Virus record (IMG/VR): IMGVR_UViG_2617270992_000014 | Direction: 5' to 3' (one strand) | Source: a virus | Lineage: Duplodnaviria; Heunggongvirae; Uroviricota; Caudoviricetes | DNA length: 41,104 nt | In this document: positions 1-41,104 of the stretch, one piece after another | Numbering within the stretch: the stretch's first letter is position 1 | How the letters are laid out: each line of letters begins with the position of its first letter | Notes under the pieces: model-generated | Database searches by the model: none | What the model was told of the DNA's origin: nothing | What the model saw: the letters and a program-made list of their open reading frames with translations, nothing else | Program-made: the position numbers and the translations under genes

Positions 1-1119
1 TCAAATAACCAACTTAACCCATTCCTGACCTCGAGTATCGTTATAGCGATCGGTGGTTGCCTGGACTTTATGTCCTAGTAATGTTTTTGTATCGATACCC
101 TGTGCACGGTACAGTCGTTCTGATAGAGAGCGTTGTTCATGAAATGTTGGCGGAGTTTTTCCTGCTGGTGGAATTATCCCAGCCAGATCCCGTGCTTTGG
201 CAAAGTAGTCGCTCAGGTTGTCTTTACTCATCGGCTTCGGTTGTTTCTGGTGCCGACTATGGATTAGATATGGACTTAATATTCTGTCTCGGCACCCATC
301 AATAACTTCTTTTAACGTTATCCCAATGGCATCACAGCGTAGTGTAAGCGGTAACGCCAGACGCATTCCGGTTTTTCCCTGGGTGATATGCAAGTGTTCG
401 TTCCACACATCTGAAAAACGCATGTGGCAAATATCATCACGGCGTTGGCCAGTAACAATCGCAAGAAGCATTGCGTTACGGATAAAGTGTTTTTCAGGCG
501 TTGCGTTGTAAATTTTTTGCCAGTCTTCCAGAGTGAGCCTGGCTCTGGTTACTTTAGGGATCGGTTTACGGGTAGCCTCCGGAGGATTCCATCCGGGAGG
601 GACTTCCCCTGCATGCTGTGCTTCTTTATAAATATCAACCCATAATCCGCGATTTACTCTCGCTGTGCTGACCATGTCTTTATCCAGCCACTCGTCCAGT
701 ATTAATGCAAAGTCTCTTACTTCCAGTTCTTTCAATGGGTGGTTTCCCAGACGGGAAACCAGGAATGCAGCCATTCGCGCTTTTTCTTTGTGGGTTGTAG
801 CTGCAATATCTCCATTTTTCAGCCGCGCGTCCTGTATTTTCAGATATCGATCAACCCATGCCTTTAATCTGATACCCCGACGTTTTGTTGCTGACGGGCT
901 TTCATCAATTTTGCGCATGAAATATTCGGCTTCTGCTGCAGCTATTCGCTGATTGGCTGTGGAAGCGATTCTTTCAGCTTTGCCTTTGTCTGTTCCGAGT
1001 CCGTGAAATTTTCCAGTCACAGGGTTTTTATACTGGTAGTAAACTCTGCCAGTTCTGCGATCAAACTTTTCGTAAAGACCGGCTACGTCAGTGCTGTTTT
1101 TTCGTGGCCTCGGTGACAT
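1..1119 (-). CDS. int: Tyrosine-recombinase phage integrase
   Basis: 372-aa ORF with an integrase-like N-terminal arm region and C-terminal catalytic region; sits at the prophage edge immediately downstream of an excisionase-like gene. Assignment by motif recollection, not a search. Confidence 0.85.
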   Translation of the reverse strand: MSPRPRKNSTDVAGLYEKFDRRTGRVYYQYKNPVTGKFHGLGTDKGKAERIASTANQRIAAAEAEYFMRKIDESPSATKRRGIRLKAWVDRYLKIQDARLKNGDIAATTHKEKARMAAFLVSRLGNHPLKELEVRDFALILDEWLDKDMVSTARVNRGLWVDIYKEAQHAGEVPPGWNPPEATRKPIPKVTRARLTLEDWQKIYNATPEKHFIRNAMLLAIVTGQRRDDICHMRFSDVWNEHLHITQGKTGMRLALPLTLRCDAIGITLKEVIDGCRDRILSPYLIHSRHQKQPKPMSKDNLSDYFAKARDLAGIIPPAGKTPPTFHEQRSLSERLYRAQGIDTKTLLGHKVQATTDRYNDTRGQEWVKLVI

Positions 1120-1366
1120 GAGTTAAAATCTCCTTCAGTGCATCATCATCGCCAGTATGAATTTCCGGCGCAATTCCCGTTTCACCAGGTCCAACAAATA
1201 CTGCCCGGCGATCTATCAGCCAACGTCCACGAATTTTTTGTGGTCTTGGTACGATGTATCCAAGTTTTCCGTATTTCACCAGGGTAGTGTTTGTTATTGG
1301 GAGACTGAACCGTTTGGGTTTCCACTCATCGAGCGTTATCAGGTACTGTTCGCTCATGGTTATCAC
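1088..1366 (-). CDS. xis: Excisionase-like small DNA-binding protein
   Basis: 92-aa ORF overlapping the int start by about 30 nt. Segment YLITLDEWKPKR resembles the lambda Xis N-terminus as recalled. Typical xis-int coupling. Confidence 0.6.
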   Translation of the reverse strand: MITMSEQYLITLDEWKPKRFSLPITNTTLVKYGKLGYIVPRPQKIRGRWLIDRRAVFVGPGETGIAPEIHTGDDDALKEILTHVTEATKKQH

Positions 1367-1418
1367 TCCGGAACGCGCCAGTTGCAGAATACCAACTACA
1401 ACTGGCGACGGTTGAACA

Positions 1419-3833
1419 TTAAAAATCAGCCTGACTCGGGATCAGTTTTTGCCAGATAGCTGAAACTTGTTTTGCCTGGTGACGTGCATCATCGAGTGCA
1501 TTGTGAGGTACACCTTCGAATGGAATAGTCATTCTGACATCAAAGCCAATGGAATTTCCCAGTTCAACAATTGTGCGTACATCGCGATCGTTGCAGTAGC
1601 GCCACGGGCAGGGGATGCCCTGTCGTTCATATGAACGGCGTAAAATTACGTTGTCGAAGTTGGCTCCATTTCCCCAGACTCGAACATAAAATCCACAGGA
1701 GTTTTCATCTATAAATTCCCGCAATTGCAGTAGTGCATCATCTAACGGAATTTCATCGGTCAGAATGGCAGATTGCGCCTCACGTGATTGCTTAAGCCAC
1801 CATTTAATGACGTCACGATCAATGACTCCGCCAGCAGTATCCAGATCGATGGTCTTGCTAAACTCCGGCCCCATCTCTCCGGTCTGCGGATCGAAAAATA
1901 TTGCACCTAATGAGATAATCGGGGCGTCGGGATTTTTTCCCATGGTTTCAAGGTCGATCATCAGGTGGTGCCGCACTCTGCTGGTGGATGTGATAACGTG
2001 ATGACCGTTCACCGCAATTAAGGGATCTGCTGTCTCGCCAGTTTCACTATCGCTGGCGTGGTCCTGAGCGCTGCCAGCATTCTCATTGTGCGGATGTTCA
2101 GCGCCTTCCATTTCCTCCGGATCATTTTCCTTAGCTTCAACCTGATTCTCTTCATCGAATATTTCTTGGTATGTTGCGTCGCCCATCACCGCACCACAGT
2201 CAGGGCAGTTACCCCCGCCAGTCTGGCCGCAGGCATTGCAGGCTATTTCCGGTTCCTGTTGCACTACTGGCTCAGGTTGTTTCACATCCGGGCTGTTTTT
2301 TTCCGTTTCTGGCTGGTTCTGGTACACAGAATCGCGAGTCTGGATCCCCTTCACCCATTTCGGATCGTTCGGGTCGCTAATCCCTGCAACAAATTCACCA
2401 CGTGATACTGCAAGCAGCTGATTGGCGTCAGGCTGGCTGATATTGGCTGCCTGCATAATTTTGTTTACTTCGTCAGCGGTAACTTTTACCTGATTAACCG
2501 GATCTATCTGTGCCTGAGCATCCAGCGATTGCGTGTCCTGGCGATGTTCAGTTGCATTCGGTTCCATTGTTTCAGCCGTTGCCTGTTCATCTGCCATTGC
2601 GTCAGACGGTTGTGATTTTTCCACATTATTTTTTTCTTCTTCTGTTTCGCGTTCAGCAGCCAGTTCGCGGTTAACTTCTTCCAGGATATCTTTTTCCGGC
2701 GTATGCCGGGCAGCTGTGAGAGTTTCCTTGCTGGGGTTCTCGTGATCAGTCTCTGTTAAATAGGCGTTGATATACCCCTGAAGACGTCCCGGGTAATGAT
2801 AAAACTCAGGGTGTGCGCTCCGGATAAGTGCAAAAATAGCGGCGCGGGAATAATCCAGGATACCCGGGATTGCGCGAAGTGCTGCGGACCATTCTTTGAA
2901 CGGACTTTCTTTCTTCCGGACGATTTCTTTTGCGCGACGATAAACGCTGCCCGGAATTTCATAAATATTAAAATCCATCGGAAGTGTGGCCGCTGCAATC
3001 TCCACATCCAGCGTATCGAAGGTGTGTACTAAATTCGGATTGCGATCGGTTTTGTTCCCTCCACCGGCATTAGCACCGGAAGCCGTGCGGGTGATGCGTG
3101 AAACACGATTTCCTTTCATCCACTCTTTTGTCAGCAGACCGCGATCGGTGTAGTCAGCGCCCAGGTATGCTTCGAAAAAAGCAGTCATCAGTCCCAGGTC
3201 TGAATTACCAGGATTAGGGAAAACTTTGTCAGTGTCACGAACCAGTTTGTGGAGATCGCGAATTTCCAGCGGTTCGAGTTGCGCTGCTTTATTTGAGATG
3301 GCCAGCGCGGTAACGGCGGGAAGTTTTTCATCCTGTGCGTTATGTAATGCGCGTAGTTCGCCCCGCGAAACGTGTGTGATCGGTTTTTCGCTGCCGTGCT
3401 GTGCCAGCCATCGAACAGGCAGAATCTGACCTGAAACCGGCAGGAGCATATTCTCCTCAATCTCAGCCATGTCTTCGCCGTTGACGTTGGTATTGTCAGT
3501 GCTGGCTGGTTTATCCTGAACAGAGGGCGAGGGCGCGATAAGCACCATTGTGATACCATCTTCCCCGCCTTTTTCGTATCGGTTGCAGAATTCGGTATCA
3601 AACACGCCTTCCGGAGGAAGGTCATTCACAACGGGTAAATGGACGCGAACAGGTTTTTTAAAATCCTCTTCGTCAAATCCTGCATCGTCCATTGCGACAA
3701 CACCGCGTGATATTGCAACCGATAATTTTTTTGCTGTGCGCCAGTAAAAACCGCCTTTAATCCCAAGACGTTTTCTGACTTTGTCATTTTTGGCTTCGTA
3801 ATACAGTGCAATTTCTTCTTTATCAGTGCTCAT
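1419..3833 (-). CDS. Large multidomain early protein with C-terminal DEDDh (DnaQ-like) 3'-5' exonuclease domain, central Cys4 zinc-ribbon and acidic low-complexity linker
   Basis: 804-aa ORF. C-terminal about 190 aa shows motifs IDLETMG, NGANFDNVIL and HNALDDARH consistent with DEDDh exonuclease motifs I-III. CNACGQTGGGNCPDCG is a zinc-ribbon motif. N-terminal about 550 aa unrecognised. Confidence 0.7.
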   Translation of the reverse strand: MSTDKEEIALYYEAKNDKVRKRLGIKGGFYWRTAKKLSVAISRGVVAMDDAGFDEEDFKKPVRVHLPVVNDLPPEGVFDTEFCNRYEKGGEDGITMVLIAPSPSVQDKPASTDNTNVNGEDMAEIEENMLLPVSGQILPVRWLAQHGSEKPITHVSRGELRALHNAQDEKLPAVTALAISNKAAQLEPLEIRDLHKLVRDTDKVFPNPGNSDLGLMTAFFEAYLGADYTDRGLLTKEWMKGNRVSRITRTASGANAGGGNKTDRNPNLVHTFDTLDVEIAAATLPMDFNIYEIPGSVYRRAKEIVRKKESPFKEWSAALRAIPGILDYSRAAIFALIRSAHPEFYHYPGRLQGYINAYLTETDHENPSKETLTAARHTPEKDILEEVNRELAAERETEEEKNNVEKSQPSDAMADEQATAETMEPNATEHRQDTQSLDAQAQIDPVNQVKVTADEVNKIMQAANISQPDANQLLAVSRGEFVAGISDPNDPKWVKGIQTRDSVYQNQPETEKNSPDVKQPEPVVQQEPEIACNACGQTGGGNCPDCGAVMGDATYQEIFDEENQVEAKENDPEEMEGAEHPHNENAGSAQDHASDSETGETADPLIAVNGHHVITSTSRVRHHLMIDLETMGKNPDAPIISLGAIFFDPQTGEMGPEFSKTIDLDTAGGVIDRDVIKWWLKQSREAQSAILTDEIPLDDALLQLREFIDENSCGFYVRVWGNGANFDNVILRRSYERQGIPCPWRYCNDRDVRTIVELGNSIGFDVRMTIPFEGVPHNALDDARHQAKQVSAIWQKLIPSQADF

Positions 3834-3909
3834 TGATAAACCTCATTACAGATTTAAGGGTGAACAAATCCCTGCCATTGCTGGCATATAAAATGAAACC
3901 AGATATTAT

Positions 3910-4167
3910 TTACGGCGCTGTTTTAAGTCCTGCCGGGATTTCGGTATTATCCATGCGAATAACTTTCTCGACCGGATAACAGTTACCGGGAATTTTCTGT
4001 TCTGCTGCGGCAGCCATACATTCTTTCATTGAACCATATATACCAGTAACCACATCAACAGGTTCGCCAGTATTAAGAAAAACTGTCAGAGTGAGAGCAA
4101 TTGCTGTATTCATTGCCAGCATCCTTTTTGCATCAGACGCAAACGGGCCAGCATTGAAACAATGCAT
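3910..4167 (-). CDS. Hypothetical small early protein (start uncertain, possibly at internal Met)
   Basis: 85-aa ORF in the leftward early operon with a hydrophobic central segment; no recognisable domain. Confidence 0.35.
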   Translation of the reverse strand: MHCFNAGPFASDAKRMLAMNTAIALTLTVFLNTGEPVDVVTGIYGSMKECMAAAAEQKIPGNCYPVEKVIRMDNTEIPAGLKTAP

Positions 4168-4433
4168 ATTTGATTTAATAGCTCCCGTTCGTGTTTTCTC
4201 TTATTAATGGCATCTTCAGTAAATACAGGGTTACTGATTCTGACACCAATTTCAAAACAACCTTCAGACGTATTGACGTTTGGTAATAACGTTTCCATTA
4301 TCGCGTCCTCAACAATGAATTTTGTGATGCGGTGCCTGGTGCCTCCAGGTGACGTTAACCAGTTAACAATTAACGCCGGAATACAGGGACCCGCCTGCAA
4401 GTACCTACCCATAAGTATTGATACGGAGAACAA
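4110..4433 (-). CDS. Hypothetical small early protein (true start probably at the internal METLLPN Met)
   Basis: 107-aa ORF, AT-rich, same orientation as neighbours; overlaps the previous ORF in another frame. Confidence 0.3.
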   Translation of the reverse strand: MFSVSILMGRYLQAGPCIPALIVNWLTSPGGTRHRITKFIVEDAIMETLLPNVNTSEGCFEIGVRISNPVFTEDAINKRKHERELLNQICIVSMLARLRLMQKGCWQ

Positions 4434-4624
4434 ATGGTCTTTTAACTGTTCCGCGTGCGCTTAGCCGCATTCACCGCATCACAAAATTCACTTTAAAAAG
4501 GGCGGACATCAGCCAGCAATGAAAACTGATGCCGCCAAAGGTGCTAATCAACATGAAGTATTACGTAAGATGAATTCAACAAAACGCAACGAGATGGCAT
4601 CACTTATTGAAATAGCTATTGATT

Positions 4625-4999
4625 TTAATGATTAATCGAAATCTCATGGCTAGCTGTAACACTCCCGTCTGTGGCGGGATGCTTTAAATCACAGGAATTA
4701 ATGCTTCTTGTTGCGAAGTAATTTTCAAGGGGGTTCATTCGAATCCCTTTCTGTTTCATTAACAAGCCAAATCCCTTATTAATGATGTCCATTAGATCCA
4801 GGAAGTATTTTTCATGTAAATCCTGGTTATCAGAGAGCTGCTTCTCTTCGTACAGACCGATAAAGGCACGACGCACGTTACTGGATATAGTATCGATGGT
4901 TTCTTTTTCTACGGTACTCAGGTCAAGAGTCGCCAGTTGGGAACGAACTATATTCGCTGCCATTTCCTGGAATTGCATTGGTAAATCTTTAAATTCCAT
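4625..4999 (-). CDS. Hypothetical early protein
   Basis: 124-aa ORF in the leftward operon, closely followed by the next ORF; no recognisable domain. Confidence 0.45.
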   Translation of the reverse strand: MEFKDLPMQFQEMAANIVRSQLATLDLSTVEKETIDTISSNVRRAFIGLYEEKQLSDNQDLHEKYFLDLMDIINKGFGLLMKQKGIRMNPLENYFATRSINSCDLKHPATDGSVTASHEISINH

Positions 5000-5021
5000 T
5001 ATTAGCCTCGTTGGTTAGCTA

Positions 5022-5240
5022 TTAACGTGGGTATGTAATCATTCTGGCAATGCTTAATGCCGCTGCTTTTTCCAGTCTGGTGATATCCTGCTCCAGAGCG
5101 GACAGATTTTCAGCCTGCTTAGCCCTGGCTTCATTGGCCCATTTCAGATCCTGCGCTGCATTAATTTTCTGGCGCATCCACTCATAAAGTTCATCATCGG
5201 TATAGCCTGGTGCGATGATAGTGGGTTCTGGTTTCTGCAT
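5022..5240 (-). CDS. Hypothetical small early protein
   Basis: 72-aa ORF in the leftward early operon; charged, helical-looking; function unknown. Confidence 0.45.
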   Translation of the reverse strand: MQKPEPTIIAPGYTDDELYEWMRQKINAAQDLKWANEARAKQAENLSALEQDITRLEKAAALSIARMITYPR

Positions 5241-5311
5241 GTCAGCTCCTTGTGGTTAGCGTTGCCTGCTTTTAACCACGTCAGGCGAGGTGGTATCCTC
5301 TGAGGGGTCTG

Positions 5312-5668
5312 TTACTCGAGAGGAAATTGGTTATGAATACAATCAAGTTTTCTTGCCCAGAATGTGGTGGCGAAGTCTTTGACACATCCTTTAAGCCGCA
5401 GGGCTCTGACAGTTTCGCGGGAGCCATCTGCAAAAATTGTGGTCACCTTGTAACTGAAGATGAGTCCTCGCAGTTCGATGACGAAATCGTTGACAATATC
5501 TTCGGTGCACTCACCAGAGACTTTCTGAAATAAAGGCGCATACCGCTTAGTTACCGCTCTGATAACTCTTACCTGTCCGGTAATGGCGCTGATGTCAATA
5601 TAAAGCGCCATTGCTGCTTCTTTGCCGATCCTGGGATGCCTTCCATTCTGATGTTTGACTTCGCCCAC
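5312..5668 (-). CDS. Hypothetical first gene of the leftward early operon (GTG start); competes with the antisense Zn-ribbon ORF
   Basis: 118-aa ORF with GAGGA about 8 nt upstream of the GTG on the minus strand. It is not arginine-rich and does not look like an N antiterminator. Fully contains a plus-strand ORF. Confidence 0.3.
   Translation of the reverse strand: MGEVKHQNGRHPRIGKEAAMALYIDISAITGQVRVIRAVTKRYAPLFQKVSGECTEDIVNDFVIELRGLIFSYKVTTIFADGSRETVRALRLKGCVKDFATTFWARKLDCIHNQFPLE
5327..5533 (+). CDS. Small Cys4 zinc-ribbon protein encoded antisense to the leftward early operon
   Basis: 68-aa ORF with CPECGG and CKNCGH motifs (classic C4 zinc ribbon); AGAGGA about 8 nt upstream of the ATG; acidic C-terminus. 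Confidence 0.4.
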   Translation: MVMNTIKFSCPECGGEVFDTSFKPQGSDSFAGAICKNCGHLVTEDESSQFDDEIVDNIFGALTRDFLK

Positions 5669-5856
5669 TGAGAAATCCTCTGTTTCCCCTTAACGCCGGG
5701 GTAGCGGAACAAAAACCTGCTGCATAGTTATTAAAGTTGAACCCTGCCGTCATGTTCTTACGCCTCGGGCTGGCTACTTAACCCCTGACCACTGCCTGGT
5801 AACTCGAAGTATTGCCCTGCGTTCTGTGGGGCGGGGTGGGTTGGTATGTTGTTAAG

Positions 5857-5870
5857 GTAACAAGAGTTAC
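5857..5870. promoter_or_regulatory. Candidate left operator (OL-like) palindrome GTAACAAGAGTTAC
   Basis: 14-bp GTAAC-N4-GTTAC inverted repeat, same architecture as the two palindromes in the repressor-cro intergenic region; lies between the repressor terminator and the first leftward gene. Confidence 0.5.
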
Positions 5871-5910
5871 CATTAGAGTCAATACAATGTTGCAAAAGGT
5901 ACACTTGAGG

Positions 5911-5937
5911 GCATAAAAAACCCGCAATGAATGCGGG
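5911..5937 (-). terminator. Intrinsic terminator downstream of the repressor gene
   Basis: Plus-strand AAAAAA-CCCGCA-ATGAA-TGCGGG reads on the minus strand as a 6-bp GC stem followed by a T-run, immediately after the repressor stop. Confidence 0.6.
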
Positions 5938-5944
5938 TTCTGAC

Positions 5945-6619
5945 TCAGTCTAAGTATTGATGTATTTGTGAAACTTTACCTTTAATGGTGTAACCACCAT
6001 TCAGTTCGATGGGTTTGTAAAGCGGATTCAGTGACAACAGATAGATGTTTGGTCCGTCAATCGCAACTTTTTTTAGTGTTACGTTTGGCGTTCCTTCCAA
6101 TTGGATTAAGATTATTTTTCCCACCAGTTCTCTAATGTTACTTGAGCATGGTGTGATCAGCACGGTAGATCCGTCGGGGATGGTTGGGAGGCCGTTAGAG
6201 TTTGTCATCGCATCTCCCTCAACATGCAATAAAAAAGAGTTTTCAGCGGTTTTTGTCATGACATCAACCCAATTCTTAATACCAGGAATCTCGGTTACTG
6301 GACAACTCATATCCCAATAACCAGCCTGTTCCCACGTTAAAACGGGCAACCGGGCGATGTTGTCACTAATGTAAGGGTACTGATTCAGACGCAGATCATC
6401 GGTTTTATCGTGACAGTCCTTTCCATAAAGAATCCATTCAGGAGATTTGGAAAGCAATTTTGACAGTAGATGCAAATTCTCACCGTCAGGTTTTGAAGAG
6501 CCATTTTCCCATTTTGTTACGGATACACGAGATATGCCGATTGCTTTCGCAACCTGCTGTTGGGTTAATCCAACGTCTTTTCGACGATTCCGAATACGTT
6601 CGCTGATAGTGTTTTTCAT
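5945..6619 (-). CDS. CI-like prophage repressor (N-terminal HTH plus C-terminal LexA/S24-type autopeptidase domain); longer alternative starts at 6661 and 6718
   Basis: HTH segment LTQQQVAKAIGISRVSVTKWENG; C-terminal domain resembles the S24 peptidase fold. The start at 6619 places both operator palindromes in the intergenic region and implies a leaderless transcript as in lambda cI; the longest ORF would overlap cro. Confidence 0.8.
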   Translation of the reverse strand: MKNTISERIRNRRKDVGLTQQQVAKAIGISRVSVTKWENGSSKPDGENLHLLSKLLSKSPEWILYGKDCHDKTDDLRLNQYPYISDNIARLPVLTWEQAGYWDMSCPVTEIPGIKNWVDVMTKTAENSFLLHVEGDAMTNSNGLPTIPDGSTVLITPCSSNIRELVGKIILIQLEGTPNVTLKKVAIDGPNIYLLSLNPLYKPIELNGGYTIKGKVSQIHQYLD

Positions 6620-6633
6620 GTAACCAATGTTAC
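6620..6633. promoter_or_regulatory. Candidate right operator palindrome GTAACCAATGTTAC
   Basis: 14-bp GTAAC-N4-GTTAC inverted repeat abutting the proposed repressor start codon. Confidence 0.55.
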
Positions 6634-6667
6634 TACCAAGTGATGTTGCTATGGTTGACATTTCTAT

Positions 6668-6681
6668 GTAACTATTGTTAC
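6668..6681. promoter_or_regulatory. Candidate right operator palindrome GTAACTATTGTTAC
   Basis: Second GTAAC-N4-GTTAC palindrome 48 bp from the first; TTGACA hexamer at 6655-6660 between them; lies about 30 bp upstream of the cro start. Confidence 0.55.
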
Positions 6682-6710
6682 CCTCCCGCTCGAAATAACA
6701 GGAGAGTTTT

Positions 6711-6923
6711 ATGTTCAAAGATGATGTTCTGCGCTATTTCAAAAAAAAGCGACTAGTAGCTGAGGCTCTTGGAATTTCACATGTGGCTGTTGTGCGGTGG
6801 AAAGCAGTTATTCCCAAACTTCGCGCAATGGAACTGGATGAAATTACTAACGGTGAATTGAAATACAACCCAGAACTTTACAAGAAGCAGGATAGCACCT
6901 CGAACGAAGGAAAGAATGATTAA
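6711..6923 (+). CDS. cro: Cro-like small HTH regulator (YdaS-like)
   Basis: 70-aa ORF divergent from the repressor, AGGAG 7 nt upstream; HTH segment RLVAEALGISHVAVVRW. Confidence 0.75.
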   Translation: MFKDDVLRYFKKKRLVAEALGISHVAVVRWKAVIPKLRAMELDEITNGELKYNPELYKKQDSTSNEGKND

Positions 6924-7348
6924 TGAAAATCAAGCATGAACACATCCGCATGGCGATGAATGTCTGGGCGCATCCGGACGGTGAAAAAGTTCCGGCAGCT
7001 GAAATAACCCGGGCTTATTTTGAGCTTGGTATGACGTTCCCGGAGCTATATGACGACAGCCATCCGGAAGCCCTGGCTCGCAATACTCAGAAAATATTCC
7101 GCTGGGTGGAGAAAGACACCCCTGATGCGGTTAAAAAAATTCAGGCGTTGTTACCAGCGATCGAAAAAGCAATGCCACCTCTGCTGGTGGCCCGAATGCG
7201 CAGCCACAGTTCAGCCTATTTTCGGGAGCTGGTGGAGACGCGGGAACGACTGGTGAGAGACGCTGATGATTTTGTCGCAGTGGCGATCGCTGGTTTCAAC
7301 CAGATGAATCGTGGTGGCCCGGCGGGAAATATTGTGGTTGTGCATTGA
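6923..7348 (+). CDS. YdaT-like protein in the CII position (regulator of unknown mechanism)
   Basis: 141-aa ORF directly after cro (ATGA-type junction); size and position match the ydaS-ydaT pair of Rac-type prophages as recalled. Confidence 0.55.
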   Translation: MKIKHEHIRMAMNVWAHPDGEKVPAAEITRAYFELGMTFPELYDDSHPEALARNTQKIFRWVEKDTPDAVKKIQALLPAIEKAMPPLLVARMRSHSSAYFRELVETRERLVRDADDFVAVAIAGFNQMNRGGPAGNIVVVH

Positions 7349-7413
7349 CTGACAATATTCATACCGGATCACTTCCGGCAATTTGTGAGTAAAAAGATTC
7401 GGTATCAAAAGAG

Positions 7414-8460
7414 GTGAGTATGGCTAACGCCTGGCTCAGATTATGGCATGACATGCCAAATGACCCTAAGTGGCGAACAATTGCCAGGGTGTCAGGGCAG
7501 CCAATCGCAACAGTGATGGCTGTGTATATCCACCTTCTGGTGAGCGCGTCACGAAATGTCACGACATGTCACGGCGTGTCACTACGTGGTCACATTGATG
7601 TCACGACGGAAGATTTAGCAAGTGCGCTTGATGTGACGGAAGAAGTAATTGATTCAATTTTACAGGCAATGCAGGGGCGGGTACTTGATGGAGATTTGAT
7701 CAGTGGATGGGAAAAACGCCAGGTACTGAAAGAGGACAATGGCAACGTTTCACAAACCGCGAAATCCCCGGCAGAGCGCAAGAGAGCGCAGCGCGAGAGG
7801 GAAAAATTACGAAAACAGAATGAGGGGGCGCGCGACGAGTCACGCATATGTCACGACATGTCACGACGAGTCACGACAGATAAAGATACAGATAAAGAAT
7901 TAAACCCCACACATAACGCGCGCGTGCGCGAGAGTGCTCCGGTCAGTGAGGCAAATGGCGTGCCGTTGCAAACATCGGAACCTGATTACCTGGAAGGCCT
8001 GAGCGAACCCATCGGGAAATTTCCGATGACCGATGGCTGGCATCCGTCGCCGGATTTTCGACGACGGGCGGCTCTGTGGGGAGTGGCTCTGCCGGAGCCG
8101 GAATTTACACCAGCTGAACTTGCCGCCTTCCGGGACTACTGGGCAGCGGAGGGTAAAGTTTTCACGCAGGTTCAGTGGGAGCAGAAATTCGCCCGTCACG
8201 TAAATCACGTCAGGGCGCAGGCTAAACCAGTCAGCAAGGGGGTAAACCATGCAGCAGCACCAGGTGGCACCGCATCACGGGCAGTTCAGGAAATTCGGGC
8301 AGCACGTGAGCAGTGGGAACGTGAAAACGGATTTATCAGCGACGGAAACGGCCTGGAAGCTGTGGGAACTCATGGGGGAGGTTTATTCGAACCGCTGGAC
8401 CCAGAAGAACGGGGCCGCACCTTCGAAGCTCTGGATTGCACAGATTGGCGCGATGACTGA
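7414..8460 (+). CDS. Replication initiator (O-like) with DnaT-like C-terminal domain; contains the replication origin iterons
   Basis: 348-aa ORF; C-terminal segment [33 protein letters not shown] resembles DnaT-like primosomal domains; two clusters of direct GTCAC(G) repeats inside the coding sequence. Confidence 0.7.
7548..7609 (+). repeat. Iteron cluster 1 (six GTCAC repeats at about 10-11 bp spacing), candidate origin of replication
   Basis: GTCAC at 7548, 7558, 7568, 7578, 7589 and 7600, seen directly in sequence. Confidence 0.7.
7839..7879 (+). repeat. Iteron cluster 2 (four GTCACG repeats at about 10-11 bp spacing) followed by an AT-rich tract
   Basis: GTCAC at 7839, 7850, 7860 and 7870, then GATAAAGATACAGATAAAGAATTAAA; resembles the iterons plus AT-rich layout of ori-lambda. 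Confidence 0.7.
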
Positions 8461-8914
8461 GCAGCAAATCCGGCAGGTCTGCCGCCAGTGCATGGACCGT
8501 TGCAGGGCAGGTGAAACATGGCCTCCGGACCTGGCTGAGTTTGTGGCGCTGATTTCGGAGAGCGGGGCAAATCCATTTGGTCTGACGGTGGATAACGTGA
8601 TGGAGGAGTACCGACGCTGGCGCAACGAGTCCTGGCGATACGACGGAAGCGATAAATACCCGTGGTCTCAGCCTGTGCTGTATCACATTTGTCTCGAGAT
8701 GCGTTCCAAGGGGATTGAGCGCCAGATGACCGAGGGGGAGTTAAAACGGCTTGCAGAACGGCAGCTGACGAAATGGGCAAAGCATGTTGGTAACGGACTG
8801 AGTGTTCCACCCGTCCGTAGGCAACTGGCAGCACCCATACGTCCTGCGGGACCAACGCCAATTGAGTTGCTGAAACAGGAATATGAACGCCGGAAAGCGG
8901 CTGGGTTTGTTTGA
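8249..8914 (+). CDS. Replication protein P-like (helicase-loader homologue); start uncertain (8249 with strong SD, or 8453)
   Basis: Segments [26 protein letters not shown] and [18 protein letters not shown] resemble lambda P as recalled. AAGGGGG sits 6 nt upstream of the ATG at 8249; ATG at 8453 overlaps the O-like stop. Confidence 0.6.
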
Positions 8915-8946
8915 GTTGAGAAGTAATTTTTACCGGGAGGAAATTT

Positions 8947-9717
8947 ATGGAGACTGTTTTTGACGCACTGAAAGCGATGGGAAAAGCCACGTCGGTAGAG
9001 CTGGCTGCGCGACTTGATATCAGTCGTGAAGAAGTACTGAACGAGCTGTGGGAACTGAAAAAGGCTGGCTTCGTTGATAAAAGCGTATACACCTGGCGTG
9101 TGGCTGGTGAAGGTGAATCCGGGGTAGCCGAAGAGCAGCCAGCACAATCTGAAGTACAGGATGTGCTAACCAGGGAGGTCGAACGAAAAGTTACCGCTGA
9201 CATGATGATTGAGTTTATCGGTCAGGAGGGCGCTAAAACGTGTGAGGAACTGGCGGGTAAGTTCGGTGTCAGCACTCGCAAGGTTGCTTCCACGCTGGCG
9301 GTAGTAACCGCAACGGGGCGGCTGGCACGCGTAAACCAGAACGGTAAATTTCGCTACTGCATGCCGGGCGAGAATTTACCAGTAAAGCCGAAAGTCGCAT
9401 CGGTAACGGAGAATGATGGTAAAGCCTTTCCTCAGCCAGCCGGCATTGCGTTACCAGTACAGGAAGCTGCAACACAGGAAGATATTAAAACAGAAACTGT
9501 AGCGGACATTGTGCAGTCGCTGCCATCGTTTACTGCAACGCGAGCTGATGATTTGATTTTGCCATCGCTGCATTTGGCAAACCGCGAACTGCGTCGGGCG
9601 AAAAATCATGTCCAGAAGTGGGAGCGTGTCTGCGCTGCGCTGCGGGAGCTGAACAGGCACCGGGATATTGTCCGACAGATTTTCGATTCCTCCAGTCGTA
9701 TTGTGTCGGAAAAGTGA
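8947..9717 (+). CDS. Hypothetical protein with two winged-helix-like segments
   Basis: 256-aa ORF with GGAGG-type SD; [31 protein letters not shown] and [24 protein letters not shown] resemble wHTH modules; function unknown. Confidence 0.5.
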
Positions 9718-10155
9718 TTGCCGGAGGCACCTATGGCAAAAGTATTTACACAAGAAGAGCGAGAAAAAATTAAAGGGCAGGTTGTTGAACTCGTACGCCA
9801 GAGTGGGCGTGAGACGTTACGGCAACTGGAAGTCAAGACAGGTGCGACAAGATATCTGATGAGCGTTCTCGCAAGAGAGCTGGTTGCCAGTGGGGATGTA
9901 TACAACTCTGGCTACGGGTTATTCCCGTCAGAACAGGCTCGTAAGGACTGGCAAAACGCCCGCAAAAAACTCTCGAGGGCAAAGCTGAAGAAAACGGCTG
10001 TGGTTGATCCGGACCTTATCTGGTCGTTACCAGACGGAGAAATACGCCGCTACGACAGGCGTCAGAACATAATCTGTCGCGAGTGCCGGAAAGGCAAGGT
10101 TATGCAGCGCGTACTGGCGTTTTATCAGGGGAATTTTGAGGAGGAGGTGCGGTGA
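9718..10155 (+). CDS. Hypothetical protein with winged-helix-like segment (possible paralogue of the preceding gene's module)
   Basis: 145-aa ORF; RETLRQLEVKTGATRYLMSVLARELVASGDV follows the same pattern as the previous gene's module; C-terminal CRECRKGK. Confidence 0.5.
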   Translation: MPEAPMAKVFTQEEREKIKGQVVELVRQSGRETLRQLEVKTGATRYLMSVLARELVASGDVYNSGYGLFPSEQARKDWQNARKKLSRAKLKKTAVVDPDLIWSLPDGEIRRYDRRQNIICRECRKGKVMQRVLAFYQGNFEEEVR

Positions 10156-10406
10156 GTGAATCAAAATGCCAGGTTAATGGCAATCAGATAGAACCATGTG
10201 CGGCACTGGCAAAAGCCCTTGAGCATGATGCTGAATACACGACGCGAAAAGGTCTGCTGATATACAAAATCTGGAATGAGAATTTAACTCGCGGCCCTGA
10301 TTTGGTGATGTTGCGTTCCGGTGAATTTTCTAAATCACCAGTGCGGGTTTCATTTTGTCCGTTCTGTGGTGAAAGTCTGAAAACGTGGGAGAACAGAAAT
10401 GAATGA
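10152..10406 (+). CDS. Hypothetical small protein with CPFCG motif
   Basis: 84-aa ORF overlapping the upstream stop by 4 nt; Cys residues near both termini suggest a small zinc-binding fold. Confidence 0.45.
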   Translation: MSESKCQVNGNQIEPCAALAKALEHDAEYTTRKGLLIYKIWNENLTRGPDLVMLRSGEFSKSPVRVSFCPFCGESLKTWENRNE

Positions 10407-10710
10407 AATTAAAGAAATACCAGTAGTACGTGATGAATATGGCTGCTGGACGCATCCTGAATATGAAAAATTCTGTGATGGTAGAGAACATATTTCAACG
10501 GAAGAGTTTAACGCATGGATGGAGGAAAATAATCTTCAGTGGACCATCAGAACTATGGATGAAGATGATTTTAATCTGGACGCAGATGGTCCCGATATTG
10601 CCTCCTGGAAACCGGAACGACCAGAGGGCGATGGATGGTTTATTGGTTCAATACATGACACCGAAGATGGCCCGGTTTGTGTCTGGTTGCGAAATAAGGC
10701 TGAAGCGTAA
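10399..10710 (+). CDS. Hypothetical acidic protein
   Basis: 103-aa ORF overlapping the previous gene by 8 nt; Trp- and acidic-residue-rich; no recognised domain. Confidence 0.5.
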   Translation: MNEIKEIPVVRDEYGCWTHPEYEKFCDGREHISTEEFNAWMEENNLQWTIRTMDEDDFNLDADGPDIASWKPERPEGDGWFIGSIHDTEDGPVCVWLRNKAEA

Positions 10711-10907
10711 AGGCGATAAATCACCTGGCAACAAAACACTGAAAATTTAAATCAGAAGTGGTTTTTATTAAATCCTTAACCGGAGGGATTCCTGCACCCT
10801 CAAATCATCCGGAGGCCGCCCGAAAGGGCGGTAATAAAAATGGCAGAACTAACTAAAGAATGGTTGCAACAAACAATTACTGATATTCAGATCAATTGAG
10901 GTGAGAA

Positions 10908-11078
10908 ATGCGGATGGAAAATTGTTTATTGCCGTATCTGGTGCGGTTTGGGGCGTCGTCATTAACAGTTATTCCACATGTCATGATGGCTGACAATATT
11001 ATCCCGGCACCAAAGCGCCATACCGGTATTGCAGCGGCGCGACGTGCAGCAAAGAAACGCAGGAGAGCAAAACGATGA
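10908..11078 (+). CDS. Hypothetical 56-aa protein with Arg/Lys-rich C-terminal tail
   Basis: Own translation of an ORF below the track's length cut-off: MRMENCLLPYLVRFGASSL...RRAAKKRRRAKR; GAGG upstream; stop overlaps the next ATG. Confidence 0.3.
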   Translation: MRMENCLLPYLVRFGASSLTVIPHVMMADNIIPAPKRHTGIAAARRAAKKRRRAKR

Positions 11079-11263
11079 AAAACCGTAAAGCAAAGATTCT
11101 GTTAGCTCGCAGAAACGGTGTTGGGGTCTGGCGATGGTTGAGGATTAGTAACAGACGAGTGAGGTTGACGGGGTGTTGCGGGGTGATGGGTCACAGCTGT
11201 TGCAAAAAGCCCAGCGCGGCGCAAAACCGCTGGAAAAACCACGGGCGCACTAAAGGAGAGTGA
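11075..11263 (+). CDS. Hypothetical small basic Cys-rich protein
   Basis: 62-aa ORF with AGGAG 9 nt upstream, coupled to the previous small ORF; CCGVMGHSCC motif. Confidence 0.3.
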   Translation: MKNRKAKILLARRNGVGVWRWLRISNRRVRLTGCCGVMGHSCCKKPSAAQNRWKNHGRTKGE

Positions 11264-11264
11264 T

Positions 11265-11528
11265 ATGGCAACTTTGACAAAAAAAGAACAAGCATGGTTG
11301 AACGAATTACAGGACGTTCTTGATCGCTGTCCGTCACCGAAAAAAATTGGTTTTTACACCATTGGCGATAAAAACATTTACCTGTATGACCTACGCCGCA
11401 TGGATGTAATCATGGAGGCTCTTGATAATCGTTCGTCGATGGATTGGTGTGCTGCTGTCCATGATATGAATGCCGGATTTGATGAAACGATTTTGTTCCC
11501 CTCGTCAGTTGAAAGCACTGCGGGTTAA
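11265..11528 (+). CDS. Hypothetical protein
   Basis: 87-aa ORF starting 2 nt after the previous stop; no recognised domain. Confidence 0.45.
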   Translation: MATLTKKEQAWLNELQDVLDRCPSPKKIGFYTIGDKNIYLYDLRRMDVIMEALDNRSSMDWCAAVHDMNAGFDETILFPSSVESTAG

Positions 11529-11538
11529 GGAGTAACAA

Positions 11539-12162
11539 ATGACCACCTTTACCAAAGAACAGTTAATCTCCCATGCACGCGAAAGCGTTAGTTATCTGGA
11601 AAACGTGAAAGGACGCGTTAGCAAAGAAGGTGCGGACTGCAAAGTTGTTCTTGAGATGGTTGAACGAGATCTAGAACTGGCACGAATCGCACTGACATCG
11701 CTTGAAGCAGAGCCAGTTGCAGTAAACGACGACATGGCTTACGCATTCCATCACGCACTGTCAGATTCATCGCCAGGTGCTGATGAGGTAGAGGAAATTA
11801 AGGCCGGGTTGCGTGCAGCCTTTGCCAATGTCACCACCCAACCAGCACCAGTAGTGCCGGAATTTGAAACATGGTTTAACAGCCAGGAGTCAGGGAGGAG
11901 TATATGCAGCACACAGATTCGTCGTTCCCTTCAGGAAATTTCATGGAACGCCTGCTGCGCCGCCATGCTTCAGGGGAAAGGCGATGGTATCCTCACCAAT
12001 GAGGATACCAAAGGGGGCGTTCAGGTACGGGAATTAACAATGCTGATTAAACAACTGGTTAGCCAATTGAGGAAAGCGAAGCCGGACTGCAAATTACCGG
12101 AGAAGGCGATGGTCTACCTGAAGCGAAACGGACTGATAAACGCGGAGGATATTTTACGATGA
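11539..12162 (+). CDS. Hypothetical protein
   Basis: 207-aa ORF with AGGAG-type SD (TTAAGGAGTAACAAATG); no recognised domain. Confidence 0.5.
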   Translation: MTTFTKEQLISHARESVSYLENVKGRVSKEGADCKVVLEMVERDLELARIALTSLEAEPVAVNDDMAYAFHHALSDSSPGADEVEEIKAGLRAAFANVTTQPAPVVPEFETWFNSQESGRSICSTQIRRSLQEISWNACCAAMLQGKGDGILTNEDTKGGVQVRELTMLIKQLVSQLRKAKPDCKLPEKAMVYLKRNGLINAEDILR

Positions 12163-12242
12163 CCTGGCCTGAAGCATTCACCACGGTAGGAATCGCAATG
12201 GCGGTGGCGCTGATTGTGTATTCGATTTGCCGCTGGGGATAA
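12159..12242 (+). CDS. Candidate 27-aa hydrophobic membrane peptide
   Basis: Own translation MTWPEAFTTVGIAMAVALIVYSICRWG; GGAGGA 9 nt upstream; ATG overlaps the upstream TGA. Below the ORF-track cut-off. Confidence 0.3.
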   Translation: MTWPEAFTTVGIAMAVALIVYSICRWG

Positions 12243-12453
12243 AAACGGTTTGCGGGAAAAAGGGAGTTAAGTAAAATTGCTGCGGGTGCTTGAGGCTATC
12301 TGTCTCAGGCATGAACACCAAAAGGCAGATAGAGAAAAGCCCCAGTTAACATTACGCGTCCTGCAAGACGCTTAACATTAATCTGAGGCCCAATCTATGT
12401 CTCACAAATGTAGGTTAGCCTCTTACGCGCCGAAAGGCAAGGAGAAGCAGGCT

Positions 12454-12609
12454 ATGAAGCAGCAAAAGGCGATGTTAATCGTCCTGATCGTCATCTGTTT
12501 AACCGTCATAGCGACGGTACTGGTAACGAGGAAAGACCTCTGCGAGGTACGAATCCGAACCGGCCAGACGGAGGTCGCTGTCTTCACAGCTTACGAACCT
12601 GAGGAGTAA
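12454..12609 (+). CDS. hok: Hok/Gef-family type I toxin (small membrane peptide)
   Basis: MKQQKAMLIVLIVICLTVIATVLVTRKDLCEVRIRTGQTEVAVFTAYEPEE is near-identical in pattern to HokD/RelF-type toxins as recalled; AAGGAG upstream. The track ORF extends upstream to 12397 in the same frame. Confidence 0.8.
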   Translation: MKQQKAMLIVLIVICLTVIATVLVTRKDLCEVRIRTGQTEVAVFTAYEPEE

Positions 12610-12751
12610 GAGACCAGGCGAGGGAGAAACCCCTCGCCACCTCTGATGAGTCAGGCATCCTCAATGCACCCACACTTAACCCGCTTCGGCGTTTTTCCGT
12701 TGATTAACTCTAGTTATCAGAGAACCGAACTTTTACTGATGGGGCAGGGAG

Positions 12752-13144
12752 ATGAAGAAACTTGTTTTAGTTGCAGGTGTAATGATTGCAACAGTAATGT
12801 TGGGAGGGTGTGCAGCAAAGATCGATCCTGCGTTGAAAGCAGAAGCAATGAAACCACTAACATGTAAAGATGAAAAGCAATGTGACTTTTATTGGAAACG
12901 AGCGCAATTCTGGTTGGCTAATAATTCCTCATGGAAAATTCAAACGGCGACAGACACGCTAATTTCCACTTATAACCCTTCACCAAATAGCCCATTCCTC
13001 GCTTATCAAGTGAGTAAAATGCCAAATGAAGATGGATCCGCAAGAATTTTCATCAAGCCTTTTTGCGATAATATGTTTGGCTGTCAACCAAACCCCTATC
13101 AGGCAATAGTTTCCTTTAAAAACTTCGTTAAAACTGGGCAGTAA
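12752..13144 (+). CDS. AT-rich lipoprotein of unknown function
   Basis: 130-aa ORF with a signal peptide and lipobox (VMLGGC); coding region visibly AT-richer than its surroundings; followed by an intrinsic terminator. Confidence 0.65.
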   Translation: MKKLVLVAGVMIATVMLGGCAAKIDPALKAEAMKPLTCKDEKQCDFYWKRAQFWLANNSSWKIQTATDTLISTYNPSPNSPFLAYQVSKMPNEDGSARIFIKPFCDNMFGCQPNPYQAIVSFKNFVKTGQ

Positions 13145-13274
13145 TGTATAGAGGGACGGTAAATTATTAGTGAAAACGCTGTAAACCCTATGGATTGAGT
13201 CAGGATTTAATCCGATAATTATTCTATCGTTCCTTTACAAGTCCGGCATATTACCTTCAGTTTGTTTTAGTATA

Positions 13275-13300
13275 CCCGCTTCGGCGGGTTTTGTTTTTTT
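13275..13300 (+). terminator. Intrinsic terminator after the lipoprotein gene
   Basis: CCCGC-TTCG-GCGGG hairpin followed by TTTTGTTTTTTT. Confidence 0.7.
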
Positions 13301-13371
13301 CTGGCATTCTGGTTTACAATACGCACGCCAGCCTGAACAACTGGCACCTGCTGCGCCAGCAGAGACAACCG

Positions 13372-13650
13372 ATGGCGCACGATACCAAATTACACAATTC
13401 TGATGATTCAGCCGTCTTTGCCAGCAGGCACGGGCGGTGCTCTCATGCATTCAAATCTGACTGGTTCCGGCACGACCCATGCACTGAAGAACAGGCCGAA
13501 TGGCTAATTCAGAACTACCGCAGACGTGGTTACGAGTTTCAGAAAGACCTCAGTCTTGATTTCCGACACTGGATAATCTCAGTCAGACTTCCTTACTCCG
13601 AACGCCCACCGCGTCCGTCCCGCACATTCCAGCAACGCATCTGGAGGTAA
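13372..13650 (+). CDS. Hypothetical protein upstream of the DUF968 gene (start uncertain)
   Basis: ORF whose stop sits 2 nt before the DUF968 start. The track's start at 13291 (TTG) lies inside the terminator T-run; the first ATG is at 13372. Confidence 0.4.
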   Translation: MAHDTKLHNSDDSAVFASRHGRCSHAFKSDWFRHDPCTEEQAEWLIQNYRRRGYEFQKDLSLDFRHWIISVRLPYSERPPRPSRTFQQRIWR

Positions 13651-13651
13651 C

Positions 13652-14710
13652 GTGCGGGTATTAGTGACTCCTGAAATTGCTCACCGTCTGGGGATTGTAC
13701 TTTTCAGGCCCGGTCCTGATGCGATGCCTTTGTTTATGCAGGGGCGTGTGCTGGTGGAGCCGGAACCCAAAAGCATGCGAGGTTTGCCATCCGGAGTCGT
13801 TCCTGCCGTTCGCCAGCCGCTGGCGGAGGATAAATCATTACTGCCATTTTTCAGCGATGAGCGGGTAATTCGTGCTGCCGGTGGCACTGGTGCACTGTCT
13901 GACTGGCTCCTGCGTCATGTTAAATCCTGCCAGTGGCCTCATAGTGACTACCATCACAGTGAAATCGTCATACATCGTTATGGTACCGGAGCGATGGTGT
14001 TGTGCTGGCACTGCGACAACCAACTGCGTGACCAGACATCCGAATCACTCGAGCAACTTGCTCATCAAAATCTGTCTGCATGGATGATTGACGTCATACG
14101 CAATGCAATGAATGGTACGCAAGAGCGGGAATTATCGCTGGCTGAGTTATCCTGGTGGGCGGTCTGCAATCAGGTGGCGGGCGCGCTACCGGAGGCAGTA
14201 TTACGTCGTTCGTTGGGATTACGTACGGAAAAAATCCGCTCTGTGTACCGTGAGAGCGACATCGTACCGGGAGAACAGACAGCCACCAGCATACTGAAGC
14301 AGCGCACAAAAAATATTGTGCTACCGCCTCACGCCCACCAGCAACAGAACTCACCACAGGAAAAGACGGTGGTCAGCATTGTCGTTGATCCGGAGTCTCC
14401 GACTCAGTATCTCCAGCGTCAGAAACCACAGCGGGAAGAGATGCCCGTATACACGCGCTGGGTAAAAACGCAGAAATGCATGACTTGTGGCAATCAGGCA
14501 GATGATCCGCATCACATCATTGGCTATGGACTGGGAGGGATGGGAACAAAGACTGACGATTTGTTTGTTATTCCGCTGTGCCGTAAATGTCATAACGAAC
14601 TGCACGCCGGGGTAAAAGATTTTGAAGAAAAACACGGCAGCCAGCTGTTGTTGCTGATTCGTTTTTTAATGCACGCGAGAAATTCGGGTGTCCTGAAGTG
14701 GAAAGCATGA
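13652..14710 (+). CDS. DUF968-family protein (YdfU-like) with C-terminal HNH-like Cys/His motif
   Basis: 352-aa ORF; C-terminal CMTCGNQADDPHHIIGYGLGGMGTKTDDLFVIPLCRKCHNELH; sits immediately upstream of rusA as DUF968 genes do in lambdoid prophages (from memory). Confidence 0.7.
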   Translation: MRVLVTPEIAHRLGIVLFRPGPDAMPLFMQGRVLVEPEPKSMRGLPSGVVPAVRQPLAEDKSLLPFFSDERVIRAAGGTGALSDWLLRHVKSCQWPHSDYHHSEIVIHRYGTGAMVLCWHCDNQLRDQTSESLEQLAHQNLSAWMIDVIRNAMNGTQERELSLAELSWWAVCNQVAGALPEAVLRRSLGLRTEKIRSVYRESDIVPGEQTATSILKQRTKNIVLPPHAHQQQNSPQEKTVVSIVVDPESPTQYLQRQKPQREEMPVYTRWVKTQKCMTCGNQADDPHHIIGYGLGGMGTKTDDLFVIPLCRKCHNELHAGVKDFEEKHGSQLLLLIRFLMHARNSGVLKWKA

Positions 14711-15076
14711 ATGACTGAACGCATAGAATTTGTTTTGCCTTACCCGCCGACGGTGAACACCTACTGGCGACGTCGTGGCAGTACATATTTTGTATCAAAA
14801 GCCGGTGAGCGTTATCGCCGTGATGTGGCGCTCATTGTTCGCCAGCAGCGACTGAAATTGAACCTGTCCGGAAGGCTGGCAATAAAAATTATTGCAGAGC
14901 CGCCGGATAAGCGCCGTCGGGACCTGGACAATATTCTGAAAGCACCACTGGATGCACTGACACATGCGGGGCTGCTCATAGACGATGAGCAGTTTGATGA
15001 AATCAATATTGTGCGCGGTCAGGTCGTTCCTGGTGGTCGGTTGGGGATAAAAATCACAGGGCTGGAGTGCGCATGA
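14711..15076 (+). CDS. rusA: RusA Holliday-junction resolvase
   Basis: 121-aa ORF; PYPPTVNTYWRRRG, RRRDLDNILKAPLDAL and GGRLGIKIT correspond to conserved RusA segments as recalled. Confidence 0.85.
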   Translation: MTERIEFVLPYPPTVNTYWRRRGSTYFVSKAGERYRRDVALIVRQQRLKLNLSGRLAIKIIAEPPDKRRRDLDNILKAPLDALTHAGLLIDDEQFDEINIVRGQVVPGGRLGIKITGLECA

Positions 15077-15762
15077 ATAACCAGTATTTACAGTTTGTGC
15101 GTGAACAGCTCATTATCGCCACCGCCGATTTGAGTGGAGCAACAAAAGGTCAGCTTGAAGCCTGGCAGGAGAATGCCATGTTTGATACAGGGCGTTACAG
15201 GCGTAAAAAAATCCGGTACCGCGATGAAGTGACCGGAAAAATGATCACGCGGGATAATCCACCAATCCCGGGGAAACAATCGCTGGCGAAGGGGACGTCA
15301 ATTCCTCTGGTAAGTCAGGTTGAGTTTTCGACATCATCATGGCGACGGGCAGTTCTGTCTCTTGAAGAACATCATAAAGCCTGGTTGTTGTGGTGTTACA
15401 GCGGAAATATTTGCTGGGAACACCAGATCGCGATAACACAGTGGGCATGGGAAGAGTTTAAGGCTCATTCTGGCAACAGGAAAATTGCAGAGAAAACACG
15501 GGAACGCCTGAAAAAATTAATCTGGCTGGCGGCGCAGGATGTGAAGAGCGAGCTGGCTGGGAGTGAGACTTATGAATATCAGGAACTGGCTGAATTGATG
15601 GGGGTTGCTAAATCCACATGGACAGAGACATACCGACCTCGCTGGGAGATTATGCGTGACTGTGTTACAGGCCTGGACAAAGATGCGCTTATATCGGCAA
15701 TGCACTTACGTTCACAACAAAAGGTATCTAATACCAGGTTAAATATTGCAAAACCGAACTGA
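15073..15762 (+). CDS. Late-gene antiterminator Q (82/Qin-type family)
   Basis: About 230-aa ORF directly downstream of rusA (ATGA overlap), followed by a strong intrinsic terminator as expected for the pR'/tR' region. Family assignment from size, position and partial motif recollection. Confidence 0.7.
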   Translation: MNNQYLQFVREQLIIATADLSGATKGQLEAWQENAMFDTGRYRRKKIRYRDEVTGKMITRDNPPIPGKQSLAKGTSIPLVSQVEFSTSSWRRAVLSLEEHHKAWLLWCYSGNICWEHQIAITQWAWEEFKAHSGNRKIAEKTRERLKKLIWLAAQDVKSELAGSETYEYQELAELMGVAKSTWTETYRPRWEIMRDCVTGLDKDALISAMHLRSQQKVSNTRLNIAKPN

Positions 15763-15826
15763 AAAGTGTATTTTGCGCATAAATCTGATATTTTGCCGAT
15801 TTTGTACGCGATGGCAAAGTAAGCAA

Positions 15827-15852
15827 GCCCCGCCGCTGAGCGGGTTTTTTTA
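15827..15852 (+). terminator. Intrinsic terminator downstream of Q (tR'-like)
   Basis: CCCGC-CGCTGA-GCGGG hairpin followed by a 7-T run, about 65-90 bp after the Q stop. Confidence 0.65.
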
Positions 15853-15897
15853 TGCCTGAAAAACGGTACAAGGGCGTTAAACACGCTGGAGGATTAA

Positions 15898-16134
15898 ATG
15901 GAAGAAAAGCAGCCTTATATTTTCAATCCGGGTATGTCCATGACAGAACTGCAGACATGGCTGGAAAGGCAATCGATGGCAGTATCTTGTTTTAATAAAC
16001 TGGTTGAGGAAAAAGCCGCTATCGAGAAGCGGCTTGAGGAGATTAATCGATATCTTGATTTTTACGCATCGCGAATTTCTGAAGAAAAGTTGAGTTTTGT
16101 TCAGGAGCCCAGTCCTGATCTGACCAGTGAGTAG
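15898..16134 (+). CDS. Hypothetical coiled-coil-like small protein
   Basis: 78-aa ORF with GGAGGA 6 nt upstream of the ATG; 3' end overlaps a convergent minus-strand ORF. Confidence 0.4.
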   Translation: MEEKQPYIFNPGMSMTELQTWLERQSMAVSCFNKLVEEKAAIEKRLEEINRYLDFYASRISEEKLSFVQEPSPDLTSE

Positions 16135-16513
16135 TATCAGTATGTGTGACAGGCAAATTAAGCCCAGTAAGAAACTCGGCAGCTTCTTCGCACATATTAT
16201 CTGGCGTCAGGTACTCTGCAATAACAAAAAGACTGTCACGCAGGGAGAGTTTGCGAATATCTTCCAGCTTCCATTTTGTTATCCTGAAAATCATATGGTG
16301 TAGCGCCTTTCTGTTATCCAGGTGGTAGTGAAGGTGCGCATTTTTTCTTCGGTATTCTTCCAGTACGCATTCCAGCGTAAAAATCTGTCCGATTCGATAC
16401 CACGCTTCACGGTACTGCTGAATGGTCATGTCGAGTAAGACATGCTCTGGAATGTTATTGTTCTGGCATACCTTGAGCTTTATTGCTTGTAGTAAATTGG
16501 AGTAGTCACTCAT
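16043..16513 (-). CDS. Hypothetical protein encoded opposite to the late operon
   Basis: 156-aa ORF, AGAGG 5 nt upstream of the ATG on the minus strand; AT-rich; no recognisable domain. Confidence 0.5.
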   Translation of the reverse strand: MSDYSNLLQAIKLKVCQNNNIPEHVLLDMTIQQYREAWYRIGQIFTLECVLEEYRRKNAHLHYHLDNRKALHHMIFRITKWKLEDIRKLSLRDSLFVIAEYLTPDNMCEEAAEFLTGLNLPVTHTDTTHWSDQDWAPEQNSTFLQKFAMRKNQDID

Positions 16514-16628
16514 AAAAACCTCTGGCTTGATGTTGTTACTTTTGGCGAATTAACGATATCAAAAACGAAAAGTGTAGTTAATACAATGCAATACAATGGA
16601 AGCATGATTTACTTTGCGCTTTGACCCT

Positions 16629-16652
16629 GGGCTCGCTACGGCGGGCCTTTTT
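16629..16652 (+). terminator. Terminator-like hairpin inside the Q-to-lysis island
   Basis: GGCTCGC-TACG-GCGGGCC (7-bp stem with one G-U pair) followed by TTTTT. Confidence 0.4.
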
Positions 16653-16789
16653 CATATTCGCGCCACGCCCGGCGCACATCAAAAACCACAGAGCCTTTCA
16701 GGGGTGAGCTTACGGGATGGTCAGTGTGACTTTCTCTGTGGGCTGGTCACCTCCGGGCGCAGGCTCACCCACTAAAAGGAAAAGTCACG

Positions 16790-25863: not shown

Positions 25864-26202
25864 ATGCAGGCGGGCAGATTACGTGATCGCGTAACTATTC
25901 TGAATGTCACCACCGTCCGTTCTCCGTCAGGGCATCCGGTGGAGACAATGACGGAGGGGGCAACCGTATGGGCAGAAGTTAAGGGGATCAGCGGGAGGGA
26001 GAGAATATCAGGAGGTGCAGAAACCGCTCAGGCTACGGTCAGAGTCTGGATGCGATTTCGGCGCGATGTGACAGCGACTTCACGTCTGAAAGTGCTGACC
26101 GGTGCATTTAAAGGGGTCACTCTTGGTATAGAAGGGCCACCAATACCGGATGCACGCGCCACCCGGCTTGAAATGCTCTGCAGTCTGAAGGGGAATGTGT
26201 GA
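25864..26202 (+). CDS. Head closure / head-tail joining protein
   Basis: 112-aa ORF; position and size typical of the head-closure protein in HK97-like modules. Confidence 0.65.
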   Translation: MQAGRLRDRVTILNVTTVRSPSGHPVETMTEGATVWAEVKGISGRERISGGAETAQATVRVWMRFRRDVTATSRLKVLTGAFKGVTLGIEGPPIPDARATRLEMLCSLKGNV

Positions 26203-26648
26203 TGGATTTCAGTCTTGATTTTTCAGGTCTGGCGGATATTGCACGGGATCTGGAGACGCTCAGCAGGGCAGAAAACAATAAGGTGCTGCGCGATGCCACC
26301 CGTGCCGGTGCTGAAGTTATGCGGGATGCGGTTGTTGAACGTGCGCCGGAGCGAACCGGAAAACTGAAGAAAAATGTGGTTGTTCTGACTCAGCGCTCAA
26401 AGCGTCGGGGGGAAATTATTTCTGGTATCCATATTCGCGGACGGAACCTGCGAACCGGAAACAATGATAACAGCATGAAAGCCAGCGATCCCCGAAATGC
26501 GTTTTACTGGCGCTTTGTGGAGCTGGGAACGATAAACATGCCCGCGCATCCATTCATTCGCCCGGCTTTCGATACGACAGAGGAGCTGGCGGCGCAGGTT
26601 GCCATACAGCGAATGAATCAGGCTATTGATGAGGTCTTAAGTAAATGA
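26199..26648 (+). CDS. HK97 gp10-like tail-component protein
   Basis: 149-aa ORF overlapping the upstream stop; position-based assignment. Confidence 0.65.
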   Translation: MMDFSLDFSGLADIARDLETLSRAENNKVLRDATRAGAEVMRDAVVERAPERTGKLKKNVVVLTQRSKRRGEIISGIHIRGRNLRTGNNDNSMKASDPRNAFYWRFVELGTINMPAHPFIRPAFDTTEELAAQVAIQRMNQAIDEVLSK

Positions 26649-26989
26649 GGGAAGCCACACTGTATTCCCTGCTGTCTCAACTGGCCGGAGGACAGGTTTA
26701 TCCTTATGTGGTCCCGCTGACGGAGGGAAAACCTGCGGTATCTCCGCCGTGGCTGGTGTTTTCTGTGGTGTCTGACACGGCGTCTGATGTGCTTGATGGT
26801 CAGGCTGAATCCAGAATTACCGTGCAGATCGATGTCTGGGCAACGGTGCCTGATGACGCAGATGATATCCGAGAACAGGCGCTTGATGCGGTGAGGGAAC
26901 TTGCACCCTCCGTTATTTCTAAAACGCAGGGTTATGATCCTGAATCCCGTCTGAGCAGAGCCACGCTTGAATTTCAGGTAATAGCCTGA
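26645..26989 (+). CDS. Tail completion / tail terminator-like protein
   Basis: 114-aa ORF coupled to the previous gene; last gene before the major tail protein. Confidence 0.6.
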   Translation: MREATLYSLLSQLAGGQVYPYVVPLTEGKPAVSPPWLVFSVVSDTASDVLDGQAESRITVQIDVWATVPDDADDIREQALDAVRELAPSVISKTQGYDPESRLSRATLEFQVIA

Positions 26990-27010
26990 GTTCGTTAATG
27001 ATTTTACCCA

Positions 27011-27034
27011 CCCGCCGCTGGCGGTTTTTTTTAT
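27011..27034 (+). terminator. Hairpin with T-run upstream of the major tail gene
   Basis: CCGCC-GCT-GGCGG followed by eight T residues. Confidence 0.45.
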
Positions 27035-27049
27035 TTTCAGGAGACGAGT

Positions 27050-27754
27050 ATGTCCTCTAATTTTGAGCGTTCGCAACTGACGAAAATTATGATTTCGTCT
27101 GCACCGGTAACAGCAGAAACCCTGGATTCTGCCAGCTATCTTGGCCTGAGCTGTACAATCAAAGAGGTGCAGTTTACCGCAGGACAAAAGCAGGATATTG
27201 ATGTCACCACGCTGTGTTCTGTTGAGCAGGAAAATATTAACGGTCTTGGTGCCGCGTCAGAGATTTCCATGTCAGGCAACTTTTACCTCAATGCTGCCCA
27301 GAATGCGTTGCGCAGTGCCTATGACAATGACACCACGTATGGCTTTAAAGTTATTTTTCCGTCAGGAAACGGATTTACCTTTATGGCAGAGGTGCGTCAG
27401 CATACCTGGTCTGCAGGAACCAATGGTGTTGTGGCTGCAACGTTTTCCCTGCGCCTGAAAGGTAAACCTGTGCTGACGACAGAACCGCTGAAAGTGAAGG
27501 TCGATTTAAACAGCACGCTGCAGGTTTCTGCCGGAGCGAAACTCGAAATGGTGGTTGAGGCTGCCGGTGGTGTGCCGCCTTATTCTTATGTCTGGAAGAA
27601 AGGTGGTTCTCCTGTTTCCGGACAGACGGCGGCAACGTTCAGTAAGGCATCAGCAGCATCCGGTGATGCCGGTGCGTATACCTGCGAGATTTCTGATTCA
27701 GCAAGCCCGGTTAACAAAGTGACCTCCACTTCCTGCACTGTAACCGTCAGTTAA
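27050..27754 (+). CDS. V: Major tail protein V with C-terminal Ig-like domain
   Basis: 234-aa ORF; C-terminal about 90 aa (PPYSYVWKKGGSPVSGQTAATFSKASAASGDAGAYTCEISD) has an Ig-like pattern as on lambda gpV; AGGAG upstream. Confidence 0.8.
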   Translation: MSSNFERSQLTKIMISSAPVTAETLDSASYLGLSCTIKEVQFTAGQKQDIDVTTLCSVEQENINGLGAASEISMSGNFYLNAAQNALRSAYDNDTTYGFKVIFPSGNGFTFMAEVRQHTWSAGTNGVVAATFSLRLKGKPVLTTEPLKVKVDLNSTLQVSAGAKLEMVVEAAGGVPPYSYVWKKGGSPVSGQTAATFSKASAASGDAGAYTCEISDSASPVNKVTSTSCTVTVS

Positions 27755-28140
27755 TGAGGATGGATGTGATGACTAAAAATATCCGTAATCTGGCACTGGC
27801 AACGATGTCGGGGTTTCGCCATAAAACCGTTGATGTGCCTGAATGGGAGGGAGCAACGGTTGTGTTACGGGAACCTTCTGCAGAAGCCTGGTTGCGCTGG
27901 CAGGAGATCGTTAAAGCCAGGGAAGATGATACATCGCCATCTGTTGCAGAGCGTGCCCGCCGAAATCTGGAGGCAGACGTTGAACTGTTCATTGATGTTC
28001 TGTGTGATACCGGGCTGCAACCCGTATTTTCAGAGGATGATCGTGAACAGGTGATTGCCGTGTATGGCCCGGTGCATGCCCGGCTTCTTCGCCAGTCTCT
28101 GGAACTGATCAGTGATGCCGGAGAGGTTAAAAAAAAGTAG
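27754..28140 (+). CDS. G: Tail assembly chaperone G
   Basis: 128-aa ORF between V and the tape measure gene, ending in a poly-A slippery site. Confidence 0.7.
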   Translation: MRMDVMTKNIRNLALATMSGFRHKTVDVPEWEGATVVLREPSAEAWLRWQEIVKAREDDTSPSVAERARRNLEADVELFIDVLCDTGLQPVFSEDDREQVIAVYGPVHARLLRQSLELISDAGEVKKK

Positions 28141-28442
28141 CACTTCCGGGGATGCGTTTTCTGATGATGCTGGCGCTCAGGATGGGGCGCACATTGTCAG
28201 AGTTACGCCGGGAAATGTCCGCATCAGAAATCATGATGTGGGCAGAATTTGACAGGTTCAGCCCGCTGGGGGACGAACGGGCTGATATCCGGGCTGCCCA
28301 GATTGTTTCAGCTGTTTACGGTGCGCAGGGGGTTAAAGTACCACTGAATGATGTGCTTCTTCAGTGGGAGCAGGAGCAGACAGAAGGCGCCTCAGATCCA
28401 TTTGCCGGGCTGGAAAACGCGCTTTTAACCGTGTCTCAGTGA
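27754..28442 (+). CDS. Tail assembly chaperone G-T fusion produced by programmed -1 ribosomal frameshift
   Basis: Slippery heptamer A AAA AAG at 28131-28137 at the end of G; the -1 frame is open from 28131 and continues through the 28152-28442 ORF. Confidence 0.6.
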
Positions 28443-28451
28443 GTCAACATA

Positions 28452-28472
28452 ACCGCTTCGGCGGTTTTTTTT
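28452..28472 (+). terminator. Hairpin with T-run between T and the tape measure gene
   Basis: ACCGC-TTCG-GCGGT with a UUCG-type tetraloop followed by eight T residues. Confidence 0.45.
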
Positions 28473-28482
28473 CGTCCGGAGA

Positions 28483-31400
28483 ATGAGTGTGGCGACATTA
28501 CGTGAACTGATTATTAAAATTTCGGCAAACTCCCGGTCATTTCAGTCAGAGATCTCCCGGGCTTCGCGTATGGGGCAGGATTACTACCGCACCATGCAGA
28601 ATGGAAGCCGACAGTCCGCTGCTGCATCCCGTGAAATGCGGCGTGCACTGGCAGAAGTGACGGATCAGATAAATACAGCTAAATCTTCGGCACTGAACAT
28701 GGCGGGGGCATTTGCCGGGGCTTTTGCTACCGGTCATCTTATTTCTCTCGCCGATGAGTGGAATTCAGTCAATGCCCGTCTGAAGCAGGCCTCACAGTCC
28801 AGTGATGATTTTCAGGCATCACAACGCGAATTAATGGCAATCAGCCAGAGAACGGGGACGGCTTTTTCTGATAACGCCAGCCTTTTTGCCCGCTCTGCAG
28901 CTTCCATGCGGGAGTATGGCTACAGTTCTGAGGAGGTACTGAAAGTCACTGAGGCGATCTCCACGGGCCTGAAATTATCCGGTGCCAGTACAGCAGAAGC
29001 CAGTTCGGTGATCACGCAGTTCAGTCAGGCACTGGCGCAGGGAGTGCTGCGCGGTGAAGAGTTTAACTCGGTGAATGAGAACGGCGATCGTGTTATTCGT
29101 GCGCTGGCTGCGGGAATGGGAGTTGCCCGTAAGGATCTGAAGGCCATGGCGGATAACGGAAAGTTGACTGCCGATAAGGTTGTTCCTGCACTGATTAGTC
29201 AGCTTGGGGCATTACGTGATGAATATGCGGCAATGCCTGATACGGTTTCATCCTCTGCAACCAAAGTTGAAAACGCCTTTATGGCCTGGGTTGGTGGTGC
29301 GAACGAGGCAAGCGGAGTGACGAAGACGCTCTCCGGTGTGCTGAATGGTATTGCAGGCAATATTGACACCGTGGCAACCGCTGCCGGTGCTCTGGTTGCC
29401 GTCGGGGTAGCCCGATATTTTGGCAATATGGCGTCTTCTGCTGGATCTGCAACTGCCGGATTAATTACTGCAGCCAGAAACGAAGTGGCTCTTGCGGAAG
29501 CGCAGCTCCGGGGGACGCAGATAGCAACCGCCAGGGCGCGTGCGGCGGTTTATCGTGCGCAACAGGCGGTCGCGGCTACCCGTGGTACTGAAAGACAGGC
29601 AGCCGCAGAAGCGAAACTGGCTGCTGCTCAGGCATCACTTACCCGTAATATTGCGGCCAGAACAGCAGCACAGACAACGCTGAATACTGTCACGTTAGTG
29701 GGGAGTCGTCTGTTAAGTGGGGCACTGGGACTGGTTGGGGGTGTGCCGGGGCTTGTCATGCTGGGGGCCGCGGCCTGGTACACAATGTATCAGAATCAGG
29801 AGCAGGCCAGAGAATCTGCACGCCAGTATGCCGCAACAATCGACGAAATTCGCCAGAAAACGTCGGCAATGTCGCTTCCTGAAGCGTCAGATAATGAGGA
29901 AAAGACGCGGCAGGCACTGAAGGAGCAGAACAGGTTAATTGACGAGCAGAAAAGTAAGATTAAATCCTTACAGGAAAAAATTGCTGGCTATCAGTACGTG
30001 CTGGCAAACCCGGGCTGGACAACCGATAACGGTTTTATGATTAACCACATGACGTCGGTAAAAACTGTCACAGAAGGGCTTGCCGAAGCAACAAATCAAC
30101 TGGCAGTTGAACAGTCCCGTCTCACTCAAATGCAGGGCAAAGCGCAATCCATTCAGGATGTGCTTGCCGGGCTGGAAGAACGACGGGTGGCGTTGATCCG
30201 TCAACAGGCGGCGGAACAAAACAAAGCGTATCAGTCCCTGTTGATCATGAATGGGCAGCATACCGAGTTTAATCGCCTTCTAGGGCTTGGTAATGAATTA
30301 CTTCAGCAGCGACAGGGGCTGGTGAATGTACCGTTACGGCTACCACAGGCAACCCTGGATGATAAACAGCAGACCGCACTGAATAACAGCAAGCGCGAAC
30401 TGGCTCTGTCCCGCCTTAAGGGGGAAGCGCGTGAGCGTGCCCGACTGGGTTATGCTGCGGATGATCTCGGCTTTGTGGGAGAGGCGTATCAGACAGCCAG
30501 ACAGAATTATATCAATAACTCACTGGATGCCTGGCGAAATAACCAGGCAAATAAACCCAAAGCGCATAAAAAGACCGAAGCGGAAAAAACAGAAGATATT
30601 TATAAACGGCTTATTAAACAGCAGAAAGAACAGATAGCACTGGCAGGGCAGAATACTGAACTGGCTAAGATGAAATATCAGGTCAGTCAGGGCGAATTAT
30701 CAACCCTGTCAGAAGCGCAGAAAAAAACGCTTTTGCAGAATGCAGCACTCATCGACCAGAAAAAGATTCGTGAGCAGCTTGCTGCGTATGAGAGCAGTCT
30801 GGCGGACAGTAATGCCAGTGCCCGGGCATCTGACGACGCGCAGTTGCTGGGATATGGTGAAGGCTCACGGATGCGTGAACGACTCCAGGAAATGTGGAGT
30901 ATCCGGCAGACGTTTGAGCAGAAAAATAACGAACTGCTGAGACAGTATCAGGCCGGAGAAATTGAAGAAGCCCTGTGGAAACAGGAGAAAGAACTGAATA
31001 AAAAATATCTGGAAGAGCGTCTCAGCGATCAGCAGGATTATTATGCAAAGGCCGATGCTTTACGTAATAACTGGAATCCCGGACTCCAGGAAGGACTGAC
31101 CAACTGGGCAGACAGTGCCACCGATTATGCTTCACAGGCGGCAGATGCTGTCGTTTCCACGATGGACGGGCTGGTATCAAATATTTCCGATGCACTGGCC
31201 GGGAATGTTGTGGAGTGGAGGAACTGGGGGAGTTCAGTTCTCCGGGAAGTTTCAAAAATTCTGATGAATGCAGCCATTGTTAACGGACTGAAATCACTCT
31301 CCGGTGCCGGAGGGTGGCTTGGTACGGTCGGCGGATGGATTTCGGGGGCGGTGGCAAACGCAAAAGGTGGTGTTTACACATCGGCAAATCTGAGTGCTTA

Positions 31401-31716
31401 CAGTAACACTATTGTGGATACACCGACGTATTTTGCTTTTGCGAAAGGTGCCGGGCTGATGGGTGAGGCCGGGCCTGAAGCTATCATGCCACTGACACGG
31501 GCAGCGGACGGCTCTCTTGGGGTCAGAGCCATTGGCAATGTGAATGGTGGCGGTGGATTTGTTTATTCTCCCGTGTATCACATCAGCATTCAGAATCAAG
31601 GGAGCAATGGCGAGATAGATGCGCGCTCAGCCAGGGGACTGGTGGATCTGATCGACAGCAGGGTTGTGTCAATTATGCAGTCATCGCGTCGGGATGGAGG
31701 ATTATACAGTGCCTGA
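28483..31716 (+). CDS. H: Tail tape measure protein
   Basis: 1077-aa ORF (GTG start) with extended helical, Ala/Gln-rich composition, immediately after G/T. Confidence 0.9.
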   Translation: MSVATLRELIIKISANSRSFQSEISRASRMGQDYYRTMQNGSRQSAAASREMRRALAEVTDQINTAKSSALNMAGAFAGAFATGHLISLADEWNSVNARLKQASQSSDDFQASQRELMAISQRTGTAFSDNASLFARSAASMREYGYSSEEVLKVTEAISTGLKLSGASTAEASSVITQFSQALAQGVLRGEEFNSVNENGDRVIRALAAGMGVARKDLKAMADNGKLTADKVVPALISQLGALRDEYAAMPDTVSSSATKVENAFMAWVGGANEASGVTKTLSGVLNGIAGNIDTVATAAGALVAVGVARYFGNMASSAGSATAGLITAARNEVALAEAQLRGTQIATARARAAVYRAQQAVAATRGTERQAAAEAKLAAAQASLTRNIAARTAAQTTLNTVTLVGSRLLSGALGLVGGVPGLVMLGAAAWYTMYQNQEQARESARQYAATIDEIRQKTSAMSLPEASDNEEKTRQALKEQNRLIDEQKSKIKSLQEKIAGYQYVLANPGWTTDNGFMINHMTSVKTVTEGLAEATNQLAVEQSRLTQMQGKAQSIQDVLAGLEERRVALIRQQAAEQNKAYQSLLIMNGQHTEFNRLLGLGNELLQQRQGLVNVPLRLPQATLDDKQQTALNNSKRELALSRLKGEARERARLGYAADDLGFVGEAYQTARQNYINNSLDAWRNNQANKPKAHKKTEAEKTEDIYKRLIKQQKEQIALAGQNTELAKMKYQVSQGELSTLSEAQKKTLLQNAALIDQKKIREQLAAYESSLADSNASARASDDAQLLGYGEGSRMRERLQEMWSIRQTFEQKNNELLRQYQAGEIEEALWKQEKELNKKYLEERLSDQQDYYAKADALRNNWNPGLQEGLTNWADSATDYASQAADAVVSTMDGLVSNISDALAGNVVEWRNWGSSVLREVSKILMNAAIVNGLKSLSGAGGWLGTVGGWISGAVANAKGGVYTSANLSAYSNTIVDTPTYFAFAKGAGLMGEAGPEAIMPLTRAADGSLGVRAIGNVNGGGGFVYSPVYHISIQNQGSNGEIDARSARGLVDLIDSRVVSIMQSSRRDGGLYSA

Positions 31717-32050
31717 GCCTGAAGTTTTTAACTGGATCCCCCGTGAGGGGATGGAGACGACACGAAAGCCATCAGTTATTACGGTAAAGTTTGGTGACGG
31801 ATATGAACAGCGACGGGCTGGTGGTCTGAATGCGGATCTGAAAACGTTTAAACCGGTATTTCGTGTCACAGATGAATATTCCCGTGCCGCGCTGGACAGT
31901 TTTTTATCCCGTCATGCCGGGATTCGTGCTTTTTTGTGGCGTCCGCCAAAACACAACAGGACTGTCCGGGTTGTCTGCAGGGAGTGGAGCATTTCGGATA
32001 ATGCCATGTATACCGATTTTAACTGTACCTTTGAAGAGGTCACTCACTGA
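31694..32050 (+). CDS. M: Minor tail protein M
   Basis: VKFGDGYEQRRAGGLNADLKTF and FLWRPP resemble lambda gpM as recalled; the ATG at 31694 overlaps the tape measure 3' end. Confidence 0.8.
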   Translation: MEDYTVPEPEVFNWIPREGMETTRKPSVITVKFGDGYEQRRAGGLNADLKTFKPVFRVTDEYSRAALDSFLSRHAGIRAFLWRPPKHNRTVRVVCREWSISDNAMYTDFNCTFEEVTH

Positions 32051-32748
32051 TGCAGGATATACAGCAGGAAACACTCAATGAGTGCACTAAAACGGAGCAA
32101 TCCGCGCTGGTCGTGCTCTGGGAAATTGATCTGACAGAGGTCGGCGGAGATCGTTATTTCTTCTGTAATGAGCAGAACGAAAAAGGTGAAGCAGTCACCT
32201 GGCAGGGGCGGCAGTATCAGGCCTATCCCATTCAGGGAAGTGGATTTGAGATGAGCGGCAAAGGAGCCAGTGCAAGGCCAACGCTGAAAGTCTCTAATAT
32301 GCACGGCATGGTCACAGGGATGGCGGAAGATCTGCAGAGTCTGGTCGGCGGAACGGTGGTCCGGCGTAAGGTTTACGCCCGTTTTCTGGATGCGGTGAAC
32401 TTCGTCAACGGAAACAGCGAAGCCGATCCGGAGCAGGAGGTAATCAGCCGCTGGCGCATCGAGCAGTGCAGCGAACTGAGCGCGGTGAGTGCCTCCTTTG
32501 TACTGTCCACGCCGACGGAAACGGATGGCGCTGTTTTTCCGGGGCGCATCATGCTGGCCAACACCTGCACCTGGACCTATCGTGGTGATGAGTGTGGTTA
32601 TAGCGGTCCGGCGGTCGCGGATGAATATGACCAGACAACGTCCGATATCACGAAGGATAAATGCAGCAAATGCCTGAGTGGCTGTAAGTTTCGCAATAAC
32701 GTCGGCAACTTTGGCGGCTTCCTTTCCATTAACAAACTTTCGCAGTAA
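32050..32748 (+). CDS. L: Minor tail protein L
   Basis: 232-aa ORF, same length and position as lambda gpL, including the C-terminal Cys cluster CSKCLSGCKF. Confidence 0.85.
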   Translation: MQDIQQETLNECTKTEQSALVVLWEIDLTEVGGDRYFFCNEQNEKGEAVTWQGRQYQAYPIQGSGFEMSGKGASARPTLKVSNMHGMVTGMAEDLQSLVGGTVVRRKVYARFLDAVNFVNGNSEADPEQEVISRWRIEQCSELSAVSASFVLSTPTETDGAVFPGRIMLANTCTWTYRGDECGYSGPAVADEYDQTTSDITKDKCSKCLSGCKFRNNVGNFGGFLSINKLSQ

Positions 32749-32753
32749 ATCCC

Positions 32754-33497
32754 ATGACAGAGACAGAATCAGCGATTCTGGCGCACGCCCGGCGATGTGC
32801 GCCAGCGGAGTCGTGCGGCTTCGTGGTGAGAACGCCGGAGGAGGAAAGATATTTTCCCTGCGTGAATATCTCCGGTGAACCGGAGGATTATTTCCGGATG
32901 GCTCCGGAGGACTGGCTGCAGGCCAAAATGCAGGGTGAGATTGTGGCGCTGGTCCACAGTCACCCCGGTGGTCTGCCCTGGCTGAGTGAGGCTGACCGGC
33001 GGCTGCAGGTGCAGAGTGATTTGCCGTGGTGGCTGGTCTGCCGGGGTGAGATTCACAAGTTCCGCTGTGTGTCGCATCTCACCGGGCGTCGCTTTGAGCA
33101 CGGGGTGATGGACTGTTACACGCTGTTCCGGGATGCTTACCATCTGGCGGGGATTGAGATGCCGGATTTTCATCGCGGGGATGACTGGTGGCGTAACGGT
33201 CAGAATCTCTATCTTGACAATATGGAGGCGACGGGTTTTTACCGTGTCGCACTGACAGAGGCGCAGCCGGGCGATGTGCTGCTGTGCTGCTTTGGATCAT
33301 CGGTGCCGAATCATGCCGCCATTTACTGTGGCGGCGGCGAGCTGCTGCACCATATTCCTGAACAACTGAGCAAACGAGAGAGGTACACCGACAAATGGCA
33401 GCGACGCACACACTCCCTCTGGCGTCACCGGGCATGGCACGCATCTGCCTTTACGGGGATTTACAACGATTTGGCCGCCGCATCGATCTGCGTGTGA
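32754..33497 (+). CDS. K: Tail assembly protein K (JAB/MPN plus NlpC/P60-like domains)
   Basis: 247-aa ORF; HSHPGG is a JAMM-type metal motif and the C-terminal half has a Cys/His peptidase-like pattern, as in lambda gpK. Confidence 0.85.
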   Translation: MTETESAILAHARRCAPAESCGFVVRTPEEERYFPCVNISGEPEDYFRMAPEDWLQAKMQGEIVALVHSHPGGLPWLSEADRRLQVQSDLPWWLVCRGEIHKFRCVSHLTGRRFEHGVMDCYTLFRDAYHLAGIEMPDFHRGDDWWRNGQNLYLDNMEATGFYRVALTEAQPGDVLLCCFGSSVPNHAAIYCGGGELLHHIPEQLSKRERYTDKWQRRTHSLWRHRAWHASAFTGIYNDLAAASICV

Positions 33498-34042
33498 AAA
33501 CGGGGGCCGAAGCCATCCGGGCGCTGGCCATGCAGATCCCGGCGTTTCGTCAGAAGCTGAGCGACGGCTGGTATCAGGTACGCATTGCCGGGCGGGATAC
33601 AGGCGAAAACGAATTATCTGCCCGTCTTAATGAGCCGCTGGCAAATGGTGCAGTGATCCACATCGTGCCGCGTCTGGCGGGTGCCAAAAGTGGCGGTGTG
33701 TTTCAGGCAGTGCTGGGGGCTGCGCTGATTGCGGTGGCATGGTGGAACCCTGTGGGCTGGCTGGGTGCCGCGGCTGTATCGGGTATGTATGCGGCAGGGG
33801 CCAGTATGATCCTGGGCGGTGTGGCGCAGATGCTGGCACCGAAAGCCAGAACTCCCCGCACACAGGCAACAGATAACGGCAAACAGAACACCTATTTTTC
33901 TTCGCTGGATAATATGGTTGCACAGGGTAATTCGCTGCCGGTGCTGTATGGCGAAATGCGCGTGGGGTCGCGGGTGGTATCTCAGGAGATCAGCACGGCA
34001 GATGAAGGTGATGGTGGTCAGGTTGTGGTGATTGGTCGCTGA
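33395..34042 (+). CDS. I: Tail assembly protein I
   Basis: 215-aa ORF; N-terminus MAATHTLPLASPGMARICLYGDLQRFGRR and C-terminus match lambda gpI as recalled; overlaps K by about 100 nt in another frame. Confidence 0.85.
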   Translation: MAATHTLPLASPGMARICLYGDLQRFGRRIDLRVKTGAEAIRALAMQIPAFRQKLSDGWYQVRIAGRDTGENELSARLNEPLANGAVIHIVPRLAGAKSGGVFQAVLGAALIAVAWWNPVGWLGAAAVSGMYAAGASMILGGVAQMLAPKARTPRTQATDNGKQNTYFSSLDNMVAQGNSLPVLYGEMRVGSRVVSQEISTADEGDGGQVVVIGR

Positions 34043-34061
34043 TGAAAAATGTTTTATGTGA

Positions 34062-34084
34062 AACCGCCTCCGGGCGGTTTTGTC
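34062..34084 (+). terminator. Terminator-like hairpin between I and J
   Basis: CCGCC-TCCG-GGCGG followed by TTTTGTCGTTT. Confidence 0.35.
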
Positions 34085-34102
34085 GTTTATGGAGCGTGAG
34101 GA

Positions 34103-41104: not shown

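What the first reader, a model, noticed from the sequence alone, without database searches (positions are those of the whole stretch)
1419..3833. 804-aa early protein fusing an unknown N-terminal region, a zinc ribbon and a DnaQ-like exonuclease, in place of a canonical recombination module
I could not recognise homologues of lambda Exo/Bet/Gam or RecE/RecT in the leftward early operon. Instead the first large gene after xis encodes a multidomain protein whose C-terminal about 190 aa carry DEDDh exonuclease motifs (DLETMG, FDNVIL, HNALDDARH), preceded by a Cys4 zinc ribbon and a long acidic linker, with an unassigned N-terminal region of about 550 aa. Its role is unclear; recombination, anti-defence nucleic-acid degradation and host takeover are all possible.
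Basis: partly seen in the sequence, partly recalled or inferred. Interest (0 to 1): 0.55.

Follow-up and report, generated by a model that had tools for sequence, protein, structure and literature searches.

The report
RecE relative carrying DnaQ-type exonuclease
This prophage gene is a widespread, already catalogued E. coli variant of the RecE recombination nuclease in which the usual 5'-to-3' nuclease end is replaced by a T4 DexA-like 3'-to-5' exonuclease; its biological role has not been tested.

Summary
The 804-aa ORF at 1419-3833 (-) is real, and its C-terminal DEDDh exonuclease is confirmed: Pfam PF16473 at E 6.6e-64, all five catalytic residues present, and T4 DexA as the closest solved fold.

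The "unknown" N-terminal ~600 aa is not unknown. It is the N-terminal region of RecE (exonuclease VIII), including the Cys4 knuckle and the acidic linker. Homology to Rac RecE stops at residue ~605, where RecE's PD-(D/E)XK nuclease is replaced by the DEDDh domain.

An identical protein is already in NCBI. Matches covering at least 80% of the gene occur in 1100 of 5426 complete E. coli genomes and in isolated phages such as Tritos.

In all 8 loci examined the DEDDh form lies directly before xis/int with no RecT. All 3 PD-(D/E)XK forms examined are followed by RecT. Many other relatives have no detectable nuclease domain.

The prophage has no recognisable annealase or anti-RecBCD gene and is Chi-rich (14 sites against 1.85 expected). 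That matches the published "Tritos" nuclease-only class.

The two folded N-terminal domains have no match among solved structures or predicted viral structures. The role is untested. I favour 3'-end DNA processing during lytic growth, with phage exclusion as the main rival. This is an ordinary, known gene of uncharacterised function.

The parts
1419..3833 (-). Whole ORF, 804 aa plus stop: RecE N-terminal region fused to a DEDDh exonuclease
   Evidence: ORF list. Pfam PF06630 + PF16473. NF007259 on aa 1-607. An identical protein is in NCBI as 'enterobacterial exodeoxyribonuclease VIII family protein'.
3534..3833 (-). N1: folded alpha/beta domain, aa 1-100
2634..3476 (-). N2: folded, mostly helical core, aa 120-400. 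It carries the most conserved motifs of the family (RTxSGAxAxGGxxTDR, PMDFDIY, RRAKEI, PGILDYSRA).
   Evidence: AF2 pLDDT is mostly 88-98. Consensus motifs come from the alignments. The core aa 190-385 finds only 155 clusters among 1.84 billion representative proteins. There is no solved-structure or viral-structure match.
1980..2633 (-). Acidic linker predicted to be disordered, aa 401-618, shared with Rac RecE up to about aa 605
   Evidence: Full-length AF2 gives pLDDT < 50 for 404-424, 426-452, 463-480 and 491-618. pI is 4.15. BLASTP to RecE is near-identical over aa 470-605. dN/dS is 0.44-0.58.
2196..2240 (-). Cys4 knuckle, CNAC-x7-CPDC (C532, C535, C543, C546), inside the linker
   Evidence: Read from the sequence. 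Conserved in Rac-SA53 RecE. Absent from the Citrobacter phage Chris1 homologue. Not confidently modelled.
1422..1979 (-). DEDDh 3'-5' exonuclease domain, aa 619-804, with catalytic D627, E629, D727, H777, D782
   Evidence: PF16473 at E 6.6e-64. Catalytic columns are conserved against T4 DexA. AF2 block pLDDT is mostly 77-93. The best Foldseek matches are DexA 8ken/8kel at E 3e-8. dN/dS is 0.13-0.21.
1980..1987 (+). Chi site (GCTGGTGG) antisense to codons 616-618, at the boundary between linker and DEDDh domain
   Evidence: The same offset, 561 nt from the gene's 3' end, is seen in L002, L007 and L016.
3910..4167 (-). Upstream gene in the same operon: YdfD-like DUF1482 protein
   Evidence: PF07358 at E 1.3e-19.
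4110..4298 (-). dicB. The DicB match covers aa 46-107 of the mechanical 107-aa ORF 4110-4433.
   Evidence: PF05358 at E 5.3e-38.
4500..4547 (-). DicF-like small RNA upstream of dicB, below the Rfam gathering score
   Evidence: RF00039 at 38.5 bits against a gathering score of 48, E 3e-7 in a local scan. 80% identity to the K-12 dicF-dicB region.
1088..1366 (-). Excisionase, immediately downstream of the exonuclease
   Evidence: PF07825.
1..1119 (-). Tyrosine integrase at the end of the leftward operon
   Evidence: ORF and translation. The same int-xis-exo order is seen in relatives.

Best explanation
Shown: this is a mosaic member of the RecE (exonuclease VIII) family.
- It keeps the RecE-type N-terminal region: two folded domains (aa 1-100 and 120-400), then a ~215-aa acidic disordered linker containing a Cys4 knuckle.
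- From about residue 605 onward, RecE's C-terminal PD-(D/E)XK 5'-to-3' nuclease is replaced by a T4 DexA/Rv2179c-type DEDDh domain.
- It is the last large gene of the dicF-dicB-ydfD early-left operon, directly before xis and int.
- It has no RecT partner.
- The prophage has no recognisable annealase or anti-RecBCD gene and is Chi-rich.

Inferred:
- The protein is an active, metal-dependent 3'-to-5' exonuclease made on induction or infection.
- The RecE-type N-terminal module brings the flexibly tethered nuclease to whatever target that module recognises in RecE. That target is unknown; DNA ends or a host DNA-metabolism factor are my guesses.
- There it trims 3' DNA ends.
- Homologous recombination itself is left to host RecBCD/RecA acting at the phage's Chi sites.
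- The enzyme is an accessory end-processing activity, for example removing 3' tails so that ends stay usable by RecBCD. It is not a self-contained recombination module.
For: Identity:
- NF007259 matches aa 1-607; PF06630 and PF16473 both hit.
- BLASTP to Rac RecE ends at residue 605. After that point RecE has a PDDEXK domain (PF12684) and this protein does not.

Activity:
- All five DEDDh residues are conserved.
- The domain model is confident and T4 DexA is its closest solved fold.
- The domain is under purifying selection, dN/dS 0.13-0.21. The N-terminal domains show dN = 0 against a 95%-identical relative.
- The gene is intact in isolated phages such as Tritos.

Modularity of the N-terminal core, among 88 long representative proteins:
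- 22 carry the PDDEXK nuclease, 15 carry DEDDh, and 51 show neither.
- 49 of those 51 have no Pfam nuclease domain.

Gene neighbourhood:
- DEDDh forms sit directly before xis/int, without RecT, in 8 of 8 loci (window).
- PDDEXK forms are followed by RecT in 3 of 3 loci.

Link to DNA metabolism:
- A standalone homologue lies in the replication/recombination module of a lytic phage, next to a RecA-like NTPase, a Cas4-type nuclease and a helicase.
- DexA acts on DNA (PMC12153337).
- Full-length RecE is more active than its nuclease domain alone in linear-linear recombination (PMC11611040).

No recombination module, plus Chi:
- No annealase, Gam or SSB family was found in the early ORFs scanned.
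- There are 14 Chi sites against 1.85 expected, 10 of them on the + strand.
- This fits the nuclease-only 'Tritos' class and the RecBCD-dependent growth model of PMC12315714.
Against: - No biochemical or genetic data exist for this protein or any close relative that I could find.
- 3'-to-5' exonucleases usually inhibit recombination rather than promote it, as PMC12315714 points out.
- The same paper declines to count DnaQ-type nuclease genes near int as recombination-module genes.
- In that paper 68 lambdoid phages with no nuclease at all are also Chi-rich, so Chi use does not need this gene.
- The target of the RecE N-terminal module is unknown, and its fold matched nothing informative.
- The Pfam family is named for an exoribonuclease, and RNase T, Orn and REXO2 are the next structural neighbours. 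RNA substrates are not excluded.
- Two recent papers show DEDDh exonucleases from bacteria or prophages acting in phage defence.
Confidence: 0.45

Rival explanations
1. It is a phage-exclusion or defence nuclease. The DEDDh domain degrades nucleic acid of competing phages, and the RecE-derived N-terminus acts as an auxiliary or targeting domain. The targets would be either modified DNA, as reported for the E. coli DexA homologue EcD (the 'HREX' strategy), or the 3' ends of RNA phage genomes, as reported for the ISG20-like 'TONDO' exonucleases.
For: - EcD, an E. coli DexA homologue, cleaved T4 DNA and protected cells against T4 (PMC12153337).
- TONDO exonucleases are encoded in prophages, often carry auxiliary domains of unknown function, and defend against MS2 and Q-beta (PMC13344964).
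- This domain's closest solved fold is DexA.
- The gene sits in the accessory region next to int, in the same operon as dicB.
Against: - There is no PADLOC hit.
- The DexA residues reported to recognise 5hmC (W152, D169) align to C747 and S761. D90, whose loss defines the EcD type, is retained as D699. The alignment is only 26% identical, so this mapping is uncertain.
- Close fused relatives have Y, C or H at the W152 position. Standalone 190-aa relatives mostly keep W.
- The gene lies in the early-left operon. In K-12 Qin the transcripts from the dicB promoter, which run on into ydfD and the ydfE pseudogene, are repressed by DicA (PMC11430063). A lysogen would probably not express it.
- About 600 aa are shared with a recombination protein.
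- Neither the EcD nor the TONDO sequences could be obtained for direct comparison.
Confidence: 0.25
2. It acts mainly on RNA or small nucleic acids. Possible roles are an exoribonuclease that trims host or phage transcripts, a nuclease that degrades short oligonucleotides for nucleotide recycling, or an anti-defence enzyme that removes a nucleic-acid component of a host immune system.
For: - PF16473 is named for the Rv2179c 3'-5' exoribonuclease.
- RNase T, oligoribonuclease and REXO2 follow DexA among the structural matches.
- T4 DexA contributes to scavenging host DNA (PMC12153337).
Against: - The best sequence and fold match is a DNA exonuclease, DexA.
- Nothing in the locus points to a specific RNA or signalling target.
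- As far as I know, temperate lambdoid phages are not known to degrade host DNA wholesale.
- Nothing explains why such an enzyme would need the RecE N-terminal module.
Confidence: 0.12
3. It replaces the recombination module functionally. It would be a complete RecE-like recombinase that promotes phage recombination by itself or with a host annealing protein, only with reversed resection polarity.
For: - It occupies the same operon position as recE in Rac.
- PMC12315714 lists the Tritos type as a nuclease-only recombination module.
Against: - 3'-to-5' resection leaves 5' tails, which to my knowledge neither RecA-loading pathways nor known phage annealases use.
- No annealase is present in any of the 8 DEDDh loci examined (window).
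- RecT goes with the PDDEXK domain, not with the N-terminal module.
- The Chi enrichment points to reliance on the host RecBCD.
Confidence: 0.08
4. It is a decaying mosaic remnant with no function, produced by illegitimate or linker-mediated recombination in a prophage.
For: - The family is highly mosaic.
- Truncated copies exist: K-12 ydfE is cut by IS2, and the gene is split in phage 606R7.
Against: - The ORF is intact.
- The catalytic residues are intact.
- dN/dS is 0.13-0.21 in the DEDDh domain.
- Matches covering at least 80% of the gene occur in 1100 complete genomes.
- Viable isolated phages carry it.
Confidence: 0.03

Closest known systems
RecE / exonuclease VIII of the Rac prophage (NCBIfam NF007259; Pfam PF06630 N-terminus; C-terminal nuclease domain described in the review PMC11611040)
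   Same: - About 600 aa of N-terminal region are shared, including the conserved helical core, the Cys4 knuckle and the acidic linker (44% identity overall, near-identical over aa 470-605).
- It holds the same place in the early-left operon, upstream of int.
   Different: - RecE's PD-(D/E)XK 5'-to-3' dsDNA exonuclease domain is absent and replaced by a DEDDh domain.
- The score is below the equivalog cut-off, 935 against 1269 bits.
- No RecT follows.
Phage Tritos TRITO_27, the prototype of the nuclease-only class in PMC12315714, and the E. coli K-12 Qin pseudogene ydfE
   Same: - The operon is the same: int-xis-exonuclease-ydfD-dicB-DicF.
- Both have a PF16473 C-terminus.
- Tritos aa 245-822 aligns to aa 270-803 here at 62% identity.
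- Both phages lack an annealase and are Chi-rich.
   Different: - The first ~250 aa of the Tritos protein are unrelated by BLAST to the RecE-type N-terminus here and give no PF06630 hit.
- K-12 ydfE is 99% identical to the first 256 aa of the Tritos-type protein; the ydfE pseudogene annotation runs into an IS2E element. It does not match this protein.
T4 DexA (exonuclease A; PDB 8kel/8ken)
   Same: - Same DEDDh fold and catalytic residues.
- Both are phage-encoded 3'-to-5' exonucleases.
   Different: - Identity is only about 26%.
- DexA is a 227-aa standalone protein with extra loops.
- The residues reported to recognise 5hmC are not conserved here.
- DexA has no RecE-type N-terminus.
Standalone ~190-aa prophage '3'-5' exonuclease' (PF16473), e.g. 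phage PhiR40_1 XSB42377.1
   Same: - 60-61% identical to the C-terminal domain here.
[quoted passage not shown]
- Widespread in Enterobacterales.
   Different: - It has no N-terminal module.
- It mostly keeps a Trp at the position of DexA W152, where this protein has Cys.
EcD/HREX (PMC12153337) and the ISG20-like TONDO exonucleases (PMC13344964)
   Same: They are DEDDh exonucleases of bacteria or prophages. TONDOs often carry auxiliary domains of unknown function.
   Different: - The sequence criteria given for EcD are not met.
- No sequence of either group was available, so relatedness beyond the superfamily is unknown.
- The TONDO candidate search kept only hits under 500 aa.

Membership tests
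RecE / exodeoxyribonuclease VIII (NF007259 equivalog) | N-terminal region homologous to RecE (PF06630 plus the rest of model positions 1-603) | tested here: met
   NF007259 aligns aa 1-607 to model positions 1-603. PF06630 hits at E 1.9e-26. BLASTP to Rac-SA53 RecE gives E 1e-132.
RecE / exodeoxyribonuclease VIII (NF007259 equivalog) | C-terminal PD-(D/E)XK 5'-3' exonuclease domain | tested here: not met
   The alignment to RecE stops at residue 605. RecE has PF12684 and this protein does not. Model positions 604-877 are unmatched.
RecE / exodeoxyribonuclease VIII (NF007259 equivalog) | Whole-protein score at or above the curated cut-off | tested here: not met
   935 bits against a cut-off of 1269.
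RecE / exodeoxyribonuclease VIII (NF007259 equivalog) | Adjacent RecT annealase partner | tested here: not met
   xis follows directly. No RecT family hit among the early ORFs scanned. The PDDEXK-type relatives do have RecT.
DEDDh (DnaQ-like) 3'-5' exonuclease, PF16473 / DexA group | Profile match above the family threshold | tested here: met
   PF16473 at 215.3 bits against a cut-off of 27, covering the full-length profile 1-177.
DEDDh (DnaQ-like) 3'-5' exonuclease, PF16473 / DexA group | Catalytic Asp-Glu-Asp-Asp plus His | tested here: met
   D627, E629, D727, H777 and D782 align with DexA D7, E9, D119, H186 and D191.
DEDDh (DnaQ-like) 3'-5' exonuclease, PF16473 / DexA group | RNase H-like DEDD fold | tested here: met
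   AF2 block pLDDT is mostly 77-93 for aa 622-800. Foldseek finds DexA at E 3e-8, TM 0.64-0.73 normalised to the target, followed by RNase T, Orn and REXO2.
DEDDh (DnaQ-like) 3'-5' exonuclease, PF16473 / DexA group | 3'-to-5' exonuclease activity and its substrate (DNA or RNA) | not testable with these tools
   Needs a biochemical assay.
HREX / EcD-type 5hmC-specific defence exonuclease (PMC12153337) | Trp and acidic residue equivalent to DexA W152 and D169 conserved | tested here: not met
   These align to C747 and S761. The alignment is 26% identical, so the D169 column is uncertain. Close relatives have Y, C or H at the W152 position.
HREX / EcD-type 5hmC-specific defence exonuclease (PMC12153337) | Loss of the tetramer-forming Asp (DexA D90) | tested here: not met
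   D699 is retained at that column.
HREX / EcD-type 5hmC-specific defence exonuclease (PMC12153337) | Protection against T4 and selective cleavage of 5hmC DNA | not testable with these tools
   Needs an experiment. The EcD sequence could not be retrieved.
TONDO (ISG20-like anti-RNA-phage exonucleases, PMC13344964) | Sequence membership in the ISG20-like DEDDh clade, and defence against MS2/Q-beta | not tested
   No TONDO sequences were available in the text held. Only the general architecture, DEDDh plus an auxiliary domain in a prophage, is similar.
'Tritos' class of lambdoid phages (nuclease only; PMC12315714 Table 1) | A nuclease gene present, with no annealase, SSB or anti-RecBCD gene | tested here: met
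   Pfam and PHROG scans of the early-left and early-right ORFs find none. The unknown small ORFs match only PHROGs of unknown function.
'Tritos' class of lambdoid phages (nuclease only; PMC12315714 Table 1) | Abundant Chi, mostly on the top strand | tested here: met
   14 Chi against 1.85 expected, and 0 of 100 shuffles reach 14. Ten are on the + strand, which I take as the lambda-map top strand from gene orientation. The published range for the class is 21/6 to 7/2.

The most novel reading that the evidence does not exclude
The RecE N-terminal region is a portable module in its own right, with a fold that matched nothing in the libraries searched. It delivers interchangeable nuclease domains of opposite polarity (PD-(D/E)XK 5'-to-3', DEDDh 3'-to-5') or none at all to one common, still unknown target. 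In lambdoid phages that lack both an annealase and a RecBCD inhibitor and are Chi-rich, the DEDDh version would then be a phage-encoded helper of host RecBCD recombination, for example by trimming 3' tails so RecBCD can load. That would be the opposite of the familiar strategy of inhibiting RecBCD.
Probability: 0.15. Interest if true: 0.6.

Novelty: already known. Interest (0 to 1): 0.3.

Why it matters
The gene itself needs only correct annotation. It should be labelled as a RecE N-terminal region fused to a DexA-like 3'-5' exonuclease. The labels "exodeoxyribonuclease VIII" and "unknown" are both misleading.

The useful point is comparative. The same RecE-type N-terminal core occurs with a 5'-to-3' nuclease plus RecT, with a 3'-to-5' nuclease and no RecT, and with no nuclease. 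That makes the long-standing question of what the RecE N-terminus does easier to test, because its role can be separated from nuclease polarity and from RecT.

The gene is also an obvious candidate to test in the recently described lambdoid phages that depend on RecBCD and Chi. Matches covering at least 80% of it occur in about a fifth of complete E. coli genomes, so any function found would apply widely.

Tried and rejected
- **EcD sequence.** I tried to recover the sequence of EcD (the characterised E. coli DexA homologue, HAK9828821.1) from the primers in the paper's supplement. There was no match in the window with up to 3 mismatches, in IMG/VR, in complete E. coli genomes with an N-padded 22-mer (I ran no positive control for this trick), or in metagenome contigs. 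None of the 390 proteins fetched contains the predicted 'IDTET' start. Relatedness to EcD stays unresolved.
- **K-12 remnants.** I expected the K-12 pseudogenes ydfE and exoD to be fragments of this gene. tblastn found no match to either. ydfE instead matches the different N-terminus of the Tritos-type protein.
- **Related loci.** The search for related loci with the core domain returned only 8 loci, which was not enough for statistics.
- **Defence models.** PADLOC gave no hit.
- **Literature.** Searches for Rv2179c plus prophage and for PF16473 found nothing.
- **Own promoter or terminator.** The promoter and terminator scan gave no more sites than shuffled sequence and no convincing promoter for the gene itself.
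- **Chi as breakpoint.** I rejected the idea that the Chi site at the domain boundary marks the mosaic breakpoint. The shared nucleotide block with Tritos extends upstream to about aa 448 and the block shared with Rac covers about aa 396-589, so the breakpoints lie in or before the linker, not at Chi.
Full report
**1. Observation**

The ORF is real: 1419..3833 on the minus strand, ATG start, 804 aa.

The C-terminal domain is a DEDDh exonuclease.
- Pfam PF16473 (Rv2179c-like 3'-5' exoribonuclease domain) covers aa 622-794 at E 6.6e-64.
- Aligned to T4 DexA, the five catalytic residues are D627, E629, D727, H777 and D782.

The Cys4 motif is C532/C535/C543/C546. It lies inside a strongly acidic stretch, aa 401-618, with pI 4.15.

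The N-terminal region is not unassigned.
- The NCBIfam model for RecE/exodeoxyribonuclease VIII (NF007259) aligns aa 1-607 to model positions 1-603 at 935 bits. That is below the 1269-bit cut-off because the last 270 model positions are unmatched.
- PF06630 (Exonuc_VIII) hits aa 56-189.
- BLASTP against RecE of phage Rac-SA53 aligns aa 23-605 at E 1e-132. The match is near-identical over the Cys4 knuckle and the acidic tail, and it stops at '...ETGE..P'.
- Beyond that point RecE has its PDDEXK nuclease (PF12684), while this protein has the DEDDh domain.

**2. Anatomy**

AlphaFold2 on aa 1-420 with a 107-sequence alignment gave mean pLDDT 86. It shows an alpha/beta domain (aa 1-100) and a mostly helical domain (aa 120-400).

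The full-length model shows the following.
- Most of aa 404-618, including the Cys4 knuckle, falls below pLDDT 50 and is probably disordered.
- The DEDDh domain, aa 622-800, is modelled with confidence.

Fold searches:
- Foldseek against solved structures puts T4 DexA (8ken/8kel, E 3e-8) first, then RNase T, oligoribonuclease and REXO2. All of these align only to the C-terminal domain.

**3. Distribution and mosaicism**

- An identical protein is in NCBI, from E. coli 2-052-05_S3_C1, named 'enterobacterial exodeoxyribonuclease VIII family protein'.
- 1100 of 5426 complete E. coli genomes have a match covering at least 80% of the gene. The annotations read 'exonuclease', '3'-5' exonuclease' or '3'-5' exoribonuclease domain-containing protein'.
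- Isolated phages carry close relatives or parts of the gene (Tritos, HannyBb, mEp460_ev081, PhiR42_1 and several vB_Eco phages).
- The DEDDh domain alone is found by tblastn in 1519 phage records, including the T-even dexA genes.
- The conserved N-terminal core (aa 190-385) is a narrow family: 155 clusters among 1.84 billion representative proteins.

Among the 88 representatives of that core that are at least 450 aa long:
- 22 carry the RecE-type PDDEXK nuclease;
- 15 carry the DEDDh domain;
- 51 carry neither, and 49 of those 51 have no Pfam nuclease domain.

The last group probably corresponds to the nuclease-less 'RecE-2' proteins mentioned in PMC12315714.

The gene is mosaic at several points.
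- Tritos shares aa 270-803 at 62% identity but has an unrelated first ~250 aa.
- The Chris1 homologue lacks the Cys4/acidic segment.
- The nucleotide block shared with Rac recE is the linker region.

Selection differs by region.

| Region | dN/dS or dN |
|---|---|
| DEDDh domain | 0.13-0.21 |
| N-terminal folded domains, against a 95%-identical relative | dN = 0 |
| Linker | 0.44-0.58 |

The folded parts are therefore under purifying selection, and the linker is less constrained.

**4. Context**

The operon order is DicF-like RNA, dicB, ydfD-like DUF1482 gene, this gene, xis, int.

The neighbour pattern depends on the nuclease type.

| Form | Loci examined | What follows |
|---|---|---|
| DEDDh | 8 of 8 (window, E. 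coli EC21Z-048, phage 606R7, Tritos, Citrobacter phage Chris1, three distant representatives) | xis/int directly, no RecT |
| PDDEXK | 3 of 3 | RecT directly |
| No nuclease | 2 of 2 | Other small genes, then xis/int or int |

So RecT goes with the PDDEXK domain, not with the N-terminal module.

The rest of the prophage:
- Pfam and PHROG scans of the early ORFs find no annealase, SSB or anti-RecBCD family. RusA and a DUF968/HNHc protein are present.
- The window has 14 Chi sites against 1.85 expected from shuffles, 10 of them on the + strand.
- This matches the picture in PMC12315714. There, lambdoid phages without an anti-RecBCD function accumulate Chi and are proposed to use RecBCD for recombination-dependent growth. 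'Tritos' is the prototype of a nuclease-only class.
- The same paper notes DnaQ-type nuclease genes near int and does not count them as recombination-module genes.

**5. Mechanism**

Shown: the identity, the domain swap, the intact catalytic site, purifying selection, and the RecT-less position next to int in a Chi-rich phage without an annealase.

Inferred: the protein is an active 3'-to-5' exonuclease made early in lytic growth. Its nuclease is tethered by a long flexible linker to a RecE-type module that recognises an unknown target.

I favour a role in processing DNA 3' ends, as an accessory to host RecBCD/RecA recombination (confidence about 0.45). The reasons are:
- the 600-aa homology to RecE;
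- the placement of a standalone homologue in the replication/recombination module of a lytic phage;
- the DNA substrates of DexA.

The points against are:
- 3'-to-5' exonucleases usually hinder recombination;
- nuclease-free phages are also Chi-rich.

The main rival is phage exclusion (about 0.25). EcD, an E. coli DexA homologue, protected cells against T4. ISG20-like exonucleases with auxiliary domains, some encoded in prophages, protect against RNA phages.

Against that rival:
- The residues reported to recognise 5hmC are not conserved (C747 and S761), and the tetramer Asp is retained. This mapping rests on a 26%-identical alignment.
- PADLOC gives no hit.
- The operon is repressed in the K-12 Qin prophage.

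The lesser rivals are an RNA or small-substrate role, a complete reversed-polarity recombinase, and a dead remnant.

**6. Comparison and verdict**

The protein works like a DexA-type exonuclease attached to RecE's N-terminal region.
- It is a member of the PF16473 DEDDh family.
- It belongs to the broader RecE N-terminal family.
- It fails three defining features of RecE proper: the PDDEXK domain, the equivalog score and the RecT partner.

It should not be called exonuclease VIII.

It is already catalogued and its class has been noted in the literature, so I rate it 'already known', of uncharacterised function, with interest 0.3.

The most novel reading the evidence does not exclude is that the N-terminal region is a portable targeting module, and that the DEDDh form assists RecBCD-Chi recombination rather than blocking it. 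I put that at probability about 0.15.

Noticed in passing
window 1-41104; Chi at 164, 1980, 7183, 7228, 13750, 17310, 17417, 21890, 25424, 31817 (+) and 14283, 14335, 17767, 19578 (-): There are 14 Chi sites (GCTGGTGG) against 1.85 expected from shuffles, and no shuffle reaches 14. Ten are on the + strand. This fits the published class of Chi-rich lambdoid phages that lack an anti-RecBCD gene.
   Followed up: partly
window 1980-1987 (+); L002 6562-6569, L007 5562-5569, L016 5562-5569: One Chi site lies inside the gene, antisense to codons 616-618, at the boundary between linker and DEDDh domain. Three relatives have it at the same offset. It does not coincide with the mosaic breakpoints inferred.
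   Followed up: partly
window 4500-4547 (-): A DicF-like small RNA lies upstream of dicB. It scores 38.5 bits against a gathering score of 48, so the default Rfam scan missed it. It is found at E 3e-7 in a local scan, and the region is 80% identical to the K-12 dicF-dicB region.
   Followed up: yes
window 4110-4433 (-) and 3910-4167 (-): The mechanical dicB ORF is 107 aa with a TTG start, but the DicB family matches only aa 46-107, so the real start is probably internal (near 4298). Its 3' end overlaps the start of the ydfD-like ORF.
   Followed up: no
window 5312-5668 (-) and 5327-5533 (+): Two overlapping antisense ORFs both match phage protein families of unknown function. One is a 118-aa ORF (phrog_21318, E 5e-66). 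The other is a 68-aa double-CxxC zinc-ribbon ORF (phrog_4852, E 5.5e-10). Which one is expressed was not resolved.
   Followed up: partly
window 19378-25493 (+): The packaging and head module is HK97-like: an HNH endonuclease (19378-19803) just before the small terminase, then the large terminase, the portal and an HK97-type capsid protein. From memory, HK97-type cos ends have 3' overhangs. Whether a 3'-to-5' exonuclease interacts with such ends was not explored.
   Followed up: no
L027 3079-3846 (E. coli K-12 Qin, ydfE pseudogene): K-12 ydfE is 99% identical to the first 256 aa of the 823-aa Tritos-type exonuclease, and the ydfE pseudogene annotation runs into an IS2E element. K-12 therefore carries a dead copy of the sister variant. 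K-12 exoD (DLP12) shows no similarity to the protein studied here.
   Followed up: yes
L008 (contig JAGZPX010000007.1, labelled as a Veillonella parvula MAG): A contig binned as Veillonella parvula encodes a core domain 95% identical to this E. coli prophage protein. This is most likely a binning error or contamination.
   Followed up: no
aa 747 of the protein (window about 1593-1595) and relatives P0001-P0120, P0271-P0390: At the position of DexA W152, the forms fused to a RecE N-terminus have Y (64), C (50) or H (4). Standalone 190-aa relatives mostly keep W (76 of 89 with the motif). The meaning is unknown.
   Followed up: partly
window 13652-15762 (+): The early-right operon encodes a 352-aa DUF968/HNHc_6 protein, a RusA Holliday-junction resolvase and antiterminator Q. 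RusA is the only recognisable recombination-related phage gene besides the exonuclease.
   Followed up: no

Follow-up and report, generated by a model that had tools for sequence, protein, structure and literature searches.

In the window, i.e., the whole stretch of 41,104 nucleotides analyzed here, which comes from an Escherichia coli prophage, a stretch of ~360 bp seems to be protein-coding on both strands. It stands at the head of the region 3910–5668, which is a Qin/dicB-type leftward operon carrying the known ydfC-dicF-dicB-ydfD module. The order after pL/OL is gene A, YdfC, an ORF of 124 amino acids (aa), a DicF-like small RNA (sRNA), DicB, and YdfD (Table 1). Both pL and OL are candidates assigned at the consensus level. 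The palindrome of OL, GTAAC-N4-GTTAC, repeats at 6620–6633 and 6668–6681, between the repressor and cro genes. The N-terminus of the repressor is DicA-like (NF007257, 79 bits, under the cutoff of 101), and a hairpin at ~5917–5940 with a minus-strand T-run behind it reads as its terminator.

A sequence-only reading of this region had listed five small minus-strand ORFs, all of which exist (3910–4167, 4110–4433, 4625–4999, 5022–5240, and 5312–5668), and had rightly called the region AT-rich (GC content of 0.40–0.44 across 3501–5000 vs. ~0.5 or higher over most of the window). On the other hand, what was taken for small unknown genes is mostly the known module, and the first two ORFs are longer than the actual genes, namely YdfD and the real, 62-aa DicB, that lie within them. 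The statement that none of the five resembles N, cIII, Kil, Gam, or Ral held insofar as no match to these proteins was found in the small ORFs, Pfam and NCBIfam giving only DicB and DUF1482, but three of the five can be named as DicB, YdfD/DUF1482, and YdfC. For Kil, the statement is correct by sequence but misleading, as DicB, like Kil, inhibits division. The start of ydfD overlaps the stop of dicB by 4 nt, and the arrangement is equal in the RefSeq strains EC6 and GF31. The DicF-like sRNA, overlooked in the earlier reading, scored 38.5 bits with E 2.7e-6, short of the Rfam gathering score (48); phage Tritos has DicF annotated at the corresponding position. The 124-aa gene has its N-terminal ~55–75 aa in common with phrogs 1363, 2151, and 9419, and the Pfam and NCBIfam searches with it gave no match.

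Table 1. Features of the leftward early operon, the two-strand cassette at its head, and the adjacent repressor gene.
Feature	Position	Strand	Remarks
ydfD (DUF1482), 67 aa	3910..4113	-	Pfam PF07358, 70 bits
dicB, 62-aa cell-division inhibitor	4110..4298	-	Pfam PF05358, 131 bits; NCBIfam NF049927, 134 bits (cutoff 100)
DicF-like small RNA	4500..4547	-	Rfam RF00039, full model length
124-aa early gene	4625..4999	-	phrog_6937, full length, E 1e-80
ydfC, 72 aa	5022..5240	-	RefSeq "protein YdfC" on homologues; phrog_1744, E 8e-38
Promoter-like element of Z (candidate)	5272..5299	+	TTAACC (5272-5277), 16-nt spacer, TGgTATCCT extended -10 (5291-5299)
Gene A, first ORF of the leftward operon, 118 aa	5312..5668	-	GTG 5668; phrog_21318, E 5e-66
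Shine-Dalgarno AGAGGA of Z	5319..5324	+	Conserved AGGA/GAGG
Gene Z, 66-aa Cys4 zinc-ribbon protein	5333..5533	+	NF047912 match; wholly inside gene A
Terminator-like hairpin of Z (candidate)	5578..5626	+	13-bp stem, 13-nt loop, then CUUCUUUGCC
Candidate pL	5853..5882	-	TTGACT (5882-5877), 17-nt spacer, TACCTT (5859-5854)
Candidate operator OL, GTAACtcttGTTAC	5857-5870		Within the spacer of candidate pL
CI-type repressor, HTH_3 + Peptidase_S24	5945..6661	-	Pfam/NCBIfam; RefSeq "LexA family protein"

The plus-strand ORF 5327–5533 with the signature CPECGG...CKNCGH sits fully within 5312–5668, as had been described. The AGAGGA noted upstream of it is present, but the likely start codon is the ATG at 5333, 8 nt downstream, which gives 66 aa, and the TTG at 5327 is unlikely to be used. 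The protein of this gene, termed Z, carries the cysteines C8, C11, C33, and C36 and an acidic C-terminal helix, and scored 57.2 bits (cutoff 37) with NCBIfam NF047912 (ECs_2282_CxxC, the ECs_2282 family of putative zinc-binding proteins), its residues 6–61 aligning with positions 1–56 of the 60-position profile. An exhaustive HMM search recovered 61 cluster representatives at 50% identity, nearly all of them 58–77 aa long with common start and stop and CPxCG...CxxCG; the family reaches loci in which there is no A frame at all. Across 59 family sequences, three of the four cysteines in the two CxxC pairs were invariant and the fourth was at least 90% conserved. For the distant members P0035, P0046, and P0054, the viral contig scans gave no match.

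Each of the four cysteine codons of Z is TGC or TGT throughout 11 deep lineages, and the synonymous T/C changes in them flip the facing residue of A between Ala and Thr. Under a model in which only A is coding, the conservation of TGY in the 11 lineages has P ~1e-24.6; thus, the minus frame cannot explain it. Altogether, the codon comparisons show Z to be under strong purifying selection as a member of a wide family, and we regard it as almost certainly a gene. The earlier reading had proposed that homologues with one frame interrupted and the other conserved would identify the spurious member. Nonsense alleles of Z with A intact do occur, in ~19 of the ~100 E. coli-type loci, from two E. coli lineages, with E14* in ~18 (TTC>TTA, F99L in A) and E44* in one (CTC>CTA at L69 of A), but the reverse was never seen. 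These interrupted homologues do not make Z spurious, as Z is the more strongly selected frame with a broad family and conserved cysteine codons. The variation of the Ser and Leu codons of Z within the E. coli family is too small to power a test of codon choice.

Candidate expression signals flank Z on its own strand. The promoter-like element, sigma-70-like and proposed at the level of a consensus guess, ends 33 nt before the ATG of Z, just past the stop codon of A in the sense of A. It is invariant across the E. coli-type variants, even in those with differing flanks, and related elements are found in the P0032 family and in HK639-type loci. AGGA or GAGG lies 11–13 nt ahead of the start codon of Z in nine of the 11 deep lineages, and this Shine-Dalgarno sequence is kept also in the lineages whose corresponding DNA is outside A. 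The terminator-like hairpin, likewise a consensus-level guess, falls inside the N-terminal coding part of A and folds with -21.1 kcal/mol on the plus strand (z -3.6) vs. -13.2 kcal/mol on the minus strand; at the matching place in HK639-type loci, 34–36 nt past the stop codon of Z, there is a canonical GC hairpin with a T-run. A consensus scan for promoters and terminators listed neither the element at 5272–5299 nor the hairpin at 5578–5626. With a promoter-like element, a Shine-Dalgarno sequence, an ORF, and a terminator-like hairpin, the predicted architecture of Z is that of a phage moron. Morons are promoter-gene-terminator cassettes inserted between phage genes (Hendrix and colleagues). 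Z resembles them also in occupying varied sites in otherwise unrelated temperate phages, but differs from a classical moron in being covered end to end by an opposite-strand ORF of the host operon, A, with which it travels.

For A, the start at GTG 5668 has GAGGA 7–8 nt upstream, the only good Shine-Dalgarno sequence among the start candidates of A in this window, and RefSeq and PHROG 21318 use an alternative start, the ATG at 5611, giving 99 aa. The frame is uninterrupted in ~185 enterobacterial loci (~100 E. coli-type and ~85 HK639-type) and also open in the P0032 and P0035 lineages and in four soil or peat lineages. At least 15 deep lineages keep both A and Z intact; the exceptions are two E. 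coli lineages with nonsense alleles of Z, as well as ~10 environmental Z lineages and Agarivorans, from which A is absent. Given the Leu/Ser content of Z, the product of the probabilities that A is open over 11 lineages is ~1e-6.6. A extends 25 or more codons past Z and begins there with conserved start signals (ATG preceded, 6–9 nt upstream, by the Shine-Dalgarno sequence GAGG or GGAG). The claim that both strands have plausible ribosome-binding sites was borne out at the sequence level by conservation of the start codon and the Shine-Dalgarno sequence for Z and for A alike. An N-terminal motif of A, [IVF]D[ATI][STN], which lies outside Z, is shared by enteric phages and soil metagenomes alike and kept with synonymous changes, Ser being encoded by AGC, AGT, or TCA; its D-T-S form is kept also where no GC hairpin exists. 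A search of genome contigs with A gave no match.

In a six-frame test over the 96 nt past the stop codon of Z, the A frame scored 25.1 vs. 18.1–20.6 for the others, and it had 0.31 stops per 32 codons vs. 0.8–2.9. Parsimony counts of substitutions, ordered as A position 1 (= Z position 3)/position 2/A position 3, showed A-frame periodicity outside the overlap (33/19/48 and 34/27/56); no periodicity was seen for the non-overlap codons 20–45 of A in the E. coli family (20/12/20). Coding by codons 2–19 of A is unsupported, as their substitutions also lack periodicity (22/15/16). An objection that annotation of Z by PGAP refutes A was dismissed, as PGAP annotates A in GF31, which is 100% identical here, and in RM8385. 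Altogether, these comparisons suggest that A is probably translated.

Inside the overlap, the coordinates place the two frames in register, with codon position 2 facing position 2 and position 1 of A facing position 3 of Z. The counts in the overlap were 79/15/43, 63/10/22, and, in the HK639 family, 90/17/33; substitutions therefore peak at the third positions of Z in two phage families, as is the signature of synonymous sites in Z. The amino-acid changes of A within the overlap amount to ~0.97 per site in the E. coli family, with ~0.98 per site in the presumably non-coding codons 2–19 of A, and the apparent omega of A in the overlap is ~1. Between deep lineages, the conservation of the synonymous codons of Z was 0.46 vs. 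0.43 from the family codon usage, i.e., no more than predicted; the sequence of A in the overlap thus looks unconstrained. Periodicity outside the overlap and the rates within it suggest that selection on A is detectable outside and that A has little constraint of its own inside. A comparison of synonymous and non-synonymous patterns had been proposed for both frames, and it gave the expected signature for Z but located the constraint on A outside the overlap only. Even there, the conserved N-terminus of A partly overlies the stem arms and T-run of the Z-strand hairpin, which could explain some of the conservation. For this sequence, the chance that a gene of 66 codons has an open antisense frame in register is P ~0.18, and that of a further 45 open codons is P ~0.1; the window alone is thus only mildly unusual, and the argument is carried by the comparative data. 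The earlier judgment that one of the two frames is real and possibly both has stood, Z being selected and from a broad family and A being open with start signals.

Among 5,426 complete genomes of E. coli, 937 contained the pair, O157:H7 strains among them, and it was also found in the cultivable phage HK639. The E. coli copies numbered 1,403. The positions of the cassette include the head of the pL operon, the pR operon after cro, a site after the tape-measure gene, and a site beside an IS1595 transposase. In every context seen, with at least four genomic contexts, the orientation of A was that of the surrounding operon: the pL operon before ydfC-dicB, a pL operon before Lambda_Kil (downstream of A-like genes in the related loci L089–L094), the pR operon after cro, and a tail operon. 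Z-family genes that lack an opposing A frame run mostly in the direction of their neighbors. Comparison of these contexts shows that the pair moves between them as one unit, and by the same comparisons the pairing has been conserved across lineages as far apart as enteric phages and soil metagenomes.

Searches for a function returned little. The AlphaFold models were of low confidence (pLDDT of 61 and 62 for the two proteins; 61.8 for Z). The low-confidence AF2 model of Z has three short strands and a C-terminal helix, and its best Foldseek matches, Rpa12/Rpb9/TFIIB-type ribbons at E >= 0.23, are insignificant and those of generic zinc ribbons; A gave no Foldseek match against PDB. The PDB sequence and profile searches for the pair were empty, A had no match in Pfam, PDB, or PADLOC, and the profiles of A and Z are unrelated to each other. 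We rejected assignment of Z as Lar-like, Ogr-type, or TFIIB-type, the matches to these families all being insignificant; for Lar, the best was phrog_6422 (E 0.0098) with no stretch passing alone, and no Pfam Lar match was obtained at E <= 0.01. The PADLOC profile PDC-M14A matched Z of the window (E 0.0019) and Z of HK639 (E 6.3e-6), a weak match that covers only positions 18–90 of the 152-position profile. PDC-M14 is itself only a candidate defence system. A literature search for ECs2282 returned no paper, and the hits listed for HK639 did not seem relevant.

We consider that 5272–5668 is probably a two-strand coding cassette heading the dicB-type leftward early operon, with coding on both strands. 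On the plus strand, Z would be a self-contained small gene with its own promoter-like element, Shine-Dalgarno sequence, and terminator-like hairpin. On the minus strand, A (99–118 aa) would be the leading gene on the transcript from pL, starting just outside the putative terminator of Z and ending just ahead of the promoter-like element of Z. Because the two transcription units converge, alternating expression is probable: Z would be made in the prophage state, in which pL is repressed, and once pL fires, A would be made and transcription from pL would override Z. Transcription of Z, along with the antisense RNA, may damp leaky expression of the toxic dicF/dicB/ydfD, and A may matter mainly via translation across the cassette, which would couple the early transcript to ribosomes, and not via its sequence. 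A bolder form, rather less likely than not, is that A/Z is an ancient, mobile strand switch, in which both products are functional (e.g., as an exclusion or defence pair, as in Pseudomonas phage Fc02) and convergent transcription excludes their joint expression and helps silence dicF/dicB/ydfD.

That Z is a chance shadow of A and only A is real is exceedingly improbable. Many phage annotations call A alone (e.g., HK639_45 and KP12_367), and Z is broken in two E. coli lineages with A intact, but this reading is effectively refuted by the cysteine codons, which every lineage keeps as TGY with the facing residue of A alternating between Ala and Thr, and contradicted also by the substitution peak at Z third positions in two families, by Z-family genes at loci without an A frame, and by the Shine-Dalgarno sequence of Z that is kept outside A. 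The converse, in which only Z is functional and A is a shadow ORF whose conservation echoes Z and the Z terminator, is rather doubtful. A register antisense frame meets stops only opposite TTA, CTA, and TCA and thus tends to stay open, and gene callers choose A for its greater length. The synonymous-site signature in the Z frame, the omega of A near 1, and the lack of extra constraint on the synonymous codons of Z all fit this reading, as do the environmental Z lineages and Agarivorans that lack A, the AP...DA residues and Lys run at the N-terminus of A that fall on the arms and T-run of the Z-strand hairpin, and the low pLDDT and absence of Pfam, PDB, and PADLOC matches for A. However, A is open in at least 15 deep lineages and without exception in the ~185 enterobacterial loci, and it runs 25 or more codons past Z to its start signals; both the codon periodicity and the six-frame test outside Z favor the A frame; the D-T-S motif is kept without a GC hairpin and with Ser as both AGY and TCA; and the strict co-orientation of A with host operons would be left unexplained.

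In another reading, which we regard as unlikely, the product of A has no relevance, and A is translated to keep ribosomes on the early mRNA across the antisense Z cassette. Translation would prevent Rho-dependent polarity or pairing with the Z RNA, and selection would act only on an open frame, its start signals, and possibly the initial residues. This would account at once for a frame that is open with its ATG and Shine-Dalgarno sequence kept and for an overlap that is nearly neutral, as well as for the presence of A where Z is antisense to the operon and its general absence where Z is co-oriented with its neighbors. The N-terminal motif kept from enteric phages to soil metagenomes nevertheless suggests a role at the level of the product, and put-RNA antitermination is annotated upstream in HK639-type phages; the put and N systems should already suppress Rho termination. 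A cassette coding on both strands is the reading that we prefer.

The closest parallel to this preferred reading in arrangement is found in the Mu-like Beetrevirus Fc02 of Pseudomonas, in which olg1 (~7.9 kDa) is transcribed in the lysogen antisense to gene 10 of the early lytic operon, beside the repressor, and both genes were shown experimentally to make protein and to exclude superinfecting phages (Ramirez-Sanchez et al., 2023, PMC9936078). The likeness lies in a small gene antisense to an early operon near the repressor; the A/Z pair, known from sequence alone, differs in being fully nested, conserved in many lineages, and mobile between contexts. For the anti-defence or host-takeover functions that the earlier reading had in mind, this published analogue and the weak PDC-M14A match of Z-like proteins are the only hints, and superinfection exclusion or another type of defence, after olg1/gene 10, is our leading guess for the pair. 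Lambda OOP against cII, P22 sar against ant, and the convergent promoters of coliphage 186 share the geometry of a short transcript converging on an early operon, which permits transcriptional interference and RNA pairing. OOP and sar are non-coding, whereas the antisense transcript of Z would encode a conserved protein.

Antisense pairs of E. coli O157:H7 include nog1/citC, laoB/ECs5115, ano/ECs2385, asa, and pop/ompA, as given in bioRxiv 10.1101/2020.11.18.388249, in which the word "zinc" is absent and the few passages with "phage" or "ECs" concern other loci. As in A/Z, an ORF is embedded antisense in another, and the annotation keeps one of the two. The O157:H7 overlaps have been described as young and narrowly distributed, and their support comes from Ribo-seq and phenotypes. 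The basis for A/Z is comparative genomics, and of its two ORFs the embedded one is older and better conserved, which reverses the usual case.

The dicBF operon of Qin in E. coli K-12 (PMC10448788, PMC5069750) likewise consists of a repressor, a leftward promoter, small ORFs, ydfC, dicF, dicB, and ydfD. It differs in that K-12, like phage Tritos, carries ydfA and ydfB in place of the A/Z cassette. The window has a repressor with an S24 autocleavage domain, an extra 124-aa gene between ydfC and dicF, and a DicF match under the Rfam gathering score. An antisense promoter at the cassette, which heads the toxic dicF/dicB/ydfD operon, could be relevant to how this operon is silenced.

It is still disputed whether long antisense overlaps in bacteria and phages yield two real proteins. 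The cases put forward are mostly young ORFs restricted to a lineage, with ribosome profiling as their main support. The A/Z pair is backed by deep comparative evidence, with Z strongly conserved, A open with start signals, and the two traveling jointly. It is also easily testable, being present in E. coli, including O157:H7 strains, and in the cultivable HK639, and endowed with natural single-base alleles that stop one frame with a silent or mild change in the other. In RefSeq, DNA that is at least 97% identical is annotated with A in certain genomes but with Z in others, so that pan-genome and prophage gene-content comparisons are inconsistent at this locus.

For the plus-strand Cys4 zinc-ribbon ORF (gene Z), the most likely start is ATG 5333, preceded by AGAGGA at 5319-5324; its product has 66 aa and passes the NCBIfam model ECs_2282_CxxC (57 bits against a cutoff of 37). 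It is nested in the first ORF of the leftward pL operon (gene A) in register, with position 2 facing position 2 and A position 1 facing Z position 3. Antisense frames in this register are the classic 'shadow' frames, in which stops are possible only opposite TTA, CTA and TCA codons. Both ORFs were found in public databases, Z as 'ECs_2282 family putative zinc-binding protein' and A as a 99-aa 'hypothetical protein'. The sole match of A in the profile searches was phrog_21318, and searches for a fold and of PDB, Pfam and PADLOC gave it no assignment. For DNA of 97-100% identity, PGAP annotated Z in strain EC6 but A in GF31 and RM8385 (conflicting RefSeq records NZ_CP182398, L001; NZ_CP172152, L197; NZ_CP028112, L198), and thus gene-content comparisons at this locus are inconsistent. 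The module occupies 1,403 places in 937 of the 5,426 complete E. coli genomes; our literature searches found no paper describing the pair.

Z is almost certainly genuine, a small autonomous gene of moron-like character. An exhaustive HMM search, run on 1.84 billion representatives, recovered 61 clusters (E <= 1e-3), nearly all of 58-77 aa, in which the starts, the stops and CPxCG...CxxCG were aligned. With tblastn, Z-like frames of 29-36% identity were detected in HK639 and in phages of Klebsiella and Enterobacter; these frames retain CPDCGSE...CA[DN]CGREITKDDVV. All four cysteine codons are TGC or TGT, without exception, in the 11 deep lineages compared. A T/C change in these codons is silent in Z but exchanges Ala and Thr at the A residue facing it; if A alone were a gene, the codon choices would have P ~1e-24.6. 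Substitutions in the overlap, counted by parsimony at A position 1 (= Z position 3), position 2 and A position 3, amounted to 79/15/43 in the window family when its relatives from Klebsiella and Citrobacter are counted in, 63/10/22 in the E. coli types alone and 90/17/33 in the HK639 family. Rough arithmetic from these counts gives an omega of ~0.2 for Z.

Expression-like signals accompany Z as well. In nine of the 11 deep lineages the start codon is preceded by AGGA or GAGG at a distance of 11-13 nt, also where that DNA is outside A, and the upstream element TT(T/A)A(A/G)CCAC-N10-GTGGTATCCT is conserved across families. A Z-strand hairpin follows 34-44 nt past the stop. The window has a 13-bp stem (-21.1 kcal/mol, z -3.6) with CUUCUUU after it, and the hairpin is less stable on the opposite strand; HK639-type loci have a GC stem with GTTTTTTTAT after it. 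In five HK639-type loci (L105, L174, L175, L178 and L179), two copies of the direct repeat CCCCAACAG ~30 nt apart were found in the Z leader, 10-60 nt before the start. This repeat is conserved across the superfamily; it may serve as a binding site or belong to a structured leader.

The sequence-only reading had proposed that homologues with one frame interrupted and the other conserved would identify the spurious member. Z is interrupted with A intact in two independent E. coli lineages, by E14* in ~18 loci (A F99L, TTC>TTA) and by E44* in one locus (A-silent CTC>CTA). The reverse case was absent among the loci examined, as was any interruption of Z among the HK639-type loci examined. This pattern by itself would mark Z as the spurious member, but that verdict does not hold given the selection data; taken with them, the interruptions show that some cryptic prophages can do without Z or are losing it.

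Gene A is, judged from comparative sequence data, probably translated. No stop was found in A in ~100 E. coli-type and ~85 HK639-type loci, and the frame is also open in lineages P0032 and P0035 and in four from soil or peat. Given the Leu/Ser content of Z and phage codon usage, an antisense frame has a chance of 0.11-0.63 per lineage of staying open; multiplied over 11 lineages this gives ~1e-6.6, which overestimates the significance as the lineages are not fully independent. Beyond Z, A continues for at least 25 codons up to an ATG that is preceded at 6-9 nt by GAGG or GGAG, and this extension contains the motif [IVF]D[ATI][STN], the codons of which vary synonymously (Ser being AGC, AGT or TCA). 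In a six-frame test between deep groups on the 96 nt beyond the Z stop, the A frame gave 25.1 against 18.1-20.6 for the other five, and 0.31 stops per 32 codons against 0.8-2.9. Substitutions outside the overlap have A-frame periodicity in both the window family including relatives (33/19/48) and the HK639 family (34/27/56). Against a sequence-specific role, Z-silent changes that are non-synonymous in A occur in the E. coli family at ~0.97 per site, the rate of the leader-like codons 2-19, and codons 20-45 lack periodicity in this family. Codon identity at identical Z residues between deep lineages is 0.46 against 0.43 expected, and the arms and T-run of the Z-strand hairpin are complementary to parts of the A N-terminus, namely AP...DA and the Lys run. 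The AF2 models are weak, with pLDDT values of 60.8 (A) and 61.8 (Z). The selected feature of A may be either its product or mere translation.

As the pL and Z transcripts would converge, alternating expression of A and Z would be a natural expectation. In Fc02, a 7.9-kDa gene expressed in the lysogen is antisense to an early-operon gene, and both partners exclude superinfecting phages (PMC9936078). A/Z resembles this pair as a small gene antisense to an early-operon gene, and the best leads to function are this case and PDC-M14A, a defence candidate to which Z-like proteins have a weak match.

In all contexts seen, A is co-directional with the surrounding operon. It precedes ydfC-dicB in the window and Lambda_Kil...xis-int in L089-L094. 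In prophages of Klebsiella and Citrobacter (L083, L084, L095, L096) it is the gene next to cro, downstream in the rightward operon; in phage 2b LV-2017 it follows the tape-measure gene, and in HK639 it comes first after pL/putL. In the broad Z family, Z is mostly co-oriented with its neighbours at loci lacking the A frame, and the neighbours are on the A strand at loci with A. In metagenome contigs L190 and L191, a distant pair (Z 39% identical) is flanked by genes for an IS1595-family transposase and a DUF2513 protein, outside any recognisable phage early region. The 52-aa ORF in the pL leader, in a frame other than A, is unlikely to be a gene; some E. coli variants have a frameshift that fuses it to A, giving a 146-aa product (cf. 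protein P0013).

Positions of features in the window and their basis
Feature	Position	Strand	Basis
804-aa ORF	1419-3833	minus	RefSeq names of homologues
YdfD/DUF1482	3910-4113	minus	70 bits
DicB	4110-4298	minus	Pfam 131 bits, NCBIfam 134 bits
STnc100-like match	4321-4488	minus	34.6 bits, gathering score 47, E 2.7e-5
DicF-like sRNA	4500-4547	minus	Rfam 38.5 bits, below gathering score 48, E 2.7e-6
124-aa ORF	4625-4999	minus	solely PHROGs of unknown function
YdfC	5022-5240	minus	phrog_1744
Z upstream element, TTAACC-16-TGgTATCCT	5272-5299	plus	sequence reading
Gene A	5312-5668	minus	phrog_21318
Gene Z	5333-5533	plus	NCBIfam ECs_2282_CxxC
52-aa ORF	5595-5753	minus	
Third palindrome copy	5857-5870		
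CI-type repressor, HTH_3 + Peptidase_S24	5945-6661	minus	profile matches
P22-Cro/DicC-like gene	6711-6923	faces repressor	profile matches
hok/sok-type locus	12284-12459	plus	Rfam sok RF01794, 118.8 bits, gathering score 59

The leftward genes had been described as small unknown genes, which is mostly wrong: megablast searches of genome collections (phage and E. coli) identified a Qin/dicB-type operon (RefSeq names YdfC, DicB, DUF1482/YdfD and exonuclease), in agreement with the profile searches. A DicF-like sRNA had been missed; phage Tritos has DicF annotated at the equivalent position. DicB, like Kil, is a division inhibitor. GC is 0.40-0.44 across this region. The K-12 regulation of the dicB-type operon is already published (PMC10448788). 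The STnc100-like match falls in the leader between DicF and dicB. Homologues of the 804-aa ORF, which holds the internal motif CNACGQTGGGNCPDCGA, are named exonuclease or 3'-5' exoribonuclease domain protein. The N-terminal ~58 aa of the 124-aa ORF are a phrog_9419-type module. In Yersinia massiliensis (L187) this module forms an in-frame fusion with an A-like domain that follows it; phage 2b LV-2017 has a fusion of the same design with another module, phrog_21096.

The window is an enterobacterial lambdoid prophage, and its positions 5250-5760 are 100% identical to IMG/VR contig 2617270973_000009. The CI-type repressor faces a YdaT/CII-like gene as well as the P22-Cro/DicC-like gene. The palindrome GTAAC-N4-GTTAC occurs twice between the repressor and cro, and its third copy sits within a minus-strand promoter-like site, TTGACT-17-TACCTT, so the earlier placement of pL/OL is reasonable. 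The hok/sok-type locus is the sole Rfam match above threshold in the window. In related E. coli prophages (L087, L088, L097, L099, L100), toxin-antitoxin modules, either PaaA2/ParE or HigB plus an HTH partner, intervene between the repressor and A, which is therefore farther from the repressor than in the window.

Follow-up and report, generated by a model that had tools for sequence, protein, structure and literature searches.

The closest described counterparts of the immunity region analysed here are those of phages P22 and 21 (immC; c2 or cI, Cro, OR1-3 and OL1-3). In these phages the centres of the right operators are spaced 24 and 24 bp apart, OR3 directly adjoins the ATG of the repressor gene, and the terminator behind this gene is followed by the OL sites, with 35 bp between OL1 and OL2. 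Phage lambda likewise combines divergently oriented PRM and PR with a tripartite operator and has OL sites at pL, but OR3 ends 10 nt before the cI ATG and OR2, centred at -42, is placed so as to permit activation. It is well established that the lambda cI mRNA transcribed from PRM is leaderless and devoid of a Shine-Dalgarno (SD) sequence (cited in PMC8630535). The repressor gene paaR2 of CP-933P was found to be leaderless by 5' RACE and N-terminal sequencing (PMC8630535), and PY54 cI provides a further experimental precedent for a leaderless cI-type gene (PMC4488713). The PaaR2-YdaS-YdaT system (cryptic prophage CP-933P, E. coli O157:H7) constitutes a lambdoid immunity region as well, in which the CII-like YdaT is encoded after a cro-like gene and operators overlap PRM, PR and a PL (PMC8630535).

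In the 41,104 bp stretch of phage DNA analysed in this study, referred to as the window, the initial annotation had recognised an immunity region. This is borne out by the gene content, since a repressor with HTH_3 and Peptidase_S24 domains diverges from a P22_Cro-family gene and a YdaT/CII-like gene. The repressor gene (5945-6619, minus strand; 224 aa plus stop) was assigned by means of Pfam, PHROGs and PDB relatives, and its start was derived from comparative data. HTH_3 comprises residues 9-63 (Pfam, E = 2e-16), including the recognition helix ISRVSVTKWE, and Peptidase_S24 comprises residues 92-216 (Pfam, E = 9.6e-17). The N-terminal part matches the N-terminal domains of P22 c2 and the 434 repressor, and the C-terminal part aligns to lambda cI C-terminal domain structures (PDB). 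Separated from the repressor gene by 91 bp, cro is encoded on the plus strand (6711-6923, 70 aa; 6700-6923 including the SD sequence AGGAG at 6700-6704 upstream of the ATG at 6711). It belongs to PF14549 (E = 2.8e-16) and PHROG 409, and RefSeq assigns it to the Cro/CI family. Second in the pR operon is a gene (6923-7348, plus strand) of the YdaT family (PF06254), which matches PHROG 163, 'CII-like transcriptional activator' (E = 1.5e-44). No antirepressor was recognised among the early ORFs. The RefSeq annotation of MIN10 was not adopted for the left arm owing to the mosaic nature of the window in this part, for which strain EC6 is the better match.

The window repressor is 36% identical to its P22/phage 21 counterparts over 95% of the length and shares their HTH_3 plus S24 architecture, and the Cro protein belongs to the P22_Cro Pfam family. 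The resemblance extends to right-operator centres that are again 48 bp apart in sum (23 and 25 bp, with the candidate OR2 as the middle site), an OR3 that directly adjoins the repressor ATG, a terminator followed by OL sites about 32-35 bp apart, and a TAnnnT hexamer in the repressor-distal half of OR3. In contrast, the operators differ in length and sequence (14 bp, GTAAC-N4-GTTAC, versus 18 bp, ATTTAAG-N4-CTTAAAT), as does the recognition helix (SRVSVTKWE versus SNVAISQWE). OR2 is very degenerate in the window, and no more than two left sites can be recognised. Instead of P22 c1, a YdaT-type gene occupies the second position behind pR, an N-type antiterminator gene was not recognised beside pL, and the catalytic Ser of the repressor is replaced by Ala. 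The lambda repressor can be aligned over residues 11-217 and also combines an HTH with an S24 autocleavage domain, but lambda has 17-bp operators, a Cro of another fold class and a cI that carries Ser149. PaaR2 is a distinct, shorter repressor heading a toxin-antitoxin operon, with operators that are 18-bp inverted repeats of the consensus GTTTAGTAA; it is no S24-domain protein, judged from the reported mass of about 15 kDa (PMC8630535). The design is a familiar one of lambda- and P22-like prophages, whereas the operator specificity is new. We consider it quite probable from the comparisons presented here that the region represents the lysis/lysogeny immunity switch of a lambdoid E. coli prophage, built on the P22/phage 21 plan with its own half-site GTAAC and working by the mechanism outlined below.

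Proposed operators and early promoters

The initial annotation listed three copies of a 14-bp palindrome. GTAACNNNNGTTAC is indeed present as exact copies at 5857-5870, 6620-6633 and 6668-6681, and nowhere else in the window. In dinucleotide shuffles of the window GTAAC-N4-GTTAC had a mean of 0.02 matches, and none of 100 shuffles reached three. A palindrome search allowing up to two mismatches revealed no further clustering near the immunity region. With a weight matrix built exclusively from sites of related loci, the sites at 6668, 6620 and 5857 ranked first, second and third among 41,091 positions. Following the lambda/P22 nomenclature, the ATG-proximal site at 6620 is OR3 and the site at 6668 is OR1. 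All three are thus supported as strong operators, but the total is probably five, as weak sites at 5889-5902 and 6645-6658 had been missed. These weak sites, OL2 and OR2, become visible only via the half-site variant GGTAC and positional homology.

The left site had been placed where pL should be, and it overlaps a recognisable promoter. OL1 (5857-5870) reads GTAACAAGAGTTAC on the plus strand and GTAACTCTTGTTAC in the direction of pL, and covers part of the spacer and the -10 region of the putative pL (5854-5882, minus strand). This promoter, read from the sequence, consists of a -35 element TTGACT (5882-5877), a 17-nt spacer and an extended -10 element TGT-TACCTT with the hexamer at 5859-5854. 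In related loci, the OL1-homologous site is located behind the repressor terminator, 6-7 nt downstream of a TTGAC -35 element. The candidate OL2 (5889-5902), reading GTTGCAAAAGGTAC, ranked fourth of 41,091 with the same matrix. It is situated upstream of the pL -35 element at a distance of 32 bp from OL1; relatives carry a second left site at the matching place, 33-35 bp from OL1, which is perfect in locus L025. Thus, also in the relatives a pair of left operators brackets the pL -35 element.

On the right side a putative pR is recognisable (6655-6684, plus strand), which was likewise read from the sequence and has a conserved equivalent in the relatives (TTGCTA-N17-TGT-TACCTT). It comprises the -35 element TTGACA (6655-6660), an 18-nt spacer and the extended -10 element TGT-TACCCT (6676-6684). 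OR1 (6668-6681), reading GTAACTATTGTTAC, overlaps the spacer and the -10 region; the TG and TA of the extended -10 element belong to this operator. The -35 elements of pR and pL are found at fixed distances from OR1 and OL1 in the related loci. A simple consensus scan of 5500-6950 returned no sigma-70 promoter; pR and pL escape such a scan because their hexamers TACCCT and TACCTT match the consensus in only three of six positions and rely on the extended TG. OR3 (6620-6633) reads GTAACATTGGTTAC on the repressor strand. The candidate OR2 (6645-6658), assigned by positional homology, reads TCAACCATAGCAAC on this strand, and overlaps the pR -35 element; its distances to OR3 and OR1 are 25 and 23 bp, respectively. 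At exactly this place the relatives carry CAAACAACAGTTAC, CAAACAATAGGTAC, TCAACCATGGTTAC or TCAACCGAAGGTAC. The middle site is convincing in the relatives (CAAACAACAGTTAC and the GGTAC variants) but degenerate in the window, where its weight-matrix score (rank 221 of 41,091) does not differ significantly from the background.

Between the repressor gene and pL, a predicted intrinsic terminator (5914-5939, minus strand) separates the two. It forms a G+C-rich hairpin of 8-9 bp followed by a U run (-15.7 kcal/mol, z = -3.7; none of 200 shuffles was as stable). It did not appear in the output of the consensus scan of 5500-6950 and was identified by folding and by conservation, a hairpin with a T-run being present at the matching place in nearly every relative. 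The conserved pL leader (5690-5850) yielded no Rfam hit and no stable fold (z = +1.6) that would indicate a put- or nut-like RNA.

A search of other prophages, which the initial annotation had proposed as a check, found the palindrome at matching positions in 28 distinct, diverged loci. This set comprises 20 loci retrieved by protein similarity searches of genome contigs, i.e. not by their operators, together with close relatives and isolated phages. The repressors are 42-89% identical and derive from many genera of the Enterobacterales and from three isolated phages. OR1 and OR3 are both strong and exactly 48 bp apart in all 28 loci, the proximal operator adjoins the repressor ATG in 27, and the weaker middle site divides the distance into 23 and 25 bp. 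The isolated phages, Pantoea AH07, Pectobacterium ZF40 and Klebsiella ST13-OXA48phi12.2, encode repressors of the same family with about 42-43% identity. Their GTAAC-type operators are again spaced by 48 bp, and the proximal operator adjoins the ATG; AH07 and phi12.2 also have paired left operators, and in ZF40 a single GTAAC-type left site was detected at the threshold used. They differ from the window in their diverged C-terminal domains, the presence of the catalytic Ser and a distal half-site that is usually GGTAC. A literature search revealed neither an operator analysis for any of the three phages nor a description of a GTAAC-N4-GTTAC operator. Members of the repressor family also occur in prophages or isolated phages of Salmonella, Klebsiella, Yersinia, Pantoea, Pectobacterium and others, and 702 of 5,426 complete E. 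coli genomes (about 13%) carry the immunity region with a coverage of 80% or more.

The recognition helix xSRVSVTKWE is invariant across the family, whereas identity in the C-terminal domain has dropped to about 43%. Phage mEp390 has the same geometry with GTAGG-N4-CCTAC and an altered helix, i.e. the half-site covaries with the recognition helix. Against this background it is highly improbable that the palindromes are chance repeats, sites bound by Cro only, or sites of a host protein or another phage DNA-binding protein. Operators of the LacI/GalR family contain a superficially similar GTAA..TTAC core, but the GalR core has a 12-bp spacing as opposed to 14 bp here. Chance is excluded by three exact sites where 0.02 are expected. 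Furthermore, the sites co-occur only with this repressor family, in which no part of the protein is as conserved as the recognition helix, and they overlap pR as well as pL. P22, phage 21 and mEp390 lack them and have palindromes of their own at the same positions.

Start codon and maintenance transcript of the repressor gene

On the minus strand the ATG at 6619-6617 directly adjoins the palindrome at 6620, as had been pointed out in the initial annotation. The longest repressor ORF, starting with TTG at 6718, overlaps cro with its ATG at 6711. The preference for the shorter start holds up in the comparison, since the ATG abuts OR3 in 27 of the 28 loci, and in 11 of the 20 loci from the protein similarity search no in-frame ATG, GTG or TTG is found between it and the preceding stop codon. 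The same applies to 46 of 78 distinct viral-contig proteins carrying the composite signature. From these comparative data we conclude that the repressor gene starts at ATG 6619 and neither at 6718 nor at 6661.

The latter codon, an in-frame ATG used by RefSeq/PGAP, had not been considered previously. A start at 6661 would result in a protein of 238 aa (WP_000103683.1) and would place OR3 and part of OR2 inside the coding sequence. The PGAP annotation, the open frame, the conservation of this ATG in close relatives and several database proteins of 234-240 aa sharing the extension 'M.T..T....NIGYMK' speak in its favour. The shared residues are, however, only those encoded by the operator and the pR -35 element. 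In the motif 'xNIGY' the residue x is S, G, R or C, all specified by NGT codons, so that the conserved entity is the DNA GT-AAC-ATT-GGT-TAC and not the protein. The ATG at 6661 itself consists of an A followed by TGTCAA, the reverse of the pR -35 element TTGACA, and is replaced by GTG in L025. The part of the extension between operator and -35 element changes much faster than the protein body, and in the 11 loci and 46 proteins mentioned above the extension is closed by an in-frame stop without a start codon. Moreover, HTH_3 begins at residue 9 counted from ATG 6619, and P22 c2, which has a solved N-terminal domain beginning with MNTQL, starts at the equivalent operator-abutting ATG. A start at 6661 is thus very unlikely. 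The 238-aa RefSeq model and several phage records seem to start too early because the operator DNA mimics a conserved peptide.

The initial annotation noted the lack of an SD sequence and drew an analogy to lambda cI. Requiring a match of at least 4 nt to AAGGAGGT, nothing SD-like was found in the 24 nt that precede ATG 6619; where relatives have such a match, it is located about 16-20 nt upstream or within the operator. P22 and phage 21, in which OR3 also abuts the c2 ATG, are a better model than lambda. A candidate PRM -10 hexamer, TAACAT (6632-6627, minus strand), is contained in OR3 and ends 7 nt before the A at 6619, a placing that would fit a transcription start at the A of the AUG. TAACNT ends 7 nt before the A of the ATG in all 28 loci. 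Its last position is T in 28 of 28 loci, whereas OR1 read on the same strand has A in 27 and G in one. Analogous TAnnnT hexamers are found in OR3 of mEp390 (TAGGAT) and P22 (TAAGAT); the comparison with P22 is based on sequences, as no literature statement on its PRM start was accessible. Together with the lack of an SD sequence, the conserved hexamer makes it plausible that the repressor mRNA from PRM is leaderless, although the invariant T could also tune the affinity of Cro or the repressor instead of being part of a -10 element. An RNA hairpin formed by the OR3 palindrome was dismissed as a translational element without folding, five base pairs being judged too weak.

Alternatively, translation may start at ATG 6619 on a leadered maintenance mRNA that is transcribed from further upstream. 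Its promoter might, for instance, overlap OR1/OR2 or be a CII-dependent establishment promoter located in cro/cII. In that case translation would be initiated internally without an SD sequence, with OR3 serving as a roadblock or promoter-proximal operator instead of covering a -10 element. Several features are in line with this. The candidate PRM -35 element ACCATA (6655-6650) is poor, and OR2 would lie over it. One locus (L022) has three additional nucleotides between OR3 and the ATG. In relatives, OR1 on the repressor strand followed by ATT creates a -10-like hexamer TACATT that is identical to their pL -10 element; however, the corresponding hexamer in the window, TACATA, lacks the key final T, and no -35 element is found at a suitable distance. 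The presence of the YdaT/CII-like gene implies an establishment transcript with a long leader, if the protein works like lambda CII. These points are countered by the invariant TAACNT, which precedes the AUG by 7 nt in every one of the 28 loci, and by three other cI-type genes shown to be leaderless (lambda, PaaR2, PY54). We regard a leadered maintenance mRNA as a rather unlikely alternative to a leaderless one. If transcription starts at the AUG, OR3 covers -14 to -1 and OR2 is centred at about -32.5 and not near -42, the position from which lambda cI activates PRM. Positive autoregulation in the manner of lambda is thus doubtful, and the assignment of PRM may be wrong.

Repressor active site and proposed switch

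Two elements of the autocleavage site are conserved in the window repressor. The Ala-Gly pair of the scissile bond in the linker (residues 99-100) is part of EQAGYW (97-102), which aligns with lambda VQAGMF, and QAG is kept in relatives. TLKK (181-184) aligns with the lambda TFKK that contains Lys192, the catalytic general base, and KK is invariant in the repressor alignment. A HMMER alignment to the lambda repressor structure 3bdn, however, places the GCG codon of Ala137 (6209-6211, minus strand) at the position of the catalytic Ser, corresponding to Ser149 of lambda and Ser119 of LexA, in a motif GDAM instead of GDSM or GESM. Most relatives carry Ser at this position, as indicated by codons of the related loci and by counts among viral contigs. 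The protein is thus, as judged from the alignment, a homologue of the LexA/cI-type S24 family but itself lacks the catalytic Ser. RecA-stimulated self-cleavage, the normal route of induction, is consequently predicted not to work. This change at the autocleavage nucleophile had been overlooked in the initial annotation; the sub-lineage that carries it is sizeable.

In the proposed switch, repressor dimers would bind OR1 and, probably cooperatively, the weak OR2. Occupancy of these sites would cover the -35 and extended -10 elements of pR and turn off cro, cII and replication, while repressor on OL1, together with the weak OL2, would act over pL and keep a leftward DicB-type operon silent. OR3, which covers -14 to -1 of the repressor gene, would hold the TAACAT hexamer 7 nt upstream of the A. 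In this arrangement PRM most likely starts at or within a few nucleotides of the AUG, resulting in a leaderless, SD-less mRNA. Filling of OR3 either by excess repressor, i.e. negative autoregulation, or by Cro, which uses the same sites as the repressor in switches of this kind, would then shut off PRM.

The P22-type layout is shared by switches with at least three half-sites, namely GTAAC, GTAGG and TTAAG. It may be speculated, as an unlikely extension of the model, that such switches, with OR3 covering -14 to -1 of a leaderless PRM and OR2 centred near -32.5, keep up lysogeny solely through negative autoregulation of a weak constitutive promoter, or that activation relies on a geometry different from that of lambda. 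Prophages of the Ser-to-Ala sub-lineage would have lost their coupling to the SOS response; they would either persist as domesticated elements that are locked in, or respond to a RecA-independent route of induction.

The concept of the lambdoid switch is left unchanged by these results. They provide a concrete and testable operator code, GTAAC-N4-G[T/G]TAC, for this repressor family, which renders superinfection immunity and cross-immunity between its phages predictable, and they correct a systematically too early repressor start in the RefSeq 238-aa model and several phage records. The natural active-site exchange from Ser to Ala predicts that a common type of prophage should be non-inducible by DNA damage, which is relevant to prophage stability in pathogenic E. 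coli.

Immunity region and prophage setting

The window is a lambdoid E. coli prophage. Its block 5700-7000 is 100% identical to the prophage adjoining tRNA-Ser/mtfA in E. coli MIN10 and is present at 80% or more of its length in 702 out of 5,426 complete E. coli genomes; at the DNA level it was not found in any isolated phage of the phage collection. The repressor gene on the minus strand (5945-6619, 224 aa) encodes HTH_3 (aa 9-63) and Peptidase_S24 (aa 92-216) domains, and structures have been solved for the related lambda cI and for the N-terminal domains of P22 c2 and 434. The divergent cro gene (6711-6923, plus strand, P22_Cro family) is followed by a YdaT/CII-like gene (6923-7348) and then by a DnaT-domain replication protein, a lambda-P homologue and a Q antiterminator. 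YdfC and DicB-type genes lie leftward of the immunity region.

Several further features were observed. A small zinc-ribbon gene (ECs_2282 family, CPECG...CKNCG; 5327-5533, plus strand) is located inside the leftward pL transcription unit on the opposite strand; transcripts from pL would be antisense to it. Immediately downstream of pL, the untranslated stretch 5700-5855 is 94-99% identical to its counterpart in many lambdoid phages with other immunity regions; it gave no Rfam match and no stable fold, and no recognisable N-like gene adjoins it. GTAAC-family relatives carry at this position a different, internally conserved block (...GAAGTAGCCGCC..AGGCGTATGAA...). The early right arm contains a sok antisense RNA of a hok/sok-type toxin-antitoxin locus (12284-12459, plus strand; Rfam RF01794, 118.8 bits). 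In an 804-aa exonuclease (1419-3833, minus strand), an Exonuclease VIII (RecE-like) domain is joined to an Rv2179c-like 3'-5' exoribonuclease domain at the C-terminus.

Operators and putative early promoters

The initial annotation had described three GTAAC-N4-GTTAC palindromes and read the region as an immunity region with a candidate specificity. The pattern GTAACNNNNGTTAC indeed matches the 41,104 bp exactly three times, at OL1 (5857-5870), OR3 (6620-6633) and OR1 (6668-6681), against a chance expectation of 0.02 matches; none of 100 dinucleotide-preserving shuffles contained three. A search allowing two mismatches yielded no further sites near 5857-6681. When a weight matrix trained on relatives' sites only was applied to 41,091 window positions, the perfect sites ranked first to third and a weak OL2 candidate (5889-5902), which also fits the relatives' layout, ranked fourth. 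Because the weak OR2 candidate (6645-6658) ranked only 221st, its assignment draws on its position, which matches that of the relatives' middle site. These two putative sites are a useful addition to the three originally noted.

Related loci were fetched by protein similarity and hence without bias as to the operator. They comprised 20 diverged loci (Yersinia, Buttiauxella, Kluyvera, Kosakonia, Edwardsiella, Erwinia, Rahnella, Klebsiella, Celerinatantimonas and others), four closer relatives with 65-89% identical repressors, and the isolated phages Pantoea AH07, Pectobacterium ZF40 and Klebsiella ST13-OXA48phi12.2. In all 28 distinct loci two strong right sites lie exactly 48 bp apart, and a weaker middle site divides this distance into 23 bp on the distal side and 25 bp on the proximal side. 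The middle site reads CAAACAACAGTTAC in most loci, and CAAACAATAGGTAC, TCAACCATGGTTAC and TCAACCGAAGGTAC in loci L009, L027 and L025, respectively. Downstream of the repressor stop nearly all loci share the order hairpin terminator, weaker operator, TTGAC -35 and strong operator; in the window the terminator (5914-5939) is a hairpin with a U-run (-15.7 kcal/mol, z = -3.7). When viral contigs were scanned for OR1, 34 nt, OR3 and ATG as one composite signature, at least 120 matched. The viral contig IMGVR_UViG_2617270973_000009 (41,103 bp) carries it at 6617-6681, the same coordinates as in the window.

Putative promoters overlap the strong operators. For pR, a -35 TTGACA (6655-6660) would be followed after 18 nt by TGT-TACCCT (6676-6684); for pL on the minus strand, TTGACT (5882-5877) after 17 nt by TGT-TACCTT (hexamer 5859-5854). 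The TG and TA of each extended -10 come from the promoter-proximal operator half, and in relatives the -35 elements are conserved at fixed distances from OR1 and OL1. A crude promoter scan found neither, since the -10 hexamers match at only 3 of 6 positions. Repressor at OR1, with OR2, would occlude pR, and at OL1, with OL2, pL. The finding is real and its initial interpretation essentially right: on sequence and comparative evidence, gene identities, non-random and position-conserved operators, their overlap with promoter-like elements and the start codon are demonstrated.

Repressor start and predicted maintenance transcript

Three in-frame starts compete for the repressor gene: ATG 6619, TTG 6718, and ATG 6661, which was absent from the initial annotation and is used by RefSeq/PGAP for the identical MIN10 gene (238 aa, WP_000103683.1). 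When homologues as distant as 43% identity were aligned, many database proteins showed an N-terminal extension ending in 'xNIGYMK', x being S, G, R or C. NIGY is encoded by AAC-ATT-GGT-TAC and all four preceding residues by NGT codons; what looks like a conserved peptide is thus the in-frame translation of the operator GTAACATTGGTTAC. No ATG, GTG or TTG occurs in frame between the stop and the operator-abutting ATG in 11 out of 20 protein-retrieved loci, and an upstream start is likewise absent for 46 of 78 distinct proteins among the listed viral-contig matches. In the window's own clade the frame upstream of ATG 6619 stays open. ATG 6661 is formed by A plus TGTCAA, the complement of the pR -35 TTGACA, and is GTG in L025; the residues that lie between those encoded by the -35 and those encoded by the operator diverge much more rapidly than the protein body. 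Both upstream starts are thus rejected as over-extensions, TTG 6718 also overlapping cro (ATG 6711), as originally pointed out. The short start favoured from the outset is borne out: ATG 6619-6617 directly adjoins OR3, as the repressor ATG adjoins the proximal site in 27 of 28 loci (3 extra nt in the exception). Counting from 6619 places the start of the HTH domain at residue 9, and P22 c2 starts at the equivalent operator-abutting ATG, with MNTQL as the first residues of its solved N-terminal domain. We therefore assign the gene to 5945-6619.

Public start calls for this family are inconsistent (RefSeq WP_000103683.1, ZF40 gp10, AH07 gp41, Klebsiella phi12.2). Many records extend upstream through the operators, and one starts too late, at Met5.

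A candidate PRM hexamer, TAACAT (6632-6627), lies inside OR3, 7 nt before the A of the ATG. All 28 loci have T at its last position (AT 26, CT 1, GT 1), versus A in 27 and G in one at the equivalent same-strand position of OR1. As claimed initially, nothing resembling a Shine-Dalgarno sequence is suitably placed before the ATG, in the window or in relatives. The sequence supports a maintenance mRNA that is leaderless or nearly so. Lambda cI mRNA is leaderless. Leaderless repressor mRNAs were shown experimentally for PaaR2 of CP-933P (PMC8630535) and PY54 cI (PMC4488713). With the putative PRM -10 and start under OR3, filling of this site by excess repressor or Cro would switch PRM off. The candidate PRM -35 is poor; OR2 would be centred near -32.5, compared with -42 in lambda, which makes lambda-style activation by OR2-bound repressor doubtful.

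Relation to P22-type switches and catalytic residue

Reading the operator regions of P22 and phage 21 directly from sequence revealed centres of OR1, OR2 and OR3 spaced 24 + 24 = 48 bp, and an OR3 (ATTTAAGATGACTTAACT) that includes TAAGAT and abuts the c2 ATG. In phage 21, OL1 and OL2 are 35 bp apart behind a terminator. Coliphage mEp390 (repressor 42% identical) shares this geometry, with three sites and the proximal one abutting the ATG. The switch in the window is thus of the P22 type, with a half-site of its own. The helix xSRVSVTKWE is invariant across the repressor family alignment, and xSRV[ST][VI]TKWE occurs in 73 of 78 distinct downstream proteins among the viral-contig matches listed; in these comparisons operator specificity correlates with this helix. 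mEp390, with GTAGG-N4-CCTAC sites and the altered recognition helix VNRVTVTGWE, illustrates how helix and half-site covary in nature while the P22-type layout is kept. No published description of a GTAAC-N4-GTTAC operator was found in the literature.

Residue 137 of the repressor is Ala (GCG, 6209-6211, minus strand) where lambda cI has the catalytic Ser149. The motif is GDAM instead of GDSM/GESM, and the Ala-Gly site and Lys are intact. Most relatives examined, including 87%- and 65%-identical ones, have Ser (TCN). Ala occurs in at least two lineages, in E. coli (GCG; window and L028/29) and Salmonella (GCA; L023/24), and among the viral-contig matches listed in 9 of 72 scorable distinct proteins, corresponding to 37 of 114 scorable loci. 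LexA S119A and lambda S149A are established precedents for the loss of self-cleavage. By this analogy the window's repressor should not self-cleave and is predicted to be non-SOS-inducible. The early genes scanned include no recognisable antirepressor.

The useful outcomes are an operator code, a corrected start, two additional weak sites, the P22-type geometry and a Ser-to-Ala repressor. The system adds a new specificity class to a well-known kind of switch and is not a new kind of system.

Follow-up and report, generated by a model that had tools for sequence, protein, structure and literature searches.

A putative iteron-type replication origin inside the initiator gene of a lambdoid prophage

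Introduction

Do ten copies of one short word, packed into two clusters within a single viral gene, mark the place where a lambdoid prophage starts its replication, or do they owe their presence to transcription control, to recombination or to the protein that they encode? This question is raised by a locus in a 41,104-nt stretch of Caudoviricetes DNA (IMG/VR record IMGVR_UViG_2617270992_000014), referred to below as the window; within IMG/VR, the window also corresponds to UViG_2617270973_000009. An earlier note, made from the sequence alone, had described the locus as a replication origin embedded in an "O-like" gene and resembling ori-lambda, with ten GTCAC(G) iterons in two clusters and an AT-rich tract, and had suggested that the split into two clusters could reflect two initiator-binding arrays. 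An iteron origin inside an initiator gene is, as a kind of element, already known. The computational follow-up presented here, which combines repeat statistics, DNA stability, protein domain and structure prediction and a broad comparison of homologous loci, leads us to regard the locus as quite probably a lambdoid prophage's origin of replication, located within the gene that encodes the cognate initiator.

Results

Two arrays of single-turn units

All ten GTCAC(G) repeats of the earlier note were recovered as exact matches on the + strand, in two clusters and at the positions that had been claimed for them (Table 1). Eight of the ten units read GTCACG, the exceptions being GTCACT (7578) and GTCACA (7589). 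The measured spacings (10, 10, 10, 11 and 11 bp in array 1; 11, 10 and 10 bp in array 2), as well as the output of Tandem Repeats Finder, which assigned to both arrays a period of 10 and a common consensus, GTCACGACAT, confirm the proposed phasing of 10-11 bp, and the distance between the clusters, put earlier at about 230 bp, amounts to 234 bp from array to array (~290 bp from start to start). At the background rate of GTCAC on the + strand outside this region (0.00098 per bp), 0.32 copies would be expected per 327 bp, and the Poisson probability of finding at least ten in 327 bp is 2.4e-12 (for the individual arrays, 4e-11 for at least six copies in 57 bp and 6e-8 for at least four in 36 bp). 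No other 60-bp stretch in the window holds more than two GTCAC copies on one strand. The GTCAC count over the whole window (83 vs. 74 expected) is unremarkable; thus, what stands out is how the copies cluster, not how many there are. One additional GTCACG, at 8195, was considered as an iteron and rejected, as it belongs to the C-terminal module of the gene and is retained where that module is joined to N-domains of unrelated type.

Table 1. Features of the putative origin locus, in window coordinates.
Feature	Position	Strand	Remarks
Replication initiator gene	7420-8460	+	346 aa from ATG 7420; ORF opens with GTG 7414
Iteron array 1	7548-7609	+	Six direct GTCAC(G) units: 7548, 7558, 7568, 7578, 7589, 7600
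Single inverted iteron copy	7631-7639	-	GTGAC on + at 7633-7637; 33 bp past the last array 1 unit
Decayed fifth unit of array 2	7829-7838	+	Core 7829-7833; CGCGCGACGA here vs. GTCACGACGA in most close relatives
Iteron array 2	7839-7879	+	Four direct GTCACG units: 7839, 7850, 7860, 7870
A+T-rich, purine-skewed tract ACAGATAAAGATACAGATAAAGAATTAAAC	7876-7905	.	Proposed DNA unwinding element; also N-/C-module mosaic junction
G+C-rich tract CACACATAACGCGCGCGTGCGCGAGAG	7908-7934	.	Right border of the A-rich tract; holds a 14-nt alternating run, CGCGCGCGTGCGCG
DnaT-like domain codons (aa 201-268)	8020-8223	+	Pfam PF17948, E 2e-18, 66.3 bits vs. cut-off 25
Lambda-P-like helicase loader gene	8372-8914	+	Pfam Phage_lambda_P, E 8.4e-17, 61.9 bits vs. 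cut-off 26

The least stable tract of the region

The claim of an AT-rich tract after the second cluster also stood up to measurement. The tract that comes next after array 2, GATAAAGATACAGATAAAGAATTAAA, coincides with the least stable 30-mer between 6700 and 9000, which starts at 7875 (nearest-neighbour dG -31.2 kcal/mol), ranks among the least stable 0.08% of the whole window and is likewise the least stable one in the initiator gene. The A-rich tract has an A+T content of 77% and a top-strand purine content of 73%. Its length of only ~30 bp was counted against the origin reading. The adjoining G+C-rich tract, with a short hairpin at 7917-7930, is common to initiators with unrelated N-domains (Rac-SA53, and in a shorter version PPompW). 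A mildly A+T-rich stretch past array 1, at 7641-7670, was considered as a second unwinding element and rejected, since homologues from G+C-rich hosts are not A+T-rich there. Promoter and terminator scans within the initiator gene gave nothing above shuffled expectation, and Rfam and tRNA scans of the region produced no matches.

The initiator and its genomic context

The encoded protein is built from a winged helix (aa 1-100), a basic disordered linker (aa 101-165) and, further on, a C-terminal DnaT-like domain. The latter was also detected by a PDB sequence search, in which DnaT C-terminal domains matched the initiator C-domain with E 2.5e-9. Against the NCBIfam DnaT equivalog, the initiator scores 97.9 bits, below the cut-off of 201, and with the domain found and the equivalog cut-off missed, the protein contains a DnaT-like domain but is not DnaT. 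We propose that this domain is the ssDNA-binding, loader-recruiting part. PHROG assignments (phrog_1408 and phrog_3729, "replication initiation protein", and a weak match to phrog_4880, "replisome organizer", E 3.6e-5) are accompanied by RefSeq relatives named either "DnaT-like ssDNA-binding domain-containing protein" or "phage replisome organizer".

For the first 160 residues, which include the N-domain, Pfam yielded no family and only noise even at E <= 10, and the PDB sequence search, which found the DnaT-like C-domain, returned no N-domain relative of solved structure. An AlphaFold2 model of the initiator, built on 66 homologues, has a core with pLDDT above 90 that comprises three helices, a loop/hairpin (aa 46-62), a helix-turn-helix (63-84) and a beta wing (85-96); the folded domain ends near aa 100, and a disordered basic linker comes after the wing. 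The best fold match of the N-domain model is the DnaD N-terminal domain. Array 1 falls within the stretch that encodes a loop (aa 44-63) connecting helix 3 to the helix-turn-helix; here, aa 49-53 are modelled with low confidence, and a 7-aa insertion of the window corresponds to two extra iteron units. Within the DNA-binding domain, this loop is a permissive one. The disordered linker, in turn, is the part whose codons contain array 2 and the A-rich tract.

Downstream, the loader gene shares its first part with the end of the initiator gene, in a different reading frame. Its ORF opens at ATG 8249, and RefSeq relatives begin at a position corresponding to 8453; between 8372 and 8457, the sites that vary do so in keeping with the P frame. 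The product of the loader gene belongs to phrog_109 ("P-like helicase loader") and matches lambda P by BLASTP with E 8e-7. Upstream of the initiator are a cI-like repressor (5945-6718, - strand), a P22-Cro-like gene and a YdaT/cII-like gene. Taken together, the cI-, Cro- and cII-like genes on one side and the P-like loader on the other identify the locus as the early-right replication module of a lambdoid prophage.

A module joint within the A-rich tract

The initiator gene is a mosaic, with similarity breakpoints at 7878-7898, i.e., in the A-rich tract. Its N-half (to 7898) is ~87% identical to that of phages vB_EcoS-689R5, Evi and Tritos, whose C-halves differ. Its C-half (from 7878) is 91-96% identical to Rac-SA53 ydaU, PPompW prophages and an Actinobacillus phage record, in all of which the N-halves are unrelated (DUF1376; HTH_36) and devoid of GTCAC arrays; PPompW has its own ACCCAAA repeats ahead of the same joint. 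Because module exchange breaks exactly in the A-rich tract, the iterons always segregate with the winged-helix N-domain, a linkage that is expected if this domain binds them. Rac oriJ was considered and rejected: the YdaU protein of Rac-SA53 has nothing but the C-module in common with the initiator, its N-domain is of the DUF1376 type and its gene is devoid of GTCAC arrays, and oriJ data therefore do not transfer to the iterons described here.

Conservation and concerted change of the iteron word

The N-domain has 908 database relatives across Gamma- and Betaproteobacteria, and the initiator gene is present at full length in 658 of the 5,426 E. coli genomes that are complete, with O157:H7 prophages among its carriers; E. 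coli O126:H45 MIN10 has a copy with 99.6% identity, and IMG/VR yielded at least 592 hits. The family has no member among model phages. Among close relatives, both arrays were found in every one of the 80 inspected, and the absence of the repeats from close homologues, which the earlier note had named as evidence against its proposal, was not observed. Unit numbers differ within this set (6 or 4 in array 1; 4, 5, 6 or 9 in array 2), array 2 having five units in 55 and four units, as in the window, in 23 of the 80 relatives, so that the 6+4 arrangement of the window is a minority form of the common 6+5. Over the relatives as a whole, array 2 ranges from 3 to 9 copies. Copy-number variation of this kind among close relatives is typical of iteron arrays.

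A more diverse set of 43 homologues, made up of 38 loci in genomes and 5 in phages and drawn from many genera and several orders of Proteobacteria, revealed the same two-array layout in Enterobacterales, Pseudomonas, Aeromonas, Bordetella, Chromobacterium, Acidovorax and others. GTCAC recurs in homologues at gene nt 129, 139, 149 and 160 and, inverted, at 193; near nt 387-430 there are 3-5 further copies. Array 1 has either 4 or 6 copies at the same gene position (nt 129-160/181), and most homologues also have the inverted copy, at gene nt 193/214. The inter-array distance varies from 258 to 350 bp, which argues against a strictly phased loop.

The word itself is not constant; it changes in both arrays at once. 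An unbiased 5-mer count showed that the top word of zone 1 is present three or more times in zone 2 in 35 of the 43 loci; in the rest of the gene, the same 5-mer occurs 0-1 times in most loci and up to 4 times in CGAAC-class loci. GTCAC is replaced at both arrays by GTAACG in four loci (L013, L031, L034, L042), by CGAACGC in five others (L038, L040, L041, L045, L051) and by GCAACG in Ralstonia phage Firinga (38% identity). The inverted copy switches along with the arrays, to CGTTAC in L034 (by a synonymous GTG-to-GTT change) and to CGTTGC in Firinga. This concerted change supports the suggestion that the two clusters may represent two initiator-binding arrays. On the protein side, the GTCACG, GTAACG and CGAACGC classes hardly differ in the helix-turn-helix and the wing, a near-constancy that was counted against the origin reading; the residues that do distinguish the classes are largely the iteron-encoded ones and those of a basic tail after the wing.

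In six of the 43 diverse homologues, all of them distant (L035, L039, L043, L044, L046, L052), no iterons were detectable; five of these six still keep or expand an AGATAA-type A-rich tract. In the homologues with iterons, the tract is likewise preserved behind array 2. Iterons are thus either not obligatory for every member of the family or, in these members, too degenerate to be seen, and the iteron-less loci are the main limit on the generality of the iteron origin.

Selection on DNA rather than on protein

With a period of 10-11 nt, which is not a multiple of three, one DNA word is read in three frames, as Val-Thr, Ser-Arg and x-His (Cys-, Gly- or Arg-His). A codon test over 24 homologues revealed that Val-Thr is encoded as GTC-AC in 81 of 85 cases within the arrays vs. 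1 of 21 elsewhere, and that the word is kept in 48 of 51 Ser-Arg and 52 of 54 x-His cases. Over the first 126 nt of the gene, distant homologues match the window at only 31-50% of third codon positions, i.e., synonymous sites are otherwise saturated. We take this codon-level comparison to show that selection keeps the arrays for their DNA sequence rather than for the peptides that they encode.

Comparison with known systems

The likeness to ori-lambda put forward in the earlier note is borne out quantitatively for gene position, melting energy and purine bias. The lambda iterons occupy gene nt 349-433 of 900 (0.39-0.48) vs. nt 420-455 of 1041 (0.40-0.44) for array 2, in both cases inside the initiator gene at the boundary of its DNA-binding and loader-binding halves. 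In both, an A+T-rich tract lies directly 3' of the iterons and holds the least stable 30-mer of the gene (dG -30.3 in lambda and -31.2 here), with an A+T content of 78% in lambda and 77% here and a top-strand purine content of 73% in each, and in both a P-like loader is found downstream and Cro-like and cII-like genes upstream. The label "O-like" holds for function and position but not for homology: the best BLASTP match to lambda O has E 2.4, and Pfam finds the DnaT domain only, with no match to an O family. The sites differ as well, being 18 bp long, dyad-symmetric and spaced 20-24 bp in lambda vs. units of 10-11 bp with an asymmetric GTCACG core here. Unlike lambda, the present locus has a second array ~290 bp upstream, in DNA-binding-domain codons, an inverted copy, and a DnaT-like C-domain in the initiator. 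Iteron number varies in that group too, from 4 in lambda to 6 in Stx phages (PMC7466680), similar to the differences between relatives observed here. In lambda and Stx phages, the iterons nearest to the A-rich tract matter most, and the extra distal ones are bound weakly yet are still required (PMC7466680), which fits the decay of the distal fifth unit in the window.

Of the other phage systems, Salmonella phage L has six imprecise direct repeats with an 11-bp unit in its initiator gene 18, and its origin was inferred from sequence (PMC8022706). Gene 18 of L and P22 thus resembles the present gene in having short imprecise direct repeats as a predicted origin, with the L period the same as here; it differs in the initiator family and in its partner, a DnaB-type helicase (gene 12) rather than a P-like loader, and no second array has been reported for it. 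In SPP1 oriL, direct repeats and an A+T-rich unwinding element inside the gene of G38P, bound by the gene's own product, have been proven experimentally (PMC6316719). Direct repeats combined with an A+T-rich unwinding element, both located in the gene of the organizer itself, are common to SPP1, to lactococcal phages with the origin in the rep gene and, with a putative unwinding element, to the present locus. SPP1 likewise has two sets of binding repeats (oriL and oriR), but these are ~13 kb apart vs. ~290 bp here. The G38P record is labelled "DnaD-like helicase loader", and it is the DnaD N-terminal domain that gives the best fold match here; an alignment of G38P with the initiator family by hhalign (probability 0.1%) detected no sequence relation. 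The hosts of SPP1 are Gram-positive, and its sole sequence link to the present initiator is the weak phrog_4880 match.

Among plasmids, the RepA_N initiators of Firmicutes (pSK41, pTZ2162 type) serve plasmid replicons with a single central array and a different C-terminal domain, and have no sequence similarity to the initiator described here. P1 (incC/incA) and F (incB/incC) each have a pair of arrays built from one iteron, separated by a few hundred bp and bound by one initiator. The present locus is similar in that a second array of the same iteron lies away from the origin array, and P1 and F may, by analogy, serve as a model for the role of array 1; their arrays flank the rep gene and consist of 19-bp iterons, in contrast to the arrays inside the initiator gene here. 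A search of 72,556 plasmid records for a natural mini-replicon with the initiator gene as its sole replicon found none, the matches being confined to large plasmids, records of chromosome size and Pseudomonas episomes of 51 kb; this, too, was weighed against the origin reading.

Discussion

Proposed mechanism and alternative readings

We propose that array 2 is the core origin array. Winged-helix monomers would each occupy a single unit, one for every helical turn and all on the same face of the DNA, and an O-some-like nucleoprotein array would form on array 2. This array, along with negative supercoiling and probably with transcription from the cro-side promoter, would melt the A-rich tract; the DnaT-like C-terminal domain would then hold the single strand and, by way of the P-like protein, recruit host DnaB. 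The same initiator would bind array 1, most likely as an auxiliary array, which may either loop to array 2 and thereby stabilise or enhance the initiation complex, or titrate or handcuff the initiator as a control locus.

The part of array 1 is where the strongest alternative arises. It is distinctly possible, if not what we would expect, that only array 2 and the A-rich tract make up the origin, and that array 1 and the inverted copy are regulatory and not part of the initiating core, acting either as an autoregulatory roadblock or operator in the initiator's own gene or in copy control similar to P1 incA or F incC. Array 2 alone adjoins the least stable tract, lambda needs one array only, and the variable inter-array distance fits such a division of labour. 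So does the position of the inverted copy after array 1: in iteron plasmids (pPS10, F and R6K initiators), inverted half-sites serve autorepression, which by analogy might be their role here. On the other hand, a phage replicon in its lytic phase has no obvious need for copy control, and array 1 is conserved as strictly as array 2.

We hold it to be quite improbable that the arrays bind the product of the initiator module, or another phage protein, for a purpose other than replication, such as regulating transcription of the early right operon or serving as a hot spot of recombination that drives the exchange of modules. Winged-helix folds do occur mostly in transcription factors, and a mosaic junction does lie beside array 2; however, the junction is located in the A-rich tract, which is common to unrelated initiators, and not in the iterons, the succession of iterons and A-rich tract matches ori-lambda quantitatively, and the DnaT-like domain, the P-like neighbour and the PHROG families are those of a replication initiator. 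An extremely improbable last reading, in which the repeats are a by-product of a peptide motif under protein-level selection or of neutral slippage in tolerant loops, could appeal to the low-confidence or disordered protein segments that both arrays encode and to their variable copy number, but is rejected by the codon test (a period that is not a multiple of three, fixed synonymous positions, and a word conserved where third codon positions are saturated) and contradicted by the 5-mer co-variation count, with both arrays switching word together.

Origin specificity and wider relevance

The proposed origin raises the question of how its specificity could evolve. A speculative and quite unlikely idea is that the binding site and its reader share the same nucleotides, with the iteron-encoded peptide reading the variable 5' half of the unit and the invariant helix reading the shared ACG. 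If true, a changed iteron word would alter the specificity segment of the protein at the same stroke, so that the gene itself would provide a means of arriving at new origin specificities that are incompatible with one another.

A literature search found no paper on this initiator family or its origin type, only analogues (phage L, SPP1, Stx phages). New are the family to which the initiator belongs, units of a single helical turn, a conserved layout of two arrays plus an inverted copy with one array within DNA-binding-domain codons, and, as far as the compared sequences indicate, at least four co-varying specificity classes. On a minimal reading, this amounts to a routine annotation gain, i.e., another lambdoid origin type. 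Beyond that, knowledge of the origin may help to predict which prophages are able to replicate after induction, as well as which of them are incompatible or cross-activate each other, and the joint in the A-rich tract would be a place where replication specificities get reshuffled. Combined with a nearly constant winged helix and an extra array, the at least four natural iteron specificities would offer a compact system for the study of how initiator-origin specificity evolves.

A-rich candidate joint between putative modules for origin and loader specificity

A-rich tract, CCCCACACATA and a GCGCGCG-rich stretch are common to initiators carrying three unrelated N-domains, as revealed by sequence comparison of the joint regions of the window and of two other loci (see the table). 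One of the three N-domains is that of the window's own initiator family; Rac-SA53 carries DUF1376, and PPompW carries HTH_36. The breakpoint of similarity coincides with the shared A-rich/GCGCGCG-rich region, which therefore appears to be a recombination joint that shuffles origin specificity vs. loader specificity. In the initiator of L004 (Stx2a phage/PPompW_14040), whose N-domain is a different, HTH_36-like one, a separate word, ACCCAAA / GACACCCAAA, is repeated (at 2380–2520 of that locus). These repeats directly precede the same joint as in the window, and they probably represent a further iteron class within the same modular system.

The A-rich tract is bordered directly on its right by CGCGCGCGTGCGCG, a run of 14 nt in which purines and pyrimidines alternate and which is possibly Z-DNA-prone. 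In lambda, a palindrome sits right of the A-rich region, and the run in the window recalls this arrangement.

Coordinates of the features discussed in the text (positions are those of the named sequence)
Feature	Sequence	Position	Strand	Details
Joint region	Window	7878–7934		sequence comparison
Joint region	L003 (Rac-SA53)	2500–2560		sequence comparison
Joint region	L004 (Stx2a phage/PPompW_14040)	2500–2540		sequence comparison
N-domain and two-array predicted origin with DnaB-type helicase gene	L050 (Ralstonia phage Firinga)	1195–2739		
N-domain and two-array predicted origin with DnaB-type helicase gene	L054 (Aeromonas phage pAEv1818)	1429–3101		
Alternating run CGCGCGCGTGCGCG	Window	7917–7930		short hairpin
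Promoter-like site (TTGTCA, 16 nt, AATATT)	Window	7355..7328	-	consensus match only
Terminator-like hairpin	Window	7191..7174	-	consensus match only
sok antitoxin RNA (Rfam RF01794)	Window	12284–12459	+	118.8 bits vs. gathering score 59

Variation of iteron arrays and near-constancy of the helix-turn-helix and wing

Comparison with two otherwise close IMG/VR relatives (86–87% protein identity), in which array 2 has grown to nine (L110) and six (L111) units, shows that units of this array are still being gained and lost, in frame-preserving steps. When window 7420–7720 is aligned with its homologues, the GTCACG, GTAACG and CGAACGC classes hardly differ in the helix-turn-helix and wing; what sets the classes apart lies mainly in residues encoded by the iterons themselves and in the basic tail that follows the wing. 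Iteron arrays were not detectable in the distant N-domain homologues from Entomomonas and Ventosimonas MAGs (L035, L039, L043), Serratia and Pantoea (L044, L046) and a Microcystis phage (L052). The AGATAA-type tract is kept in all of them except the Microcystis phage; in L043 it is enlarged to an (AAGATA)n stretch of ~60 bp. A large insertion follows the wing in L044 and L046.

Helicase partners and the probable start of the P-like gene

The same N-domain and two-array predicted origin occur in phages Firinga and pAEv1818 beside a DnaB-type helicase gene that replaces the P-like loader, so the putative origin-binding module is used with lambda-style and P22-style partners alike. In the window, the initiator and P-like ORFs share as much as 212 nt (8249–8460) in different reading frames, and both frames remain open in every one of 52 distinct relatives. 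The variable sites within 8372–8457 gather at third codon positions when read in the P frame (2, 3, 11), but not when read in the initiator frame. A start of the P-like gene at ATG 8372 or earlier is therefore probable; the RefSeq start corresponds to 8453, downstream of this proposed ATG.

Predicted RNA features

The two minus-strand consensus matches (within 7355–7165), of kinds whose number is not above shuffled expectation, would together yield a ~150-nt antisense RNA. This putative RNA would overlap the cII/YdaT-like gene (6923–7348) at its 3' end, in a placement similar to that of lambda oop RNA. Downstream of the replication genes, the RF01794 match indicates a predicted hok/sok-type toxin-antitoxin module.

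Follow-up and report, generated by a model that had tools for sequence, protein, structure and literature searches.

Evidence for a conserved out-of-frame overlap between a phage replication initiator gene and its lambda P-family helicase loader gene

In the O-P replication module of phage lambda the initiator gene precedes the helicase loader gene on one transcript and carries the iterons within its own coding sequence, and both features recur at the locus described here. Classical work with lambda hybrid phages reportedly raised the expectation that it is the C-terminal part of the initiator that deals with the loader. Lambda P itself belongs to family PF06992, as does the loader of our locus, and follows a four-domain plan in which a disordered domain I (residues 1-29) leads into a compact domain II (about residues 30-119; PMC12661323); deletion of residues 9-86 abolishes its function (PMC3640518), and O residues 156-299 have been used as the C-terminal domain added to DnaB-P (PMC12661323). 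Another group of helicase loaders, VdhL, has been described from Vibrio phages and Vibrionaceae chromosomes in a paper that makes no mention of 'overlap' (PMC11087808). Long same-strand, out-of-frame overlaps between genes (overprinting, or dual coding) have been reviewed (PMC8227390) and surveyed (PMC8903798) for viruses, and annotation pipelines tend to suppress them (PMC5810103). In lambda-type loci, where P has a different N-terminal domain, initiator and loader genes overlap by only 4-17 nt, compared with 212 nt at the present locus. The overlap is a new and well-conserved case of an already known kind, the out-of-frame phage gene overlap; no description of it turned up in literature searches on the overlap, on ydaU/ydaV and on contacts between the O and P domains of lambda.

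The window (the whole 41,104-nucleotide stretch of prophage DNA that was analysed) carries on its plus strand an O-like replication initiator gene at 7420..8460, encoding 346 aa and recognised in the ORF list, by Pfam and PHROG and in a RefSeq copy, which starts at ATG 7420 (alternatively GTG 7414) and stops at TGA 8458-8460. Because this frame holds no earlier stop, O must be translated to 8460. On the same strand, in frame O+1, the P-like frame is open from 8246, directly after TAA 8243-8245, and runs from ATG 8249-8251 to a stop at 8912-8914; the resulting 221-aa long form of a lambda P-family helicase loader (8249..8914) is the reading that we favour. The Shine-Dalgarno (SD) sequence AAGGGGG at 8236..8242, which lies within the O codons Lys-Gly-Val, is separated from this ATG by the 6-nt spacer TAAACC. 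Segment 8249..8460 accordingly carries the last 70 residues of O and the first 70 of P. The original prediction had proposed an O-like frame open to 8460, a P-like ATG at 8249 behind AAGGGGG with a 6-nt spacer, and a 212-nt overlap in which about 70 codons are read in two frames; the sequence and the ORF list bear out all of this, both frames being open across 8249-8460. It had further described an in-frame ATG at 8453 that touches the O stop in ATGA coupling. This ATG (P Met69, the start of a 153-aa form) does touch the stop, overlapping it by 8 nt in the sequence ATGACTGA (8453..8460), but classic ATGA coupling it is not, because the inner TGA (8454-8456) is out of the O frame. Another in-frame ATG, which had gone unmentioned, lies at 8372..8374 (P Met42, the start of a 180/181-aa form), from which a P of 180 aa with an 89-nt overlap would be made. 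Taken together, the evidence set out below makes it highly probable that 8249-8460 is a real same-strand, out-of-frame overlap, in which O is read to 8460 and a 221-aa P is started at 8249.

The comparison covered 36 related genome loci in which the WPP motif is present; they come from more than 15 genera of Enterobacterales and comprise 14 lineages with P identity below 70%. In 34 of the 36, P occupies frame O+1. In these relatives the upstream initiator ORF stops 22-94 nt ahead of the WPP motif (mostly 55 or 58 nt) and the P-frame ATG lies 240-273 nt ahead of it, with an overlap of 149-230 nt before the O stop in the 34 loci, in locus L035 (same arrangement, 191 nt) and in three Vibrio phages. 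The Vibrio phages, whose P is about 30% identical, show the same O+1 overlap, measuring 194-230 nt when counted from the first in-frame ATG, and share O-tail motifs with the window initiator; their SD signals are weaker. Their loaders adjoin O-like or HTH initiator genes, which is the protein and neighbourhood type described for VdhL (PMC11087808), and they may be VdhL proteins. The predicted arrangement is kept from E. coli to Vibrio phages. The same tail and P also stand behind four types of initiator, defined by PF17948 (DnaT domain), PF04492 (lambda O type, as in relative L020), PF07120 (DUF1376) and HTH_36/DnaD_N. In the window alone, the O amino acids already make an open P frame over 8249-8350 unsurprising (probability about 0.9; 0.47-0.97). 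Across divergent relatives both frames are open and kept so beyond chance, as expected of dual coding, and three features (the conserved SD with its ATG, the conservation of P as protein upstream of both internal ATGs, and the stop-free O frame) are far beyond chance.

The initiation signals point to the upstream start. The anti-SD duplex at 8236-8242 in the window reaches -11.8 kcal/mol; over 33 loci the mean anti-SD pairing at the long-form ATG is -9.5 kcal/mol versus a background mean of -2.4, and a strong SD (under the 5% background quantile of -6.6) is present in 31 of the 33, with the reservation that in a few loci the long ATG was picked as the one with the best SD among two or three candidates, which biases the SD statistic slightly in its favour. 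A GGAGG-like element occupies the same spot in 31 of the 33 loci, where it encodes a conserved Gly-Gly in O. The O codon that holds the AT of the long start is NAT in 27 of the 33 (CAT 16, AAT 9, TAT 1, GAT 1) and NAC in one, compared with a background NAT share of 48% among NAY codons, and the amino acid of this codon shifts among His, Asn, Tyr and Asp while NAT stays. P therefore has an independent, conserved initiation signal inside the O gene, and we infer that translation of the loader starts at 8249. The RNA fold around the P start showed nothing unusual that might gate initiation (z=-1.6).

The protein read from this start is a lambda P-family helicase loader, for which DnaB loading is predicted. 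It matches PF06992 at 61.9 bits against a cut-off of 26 (aa 56-188) and phrog_109, 'P-like helicase loader', at E=2e-62; NCBIfam contains no model of this loader and gives no indication of where annotation pipelines set its start. Alignment to P-family profiles had been suggested as a means of locating the conserved N-terminus, and in phrog_109 aa 19-220 cover profile positions 22-235 of 236. The loader family profile also matches lambda P chains 8v9t and 8v9s (E=3e-6), and many genera have predicted long forms of 212-223 aa. In the AlphaFold2 model of the 221-aa form, aa 1-27 are disordered (pLDDT below 50) and are followed by helices at 27-46, 48-54, 60-67 and 71-86 (pLDDT about 80-87), a layout which agrees with the published succession of disordered leader and compact domain in lambda P (PMC12661323). 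Foldseek places the model colinearly on full-length lambda P (9oa1_Z) over 220 columns with probability 1.00; flexible links between the domains keep the TM-score at a moderate 0.47-0.49. Like full-length lambda P, the predicted protein opens with a disordered element, continues with two compact helical domains and closes with a C-terminal element. The earlier suggestion that lambda P fits the long form better holds for length and fold; it does not extend to the sequence, whose alignment to lambda P begins only at about residue 75. The N-terminal ~90 residues are of a different sequence type, and phi80, HK639 and mEp237 match only residues 93-221.

Within the overlap, substitution patterns and structural models describe what appears to be a relay, in which O is constrained over the disordered leader of P and P is then constrained over the disordered tail of O. 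In the first half (8252..8350), where the P side is the leader (aa 1-27), substitution periodicity follows the O frame and synonymous-codon identity of O is 0.39, compared with 0.43 in non-overlapping O. From about 8350 the periodicity is that of the P frame and O synonymous-codon identity climbs to 0.78. An analysis of codon-position conservation, proposed along with the original prediction, thus places the onset of P constraint on O third positions near 8350. In the second half (8351..8457, with the acidic tail on the O side), the P frame encodes the opening helices of the P fold, AWxLWExMxxIYxNRWxxKNGxxPSxxW. Protein-level conservation covers P residues 35-68, among which A35, W36, L38 and W39, all upstream of both internal ATGs, are 88-100% conserved; at W39 it is the P frame that drives conservation, since its invariant TGG forces variable O residues.

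Constraint on the O frame in this second half was assessed in a fixed window against control windows. Over 26 codons (8342-8422) the O frame is stop-free in all 14 lineages, whereas none of 2000 synonymous resamplings left all the lineages without a stop, and control windows in non-overlapping P contained off-frame stops in 7-14 of the 14. This test took the place of a naive product of O openness up to the observed stop over the 14 lineages; that product (1e-10) is invalid, since openness as far as the first stop is true of any frame, and combining the values by Fisher's method leaves only about 0.02. O also holds a conserved Glu-Glu at 8404-8409, which is kept through the choice of AAG for P Lys53 in 30 of 33 loci (34% background) and of a G-ending codon for P residue 52 in 27 of 33, although the amino acid at residue 52 varies. 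Off-frame identity is only moderately above controls (z 6.1-6.7 versus -0.2 to 4.0). No extra O-frame constraint was found on P wobble positions in 8351-8457 (0.41 versus 0.40), and an apparent 17-20% reduction at P wobble sites disappeared once Trp and Met columns were removed (0.598 versus 0.637, p=0.13). With these global wobble tests negative, support for a functional O tail comes down to the avoidance of stops and a handful of sites. Constraint is clear for O in the first half and for P in the second, and sites constrained in both frames at once are confined to stop avoidance and the Glu-Glu pair. On the opposite strand, an antisense ORF at 8370-9203 (277 aa) does not stay open in relatives and was for that reason taken as spurious.

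Public annotation offers a different start for the loader. Phages Rac-SA53 and vB_Apl-pPE4, as well as an E. coli RefSeq copy with 98.6% identity, have P annotated from ATG 8453, a start that would yield 153 aa, couple P to O termination via ATGACTGA and leave the upstream P frame as a non-coding by-product. The geometry permits reinitiation, as this ATG sits 5 nt ahead of the O stop, and the openness of the P frame over 8249-8350 is, as noted above, not improbable given the O amino acids. However, SD pairing at ATGs of the 8453 type is at background (mean -2.3 kcal/mol), and 10 of the 33 loci lack this codon. Neither the conservation of P residues 35-68 as protein nor the constraint on O third positions from 8350 fits such a start, and three confidently predicted helices in the N-terminal domain would be missing from the 153-aa product. 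Its counterpart in lambda P would begin at about residue 80, and lambda P does not function once residues 9-86 are deleted (PMC3640518). We therefore regard a start at 8453 as very unlikely. A start at ATG 8372, with 8249-8371 untranslated in the P frame, is somewhat better placed yet still unlikely. This ATG is kept in 32 of the 33 loci (L023 has CTG in its place) and has a moderate SD provided by Trp-Glu codons (mean -5.4 kcal/mol), RefSeq lists a 'replication protein P' of 180/181 aa in Salmonella, Citrobacter and Klebsiella, and phrog_33198 starts at P Met42. Against it stand the conserved A35, W36, L38 and W39 upstream of 8372, including the invariant TGG of W39 that makes O vary, as well as the predicted helix 27-46, which this start would cut, and the stronger conserved SD and ATG further upstream, which it would leave unexplained. 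Given the conservation of ATG 8372 and its moderate SD, an additional or alternative 180-aa product is conceivable, and the codon is possibly a minor internal initiation site.

The two frames might also be joined into an O-P fusion, through a programmed +1 ribosomal frameshift or as a sequencing or indel artefact, an idea that draws on phrog_15931 (482 positions), which aligns with O over 1-347 and with P over 281-482, and on a few database proteins and locus L038 that switch between the O and P frames. These frame-switching cases are sporadic single records, otherwise damaged or chimeric gene calls, and nothing else stands behind the fusion; 34 of the 36 loci hold two separate, intact ORFs, a conserved SD and ATG of its own open the P frame immediately behind the in-frame TAA at 8243-8245, and the RNA fold at the P start is unremarkable, as given above. 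Such a fusion is extremely improbable and was rejected. Comparative, signal and structural evidence instead agree on the long form of P and on the making of both products, as originally predicted.

The upstream partner works like O but is outside the lambda O family. Its only Pfam match is to PF17948 (E=2e-18), a DnaT-type domain at aa 201-268 that is followed by the C-terminal tail, and PF04492 (Phage_rep_O), the family of lambda O, gave no match in the initiator. The N-terminal region matches replication-initiation PHROG families, and RefSeq annotates the same ORF in the 98.6%-identical copy. Inside the gene, TGTCACGAC iterons at 10-bp spacing form two clusters (7546-7595 and 7838-7887), and an A/T-rich repeat comes after them, as in a putative origin. 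E. coli DnaT has the DNA-binding domain PF17948 in common with this protein, and only that region is shared: the initiator scores 97.9 bits against the DnaT equivalog NF002770, far below the cut-off of 201, and aligns to model positions 81-167. Unlike DnaT, it is twice as long and has the N-terminal PHROG initiator region, iterons within its gene and the extra tail. A 146-aa model of the O tail predicts a helix at residues 87-102 (nt 8278-8325) and no structure from 8332 to 8457 (pLDDT below 50), thereby mirroring the model of P, such that the predicted folds of O and P are complementary. The stop avoidance and the few constrained sites described above suggest that the acidic tail of the initiator may be functional.

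How the overlap might operate can be outlined as follows. Ribosomes that start the initiator at 7420 would read on to TGA 8458-8460, while others would bind AAGGGGG (8236-8242) inside the initiator gene and begin the loader at ATG 8249 in the +1 frame, giving the 221-aa lambda P-family protein. Over 8252-8350, selected initiator sequence would form a short helix and the loader frame would supply a variable, disordered leader; over about 8350-8457, the N-terminal helices of the loader would be under selection and the initiator frame would remain open as an acidic, disordered tail with its Glu-Glu. The initiator tail would then recruit its cognate loader, and the overlap would keep initiator and loader genetically inseparable. 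These last two steps are suggested by the joining of one tail-plus-loader unit to at least four initiator types, and we accordingly infer that the initiator tail binds the loader. More speculatively, the segment may be regarded as an 'interface cassette', in which about 200 nt encode both contact surfaces in two frames (the C-terminal helix and acidic tail of the initiator, and the N-terminal domain of the loader), so that swaps of origin domains would never part a loader from its recruiting tail. Such a cassette would be older than the split between Enterobacterales and Vibrionaceae phages and may have accompanied the VdhL loaders, which took the place of DciA in Vibrio chromosomes; this wider proposal is tentative, and we hold it with low confidence.

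As in viral overprinting generally, two proteins are drawn from one stretch, with a structured part of one set over a disordered, biased part of the other. Unlike typical overprinting, neither product is a lineage-restricted novelty nested in an older gene, each gene contributing one terminus instead; constraint is handed over half-way rather than resting with a single dominating frame, and O and P are presumed interaction partners. Most of the annotations examined hide the overlap through a shorter loader call. The RefSeq copy and three GenBank phage records call P at 153 aa or 140 aa, some NCBI records hold forms of 221-223 aa, and the loader is annotated inconsistently across public records (221-223, 180/181, 153 or 140 aa). 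Near-identical DNA occurs in over 1,250 complete E. coli genomes, among them O157:H7, O26, O103, O111 and O145 strains, and E. coli O126:H45 MIN10 is 98.6% identical over 8100-8600 of the window. A 153-aa call drops about half of a domain whose counterpart in lambda P is essential. The locus provides a clear and deeply conserved case in which two essential partner genes would share about 200 nt, and the occurrence of one tail-plus-loader unit on four initiator types offers a testable account of how cognate pairs may stay together through mosaic recombination. For the recoding or engineering of these prophage replication modules, it would mean that synonymous changes made in one gene alter the other.

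The initiator-like gene O runs on the plus strand from an ATG at 7420 (with a GTG further upstream at 7414) to the TGA at 8458-8460, and with no earlier stop it is read to 8460 irrespective of P, the helicase-loader gene that follows. The P frame, shifted by +1 on the same strand, opens at 8246 immediately after a TAA (8243-8245), and runs from an ATG at 8249 to a stop at 8912-8914. The original prediction that both frames are open over 212 nt (8249-8460), and that the 8249 ATG follows a strong Shine-Dalgarno (SD) sequence, was borne out by the sequence and the ORF list, AAGGGGG being found at 8236-8242 with a 6-nt spacer; the predicted ATGA coupling at 8453 was incorrect, the actual junction of that ATG with the O stop being ATGACTGA, an 8-nt overlap. 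A third in-frame ATG lies at 8372, so that P could be 221, 180 or 153 aa long if it starts at 8249, 8372 or 8453, respectively.

The O protein (346 aa) contains a DnaT-type DNA-binding domain (PF17948, aa 201-268, E=2e-18) and over its full length, including the C-terminal tail coded across the overlap, matches the PHROG families "replication initiation protein" and "primosomal protein". Domain searches of this protein did not find Phage_rep_O, and its identification as DnaT itself was rejected (97.9 bits, where the equivalog cut-off is 201). Within the gene are two clusters of TGTCACGAC repeats with 10-bp spacing (7546-7595 and 7838-7887; three to four (A)TGTCACGAC copies per cluster, clusters 272 bp apart), the second followed by two copies of the A/T-rich ACAGATAAAGA (7876-7898); the clusters resemble an origin of replication lying within the initiator gene, the arrangement found in lambda. 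O and P are part of the immunity-replication module of a Rac-like lambdoid prophage, and 1,253 of the 5,426 complete E. coli genomes carry near-identical DNA. The neighboring genes at 5945-7348 and 8947-9717 agree with the Rac-like RefSeq layout, in which a LexA/CI-type repressor (minus strand), a Cro/CI regulator, a YdaT-family toxin, O, P and a DUF1627 protein follow one another.

The P protein is a member of the lambda P family of helicase loaders (PF06992, 61.9 bits), and its annotation is inconsistent, a shorter form being called in most annotations examined. One RefSeq copy (98.6% identical across a 501-nt query, window 8100-8600) and phages Rac-SA53 and vB_Apl-pPE4 use the equivalent of the 8453 start (153 aa, 8-nt overlap), while PPompW phages use a still more downstream one (140 aa). 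In a large protein collection, forms of 212-223 aa occur in Escherichia, Enterobacter, Klebsiella, Salmonella and Symbiopectobacterium, and forms of 180/181 aa in Salmonella, Citrobacter, Klebsiella, Brenneria and Pectobacterium.

Several analyses bear on which of these starts is used. Mean anti-SD pairing was -9.5 kcal/mol at the long-form ATG (8249 and its equivalents), -5.4 at the 8372-type and -2.3 at the 8453-type, against a background mean of -2.4 in the same genes (5% quantile, -6.6); 31 of 33 long starts and none of the 8453-type starts passed this quantile. The SD of the long form is encoded in O as a conserved Gly-Gly, and the O codon holding the AT of the long start (CAT 16, AAT 9, TAT 1, GAT 1 in the O-protein alignment) retains NAT while its amino acid changes, with NAC seen once and a background NAT share of 48%. 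The two checks among homologues suggested by the original prediction, P-family alignment and codon-position conservation, both favored the long form: residues 19-220 cover positions 22-235 of the 236 in phrog_109, and conservation begins at about residue 35 (A35 88%, W36 88%, L38 91%, W39 100%), upstream of both internal ATGs; synonymous-codon identity in O, among pairs with <70% P identity, was 0.43 in non-overlapping O, 0.39 in 8252-8350 and 0.78 in 8351-8457, and substitution periodicity passes from the O to the P frame at ~8350. AlphaFold2 modeled residues 1-27 of the 221-aa P with pLDDT <50 and helices at 27-46, 48-54, 60-67 and 71-86 with pLDDT ~80-87, and Foldseek matched this model to full-length lambda P (9oa1_Z) over 220 columns with probability 1.00. 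In lambda P itself, a disordered domain I (residues 1-29) precedes a compact domain II (~30-119; PMC12661323), and the protein is inactive without residues 9-86 (PMC3640518); on the model, a 153-aa P would be without three helices and a 180-aa P would begin within the first. That P begins solely at 8453 is very unlikely, since this ATG lacks an SD, is missing in 10 of 33 loci and has conserved P protein upstream. A start at 8372, whose ATG is missing in just 1 of 33 loci, is possible for a minor product, but it leaves the upstream conserved residues and signals unexplained. Initiation at 8249 is the start that we propose, on computational evidence throughout.

The only hints of an O-P frameshift fusion are sporadic damaged records and one mixed profile from PHROG, phrog_15931, whose 482 positions match both the whole initiator (1-347) and the whole loader (281-482). 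This profile, labeled "unknown function", was probably built from mixed O proteins and frame-fused O-P calls. In a Leclercia adecarboxylata locus (L038, ~2440-2700) the P frame continues into the O frame, reading ...TAWHLWQVMG and then GNILEPVDAEEW...; the frames are fused by an indel, and the locus probably reflects prophage decay or faulty assembly. Database proteins P0106, P0083, P0026, P0156 and P0160 are similarly chimeric or truncated. A Ser/Pro/Ala-rich antisense ORF of 277 aa (8370-9203, minus strand) covers P and reaches into the beginning of the following gene; its frame is broken in relatives (longest open runs, 41-110 codons), and it probably does not represent a gene.

The separate-frame layout with the long P form recurs in relatives. 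We fetched 42 genome loci encoding P relatives, 36 of which carry the WPP motif of the P subfamily; in 34 of these 36, P is again shifted by +1 from the upstream initiator ORF (P = O+1), and that ORF ends 22-94 nt (mostly 55 or 58 nt) before WPP, with a P-frame ATG 240-273 nt upstream of WPP and overlaps of 149-224 nt. The two exceptions, both from Erwinia (L032, L039), are preceded by unrelated genes and encode P proteins with shorter N-termini; a locus with a WVP variant (L035) has a 191-nt overlap. P loci of the lambda type, whose N-terminal domain differs (FPAS...RRQW...ENGIT in L042, L044, L045 and L046), overlap O by just 4-17 nt. In lambda the O frame is likewise open some way into P, and plasmids with O extended by 35 or 62 in-frame codons from P were toxic (PMC3640518, section 2.4). 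Three Vibrio phages with P ~30% identical (L047, Vibrio phage D75, 1501-2160; L048, 1387-2028; L049, 1381-2040) also have P = O+1, an ATG 194-230 nt upstream of the O stop and the same O-tail motifs; in their records the loader ORFs are annotated as much shorter, or none is annotated across the N-terminal part. These are probably the VdhL-type loaders of PMC11087808, a paper in which the word "overlap" is absent. Phage genomes are known to contain long out-of-frame overlaps; for the O/P overlap at this locus, which is unusually well conserved, literature searches found no description.

The O frame within the overlap also seems to be maintained. None of 14 lineages has an O-frame stop in 8342-8422 (26 O codons), whereas a stop appeared in at least one lineage in every one of 2000 resamplings of synonymous P codons. 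Control windows of 27 codons from non-overlapping P contain stops in this off-frame in 7-14 of 14 lineages, and the stop rate of the off-frame is 5% per codon. P Lys53 is encoded by AAG in 30 of 33 loci (background 34%) and G is the last base of the codon for the variable residue 52 in 27 of 33, which together preserve Glu-Glu in O. Off-frame amino-acid identity exceeded the resampling null with z=6.1-6.7 in the overlap versus -0.2 to 4.0 in controls, but global wobble tests in the overlap were negative after removal of Trp and Met columns; the last ~36 O residues therefore appear only lightly constrained, the constraint amounting to an open frame, acidic character and a few residues.

In the AlphaFold2 model of the C-terminal 146 aa of O, the DnaT domain is modeled with confidence, residues 87-102 (8278-8325) form a helix with pLDDT ~50, and no structure is seen from 8332 to the end. 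The overlap reads as a putative relay, in which a conserved initiator helix lies above a disordered loader leader and the first loader helices above a disordered acidic initiator tail, with structural and evolutionary analyses alike placing the hand-over at ~8330-8350. Structured-over-disordered coding is the usual way in which long viral overlaps are tolerated (PMC8227390); here, unlike the usual case, the two genes give one terminus each and their products are regarded as functional partners.

The same tail plus P lies downstream of initiators with PF17948, PF04492 (true lambda O type), PF07120 (DUF1376) or HTH_36/DnaD_N, the unit occurring with varied initiator domains in seven loci (L020, L021, L023, L024, L026, L027, L028). 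A recognized replication-initiator domain was not found in the initiator ORFs of L022, L030 and L041, L030 giving just a sub-threshold match to an unrelated family. Similarity among differing initiators starts a few codons upstream of the P ribosome-binding site, and the mosaic junction lies directly upstream of that site. P residues 93-221 are ~50% identical to the phi80, HK639 and mEp237 loaders while the N-termini differ, which points to a recombination boundary inside P near WPP. From these computations we propose a function for the O tail and its binding to the loader: the tail would recruit the cognate loader, and because tail and loader are coded in the same DNA, they would be kept linked through mosaic recombination.

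What the first reader, a model, noticed from the sequence alone, without database searches (positions are those of the whole stretch)
12159..12640. Hok-family toxin gene with no obvious mok/sok architecture, preceded by a coupled 27-aa membrane peptide
The Hok-like peptide (12454-12609) is unmistakable, but I cannot identify a separate overlapping mok frame; the upstream open frame at 12397 is in the same frame as hok. A strong 8-bp stem-loop (GGCGAGGG ... CCCTCGCC, 12617-12638) follows the stop, consistent with a hok-mRNA 3' fold-back element. A strongly ribosome-bound 27-aa hydrophobic ORF (12159-12242) lies immediately upstream. Whether an antisense sok-like RNA exists, and whether the toxin is expressed from read-through of upstream genes, cannot be settled by eye.
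Basis: partly seen in the sequence, partly recalled or inferred. Interest (0 to 1): 0.5.

Follow-up and report, generated by a model that had tools for sequence, protein, structure and literature searches.

The report
Ordinary prophage hok/mok/sok toxin–antitoxin locus
This is a complete, conventional hok/mok/sok type I toxin–antitoxin module of the hokW/hokD kind common in E. coli lambdoid prophages, and the 27-residue membrane peptide upstream is a real but separate small phage gene.

Summary
The reading "no obvious mok/sok architecture" does not hold.

- **Leader:** Rfam's hok/sok leader model matches 12284-12459 at 118.8 bits, against a threshold of 59.
- **mok:** The in-frame upstream ORF (12397-12609) is mok. 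It has the same layout as the annotated mokW/hokW of phage 933W and mokC/hokC of E. coli K-12.
- **Sok:** An antisense Sok gene maps to 12405-12335 on the minus strand. It has a conserved -35/-10 pair, a 5' tail that covers the mok start, and a hairpin plus U-tract terminator.
- **mRNA switch:** The 5' end (tac, 12284-12295) pairs with fbi (12659-12671). The mok Shine-Dalgarno sequence is sequestered by ucb.
[quoted passage not shown] It is 94-95% identical to "hokD" loci in about 20% of complete E. coli genomes.
- **27-aa ORF:** It shows purifying selection (pN/pS 0.28), but it also occurs without hok, and most hok loci lack it. It is the last, translationally coupled gene of the upstream operon.

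Verdict: already known, low interest.

The parts
12144..12149 (+). Shine-Dalgarno GGAGGA of the 27-aa ORF
   Evidence: Read from the sequence. A Shine-Dalgarno sequence is kept in all four different upstream junction types.
12159..12242 (+). sORF27, a 27-aa single-pass membrane peptide (MTWPEAFTTVGIAMAVALIVYSICRWG). It is the last cistron of the upstream operon, its ATG overlaps the TGA of the 207-aa gene, and it is not part of hok/sok.
   Evidence: Intact in 27 of 28 loci. pN/pS is 0.28 in frame, against 1.1 and 1.6 in the other frames, and variable columns by codon position are 8/9/18. It is present without hok in phages BP-4795 and Av-05.
12250..12277 (+). Putative hok promoter: -35 TTGCGG (12250-12255), 16-nt spacer, -10 TAAAAT (12272-12277)
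   Evidence: Inferred from its position 7 nt upstream of the start of the Rfam match, and from conservation of GTA(G/A)AAT in relatives. The consensus promoter scan did not call it.
12284..12696 (+). Predicted full-length hok (mok-hok) mRNA
   Evidence: The 5' end is the start of the Rfam RF01794 match. The fold has z = -6.5 against shuffles. The 3' end is only approximate.
12284..12295 (+). tac element (5' GGGUGCUUGAGG)
   Evidence: It pairs with 12659-12671 in the minimum-free-energy fold. It pairs with 12302-12312 (the metastable hairpin) when the fbi is removed.
12339..12345 (+). ucb, the anti-Shine-Dalgarno box of mok (GCCCCAG)
   Evidence: It pairs with 12383-12389 (CUGAGGC, the mok Shine-Dalgarno region) in the full-length fold, and the R1-type control behaves the same way.
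12335..12405 (-). Predicted Sok antisense RNA, about 71 nt: a 5' single-stranded tail, a long hairpin and GGGGCUUUU
   Evidence: Positional homologue of the sokW misc_RNA annotated in 933W. The fold is -32.7 kcal/mol, z = -4.8. It overlaps mok by 9 nt, as sokC does with mokC.
12385..12388 (+). mok Shine-Dalgarno GAGG
   Evidence: Read from the sequence, 8 nt before the mok ATG. It is invariant in relatives.
12397..12609 (+). mok, 70 codons, in frame with hok
   Evidence: Same layout as annotated mokW and mokC. Intact and in frame in 59 of 64 unique relatives.
12392..12416 (+). Sok-target hairpin that encloses the mok start. Its loop is 12401-12407, and positions 12400-12405 are hypervariable.
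   Evidence: Seen in the minimum-free-energy fold. Stem pairs carry 3-6 both-sides changes in the consensus fold. The entropy profile shows the variable patch.
12412..12440 (-). Putative sok promoter: -35 TTGCCT (12440-12435), 17-nt spacer, -10 TAACCT (12417-12412), start at 12405
   Evidence: Nearly invariant in 64 unique relatives. The start maps onto the annotated 5' end of sokW. Mutations in the sokW promoter abolish antitoxin activity in Sp5 (PMC8621323). The consensus promoter scan did not call it.
12418..12424 (+). dcb region (GCCUCUU)
   Evidence: Complementary to the mok Shine-Dalgarno sequence (duplex -9.9 kcal/mol). The Shine-Dalgarno/dcb stem is predicted in the 17-locus consensus fold.
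12439..12444 (+). hok Shine-Dalgarno AAGGAG
   Evidence: Read from the sequence. It is invariant across relatives.
12454..12609 (+). hok, the 51-aa membrane toxin
   Evidence: Pfam PF01848 at 79.9 bits. 86% identical to HokW and 94% to K-12 HokD. The exact protein is on record as HokD in Escherichia.
12617..12638 (+). 3' stem-loop (8 bp), the hairpin expected to stabilise the 3'-processed (truncated) hok mRNA
   Evidence: Seen in the fold. Compensatory changes support it. The role is inferred from R1, where this hairpin is needed for mRNA stability (PMC9841398).
12659..12671 (+). fbi, the fold-back inhibitory element (CCUCAAUGCACCC)
   Evidence: It pairs with tac. It is conserved at a fixed distance after the stop codon in most of 81 unique locus variants, with GGUGC/GCACC against GGCGC/GCGCC covariation.
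12682..12696 (+). Weak terminator-like element: CGC-UUCG-GCG followed by U5
   Evidence: Most relatives and K-12 hokD have a 5-bp stem, CCCGC/GCGGG. The window has GCGTT instead.

Best explanation
The region 12250-12696 is a complete, probably functional hok/mok/sok type I toxin-antitoxin module of the hokW/hokD subtype. It sits in the nin-like part of the early-right operon of a lambdoid prophage.

The mechanism below is inferred from plasmid R1 and from hokW-sokW of prophage Sp5.

1. A stable hok mRNA starts near 12284. It folds back on itself through tac-fbi pairing, and the mok Shine-Dalgarno sequence is hidden by ucb, so the full-length mRNA is neither translated nor bound by Sok.
2. Slow 3' trimming removes the fbi and stops at the 12617-12638 hairpin. 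The mRNA then refolds, which exposes the mok translation start and the Sok-target hairpin.
3. While the short-lived Sok RNA (12405-12335, minus strand) is being made, it pairs across the mok start. This blocks mok translation, and with it the coupled hok translation, and the duplex is degraded.
4. When Sok synthesis stops, through loss of the element or through prophage induction, mok and hok are translated. The 51-aa Hok inserts into the inner membrane and kills or lyses the cell.

The 27-aa ORF at 12159-12242 is a separate conserved small membrane-protein gene that ends the upstream operon.
For: **Shown here**
- Rfam RF01794 gives a full-length match at 118.8 bits, against a threshold of 59.
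- Hok matches Pfam at 79.9 bits and PHROG 'MokW-like host killing' at 110.5 bits.
- The region from 12159 to about 12681 is 91% identical to the 933W locus annotated mokW, hokW and sokW, and all three features map cleanly onto the window.
- K-12 mokC/hokC/sokC has the same geometry: a shared stop codon, and Sok overlapping mok by 9 nt.
- The full-length fold pairs tac with fbi and the mok Shine-Dalgarno sequence with ucb, with z = -6.5. The R1-type control folds the same way.
- tac/fbi pairing is conserved, with compensatory variants, across 81 unique locus variants.
- A 17-locus consensus fold has 21 pairs that keep pairing through changes on both sides.
- Among 64 unique close relatives, hok is intact in 64 and mok in 59, and the sok -35/-10 pair is almost invariant.
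- The Sok candidate folds as a tail, a hairpin and a U-tract.
- The genes on either side are replication P, DUF1627 and DUF977 upstream, and DUF968, RusA and Q downstream, all on the same strand.

**From the literature**
- hokW is toxic, and sokW expressed from its own promoter neutralises it. sokW disappears and HokW appears after mitomycin C treatment in a RecA-dependent way. Deleting the locus halves phage release (PMC8621323).
- The R1 switch mechanism is described in PMC9841398.
Against: - There is no expression or toxicity data for this particular copy.
- Neither promoter passes a simple sigma-70 consensus scan. Both are inferred from conservation and homology.
- The open conformation of the truncated mRNA (tac paired with ucb) is not reproduced by minimum-free-energy folding. 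The R1-type control fails in the same way, so this test is uninformative.
- The terminator after the fbi is weaker than in most relatives, with a 3-bp stem instead of 5 bp.
- Hok differs from the tested HokW at 7 of 51 residues.
Confidence: 0.93

Rival explanations
1. This is a non-canonical Hok gene that lacks mok/sok control. It would be expressed by read-through from the upstream operon and possibly act together with the 27-aa peptide.
For: No convincing terminator lies between the upstream operon and hok. The only terminator-like site is a weak 5-bp stem inside the 27-aa ORF, which is at chance level. Read-through from the early operon is therefore plausible after induction. The consensus scan found no promoter on either strand.
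Against: The full Rfam leader match, the mok, sok, tac, ucb, dcb and fbi elements, and 91% identity to the experimentally validated hokW-sokW locus (PMC8621323) all argue against it. Read-through can add to the canonical control but does not replace it.
Confidence: 0.02
2. This is an inactivated relic, like many chromosomal hok loci. K-12 hokD, for example, has lost its leader, mok start and sok.
For: Chromosomal hok copies are often decayed. K-12 hokD shares only the stretch from 12441 to about 12697 with this locus. The window's terminator stem is shortened. No functional data exist for this copy.
Against: Every element is intact here, and each is the majority form among relatives. Hok is intact in 64 of 64 relatives. 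mok is intact here, and the window's mok start and target-loop sequence is the commonest variant (26 of 64). Promoter boxes, tac and fbi are essentially invariant. The exact Hok and Mok proteins recur on many contigs.
Confidence: 0.04
3. The 27-aa membrane peptide is a functional third component of the toxin-antitoxin module, for example a modulator of Hok at the membrane.
For: It lies 41 nt upstream of the hok mRNA start in the window and in 933W. Homology between the window and 933W begins exactly at its ATG. Like Hok, it is a small membrane peptide.
Against: - Only 28 of 144 hok loci carry it.
- The gap to hok varies: 41, 205, 293-294, 317 or 1437 nt.
- It occurs with no hok nearby in BP-4795, next to DUF4222, xis and int, and in the lytic phage Av-05.
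- It is always coupled to the stop codon of the gene upstream of it, not to hok.
Confidence: 0.03

Closest known systems
hokW-mokW-sokW of Stx2 phages 933W and Sp5 (AF125520; PMC8621323)
   Same: About 91% DNA identity from the 27-aa ORF through the fbi. mok is in frame and 70 codons long. The Sok position, promoter boxes, tac, ucb, fbi and 3' hairpin are the same. Hok is 86% identical. The sORF27 homologue lies 41 nt upstream in both.
   Different: - Genomic position: the locus is in the nin-like region between the replication genes and Q here. In 933W it is at the prophage end, beyond the long gene L0134.
- The mok codons 2-4, which are also the Sok 5' end, differ (MSHK against MLNT).
- The Hok C-terminus differs.
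- The sequence after the fbi is unrelated.
'hokD' loci of E. coli lambdoid prophages as annotated by PGAP, and K-12 hokD (relF) in prophage Qin
   Same: 94-95% DNA identity over the whole 651 nt in 1064 complete E. coli genomes, in the same nin-region context. Hok is 94% identical to K-12 HokD.
   Different: K-12 hokD itself is truncated. Homology starts only at about 12441, and relBE replaces the leader, the mok start and sok. The window copy is the complete form.
hok/sok (parB) of plasmid R1, the paradigm (PMC9841398)
   Same: It has the same set of elements. The in-silico behaviour is also the same: tac/fbi closure, mok Shine-Dalgarno sequence paired with ucb, a metastable tac hairpin and a 3' hairpin.
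   Different: Sequence similarity is much lower, with conservation confined to the regulatory boxes (alignment). By transfer, HokW shares 44% identity with R1 Hok. In R1, mok starts 58 nt before hok and is out of frame, whereas here the offset is 57 nt and mok is in frame. The host element is a plasmid rather than a prophage.
hokC/mokC/sokC (gef) of E. coli K-12
   Same: mok is in frame and shares the hok stop codon. Sok overlaps the first 9 nt of mok. The leader boxes are conserved.
   Different: It is a chromosomal locus next to IS186. It has a shorter Sok hairpin region, lacking the 18-nt insert seen in the window leader.

Membership tests
hok/sok type I toxin-antitoxin | Hok/Gef-family small membrane toxin ORF | tested here: met
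   Pfam PF01848 at 79.9 bits, cut-off 22. PHROG 251 at 110.5 bits. The NCBIfam Hok subfamily model matches at 47.2 bits, which is below its cut-off of 73.
hok/sok type I toxin-antitoxin | mok reading frame that starts upstream of hok, overlaps it and has its own Shine-Dalgarno sequence | tested here: met
   ORF 12397-12609 with GAGG 8 nt upstream. It matches annotated mokW and mokC and is conserved in 59 of 64 relatives.
hok/sok type I toxin-antitoxin | Structured hok mRNA leader (covariance model) | tested here: met
   Rfam RF01794 at 118.8 bits against a threshold of 59, covering model positions 1-157. The model matches the hok-sense strand.
hok/sok type I toxin-antitoxin | cis-encoded antisense Sok gene with its own promoter, a 5' tail across the mok translation start, and a terminator hairpin | tested here: met
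   It maps onto annotated sokW. The -35 TTGCCT, 17-nt spacer and -10 TAACCT are conserved. The fold is a hairpin plus U-tract. All of this is at sequence level only. Expression was not tested, and the consensus promoter scan was negative.
hok/sok type I toxin-antitoxin | Long-range tac-fbi pairing between the 5' and 3' ends of the mRNA | tested here: met
   12284-12295 pairs with 12659-12671 in the minimum-free-energy fold. The pairing is conserved with compensatory changes.
hok/sok type I toxin-antitoxin | mok Shine-Dalgarno sequence sequestered by ucb in the full-length mRNA | tested here: met
   12383-12389 pairs with 12339-12345. The R1-type control shows the same pairing.
hok/sok type I toxin-antitoxin | Refolding of the 3'-truncated mRNA to the open form (tac paired with ucb, Shine-Dalgarno sequence paired with dcb) | tested here: inconclusive
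   The complementarities exist: tac/ucb at -10.7 kcal/mol and Shine-Dalgarno/dcb at -9.9 kcal/mol. The Shine-Dalgarno/dcb stem appears in the consensus fold. However, the minimum-free-energy fold of the truncated RNA gives the metastable hairpin instead, both in the window and in the R1-type control.
hok/sok type I toxin-antitoxin | Stable 3' stem-loop that ends the processed mRNA | tested here: met
   12617-12638 forms an 8-bp stem with compensatory changes. Its role is taken from R1.
hok/sok type I toxin-antitoxin | Hok is toxic and Sok neutralises it; the duplex is degraded by RNase III | not testable with these tools
   This has been shown for the 91%-identical hokW-sokW locus of Sp5 (PMC8621323), but not for this copy.
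Any described protein family (for the 27-aa ORF) | A match to a Pfam, PHROG or NCBIfam profile | tested here: not met
   No hit in Pfam, PHROGs or NCBIfam. The exact peptide is on record only as 'hypothetical' or 'bacteriophage protein'. No paper contains the peptide string.

The most novel reading that the evidence does not exclude
The 27-aa ORF (12159-12242) belongs to an undescribed family of phage small membrane proteins. The family is conserved at exactly 27 residues across temperate lambdoid phages and at least one lytic phage (Av-05). It is always translationally coupled to the stop codon of the preceding gene, and it is independent of hok. A second possibility is that the hypervariable loop at 12400-12405, which is also the Sok 5' end, acts as a specificity code that lets several hok/sok copies coexist in one genome without cross-talk.
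Probability: 0.55. Interest if true: 0.3.

Novelty: already known. Interest (0 to 1): 0.12.

Why it matters
For the scan, this removes a false lead. The locus is an ordinary, fully equipped hok/mok/sok module, already annotated in phage 933W and tested in Sakai prophage Sp5. It probably stabilises the prophage, helps lysis on induction, or both.

Two by-products have modest value. First, sORF27 carries a coding signature but is missing from Pfam, PHROGs and NCBIfam and from most phage annotations. Second, almost all variation in the hok locus is concentrated in the Sok-recognition loop, which is what selection against cross-talk between paralogous copies would produce.

Tried and rejected
- **Consensus promoter and terminator scan of 12000-12800.** It found no promoter on either strand and one chance-level terminator. 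It is not informative, because both hok-family promoters deviate from consensus.
- **Minimum-free-energy folding of the 3'-truncated mRNA to reproduce the open conformation.** It gave the metastable tac hairpin instead. I discounted this as evidence because the R1-type reference behaves the same way.
- **DUF551 fusion idea.** The 90%-identity cluster that holds the 27-aa peptide also lists 121-aa DUF551 proteins, which suggested a fusion. Their sequences do not contain the peptide. They are the gene immediately upstream in one junction type, so I rejected the fusion.
- **Pfam, PHROG and NCBIfam searches for the 27-aa ORF, the 207-aa upstream protein and the 130-aa lipoprotein.** They returned only unknown-function PHROGs. 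The Cor-like hit of the lipoprotein (E = 0.0096, no matched stretch passing the threshold on its own) is not credible.
- **Literature search for the peptide string.** It found nothing.
- **sORF27 as a third component of the toxin-antitoxin module.** I considered and rejected this on its distribution.

Full report
**Observation.**
- The 51-codon Hok ORF lies at 12454-12609.
- A longer ORF starts at 12397 in the same frame.
- An 8-bp stem-loop, GGCGAGGG/CCCTCGCC, lies at 12617-12638.
- A 27-codon hydrophobic ORF lies at 12159-12242. It has a GGAGGA Shine-Dalgarno sequence, and its ATG overlaps the TGA of the preceding 207-aa gene.
- Hok matches Pfam HOK_GEF at 79.9 bits and PHROG 251 'MokW-like host killing' at 110.5 bits.

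**Source and context.** The window is IMG/VR contig UViG_2617270973_000009, a lambdoid prophage. The genes around the locus, in order, are as follows.
- A cI-like repressor lies on the minus strand.
- The plus strand then carries a YdaT-like gene, a DnaT-domain replication gene, lambda P, DUF1627, DUF977 and several small genes.
- A 207-aa protein of PHROG 660 follows, then the 27-aa ORF and the hok locus.
- After hok come a lipoprotein of PHROG 16082, DUF968, RusA and antiterminator Q.

The locus therefore lies in the nin-like part of the early-right operon and has the same orientation as that operon.

**It is a canonical hok/mok/sok locus.** Rfam's only hit above threshold in the whole window is RF01794 ('sok') at 12284-12459. 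It scores 118.8 bits against a threshold of 59 and covers the full model. The match is on the hok-sense strand and ends at the hok AUG. The model therefore describes the hok mRNA leader, which contains the complement of Sok, rather than the antisense RNA itself.

The DNA from 12159 to about 12681 is 91% identical to phage 933W. That record annotates three features:
- mokW, 213 nt, sharing the hokW stop codon;
- hokW;
- a 71-nt sokW antisense RNA.

In the window these map onto mok at 12397-12609, hok at 12454-12609, and Sok at 12405 to 12335 on the minus strand. E. coli K-12 mokC/hokC/sokC has the same geometry: a shared stop codon, and Sok overlapping the first 9 nt of mok. In plasmid R1, mok starts 58 nt before hok and is out of frame (positions from PMC9841398). 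Here the offset is 57 nt. Among 64 unique close relatives, mok is intact and in frame in 59, and hok is intact in all 64.

**RNA elements.**
- *Fold-back.* The predicted full-length mRNA (12284-12706) folds with z = -6.5. Its 5' end (tac, 12284-12295) pairs with 12659-12671, which is the fbi.
- *mok translation start.* The mok Shine-Dalgarno region (12383-12389) is paired with GCCCCAG at 12339-12345, which is ucb.
- *Control.* An R1-type reference locus gives the same picture.
- *Truncated mRNA.* Removing the fbi makes tac fold into the local metastable hairpin in both the window and the control. The experimentally known open form is not reproduced in either, so that test is uninformative. The required tac/ucb and Shine-Dalgarno/dcb complementarities do exist.
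- *Conservation of tac/fbi.* The pairing sits at a fixed distance after the stop codon in most of 81 unique locus variants. GGUGC/GCACC alternates with GGCGC/GCGCC.
- *Consensus fold.* A consensus fold of 17 diverse loci (Escherichia, Photorhabdus, Pantoea, Erwinia, Kluyvera, Pseudocitrobacter, Kalamiella and the R1-type plasmid) has 21 pairs maintained through changes on both sides. These fall in the 5'-3' closure, the 5' hairpin, the hairpin around the mok start and the 3' hairpin.
It carries a compensatory A-T to G-C change relative to 933W. It corresponds to the last stem-loop of the processed R1 mRNA, which is needed for mRNA stability. It is not the fold-back element.

**Sok.** The minus-strand candidate has a single-stranded 5' tail that covers the mok start. 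A long hairpin and GGGGCUUUU follow. Upstream lie -35 TTGCCT, a 17-nt spacer and -10 TAACCT, nearly invariant among relatives. A simple consensus scan did not call this promoter or the hok promoter (TTGCGG, 16 nt, TAAAAT). Both are inferences from conservation and homology.

**Function.** Takada et al. 2021 (PMC8621323) studied hokW-sokW of prophage Sp5.
- HokW is toxic.
- sokW expressed from its own promoter neutralises it, and promoter mutations abolish that protection.
- sokW disappears and HokW accumulates in the inner membrane after mitomycin C treatment, in a RecA-dependent way.
- Deleting the locus halves phage release.

By homology I assign the same mechanism here, and I mark this as inferred. 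No convincing terminator separates the upstream operon from hok. After induction, antiterminated early transcription could therefore run through the locus and meet the convergent sok promoter. That would fit the reported loss of sokW, but it is speculation.

**Relation to 'hokD'.** Copies that are 94-95% identical over the whole 651 nt occur in 1064 of 5426 complete E. coli genomes, are annotated hokD, and sit in the same context. K-12 hokD itself shares only the stretch from 12441 to about 12697 with the window. Its leader, mok start and sok are replaced by relBE. The window copy is the intact form. The exact Hok and Mok proteins are already in public databases.

**The 27-aa ORF.**
- *It is a real gene.* It is intact in 27 of 28 loci that have it, behind at least four different upstream junctions that all keep a Shine-Dalgarno sequence and a stop/start overlap. 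pN/pS is 0.28 in frame, against 1.1 and 1.6 out of frame.
- *It is not part of hok/sok.* Only 28 of 144 hok loci have it. Its distance to hok varies from 41 to 1437 nt. It also occurs at exactly 27 residues, with no hok nearby, in BP-4795 (after a DUF551 gene, before DUF4222, xis and int) and in the lytic phage Av-05.
- *It is undescribed.* It matches no Pfam, PHROG or NCBIfam family and appears in no paper searched.
- *Its function is unknown.*

**Verdict.** The locus is already known, so interest is low.

Noticed in passing
window 12400-12405 (loop of hairpin 12392-12416): Almost all variation in an otherwise near-invariant locus sits in mok codons 2-3. That patch is also the loop of the Sok-target hairpin and the 5' end of Sok. 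Mean entropy is 0.70 bits across the Sok 5' tail (12392-12405), against 0.09-0.17 bits in the neighbouring elements. Co-resident hok copies in the same genome differ there, which suggests a specificity determinant that limits Sok cross-talk.
   Followed up: partly
window 12682-12696: The hok mRNA terminator is weakened. About 50 of 64 unique relatives, and K-12 hokD, have CCCGC-TTCG-GCGGG followed by a T-run. The window and four other unique sequences have GCGTT, which leaves a 3-bp stem. At least two of the loci that share the window's form (L001, L003) also carry the lipoprotein gene downstream, so read-through into that gene is possible.
   Followed up: partly
window 12752-13144: A 130-aa predicted lipoprotein (MKKLVLVAGVMIATVMLGGC...) of PHROG 16082, function unknown, lies directly after hok. 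It is present in only 4 of 144 hok loci and looks like a moron. Its weak Cor-like hit (E = 0.0096) has no matched stretch that passes the threshold on its own.
   Followed up: partly
L145:1501-1581 (BP-4795) and L146:1501-1581 (Av-05): The 27-aa ORF is conserved, unannotated and not next to hok in a temperate phage near xis/int, and in a 121-kb lytic Vequintavirinae phage. In BP-4795 it follows a DUF551 gene.
   Followed up: partly
L014, L023, L038, L131: In a few close relatives mok is out of frame with hok, as in R1, or is interrupted by a stop codon, while hok stays intact. The in-frame and out-of-frame layouts therefore interconvert easily.
   Followed up: no
L010, L013, L044; hit H17: Hok contigs that are 89% or more identical to the query are labelled as a Veillonella parvula MAG, Xanthomonas pisi (431 nt) and Acinetobacter idrijaensis (275 nt). 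An 'Actinobacillus phage vB_Apl-pPE4' is 95% identical to this E. coli lambdoid region. These are probably contamination or mislabelled hosts.
   Followed up: no
window 12284-12459: Rfam family RF01794 is named 'sok antitoxin', but it matches the hok-sense strand and ends at the hok start codon. A hit therefore marks the hok leader, not the antisense transcript.
   Followed up: yes
L003:2560-2670 (phage vB_EcoS-689R5): A 1-nt deletion just after the ATG of the 27-aa ORF shifts it into a 36-aa non-hydrophobic frame, which the record annotates as a CDS. This is either a sequencing error or a rare loss.
   Followed up: no

Follow-up and report, generated by a model that had tools for sequence, protein, structure and literature searches.

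RESULTS

The lipoprotein gene follows a hok/sok locus in the nin-type region of a lambdoid prophage

The window, that is, the whole stretch of 41,104 nucleotides analyzed here (IMG/VR record IMGVR_UViG_2617270992_000014), is a lambdoid E. coli prophage whose sequence is identical to that of the IMG/VR contig UViG_2617270973_000009. Its genes encode an integrase, a RecE-type exonuclease, a cI-like repressor, and replication functions, followed by a nin-type region, Q, and the lysis genes, and then by an HK97-type head, a lambda-type tail, J, Lom, and a side tail fibre. The nin-type region is composed of a hokW-type hok/sok locus, the lipoprotein ORF, a 92-aa ORF, a DUF968/HNH gene, rusA, and Q; the lipoprotein gene sits in the early-right operon. 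The coordinates of the features are listed in Table 1.

Table 1. Features of the lipoprotein cassette and its surroundings (positions refer to the window)
Feature	Position	Strand	Basis or remark
hok mRNA 5' part / sok antisense region	12284..12459	+	Rfam RF01794 'sok', full model, 118.8 bits (gathering score 59), E 6e-28
mok/hok ORF, 70 aa	12397..12609	+	Pfam HOK_GEF 2.5e-22; Hok toxin is the C-terminal ~51 aa
GCACCC	12666..12671	+	perfectly complementary to GGGUGC at the start of the hok mRNA (12284-12289); read from the sequence
Left repeat copy ACCCGCTTCGGCG plus U-run (TTTTT)	12679..12697	+	degenerate hairpin, 3-bp stem
Inserted cassette, 595 bp	12692..13286	+	missing from Evi and vB_EcoS-640R1; edges ambiguous within the 13-bp repeat
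Leader, 60 nt	12692..12751	+	conserved with leaders of Enterobacter and Pantoea homologues (alignment)
Lipoprotein gene, 130 aa	12752..13144	+	ORF; phrog_16082 (unknown function) 1.8e-83
Signal peptide, aa 1-19	12752-12808	+	K2K3, then hydrophobic stretch
Lipid-modified Cys20 (predicted)	12809-12811	+	lipobox MLGG/C20, Ala at +2
AT-rich 3' untranslated stretch, 34.9% GC	13145..13273	+	cassette part 3' of the lipoprotein gene
Intact intrinsic terminator, right repeat copy	13274..13299	+	same hairpin in empty-site phages
Small ORF, 92 aa, phrog_1212	13372..13650	+	resident, downstream of the cassette
DUF968/HNH (YdfU-like) gene	13652..14710	+	resident; then rusA and Q

Upstream of the lipoprotein gene, both components of a Hok/Sok type I toxin-antitoxin system, the Hok/Gef ORF and the sok/hok-leader RNA, were recognized by their sequence models; matching records name the mok/hok ORF hokD or host killer protein. 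The hexamer GCACCC, which we take to be a candidate fold-back (fbi-like) element on the model of plasmid R1 hok/sok, lies just 5' of the cassette junction and was left intact by the insertion.

The gene encodes a conserved lipoprotein precursor

A sequence-only reading of this DNA had described the product as a 130-aa lipoprotein with a signal peptide, a lipobox, and several cysteines in the mature part, and this description held. The translation of 12752..13144 starts with MKKLVLVAGVMIATVMLGGC, followed by AAK, and a positively charged n-region, a hydrophobic h-region, and the lipobox are arranged as MKK-LVLVAGVMIATVM-LGG-C20. Homologues read LSGC, LVGC, LTAC, or MVGC at the aligned lipobox, and a lipobox-like motif was present in 131 of the 163 family proteins retrieved. 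Judged by these signals, the product is demonstrably a Sec/SPase-II lipoprotein precursor. The residue after the lipobox Cys, proposed earlier as a guide to the membrane in which the protein resides, is Ala in the window protein and in 69 of 82 family members, and Asp in none of the 82. Because Ala occupies position +2, sorting to the outer membrane via Lol is predicted.

The mature part contains four cysteines (C38, C44, C105, and C111) that are invariant or nearly so across the family, which also shares a conserved loop, C-(D/N)-N-x-F-G-C, putatively closed by a disulfide. Since all four are conserved, we infer two disulfides and hence a periplasmic, oxidized, compact alpha+beta domain of ~110 aa. 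The AlphaFold2 model, calculated with 12 sequences, had a pLDDT of 78 (mostly 85-93 in the mature domain) and a pTM of 0.70. Its predicted topology is helix, strand, long helix, four strands, and C-terminal helix. A Foldseek comparison of the model with the PDB or BFVD gave a best E value of 0.03, and a sequence profile found none of the PDB chains below E 0.4. The Francisella lipoprotein Flpp3 (DUF3568), the N-terminal domain of BamC, KA1, and TBP-like helix-grip domains showed a general fold resemblance only, with identities of 6-16%, Foldseek E values ≥0.03, and no Pfam match; the sequence did not support membership in the DUF3568/Flpp3-like family. The predicted model thus suggests a fold class and no function. 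Scans of the lipoprotein against Pfam (E ≤0.1), NCBIfam, and PADLOC returned 0 families. In addition to phrog_16082, the PHROG profile phrog_4186 was matched (1.6e-8), which is likewise of unknown function. The homology and structure searches gave no confident match to a housekeeping phage function.

Between homologues, dN ranged from 0.06 to 0.34, while dS was saturated or >1.2; where omega (dN/dS) could be computed, it was ~0.04-0.12. The ORF is intact in 55 of the 56 E. coli-type copies in IMG/VR, and ~50 positions of the lipoprotein are invariant across genera. By these comparisons, the gene is a real reading frame under strong purifying selection. The idea of a decaying passenger devoid of current function could appeal to the unassigned function and to the fact that no promoter was found, but it is scarcely credible: low omega at saturated synonymous sites, the intact copies, and the invariant positions effectively refute it.

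The cassette was inserted into the hok terminator hairpin

The segment had been noted as AT-richer than its neighbors, and calculation bears this out. The GC content is 39.5% for the cassette (12692-13286) and 39.4% for the CDS (GC3 35%), compared with 51.3% for the window and 51.2% and 53.7% for the two flanks. Only 0.13% of all 595-bp windows along the whole window have a GC content as low as that of the cassette. In alignments, the phages Evi and vB_EcoS-640R1 share with the window both the hok locus and the genes that follow it, but have exactly 595 bp fewer in between. At this empty site they read ...GCACCCGCACGTAACCCGCTTCGGCGGGTTTTGTTTTTTCCTGGCATTC..., which is a single intact terminator hairpin joining both flanks. 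In the window, a 13-bp direct repeat, ACCCGCTTCGGCG, occurs in two copies 595 bp apart. The right copy forms a terminator with a 6-bp GC-rich stem, a UUCG loop, and a T-run (stem 13274-13289, ACCCGC-TTCG-GCGGGT, then TTTGTTTTTT). The calculated dG was −3.1 kcal/mol for the left hairpin, −10.9 kcal/mol for the right one, and −13.9 kcal/mol for the empty site. The left copy is degenerate in the same manner in all E. coli-type IMG/VR copies with an uninterrupted left junction, and it is probably a leaky terminator, as its short stem suggests. The right hairpin and the sequence downstream of it differ from those of the empty-site phages at two bases (T-run/CC and the base following TACAAT).

These alignments correct one point of the sequence-only reading, which had seen a strong terminator belonging to the lipoprotein gene itself. 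The strong hairpin at 13274-13299 is present, but it is not the gene's own, because the same hairpin occurs in phages without the cassette; this comparison identifies it as the resident hok/sok terminator, within which the cassette was inserted. Homologues elsewhere have downstream hairpins of their own.

The phages mEp460 and the PPompW group carry an unrelated cassette, rem, directly after the same hok hairpin, and Qin-type prophages have rem at the same place by annotation. Because rem follows the same hairpin in other phages, the hok terminator hairpin is, on present alignments, a recurrent cargo site. Both cassettes occupy the hot spot between the hok terminator and the DUF968 gene, but their contents are unrelated, rem being a small cytoplasmic protein, and rem lies just after the hairpin, whereas the window cassette lies within it.

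How the left junction arose is suggested by relatives of the gene. Homologues in Pantoea and E. hormaechei prophages align over a conserved leader of ~55 nt that is preceded by a hairpin, and this 5' hairpin, ACCCGCTTCGGCGGGTTTT, travels together with the leader and the gene in the Pantoea and Enterobacter contexts. The hairpins before the Pantoea and Enterobacter hormaechei leaders (AACCCGCTTCGGCGGGTTTTT and AGCCCGCTTCGGTGGGTTTT) have nearly the sequence of the hok hairpin. By this comparison, the cassette brings along, at its 5' side, a hairpin corresponding to the hok terminator. Because of this match, short-homology recombination through the shared terminator hairpin is permitted and would explain the left junction, and the left junction only. 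The cassette is absent from collinear relatives (Evi and 640R1; mEp460 and PPompW have rem instead), and its composition is distinct. Taken at the level of sequence, the data demonstrate a 595-bp mobile cassette, a moron, that recombined into the hok/sok terminator hairpin. The moron signature proposed by the sequence-only reading was thus substantiated by the absence in collinear phages, the foreign composition, and the many other positions described below; the part relying on an own terminator was not, and the promoter that would complete the signature was not seen.

Within the cassette, the leader contains Shine-Dalgarno-like G-rich runs (GGGG at 12741-44 and GGGAG at 12747-51). The 3' untranslated stretch is ~69 bp longer in most E. 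coli copies. A search of 13145..13273 yielded no credible Rfam family (rsmX, 20 bits, E 0.51). A link of this stretch to the prophage sRNA svsR was rejected, as svsR is located at the cI gene (PMC12803456).

Expression of the cassette

A strict scan, which also misses the hok and sok promoters, detected no sigma-70 consensus promoter in this region of the window or in front of two homologues. The left hairpin is missing the 3' half of its stem, and the 60-nt leader shows no visible promoter; on these grounds, the lipoprotein gene is most likely driven in the lysogen by read-through from the hok promoter, and a weak promoter in the leader is conceivable as well. The constitutive hok mRNA of the lysogen would then extend at its 3' end through the gene, and after induction the gene would be reached by N-antiterminated early transcription. 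The transcript would stop at the intact hok terminator.

The cassette occurs in many E. coli prophages and at other positions elsewhere

The cassette was detected in 255 of 5426 complete E. coli genomes, in all cases on the chromosome, at the same site, and with 95-98.4% identity. All 56 E. coli-type IMG/VR loci share the right junction and the DUF968 neighbor, and wherever the left flank is present, hok adjoins, save for IS-type interruptions. The exact protein cluster has 1137 members, which are named only 'hypothetical protein' or 'Prophage protein'. Among 50,697 phage genomes, tblastn retrieved only two induced E. coli prophages, whether the query was the window protein or a distant member.

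Close homologues with 66-82% identity were found in Enterobacter, Pantoea, Phytobacter, and metagenomes, and every context examined was that of a phage. They occupy about six other positions, mostly among the tail-tip genes H-M-L-K-I-J. On three E. hormaechei contigs the gene separates the tape measure gene H from M, and on a metagenome contig it separates M from L. In P. ananatis it lies between I and J, in Pantoea sp. it follows an immI-like Arc/Arc/Bro-N-antirepressor (Arc/Ant) island and precedes I and J, and in Phytobacter it adjoins a gpM fragment of a prophage remnant. Of the more distant homologues, one with 31% identity belongs to the tail module of a phiJL001/GTA-like siphovirus, and one with 42% identity to a P22-like early region. 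No conserved partner gene adjoins the homologues in the contexts examined. This distribution supports well the view that the cassette is a true moron, mobile between unrelated positions.

The location inside the late tail operon in most other phages, which would entail late expression under Q-type antitermination, speaks for a role in the lytic cycle, in which the protein would spare progeny phages from loss by inactivating the receptors of lysing cells and of their debris. Such a function has been proposed as a second role of T5 Llp. For the present gene we consider it quite improbable, as the gene is dispensable and missing from close relatives, shows no coupling to the J receptor-binding region, and is carried alone on plasmids without a lytic cycle.

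Plasmid copies and the wider family

The plasmid-borne relative WP_032201349 (126 aa, lipobox LTGC, 41% identical) is the one gene outside the backbone in 2.5-4 kb ColRNAI (ColE1-type) plasmids of Citrobacter, Salmonella, and Enterobacter. It was found on at least 1000 contigs, the longest of which, among the matches listed, measures at most 8.6 kb. An AT-rich region of its own precedes the plasmid copy, and a hairpin follows it.

When 1.84 billion representative proteins were searched with a profile, 1139 clusters fell into the family at E ≤1e-3 and 531 at E ≤1e-10, and a word-indexed protein search with a 49-sequence profile made few additions. Most members are lipoproteins of ~125-135 aa with the conserved core C-x5-C, W, A, W, S, Q, I-x-T, G, I, C-x-N-x-F-G-C; one is a tandem duplication. 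The same domain is also anchored in other ways. Some members combine the lipid anchor with a C-terminal PDZ domain, and on ~110-kb Acinetobacter plasmids it is preceded by a plain signal peptide and an N-terminal LysM module. A profile search of genome contigs gave 0 matches with the close family and only five Burkholderiales loci with a broader profile, which are too few for neighborhood statistics. Two of the five lie in ordinary chromosomal surroundings, one with uvrB, an aminotransferase gene, an AsmA-like gene, map, and glnD, the other with transporter and oxidase genes. Because distant relatives reside in such neighborhoods, the ancestral role would be cellular rather than antiviral, and by this distribution the domain is one of cellular origin that has repeatedly been picked up by mobile elements.

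Several of these properties would also suit a periplasmic inhibitor or immunity protein that neutralizes wall- or envelope-attacking enzymes and protects the cell while masking no receptor. Lysozyme-type or phage tail-associated peptidoglycan hydrolases and type VI or bacteriocin effectors are the targets envisaged. The domain is tethered near the wall or the outer membrane in three ways (lipid, lipid plus PDZ, and LysM), contains the disulfide-closed loop, has chromosomal relatives in Burkholderiales, and is conserved independently of the phage J receptor-binding region; being the sole cargo of small ColE1-type plasmids, it fills a niche typical for bacteriocin or immunity genes. However, comparisons with Ivy, MliC/PliC, PliG, PliI, and known immunity families detected neither homology nor a matching fold, and no cognate toxin gene adjoins any copy examined, which leaves the domain fusions as the ground for this explanation. 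It is the main rival of the interpretation favored below, and we rate it as unlikely.

DISCUSSION

Comparison with known phage lipoproteins and morons

According to a 2025 study, small lipoproteins from the structural gene clusters of mEpimmI coliphages, expressed alone, exclude OmpA- or LamB-dependent phages, and Cor and Lpp proteins expressed alone exclude phages using FhuA, OmpA, or LamB (PMC11893012). Cor (of phi80, T1, N15, HK022, and mEp167) and Lpp021/Lpp010 are, like the window protein, small phage lipoproteins with an SPase-II signal encoded by accessory genes, and homologues of the window gene are likewise located in or near tail-tip and host-range genes. The mature part of the window protein is, however, twice as long (~110 versus ~50-60 aa) and is predicted to adopt an alpha+beta fold of its own that contains two Cys pairs, and it has no tie to a particular J receptor-binding region. 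Exclusion is an observed property of Cor and the Lpp proteins and a putative one of the window protein. Membership in the Cor family was rejected, since the match to the Cor PHROG phrog_1119 (E 0.0096) is limited to the signal peptide region (residues 1-44 only) and no stretch passes alone. An assignment to the Lpp021 type was also rejected: hhalign aligned the family profile with mEp021 gp81 (72 aa) over 20 columns, all in the signal peptide, with a probability of 41%.

T5 Llp is a phage-encoded, FhuA-blocking outer-membrane-type lipoprotein that contains a disulfide and acts alone. The window protein, also phage-encoded, is predicted to share the outer-membrane-type anchor and a disulfide, but its gene lies far from the receptor-binding gene, and a relation to Llp was rejected for lack of a PHROG, Pfam, or Foldseek-PDB match. 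Lambda Bor/Iss, a lipoprotein moron of lambdoid prophages that is expressed in lysogens and confers serum resistance, resembles the window gene in kind. A relation to Bor/Iss was rejected because there is no Pfam Lambda_Bor match and position and size differ. HK97 gp15 is an exclusion moron in the tail operon and an inner-membrane protein, not a lipoprotein. Homologues of the window gene have a comparable layout as hairpin-flanked single-gene insertions between tail genes, whereas the window protein has no homology to gp15. The impression of the sequence-only reading that the protein matches none of the known exclusion lipoproteins was therefore correct: Cor, Llp, the Lpp proteins of mEpimmI phages, and Bor share no homology with it.

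The protein might instead be a fitness or virulence factor of the lysogen, acting in serum or complement resistance as Bor/Iss does, or in adhesion or stress tolerance, with no effect on phages. Prophage-borne outer-membrane-type lipoproteins in the nin region are common among conversion genes, the carriers include human, poultry, pig, and cattle isolates (APEC, ETEC, and ST131 among them), and the best fold matches comprise Flpp3 and the N-terminal domain of BamC. We regard this explanation as rather improbable, a little more so than the inhibitor or immunity protein.

A candidate stand-alone factor protecting the envelope

By analogy with the proteins discussed above, an exclusion function of the lipoprotein, which the sequence-only reading had suggested, is plausible. 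Our preferred reading, which we hold tentatively, is that of a stand-alone envelope-protective or exclusion factor for the carrier cell. Exclusion morons are typically found in tail-tip gene clusters. We infer the protective role from the position of homologues in such clusters, from the existence of the gene as the sole cargo of tiny plasmids, and from its independence of neighboring genes. The lipoprotein would block entry by binding either a conserved component of the envelope or a machine on its way across the periplasm, for example the tail tip or tape measure of a phage, a bacteriocin, or an enzyme that hydrolyzes the wall. Its action would resemble that of Cor, Llp, or the mEpimmI Lpp proteins, to which it is unrelated. 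That the searches indicate no homology to any characterized exclusion protein and gave no PADLOC match counts against this reading, as do the chromosomal relatives in Burkholderiales with their cellular rather than antiviral ancestral role.

A more specific version, in which the lipoprotein masks the receptor recognized by the J protein of its own carrier, is unlikely. The J proteins of the carriers have no common C-terminal receptor-binding region across genera, while the lipoproteins are 66-82% identical. Three E. coli carriers do have a common J end (83-96% identity), but this is uninformative because that J type has at least 598 IMG/VR matches. Most of the best 80 IMG/VR contigs with the J end of the window are not among the 60 lipoprotein contigs, counted irrespective of whether the nin region is covered, and the tape measures of the E. 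coli carriers are unrelated. The high conservation of the lipoprotein across genera does not track the receptor-binding J ends.

A stand-alone protective factor could be placed in a wider frame. The protein may be the founder of a new, widespread family of 'envelope guards' on prophages, ColE1-type plasmids, and large plasmids, in which a cellular periplasmic domain was recruited to block, as a single-gene factor, the entry of phages (or of bacteriocins or wall hydrolases) at the periplasmic face independently of the receptor specificity of the carrier phage; in E. coli it would be expressed from the constitutive hok mRNA, whose terminator it has disabled. In this full form the proposal is speculative and more doubtful than the protective role as such.

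As an element, the lipoprotein moron is of an ordinary kind; the family it belongs to is uncharacterized and widely mobile. About one in twenty complete E. coli genomes carries the gene, and a relative resides on at least 1000 small-plasmid contigs. Despite this spread, the large mobile family is without a name, a Pfam or NCBIfam model, or a solved structure, and searches of the literature by accession or topic found no description of the lipoprotein. Mobility, the occurrence as sole plasmid cargo, and strong purifying selection mark the gene as one that pays its way alone in the envelope, and it is a well-defined candidate for a new mechanism of exclusion or protection. The insertion itself illustrates how morons move and become expressed: recombination, probably through a shared terminator hairpin, disabled the upstream terminator copy, so that the constitutive hok transcript could drive the newcomer.

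The hok/sok terminator as a cargo site

Upstream of the lipoprotein cassette, the window carries a complete toxin-antitoxin locus (Table), and its terminator hairpin was compared among related phages. The terminator site is unoccupied in the sister phages Evi and 640R1, it holds rem in mEp460, PPompW and Qin-type prophages, and it is filled by the lipoprotein cassette in the window. On the basis of these sequence comparisons, the hok/sok terminator hairpin is a recurrent cargo site.

The cassette itself varies among E. coli copies. Its AT-rich 3' untranslated stretch is ~69 bases longer in most of them, including the compared locus L020; the short form is rarer and was found in the window, in phage 606R7 and in a few others. 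In a few genomes (loci L019, L025, L032, and L066), insertions of IS elements or other sequences, such as IS1203 in L019 (E. coli TW10573), separate hok from the lipoprotein gene or truncate the 5' end of the latter. The 90%-identity protein cluster of the lipoprotein also includes many 70-aa Hok/Mok proteins, which is presumably a clustering artefact caused by a bridging or fused gene call over the hok-lipoprotein junction.

The UUCG hairpin family was observed repeatedly at module junctions, and a near-copy of the hok terminator hairpin lies immediately upstream of the tape-measure gene (Table). Such hairpins could provide microhomology for recombination.

Homologues on plasmids and in a Pantoea prophage

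A homologue with 41% identity to the window lipoprotein, WP_032201349 (UniRef name 'Lipoprotein'), is present on at least 1000 contigs. Small ColRNAI plasmids (2.5-4 kb) from Citrobacter, Salmonella, and Enterobacter carry essentially no other cargo; the loci compared were L086 (NZ_CP141253.1), L087 (NZ_CP091549.1), and L088 (NZ_CP056713.1). Fusions of the family domain were also detected, with a LysM module preceding it on ~110-kb plasmids of Acinetobacter baumannii (126 records) and with a C-terminal PDZ domain in other members from Betaproteobacteria. In the Pantoea sp. prophage L005, the lipoprotein gene is located immediately behind the terminator of an immI-like island, which is inserted among the tail genes and separates K from I.

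Features of the window and of compared loci
Feature	Location	Setting	Match or detail
hokW-type hok/sok type I locus, complete	window 12284-12700	nin region	sok model of Rfam at 118.8 bits; intact Mok/Hok ORF
AT-rich 3' untranslated stretch	window 13145-13273	cassette	
Near-copy of hok terminator hairpin	window 28451-28469	just upstream of tape-measure gene	AACCGCTTCGGCGGTTTTT, 2 mismatches
156-aa ORF	window 16043-16513 (-)	opposite strand	phrog_5286 (PHROG label: unknown function)
TerB-like 'tellurite resistance' family protein	window 16790-17215	just 5' of lysis cassette	phrog_632
Lom outer-membrane protein gene	window 37566-38165	directly 3' of J	phrog_108, 1e-106
Low-GC stretches (39-42%)	window 3577-4600, 5840-6400	early-left region and around repressor gene	small ORFs matching phrog_6937, phrog_24763 (function label: unknown)
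P22 immI-like island	L005 5861-7914	Pantoea sp. prophage	two Arc-family genes, Bro-N/P22_AR_C antirepressor
Lipoprotein-family domain	L089 5776-6345	A. baumannii plasmid	plain signal peptide, LysM peptidoglycan-binding module

Other accessory genes of the window

Between Q and the lysis genes lies a second pocket of low GC content (~41%); it holds the 156-aa ORF, which is possibly a further moron. A TerB-like gene and two further low-GC stretches are listed in the Table. In the related phage 606R7, Q is followed by tRNA genes; none were found anywhere in the window. Lom is, beside the lipoprotein, the second envelope-directed accessory gene of the prophage.

Follow-up and report, generated by a model that had tools for sequence, protein, structure and literature searches.

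The window analysed here is a stretch of 41,104 nucleotides of viral DNA (IMG/VR record IMGVR_UViG_2617270992_000014) representing a lambdoid prophage, whose late region holds the antiterminator gene Q, a pair of convergent genes, a TerB-family gene, holins and an endolysin (Table 1). The pair consists of a small gene on the late strand and a large gene on the opposite strand, which run into each other at their 3' ends. The first-pass annotation had placed here a 78-codon and a 156-codon frame converging over 92 shared base pairs, and the coordinates, strands and lengths that it gave were all found to be correct. Its Shine-Dalgarno sequence for the large gene (AGAGG, 5 nt before the ATG) is present as described; that of the small gene (GGAGGA) is also present, but with a spacing of 4 nt and not 6 nt. 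The segment had also been judged by eye to be richer in AT than its surroundings, and windowed GC values bear this out, with 42.9% for the pair against 51.3% for the window, 47.8% for Q and 52.8–54% for the TerB and holin genes, placing the pair at the 6th percentile among 616-bp windows. Such a low GC content is typical of an accessory insert.

Table 1. Features of the late-region locus carrying the convergent gene pair (positions in the window)
Feature	Position	Strand	Description
DUF968/NinG-like gene	13652–14710		Upstream of RusA gene
RusA gene	14711–15076		Between DUF968/NinG-like gene and Q
Q antiterminator gene	15067–15762	+	Pfam PF06323 Phage_antiter_Q (E 5.6e-89); phrog_304; marks start of late operon
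Putative late promoter PR'	15746–15774	+	TTGCAA, 17-nt spacer, TATTTT; weak, inferred
Intrinsic terminator tR'	15829–15852	+	CCCGC-CGCTGA-GCGGG followed by T7; between PR' and small gene; terminator scan
Shine-Dalgarno GGAGGA, small gene	15888–15893	+	4 nt before ATG at 15898
Small gene	15898–16134	+	78 aa; phrog_3501; predicted first ORF of late operon
Doubly coding overlap	16043–16134	both	92 bp; codon positions 1 opposite 1, 2 opposite 3, 3 opposite 2
Large gene	16043–16513	−	156 aa; ECs1072 family, NF033230, phrog_5286; all-alpha, soluble; antisense to late operon
Shine-Dalgarno AGAGG, large gene	16519–16523	−	5 nt before minus-strand ATG at 16513–16511
Putative extended −10 promoter, large gene	16538–16561	−	TGaTATCGT (plus-strand 16553–16561), then conserved stretch TTAATTCGCCAAAAG
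Second late-strand intrinsic terminator	16629–16653 (about)	+	Just past large-gene promoter; terminator scan
TerB-family gene	16790–17215		Downstream of pair; holins and endolysin next

The putative late promoter PR' was not reported by the promoter scan because only 8 of its 12 consensus positions match; its TGTAT core is common to related loci, as judged from the window sequence and the alignable upstream regions of relatives. The succession of Q, PR' and tR' matches the late-control layout of the lambdoid phages (lambda, 82 and 21), and with PR' and tR' lying between Q and the small ORF, the latter is expected to be the first ORF of the late operon. A tR'-like hairpin with a T-run was found 20–45 nt 5' of the ribosome-binding site of the small gene in E. 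coli, Salmonella, Klebsiella, Serratia and Photorhabdus loci, and such a hairpin is kept ahead of this site in nearly all lineages. No promoter-like site was detected between the tR' hairpin and the ATG of the small gene.

Of 65 unique regions upstream of the large gene, 61 have the motif TGnTAnnnT 40–50 nt 5' of the start codon; in shuffled sequences the figure is 5%. This −10 region is alignable across genera, and the stretch that follows TGaTATCGT, also read as GATTCGCCAAAA, is conserved. The second terminator on the late strand closes the module towards the lysis genes and has equivalent hairpins in related loci; a sub-threshold match to STnc100 overlaps it. The terminator scan gave no intrinsic terminator on the minus strand 3' of the large gene. 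The alignments indicate that the promoter and terminator motifs of the module are conserved. In related loci the same slot was found to hold tRNA genes, STnc100 and a TerB gene. It should also be noted that a true type I toxin-antitoxin system, hok/sok, is located in the same window at 12284–12609, 3.5 kb upstream of the pair.

Protein families and distribution of the pair

The small protein belongs to phrog_3501 (E 1.9e-20, residues 2–75 aligning with profile positions 4–77 of 85). Its AlphaFold2 model (mean pLDDT 80.7) consists of one long helix (residues 15–62) and a disordered tail, with a conserved N-terminal motif, QPYxFNPGM (QPYFFNPGM here), ahead of the helix. The protein is acidic (pI 4.65) with a GRAVY of −0.63 and a maximum 19-residue Kyte-Doolittle score of 0.17. 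The large protein is a member of the NCBIfam family NF033230, "ECs1072 family phage-associated protein" (157 bits against a cut-off of 70, E 3e-46), its residues 2–145 aligning with profile positions 1–142 of 142, and it also matches phrog_5286 (E 5.4e-13); its GRAVY is −0.56 and its maximum 19-residue Kyte-Doolittle score 0.42. The statement in the first-pass annotation that neither protein has a recognisable domain holds for Pfam and PADLOC, in which neither had a match (nor was there a consistent Pfam domain among 52 full-length members of the large family), but not beyond these, as both proteins fall into named families. Sequence searches of the PDB with two profiles were empty, and Foldseek comparison of the large protein with the PDB and BFVD gave no match at an E value below 2. 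A DNA-binding fold like that of DnaA domain IV was considered for the large protein and rejected, hhalign against domain IV of E. coli DnaA giving a probability of only 1.2%.

In a microarray study of E. coli O157 Sakai, ECs1072, the gene from which the family takes its name, was detected in uninduced cultures (PMC2241611), a weak hint as to when such genes are expressed. Literature searches on ECs1072 returned this one microarray table only, those on sb50, the PHROG numbers and NF033230 returned nothing, and the searchable literature held no expression data for the locus beyond this hint. ECs1072 itself was not located by DNA similarity in E. coli genomes.

Both genes were found adjacent to each other by tblastn in Salmonella phage ST64B and several Klebsiella phages, with 43–58% identity. 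All 87 loci fetched via the large protein carry the small gene in convergent orientation, with start-to-start distances of 616–619 bp. Among 82 loci fetched via the small protein, a full large gene was present in 68 and a truncated remnant in 13, with one ending at the contig end, so that none with room for the large gene lacks all trace of it. The genera with the pair are Escherichia, Salmonella (ST64B), Klebsiella, Citrobacter, Serratia, Photorhabdus and Limnobaculum, the last three of these keeping it at 35–39% large-protein identity. By these counts the arrangement of the pair is far beyond chance.

An exhaustive HMMER search for the large family yielded 79 cluster representatives (50% identity), mostly of 140–175 aa and the remainder shorter and partial, and a profile search with the small protein yielded 170 protein clusters in Enterobacterales. 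A search with the single small-protein sequence gave only one cluster, since annotators usually call only one gene of the pair; PGAP has the large gene in E. coli TUM1881, and the records of ST64B and KPP5665-2 have the small gene. The module was found behind three unrelated Q families, namely PF06323 in the window, PF06530 in Superficieibacter and PF03589 in E. coli M056. In a second context (loci L175–177) it lies next to a terminase gene, with a convergent overlap of 89 bp and a small-protein homologue detected by hmmsearch (E 2.5e-10).

Coding constraint in the overlap

The overlap leaves approximately 60% of the small gene and 80% of the large one free, and in these parts dN/dS was found to be 0.05–0.11 for the small gene and 0.05–0.16 for the large gene. 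In a comparison of nine divergent loci, codon positions 1 and 2 were far more conserved than position 3 outside the overlap in both genes. Inside the overlap the pattern changes in both frames. Wobble identity rises from 0.29–0.47 to 0.62–0.72 in the large gene and from 0.40–0.52 to 0.72–0.74 in the small gene, pS drops from about 0.5–0.7 to 0.1–0.3, and pairs of identical residues share an identical codon in 77% of cases, against 47–50% outside (Mann-Whitney p 1e-5 and 8e-5). The locus thus presents purifying selection outside the overlap and suppression of synonymous change inside it, in both frames, as is the mark of a doubly coding antisense overlap.

The overlap encodes DWxPxxNSxFL in the large protein and EEKLSF.QEPSP in the small protein, and within it sits W135, the only residue that never varies across the wider family of the large protein. 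In each alignment column where a wobble base of the large gene is frozen, it faces the second codon position of a conserved (E)GKLSFP residue of the small protein; the Leu codon CTT is invariant, and Ser is always encoded by TCA where the residue is Ser (eight of nine lineages). This freezing of codons holds across lineages with only 35–58% protein identity. In 71 unique intact modules the overlap measured 71, 83, 89, 92, 95, 101, 107, 110 or 113 bp and was never absent, and with all of these lengths equal to 2 modulo 3, the frame relation is fixed. As the last 71–113 bp encode conserved C-terminal residues of both proteins, the stretch is taken to be truly doubly coding. These comparisons indicate that both ORFs are genuine genes under purifying selection, that conservation under a double constraint extends to the overlap and its frame, and that the overlap is a selected feature and not an accident of the genome in the window.

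Proposed mode of expression, decay of the partners and alternative explanations

The reading that best fits the locus, to which we give a little better than an even chance, is that of a mobile two-gene module, the halves of which are expressed in opposite phases (prophage and late lytic growth) and are coupled by convergent transcription. The module lies directly after Q, the putative PR' and tR' in lambdoid prophages, with the small gene predicted to head the late operon. Having no promoter of its own, the small gene should be made only when Q permits read-through of tR' in late lytic growth; the large gene, having its own conserved extended −10 promoter, could be transcribed while the late operon is silent, which would be in the prophage state or early in infection. 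This Q dependence and this autonomy are suggested by the conserved motifs together with established lambdoid biology. Once Q is active, terminator-resistant late transcription would run antisense across the whole of the large gene and would shut it down as polymerases collide and the two RNAs pair. Transcription initiated at the large-gene promoter would, for its part, oppose leaky read-through of tR'. Antisense transcription through a partner gene had been proposed in the first-pass annotation, and the layout would make it unavoidable once the late operon is on, with the large gene wholly inside the late unit. As both strands encode proteins under purifying selection, neither gene is regarded as a mere antisense RNA. 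What we infer is the timing of expression, the coupling by antisense transcription and collision, and any functional link between the two proteins.

Each partner was also found to decay without the other. At 13 of 82 viral loci (for example Salmonella phage 118970_sal3 and Escherichia phage SKA5) an intact small gene stands beside a remnant of the large gene that lacks the 5' half and the promoter, and of 5426 complete E. coli genomes 101 (ETEC H10407 among them) have a truncated or deleted large gene next to an intact small one. In lineages with large-gene loss, all changes in the small protein but one fall within the distal tail (residues 70–85); residues 1–69, including GKLSFP, are unchanged except for Q6P in one lineage (L133). 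Conversely, the small gene carries a nonsense mutation or frameshift beside an intact large gene in seven unique modules, mostly of the Klebsiella type (L001, L013, L023, L045, L049, L055 and L072). One of the seven is that of TUM1881, to which the window has no other close relative in E. coli; here W21 of the small gene is changed to a stop and the large gene is intact. One distant relative of the large protein (L170) stands alone in a chromosomal context. Other distant relatives have longer convergent partners of 113–200 aa, overlapping by 176–197 bp. The partners in L179 (161 aa), L180 (200 aa) and L172 (113 aa) were considered as small-protein homologues, but no relation could be demonstrated; the L179 partner has a suggestive N-terminal motif, with an hhalign probability of only 0.75% against the small protein, and the L180 partner matches a different family, phrog_23433. 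The separate decay and the lone relatives argue against an addiction-type toxin-antidote pair. A looser functional link between the partners is compatible with the decay pattern.

Several other explanations of the pair were weighed. The habit of annotators of calling one partner only (the large gene in TUM1881, the small gene in ST64B and KPP5665-2), along with the single cluster from the single-sequence search, would fit one ORF being no more than a fortuitous frame opposite a real gene. Outside the overlap, however, each gene shows a dN/dS of no more than 0.16 and the codon-position pattern of coding sequence, and profile searches recover 170 clusters for the one protein and 79 representatives for the other. 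The homology evidence thus speaks for two conserved families under purifying selection, as the earlier treatment of both frames as genes had supposed, and a chance frame, which is extremely unlikely, is already refuted by the comparative data. It is also very unlikely that the conservation of the overlap reflects a nucleic-acid element, such as a hairpin in the RNA or a palindrome bound by a protein (for instance a site of processing or pausing, or an operator). Near-perfect palindromes do occur in Salmonella- and Citrobacter-type overlaps: CTGGGATCCCAG, which in some lineages encodes WDP on both strands, and AAGGAAAAC-TCA-GTTTTCCTT, which folds into a hairpin of 9 bp (z-scores of −1.8 to −2.4 for L017 and L007) and shows one compensatory pair of changes in L007. 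The inner stem is nevertheless lost in most lineages, with arms such as GCATTCC, CCGTTCC and ATTTACC against an invariant GGAAAAC, both palindromes are degenerate in the window, and folding z-scores are −0.5 to +1.1 for the window, Klebsiella and Photorhabdus versions. Each frozen wobble base is moreover accounted for by a conserved residue on the opposite strand. With the stem not kept in most lineages or in the window, and with ordinary folding z-scores, the constraint is attributed to double coding. A rather unlikely explanation, though one with several observations in its favour, is that two unrelated accessory genes came to abut by chance through an ancestral run-on frame, the overlap persisting since undoing it would damage either protein and having no regulatory meaning. 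Each gene can be lost separately, the distant chromosomal relative of the large protein stands alone, both overlapping tails are of low confidence or disordered in the models, and the post-loss changes at residues 70–85 suggest that part of the small-protein tail is dispensable to the small protein. Set against this, the overlap never falls below 71 bp in the 71 unique modules, the EGKLSFP segment within it is conserved even after loss of the large gene, the large-gene wobble positions opposite this segment are frozen, and the pair travels jointly into different phage contexts. Convergent transcription through the partner is, in addition, a physical consequence of the layout, whatever the origin of the pair.

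The first-pass annotation had also suggested control of a toxin/antidote-like kind, and for this no toxin, antitoxin or defence match (in PADLOC, Pfam or NCBIfam) and no hydrophobic product could be found, in addition to which each gene decays alone. In its fuller form the proposal would be that of two components, a defence effector or toxin-like large protein active in the lysogen and an off-switch, in which the late small protein binds and neutralises the large one and the RNA overlap reinforces this. The strict co-occurrence of the partners over deep divergence, including the terminase-adjacent context, and the movement of the module as a unit behind three Q families are in its favour, as is the shape of the small protein, an acidic single helix with a conserved N-terminal peptide, which is common among protein inhibitors. 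Against it, PADLOC, Pfam and PDB searches gave no match for either protein or for the 52 family members, type II systems do not have such a convergent layout, and a hydrophobic toxin of type I is not to be seen in either product. Where the large gene has been deleted, the small one persists undamaged, and the intact large gene beside a disrupted small gene, in TUM1881 and six other unique modules, is hard to square with an unneutralised toxin. We consider this explanation unlikely. Just as doubtful is a two-component prophage switch in which an ECs1072-family effector expressed in the lysogen, acting in defence, exclusion or late-gene restraint, would be turned off, when the phage turns lytic, both by Q-driven antisense transcription across its gene and by the late small protein, with the overlap locking their joint inheritance.

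Relation to known systems and significance

The proposed mobile module with halves expressed in opposite phases can be set beside several known arrangements. Morons and other late-region cargo of lambdoid phages include bor of lambda and, in Stx phages, the stx and tRNA genes that follow PR'. Like these, the pair appears as an AT-richer insert of the late region, bracketed by terminators, with a putative promoter of its own and possible expression in the prophage; the large gene in particular combines a putative promoter motif, flanking terminators, deviant GC and a late-region site, all features of a lambdoid moron. The pair differs from morons in being fixed, in having one half as an in-line late gene and in the sharing of doubly coding DNA by its halves. 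Antisense control is also known in phages, with the oop RNA of lambda directed against the 3' end of cII mRNA, paQ against Q, and interference between face-to-face promoters in coliphage 186. The present locus resembles these in having convergent transcription in a phage regulatory region, with the large-gene transcript pointing at tR', PR' and Q. The oop and paQ antisense RNAs are non-coding, however, whereas here the antisense transcript would be the mRNA for a conserved protein of 150 aa, with an overlap that is coding on both strands. The closest parallel to how the module would work is a lambdoid moron joined to antisense control of the phage type, yet it is a member of none of these groups.

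In type I toxin-antitoxin systems (txpA/RatA type, hok/sok) a small hydrophobic toxin peptide is countered by a non-coding RNA antitoxin. The pair is like the txpA/RatA type in having convergent genes whose RNAs would pair over roughly 70–120 nt, but assignment to type I was rejected, as there is no hydrophobic membrane peptide (Kyte-Doolittle scores of 0.42 for the large and 0.17 for the small protein) and both strands are protein-coding under selection; no Rfam family covers the pair. A type II system or known defence system was likewise rejected, with no PADLOC or Pfam match and with genes that are convergent and not co-directional, as was an addiction module, loss of the supposed antidote being tolerated in the seven modules with a broken small gene and an intact large one.

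The isrK-orf45-anrP locus of Gifsy-1 is similar in position, the pair in the window likewise following the antiterminator gene. There, according to the available text of the report, a short promoter-proximal RNA stops at a terminator past the antiterminator gene, and a small first ORF is expressed when this terminator is read through (PMC4825925). The leader in the window (15777–15850) scored 16.6 bits (E 0.81) against isrK (Rfam RF01394), for which the gathering threshold is 50, and is not a member of that family. As described in the same text, orf45 differs in being conserved as nucleotide sequence and not as protein and in being followed by a co-directional antirepressor gene, and no convergent overlapping gene is mentioned in it (PMC4825925). 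Antisense overlapping protein-coding genes have been reported in EHEC, among them laoB and asa (PMC5810103; PMC6294744; PMC9927249). These share with the pair the presence of two protein frames on opposite strands, one of which is missed by annotation pipelines. The EHEC genes are ORFs of recent origin and narrow taxonomic range that lie within an older gene, whereas both partners of the present pair are old, overlap only at their 3' ends and are under purifying selection across an order of bacteria.

The comparative evidence gives good support to a conserved convergent pair with doubly coding DNA as the opening element of the late operon, a pair that appears to be previously undescribed. Long convergent overlaps in bacterial annotation are usually dismissed as errors. 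The one described here has been kept across Enterobacterales, with constraint on both of its frames. Pipelines in current use record just one of the two partners, and which of them it is varies. The module is common in Klebsiella and Salmonella (ST64B) prophages. As it occupies the most tightly regulated spot of the lambdoid genome, first after the Q-dependent terminator, it may bear on the silencing of lysis genes in prophages, and it may also bear on how prophages shut off accessory genes at the lytic switch.

Leader and start of the small gene

The short leader running from the putative late promoter PR' to the intrinsic terminator tR' (15777–15850, plus strand), upstream of the small gene, matched isrK at full length, though with a score below threshold (16.6 bits, E 0.81). 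IsrK of Gifsy-1 is an RNA located after antQ, the same position as that of this leader. In a related Limnobaculum locus (L007, ~3640–3700, locus minus strand), three direct repeats of ATCAGAAAACGACTGAT were found upstream of the small gene, where they stand in place of a tR'-type hairpin. With regard to Salmonella phage ST64B, the annotated start of sb50 was probably placed too far upstream, ahead of the terminator hairpin; from the conserved start the protein is 85 aa in length. It should also be noted that the ST64B record carries no annotation for the convergent 144-aa gene of the ECs1072 family. Elsewhere in the window, a hok/sok region spans 12284–12609 (plus strand).

Palindromes in the overlap and the slot before the lysis genes

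The overlap of the gene pair was found to contain quasi-palindromes (16070–16110 in the window; 3395–3440 in L017 and equivalents). One of these, CTGGGATCCCAG, encodes the tripeptide WDP in the large as well as the small protein, and AAGGAAAAC-TCA-GTTTTCCTT is hairpin-forming. Loci of the Salmonella and Citrobacter types carry perfect versions of both palindromes, and the window carries degenerate ones.

Immediately downstream of the pair on the late strand, Klebsiella- and Salmonella-type loci showed strong Rfam matches to the STnc100 sRNA family (RF02076; 108 and 74.5 bits). All that is left of STnc100 within the window (16561–16659, plus strand) is a sub-threshold remnant (20.3 bits, E 0.074), which overlaps the second terminator. 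In some related prophages the slot that separates the pair from the lysis genes is taken up by tRNA genes; the window has none, and a TerB-family gene stands there instead, directly 3' of the module and ahead of the holins.

Coordinates of the features (L-numbers are related loci, each with its own coordinates)
Feature	Location	Strand	Evidence or position
sb50 (119 aa as annotated)	L002 (ST64B, NC_004313) 36146–36505
STnc100 (RF02076)	L003 2684–2879	-	Rfam match
STnc100 (RF02076)	L017 1688–1921	-	Rfam match
tRNA genes	L017 2284–2588	-	between pair and lysis genes
tRNA genes	L024 2575–2881	-	between pair and lysis genes
TerB-family ('tellurite resistance') accessory gene	window 16790–17215	+	Pfam TerB E 5e-7; phrog_632 E 1e-64
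sok (RF01794)	window 12284–12459	+	Rfam, 118.8 bits
Hok-like ORF (MKQQKAMLIVLIVICLTVIATVLVTRKDLCEVRIRTGQTEVAVFTAYEPEE)	within window 12397–12609	+	within the hok/sok region
Distant large-protein relative + longer convergent predicted ORF	L180 3001–3862
Same	L179 570–1302
Same	L172 407–1022

Distant relatives of the large protein

The 3' ends of the distant large-protein relatives in L180, L179 and L172 are likewise overlapped, by 176–197 bp, by longer convergent predicted ORFs of 113–200 aa, for which no demonstrable relation to the small protein was found. Their genes neighbour prophage immunity regions or belong to a plasmid-like contig.
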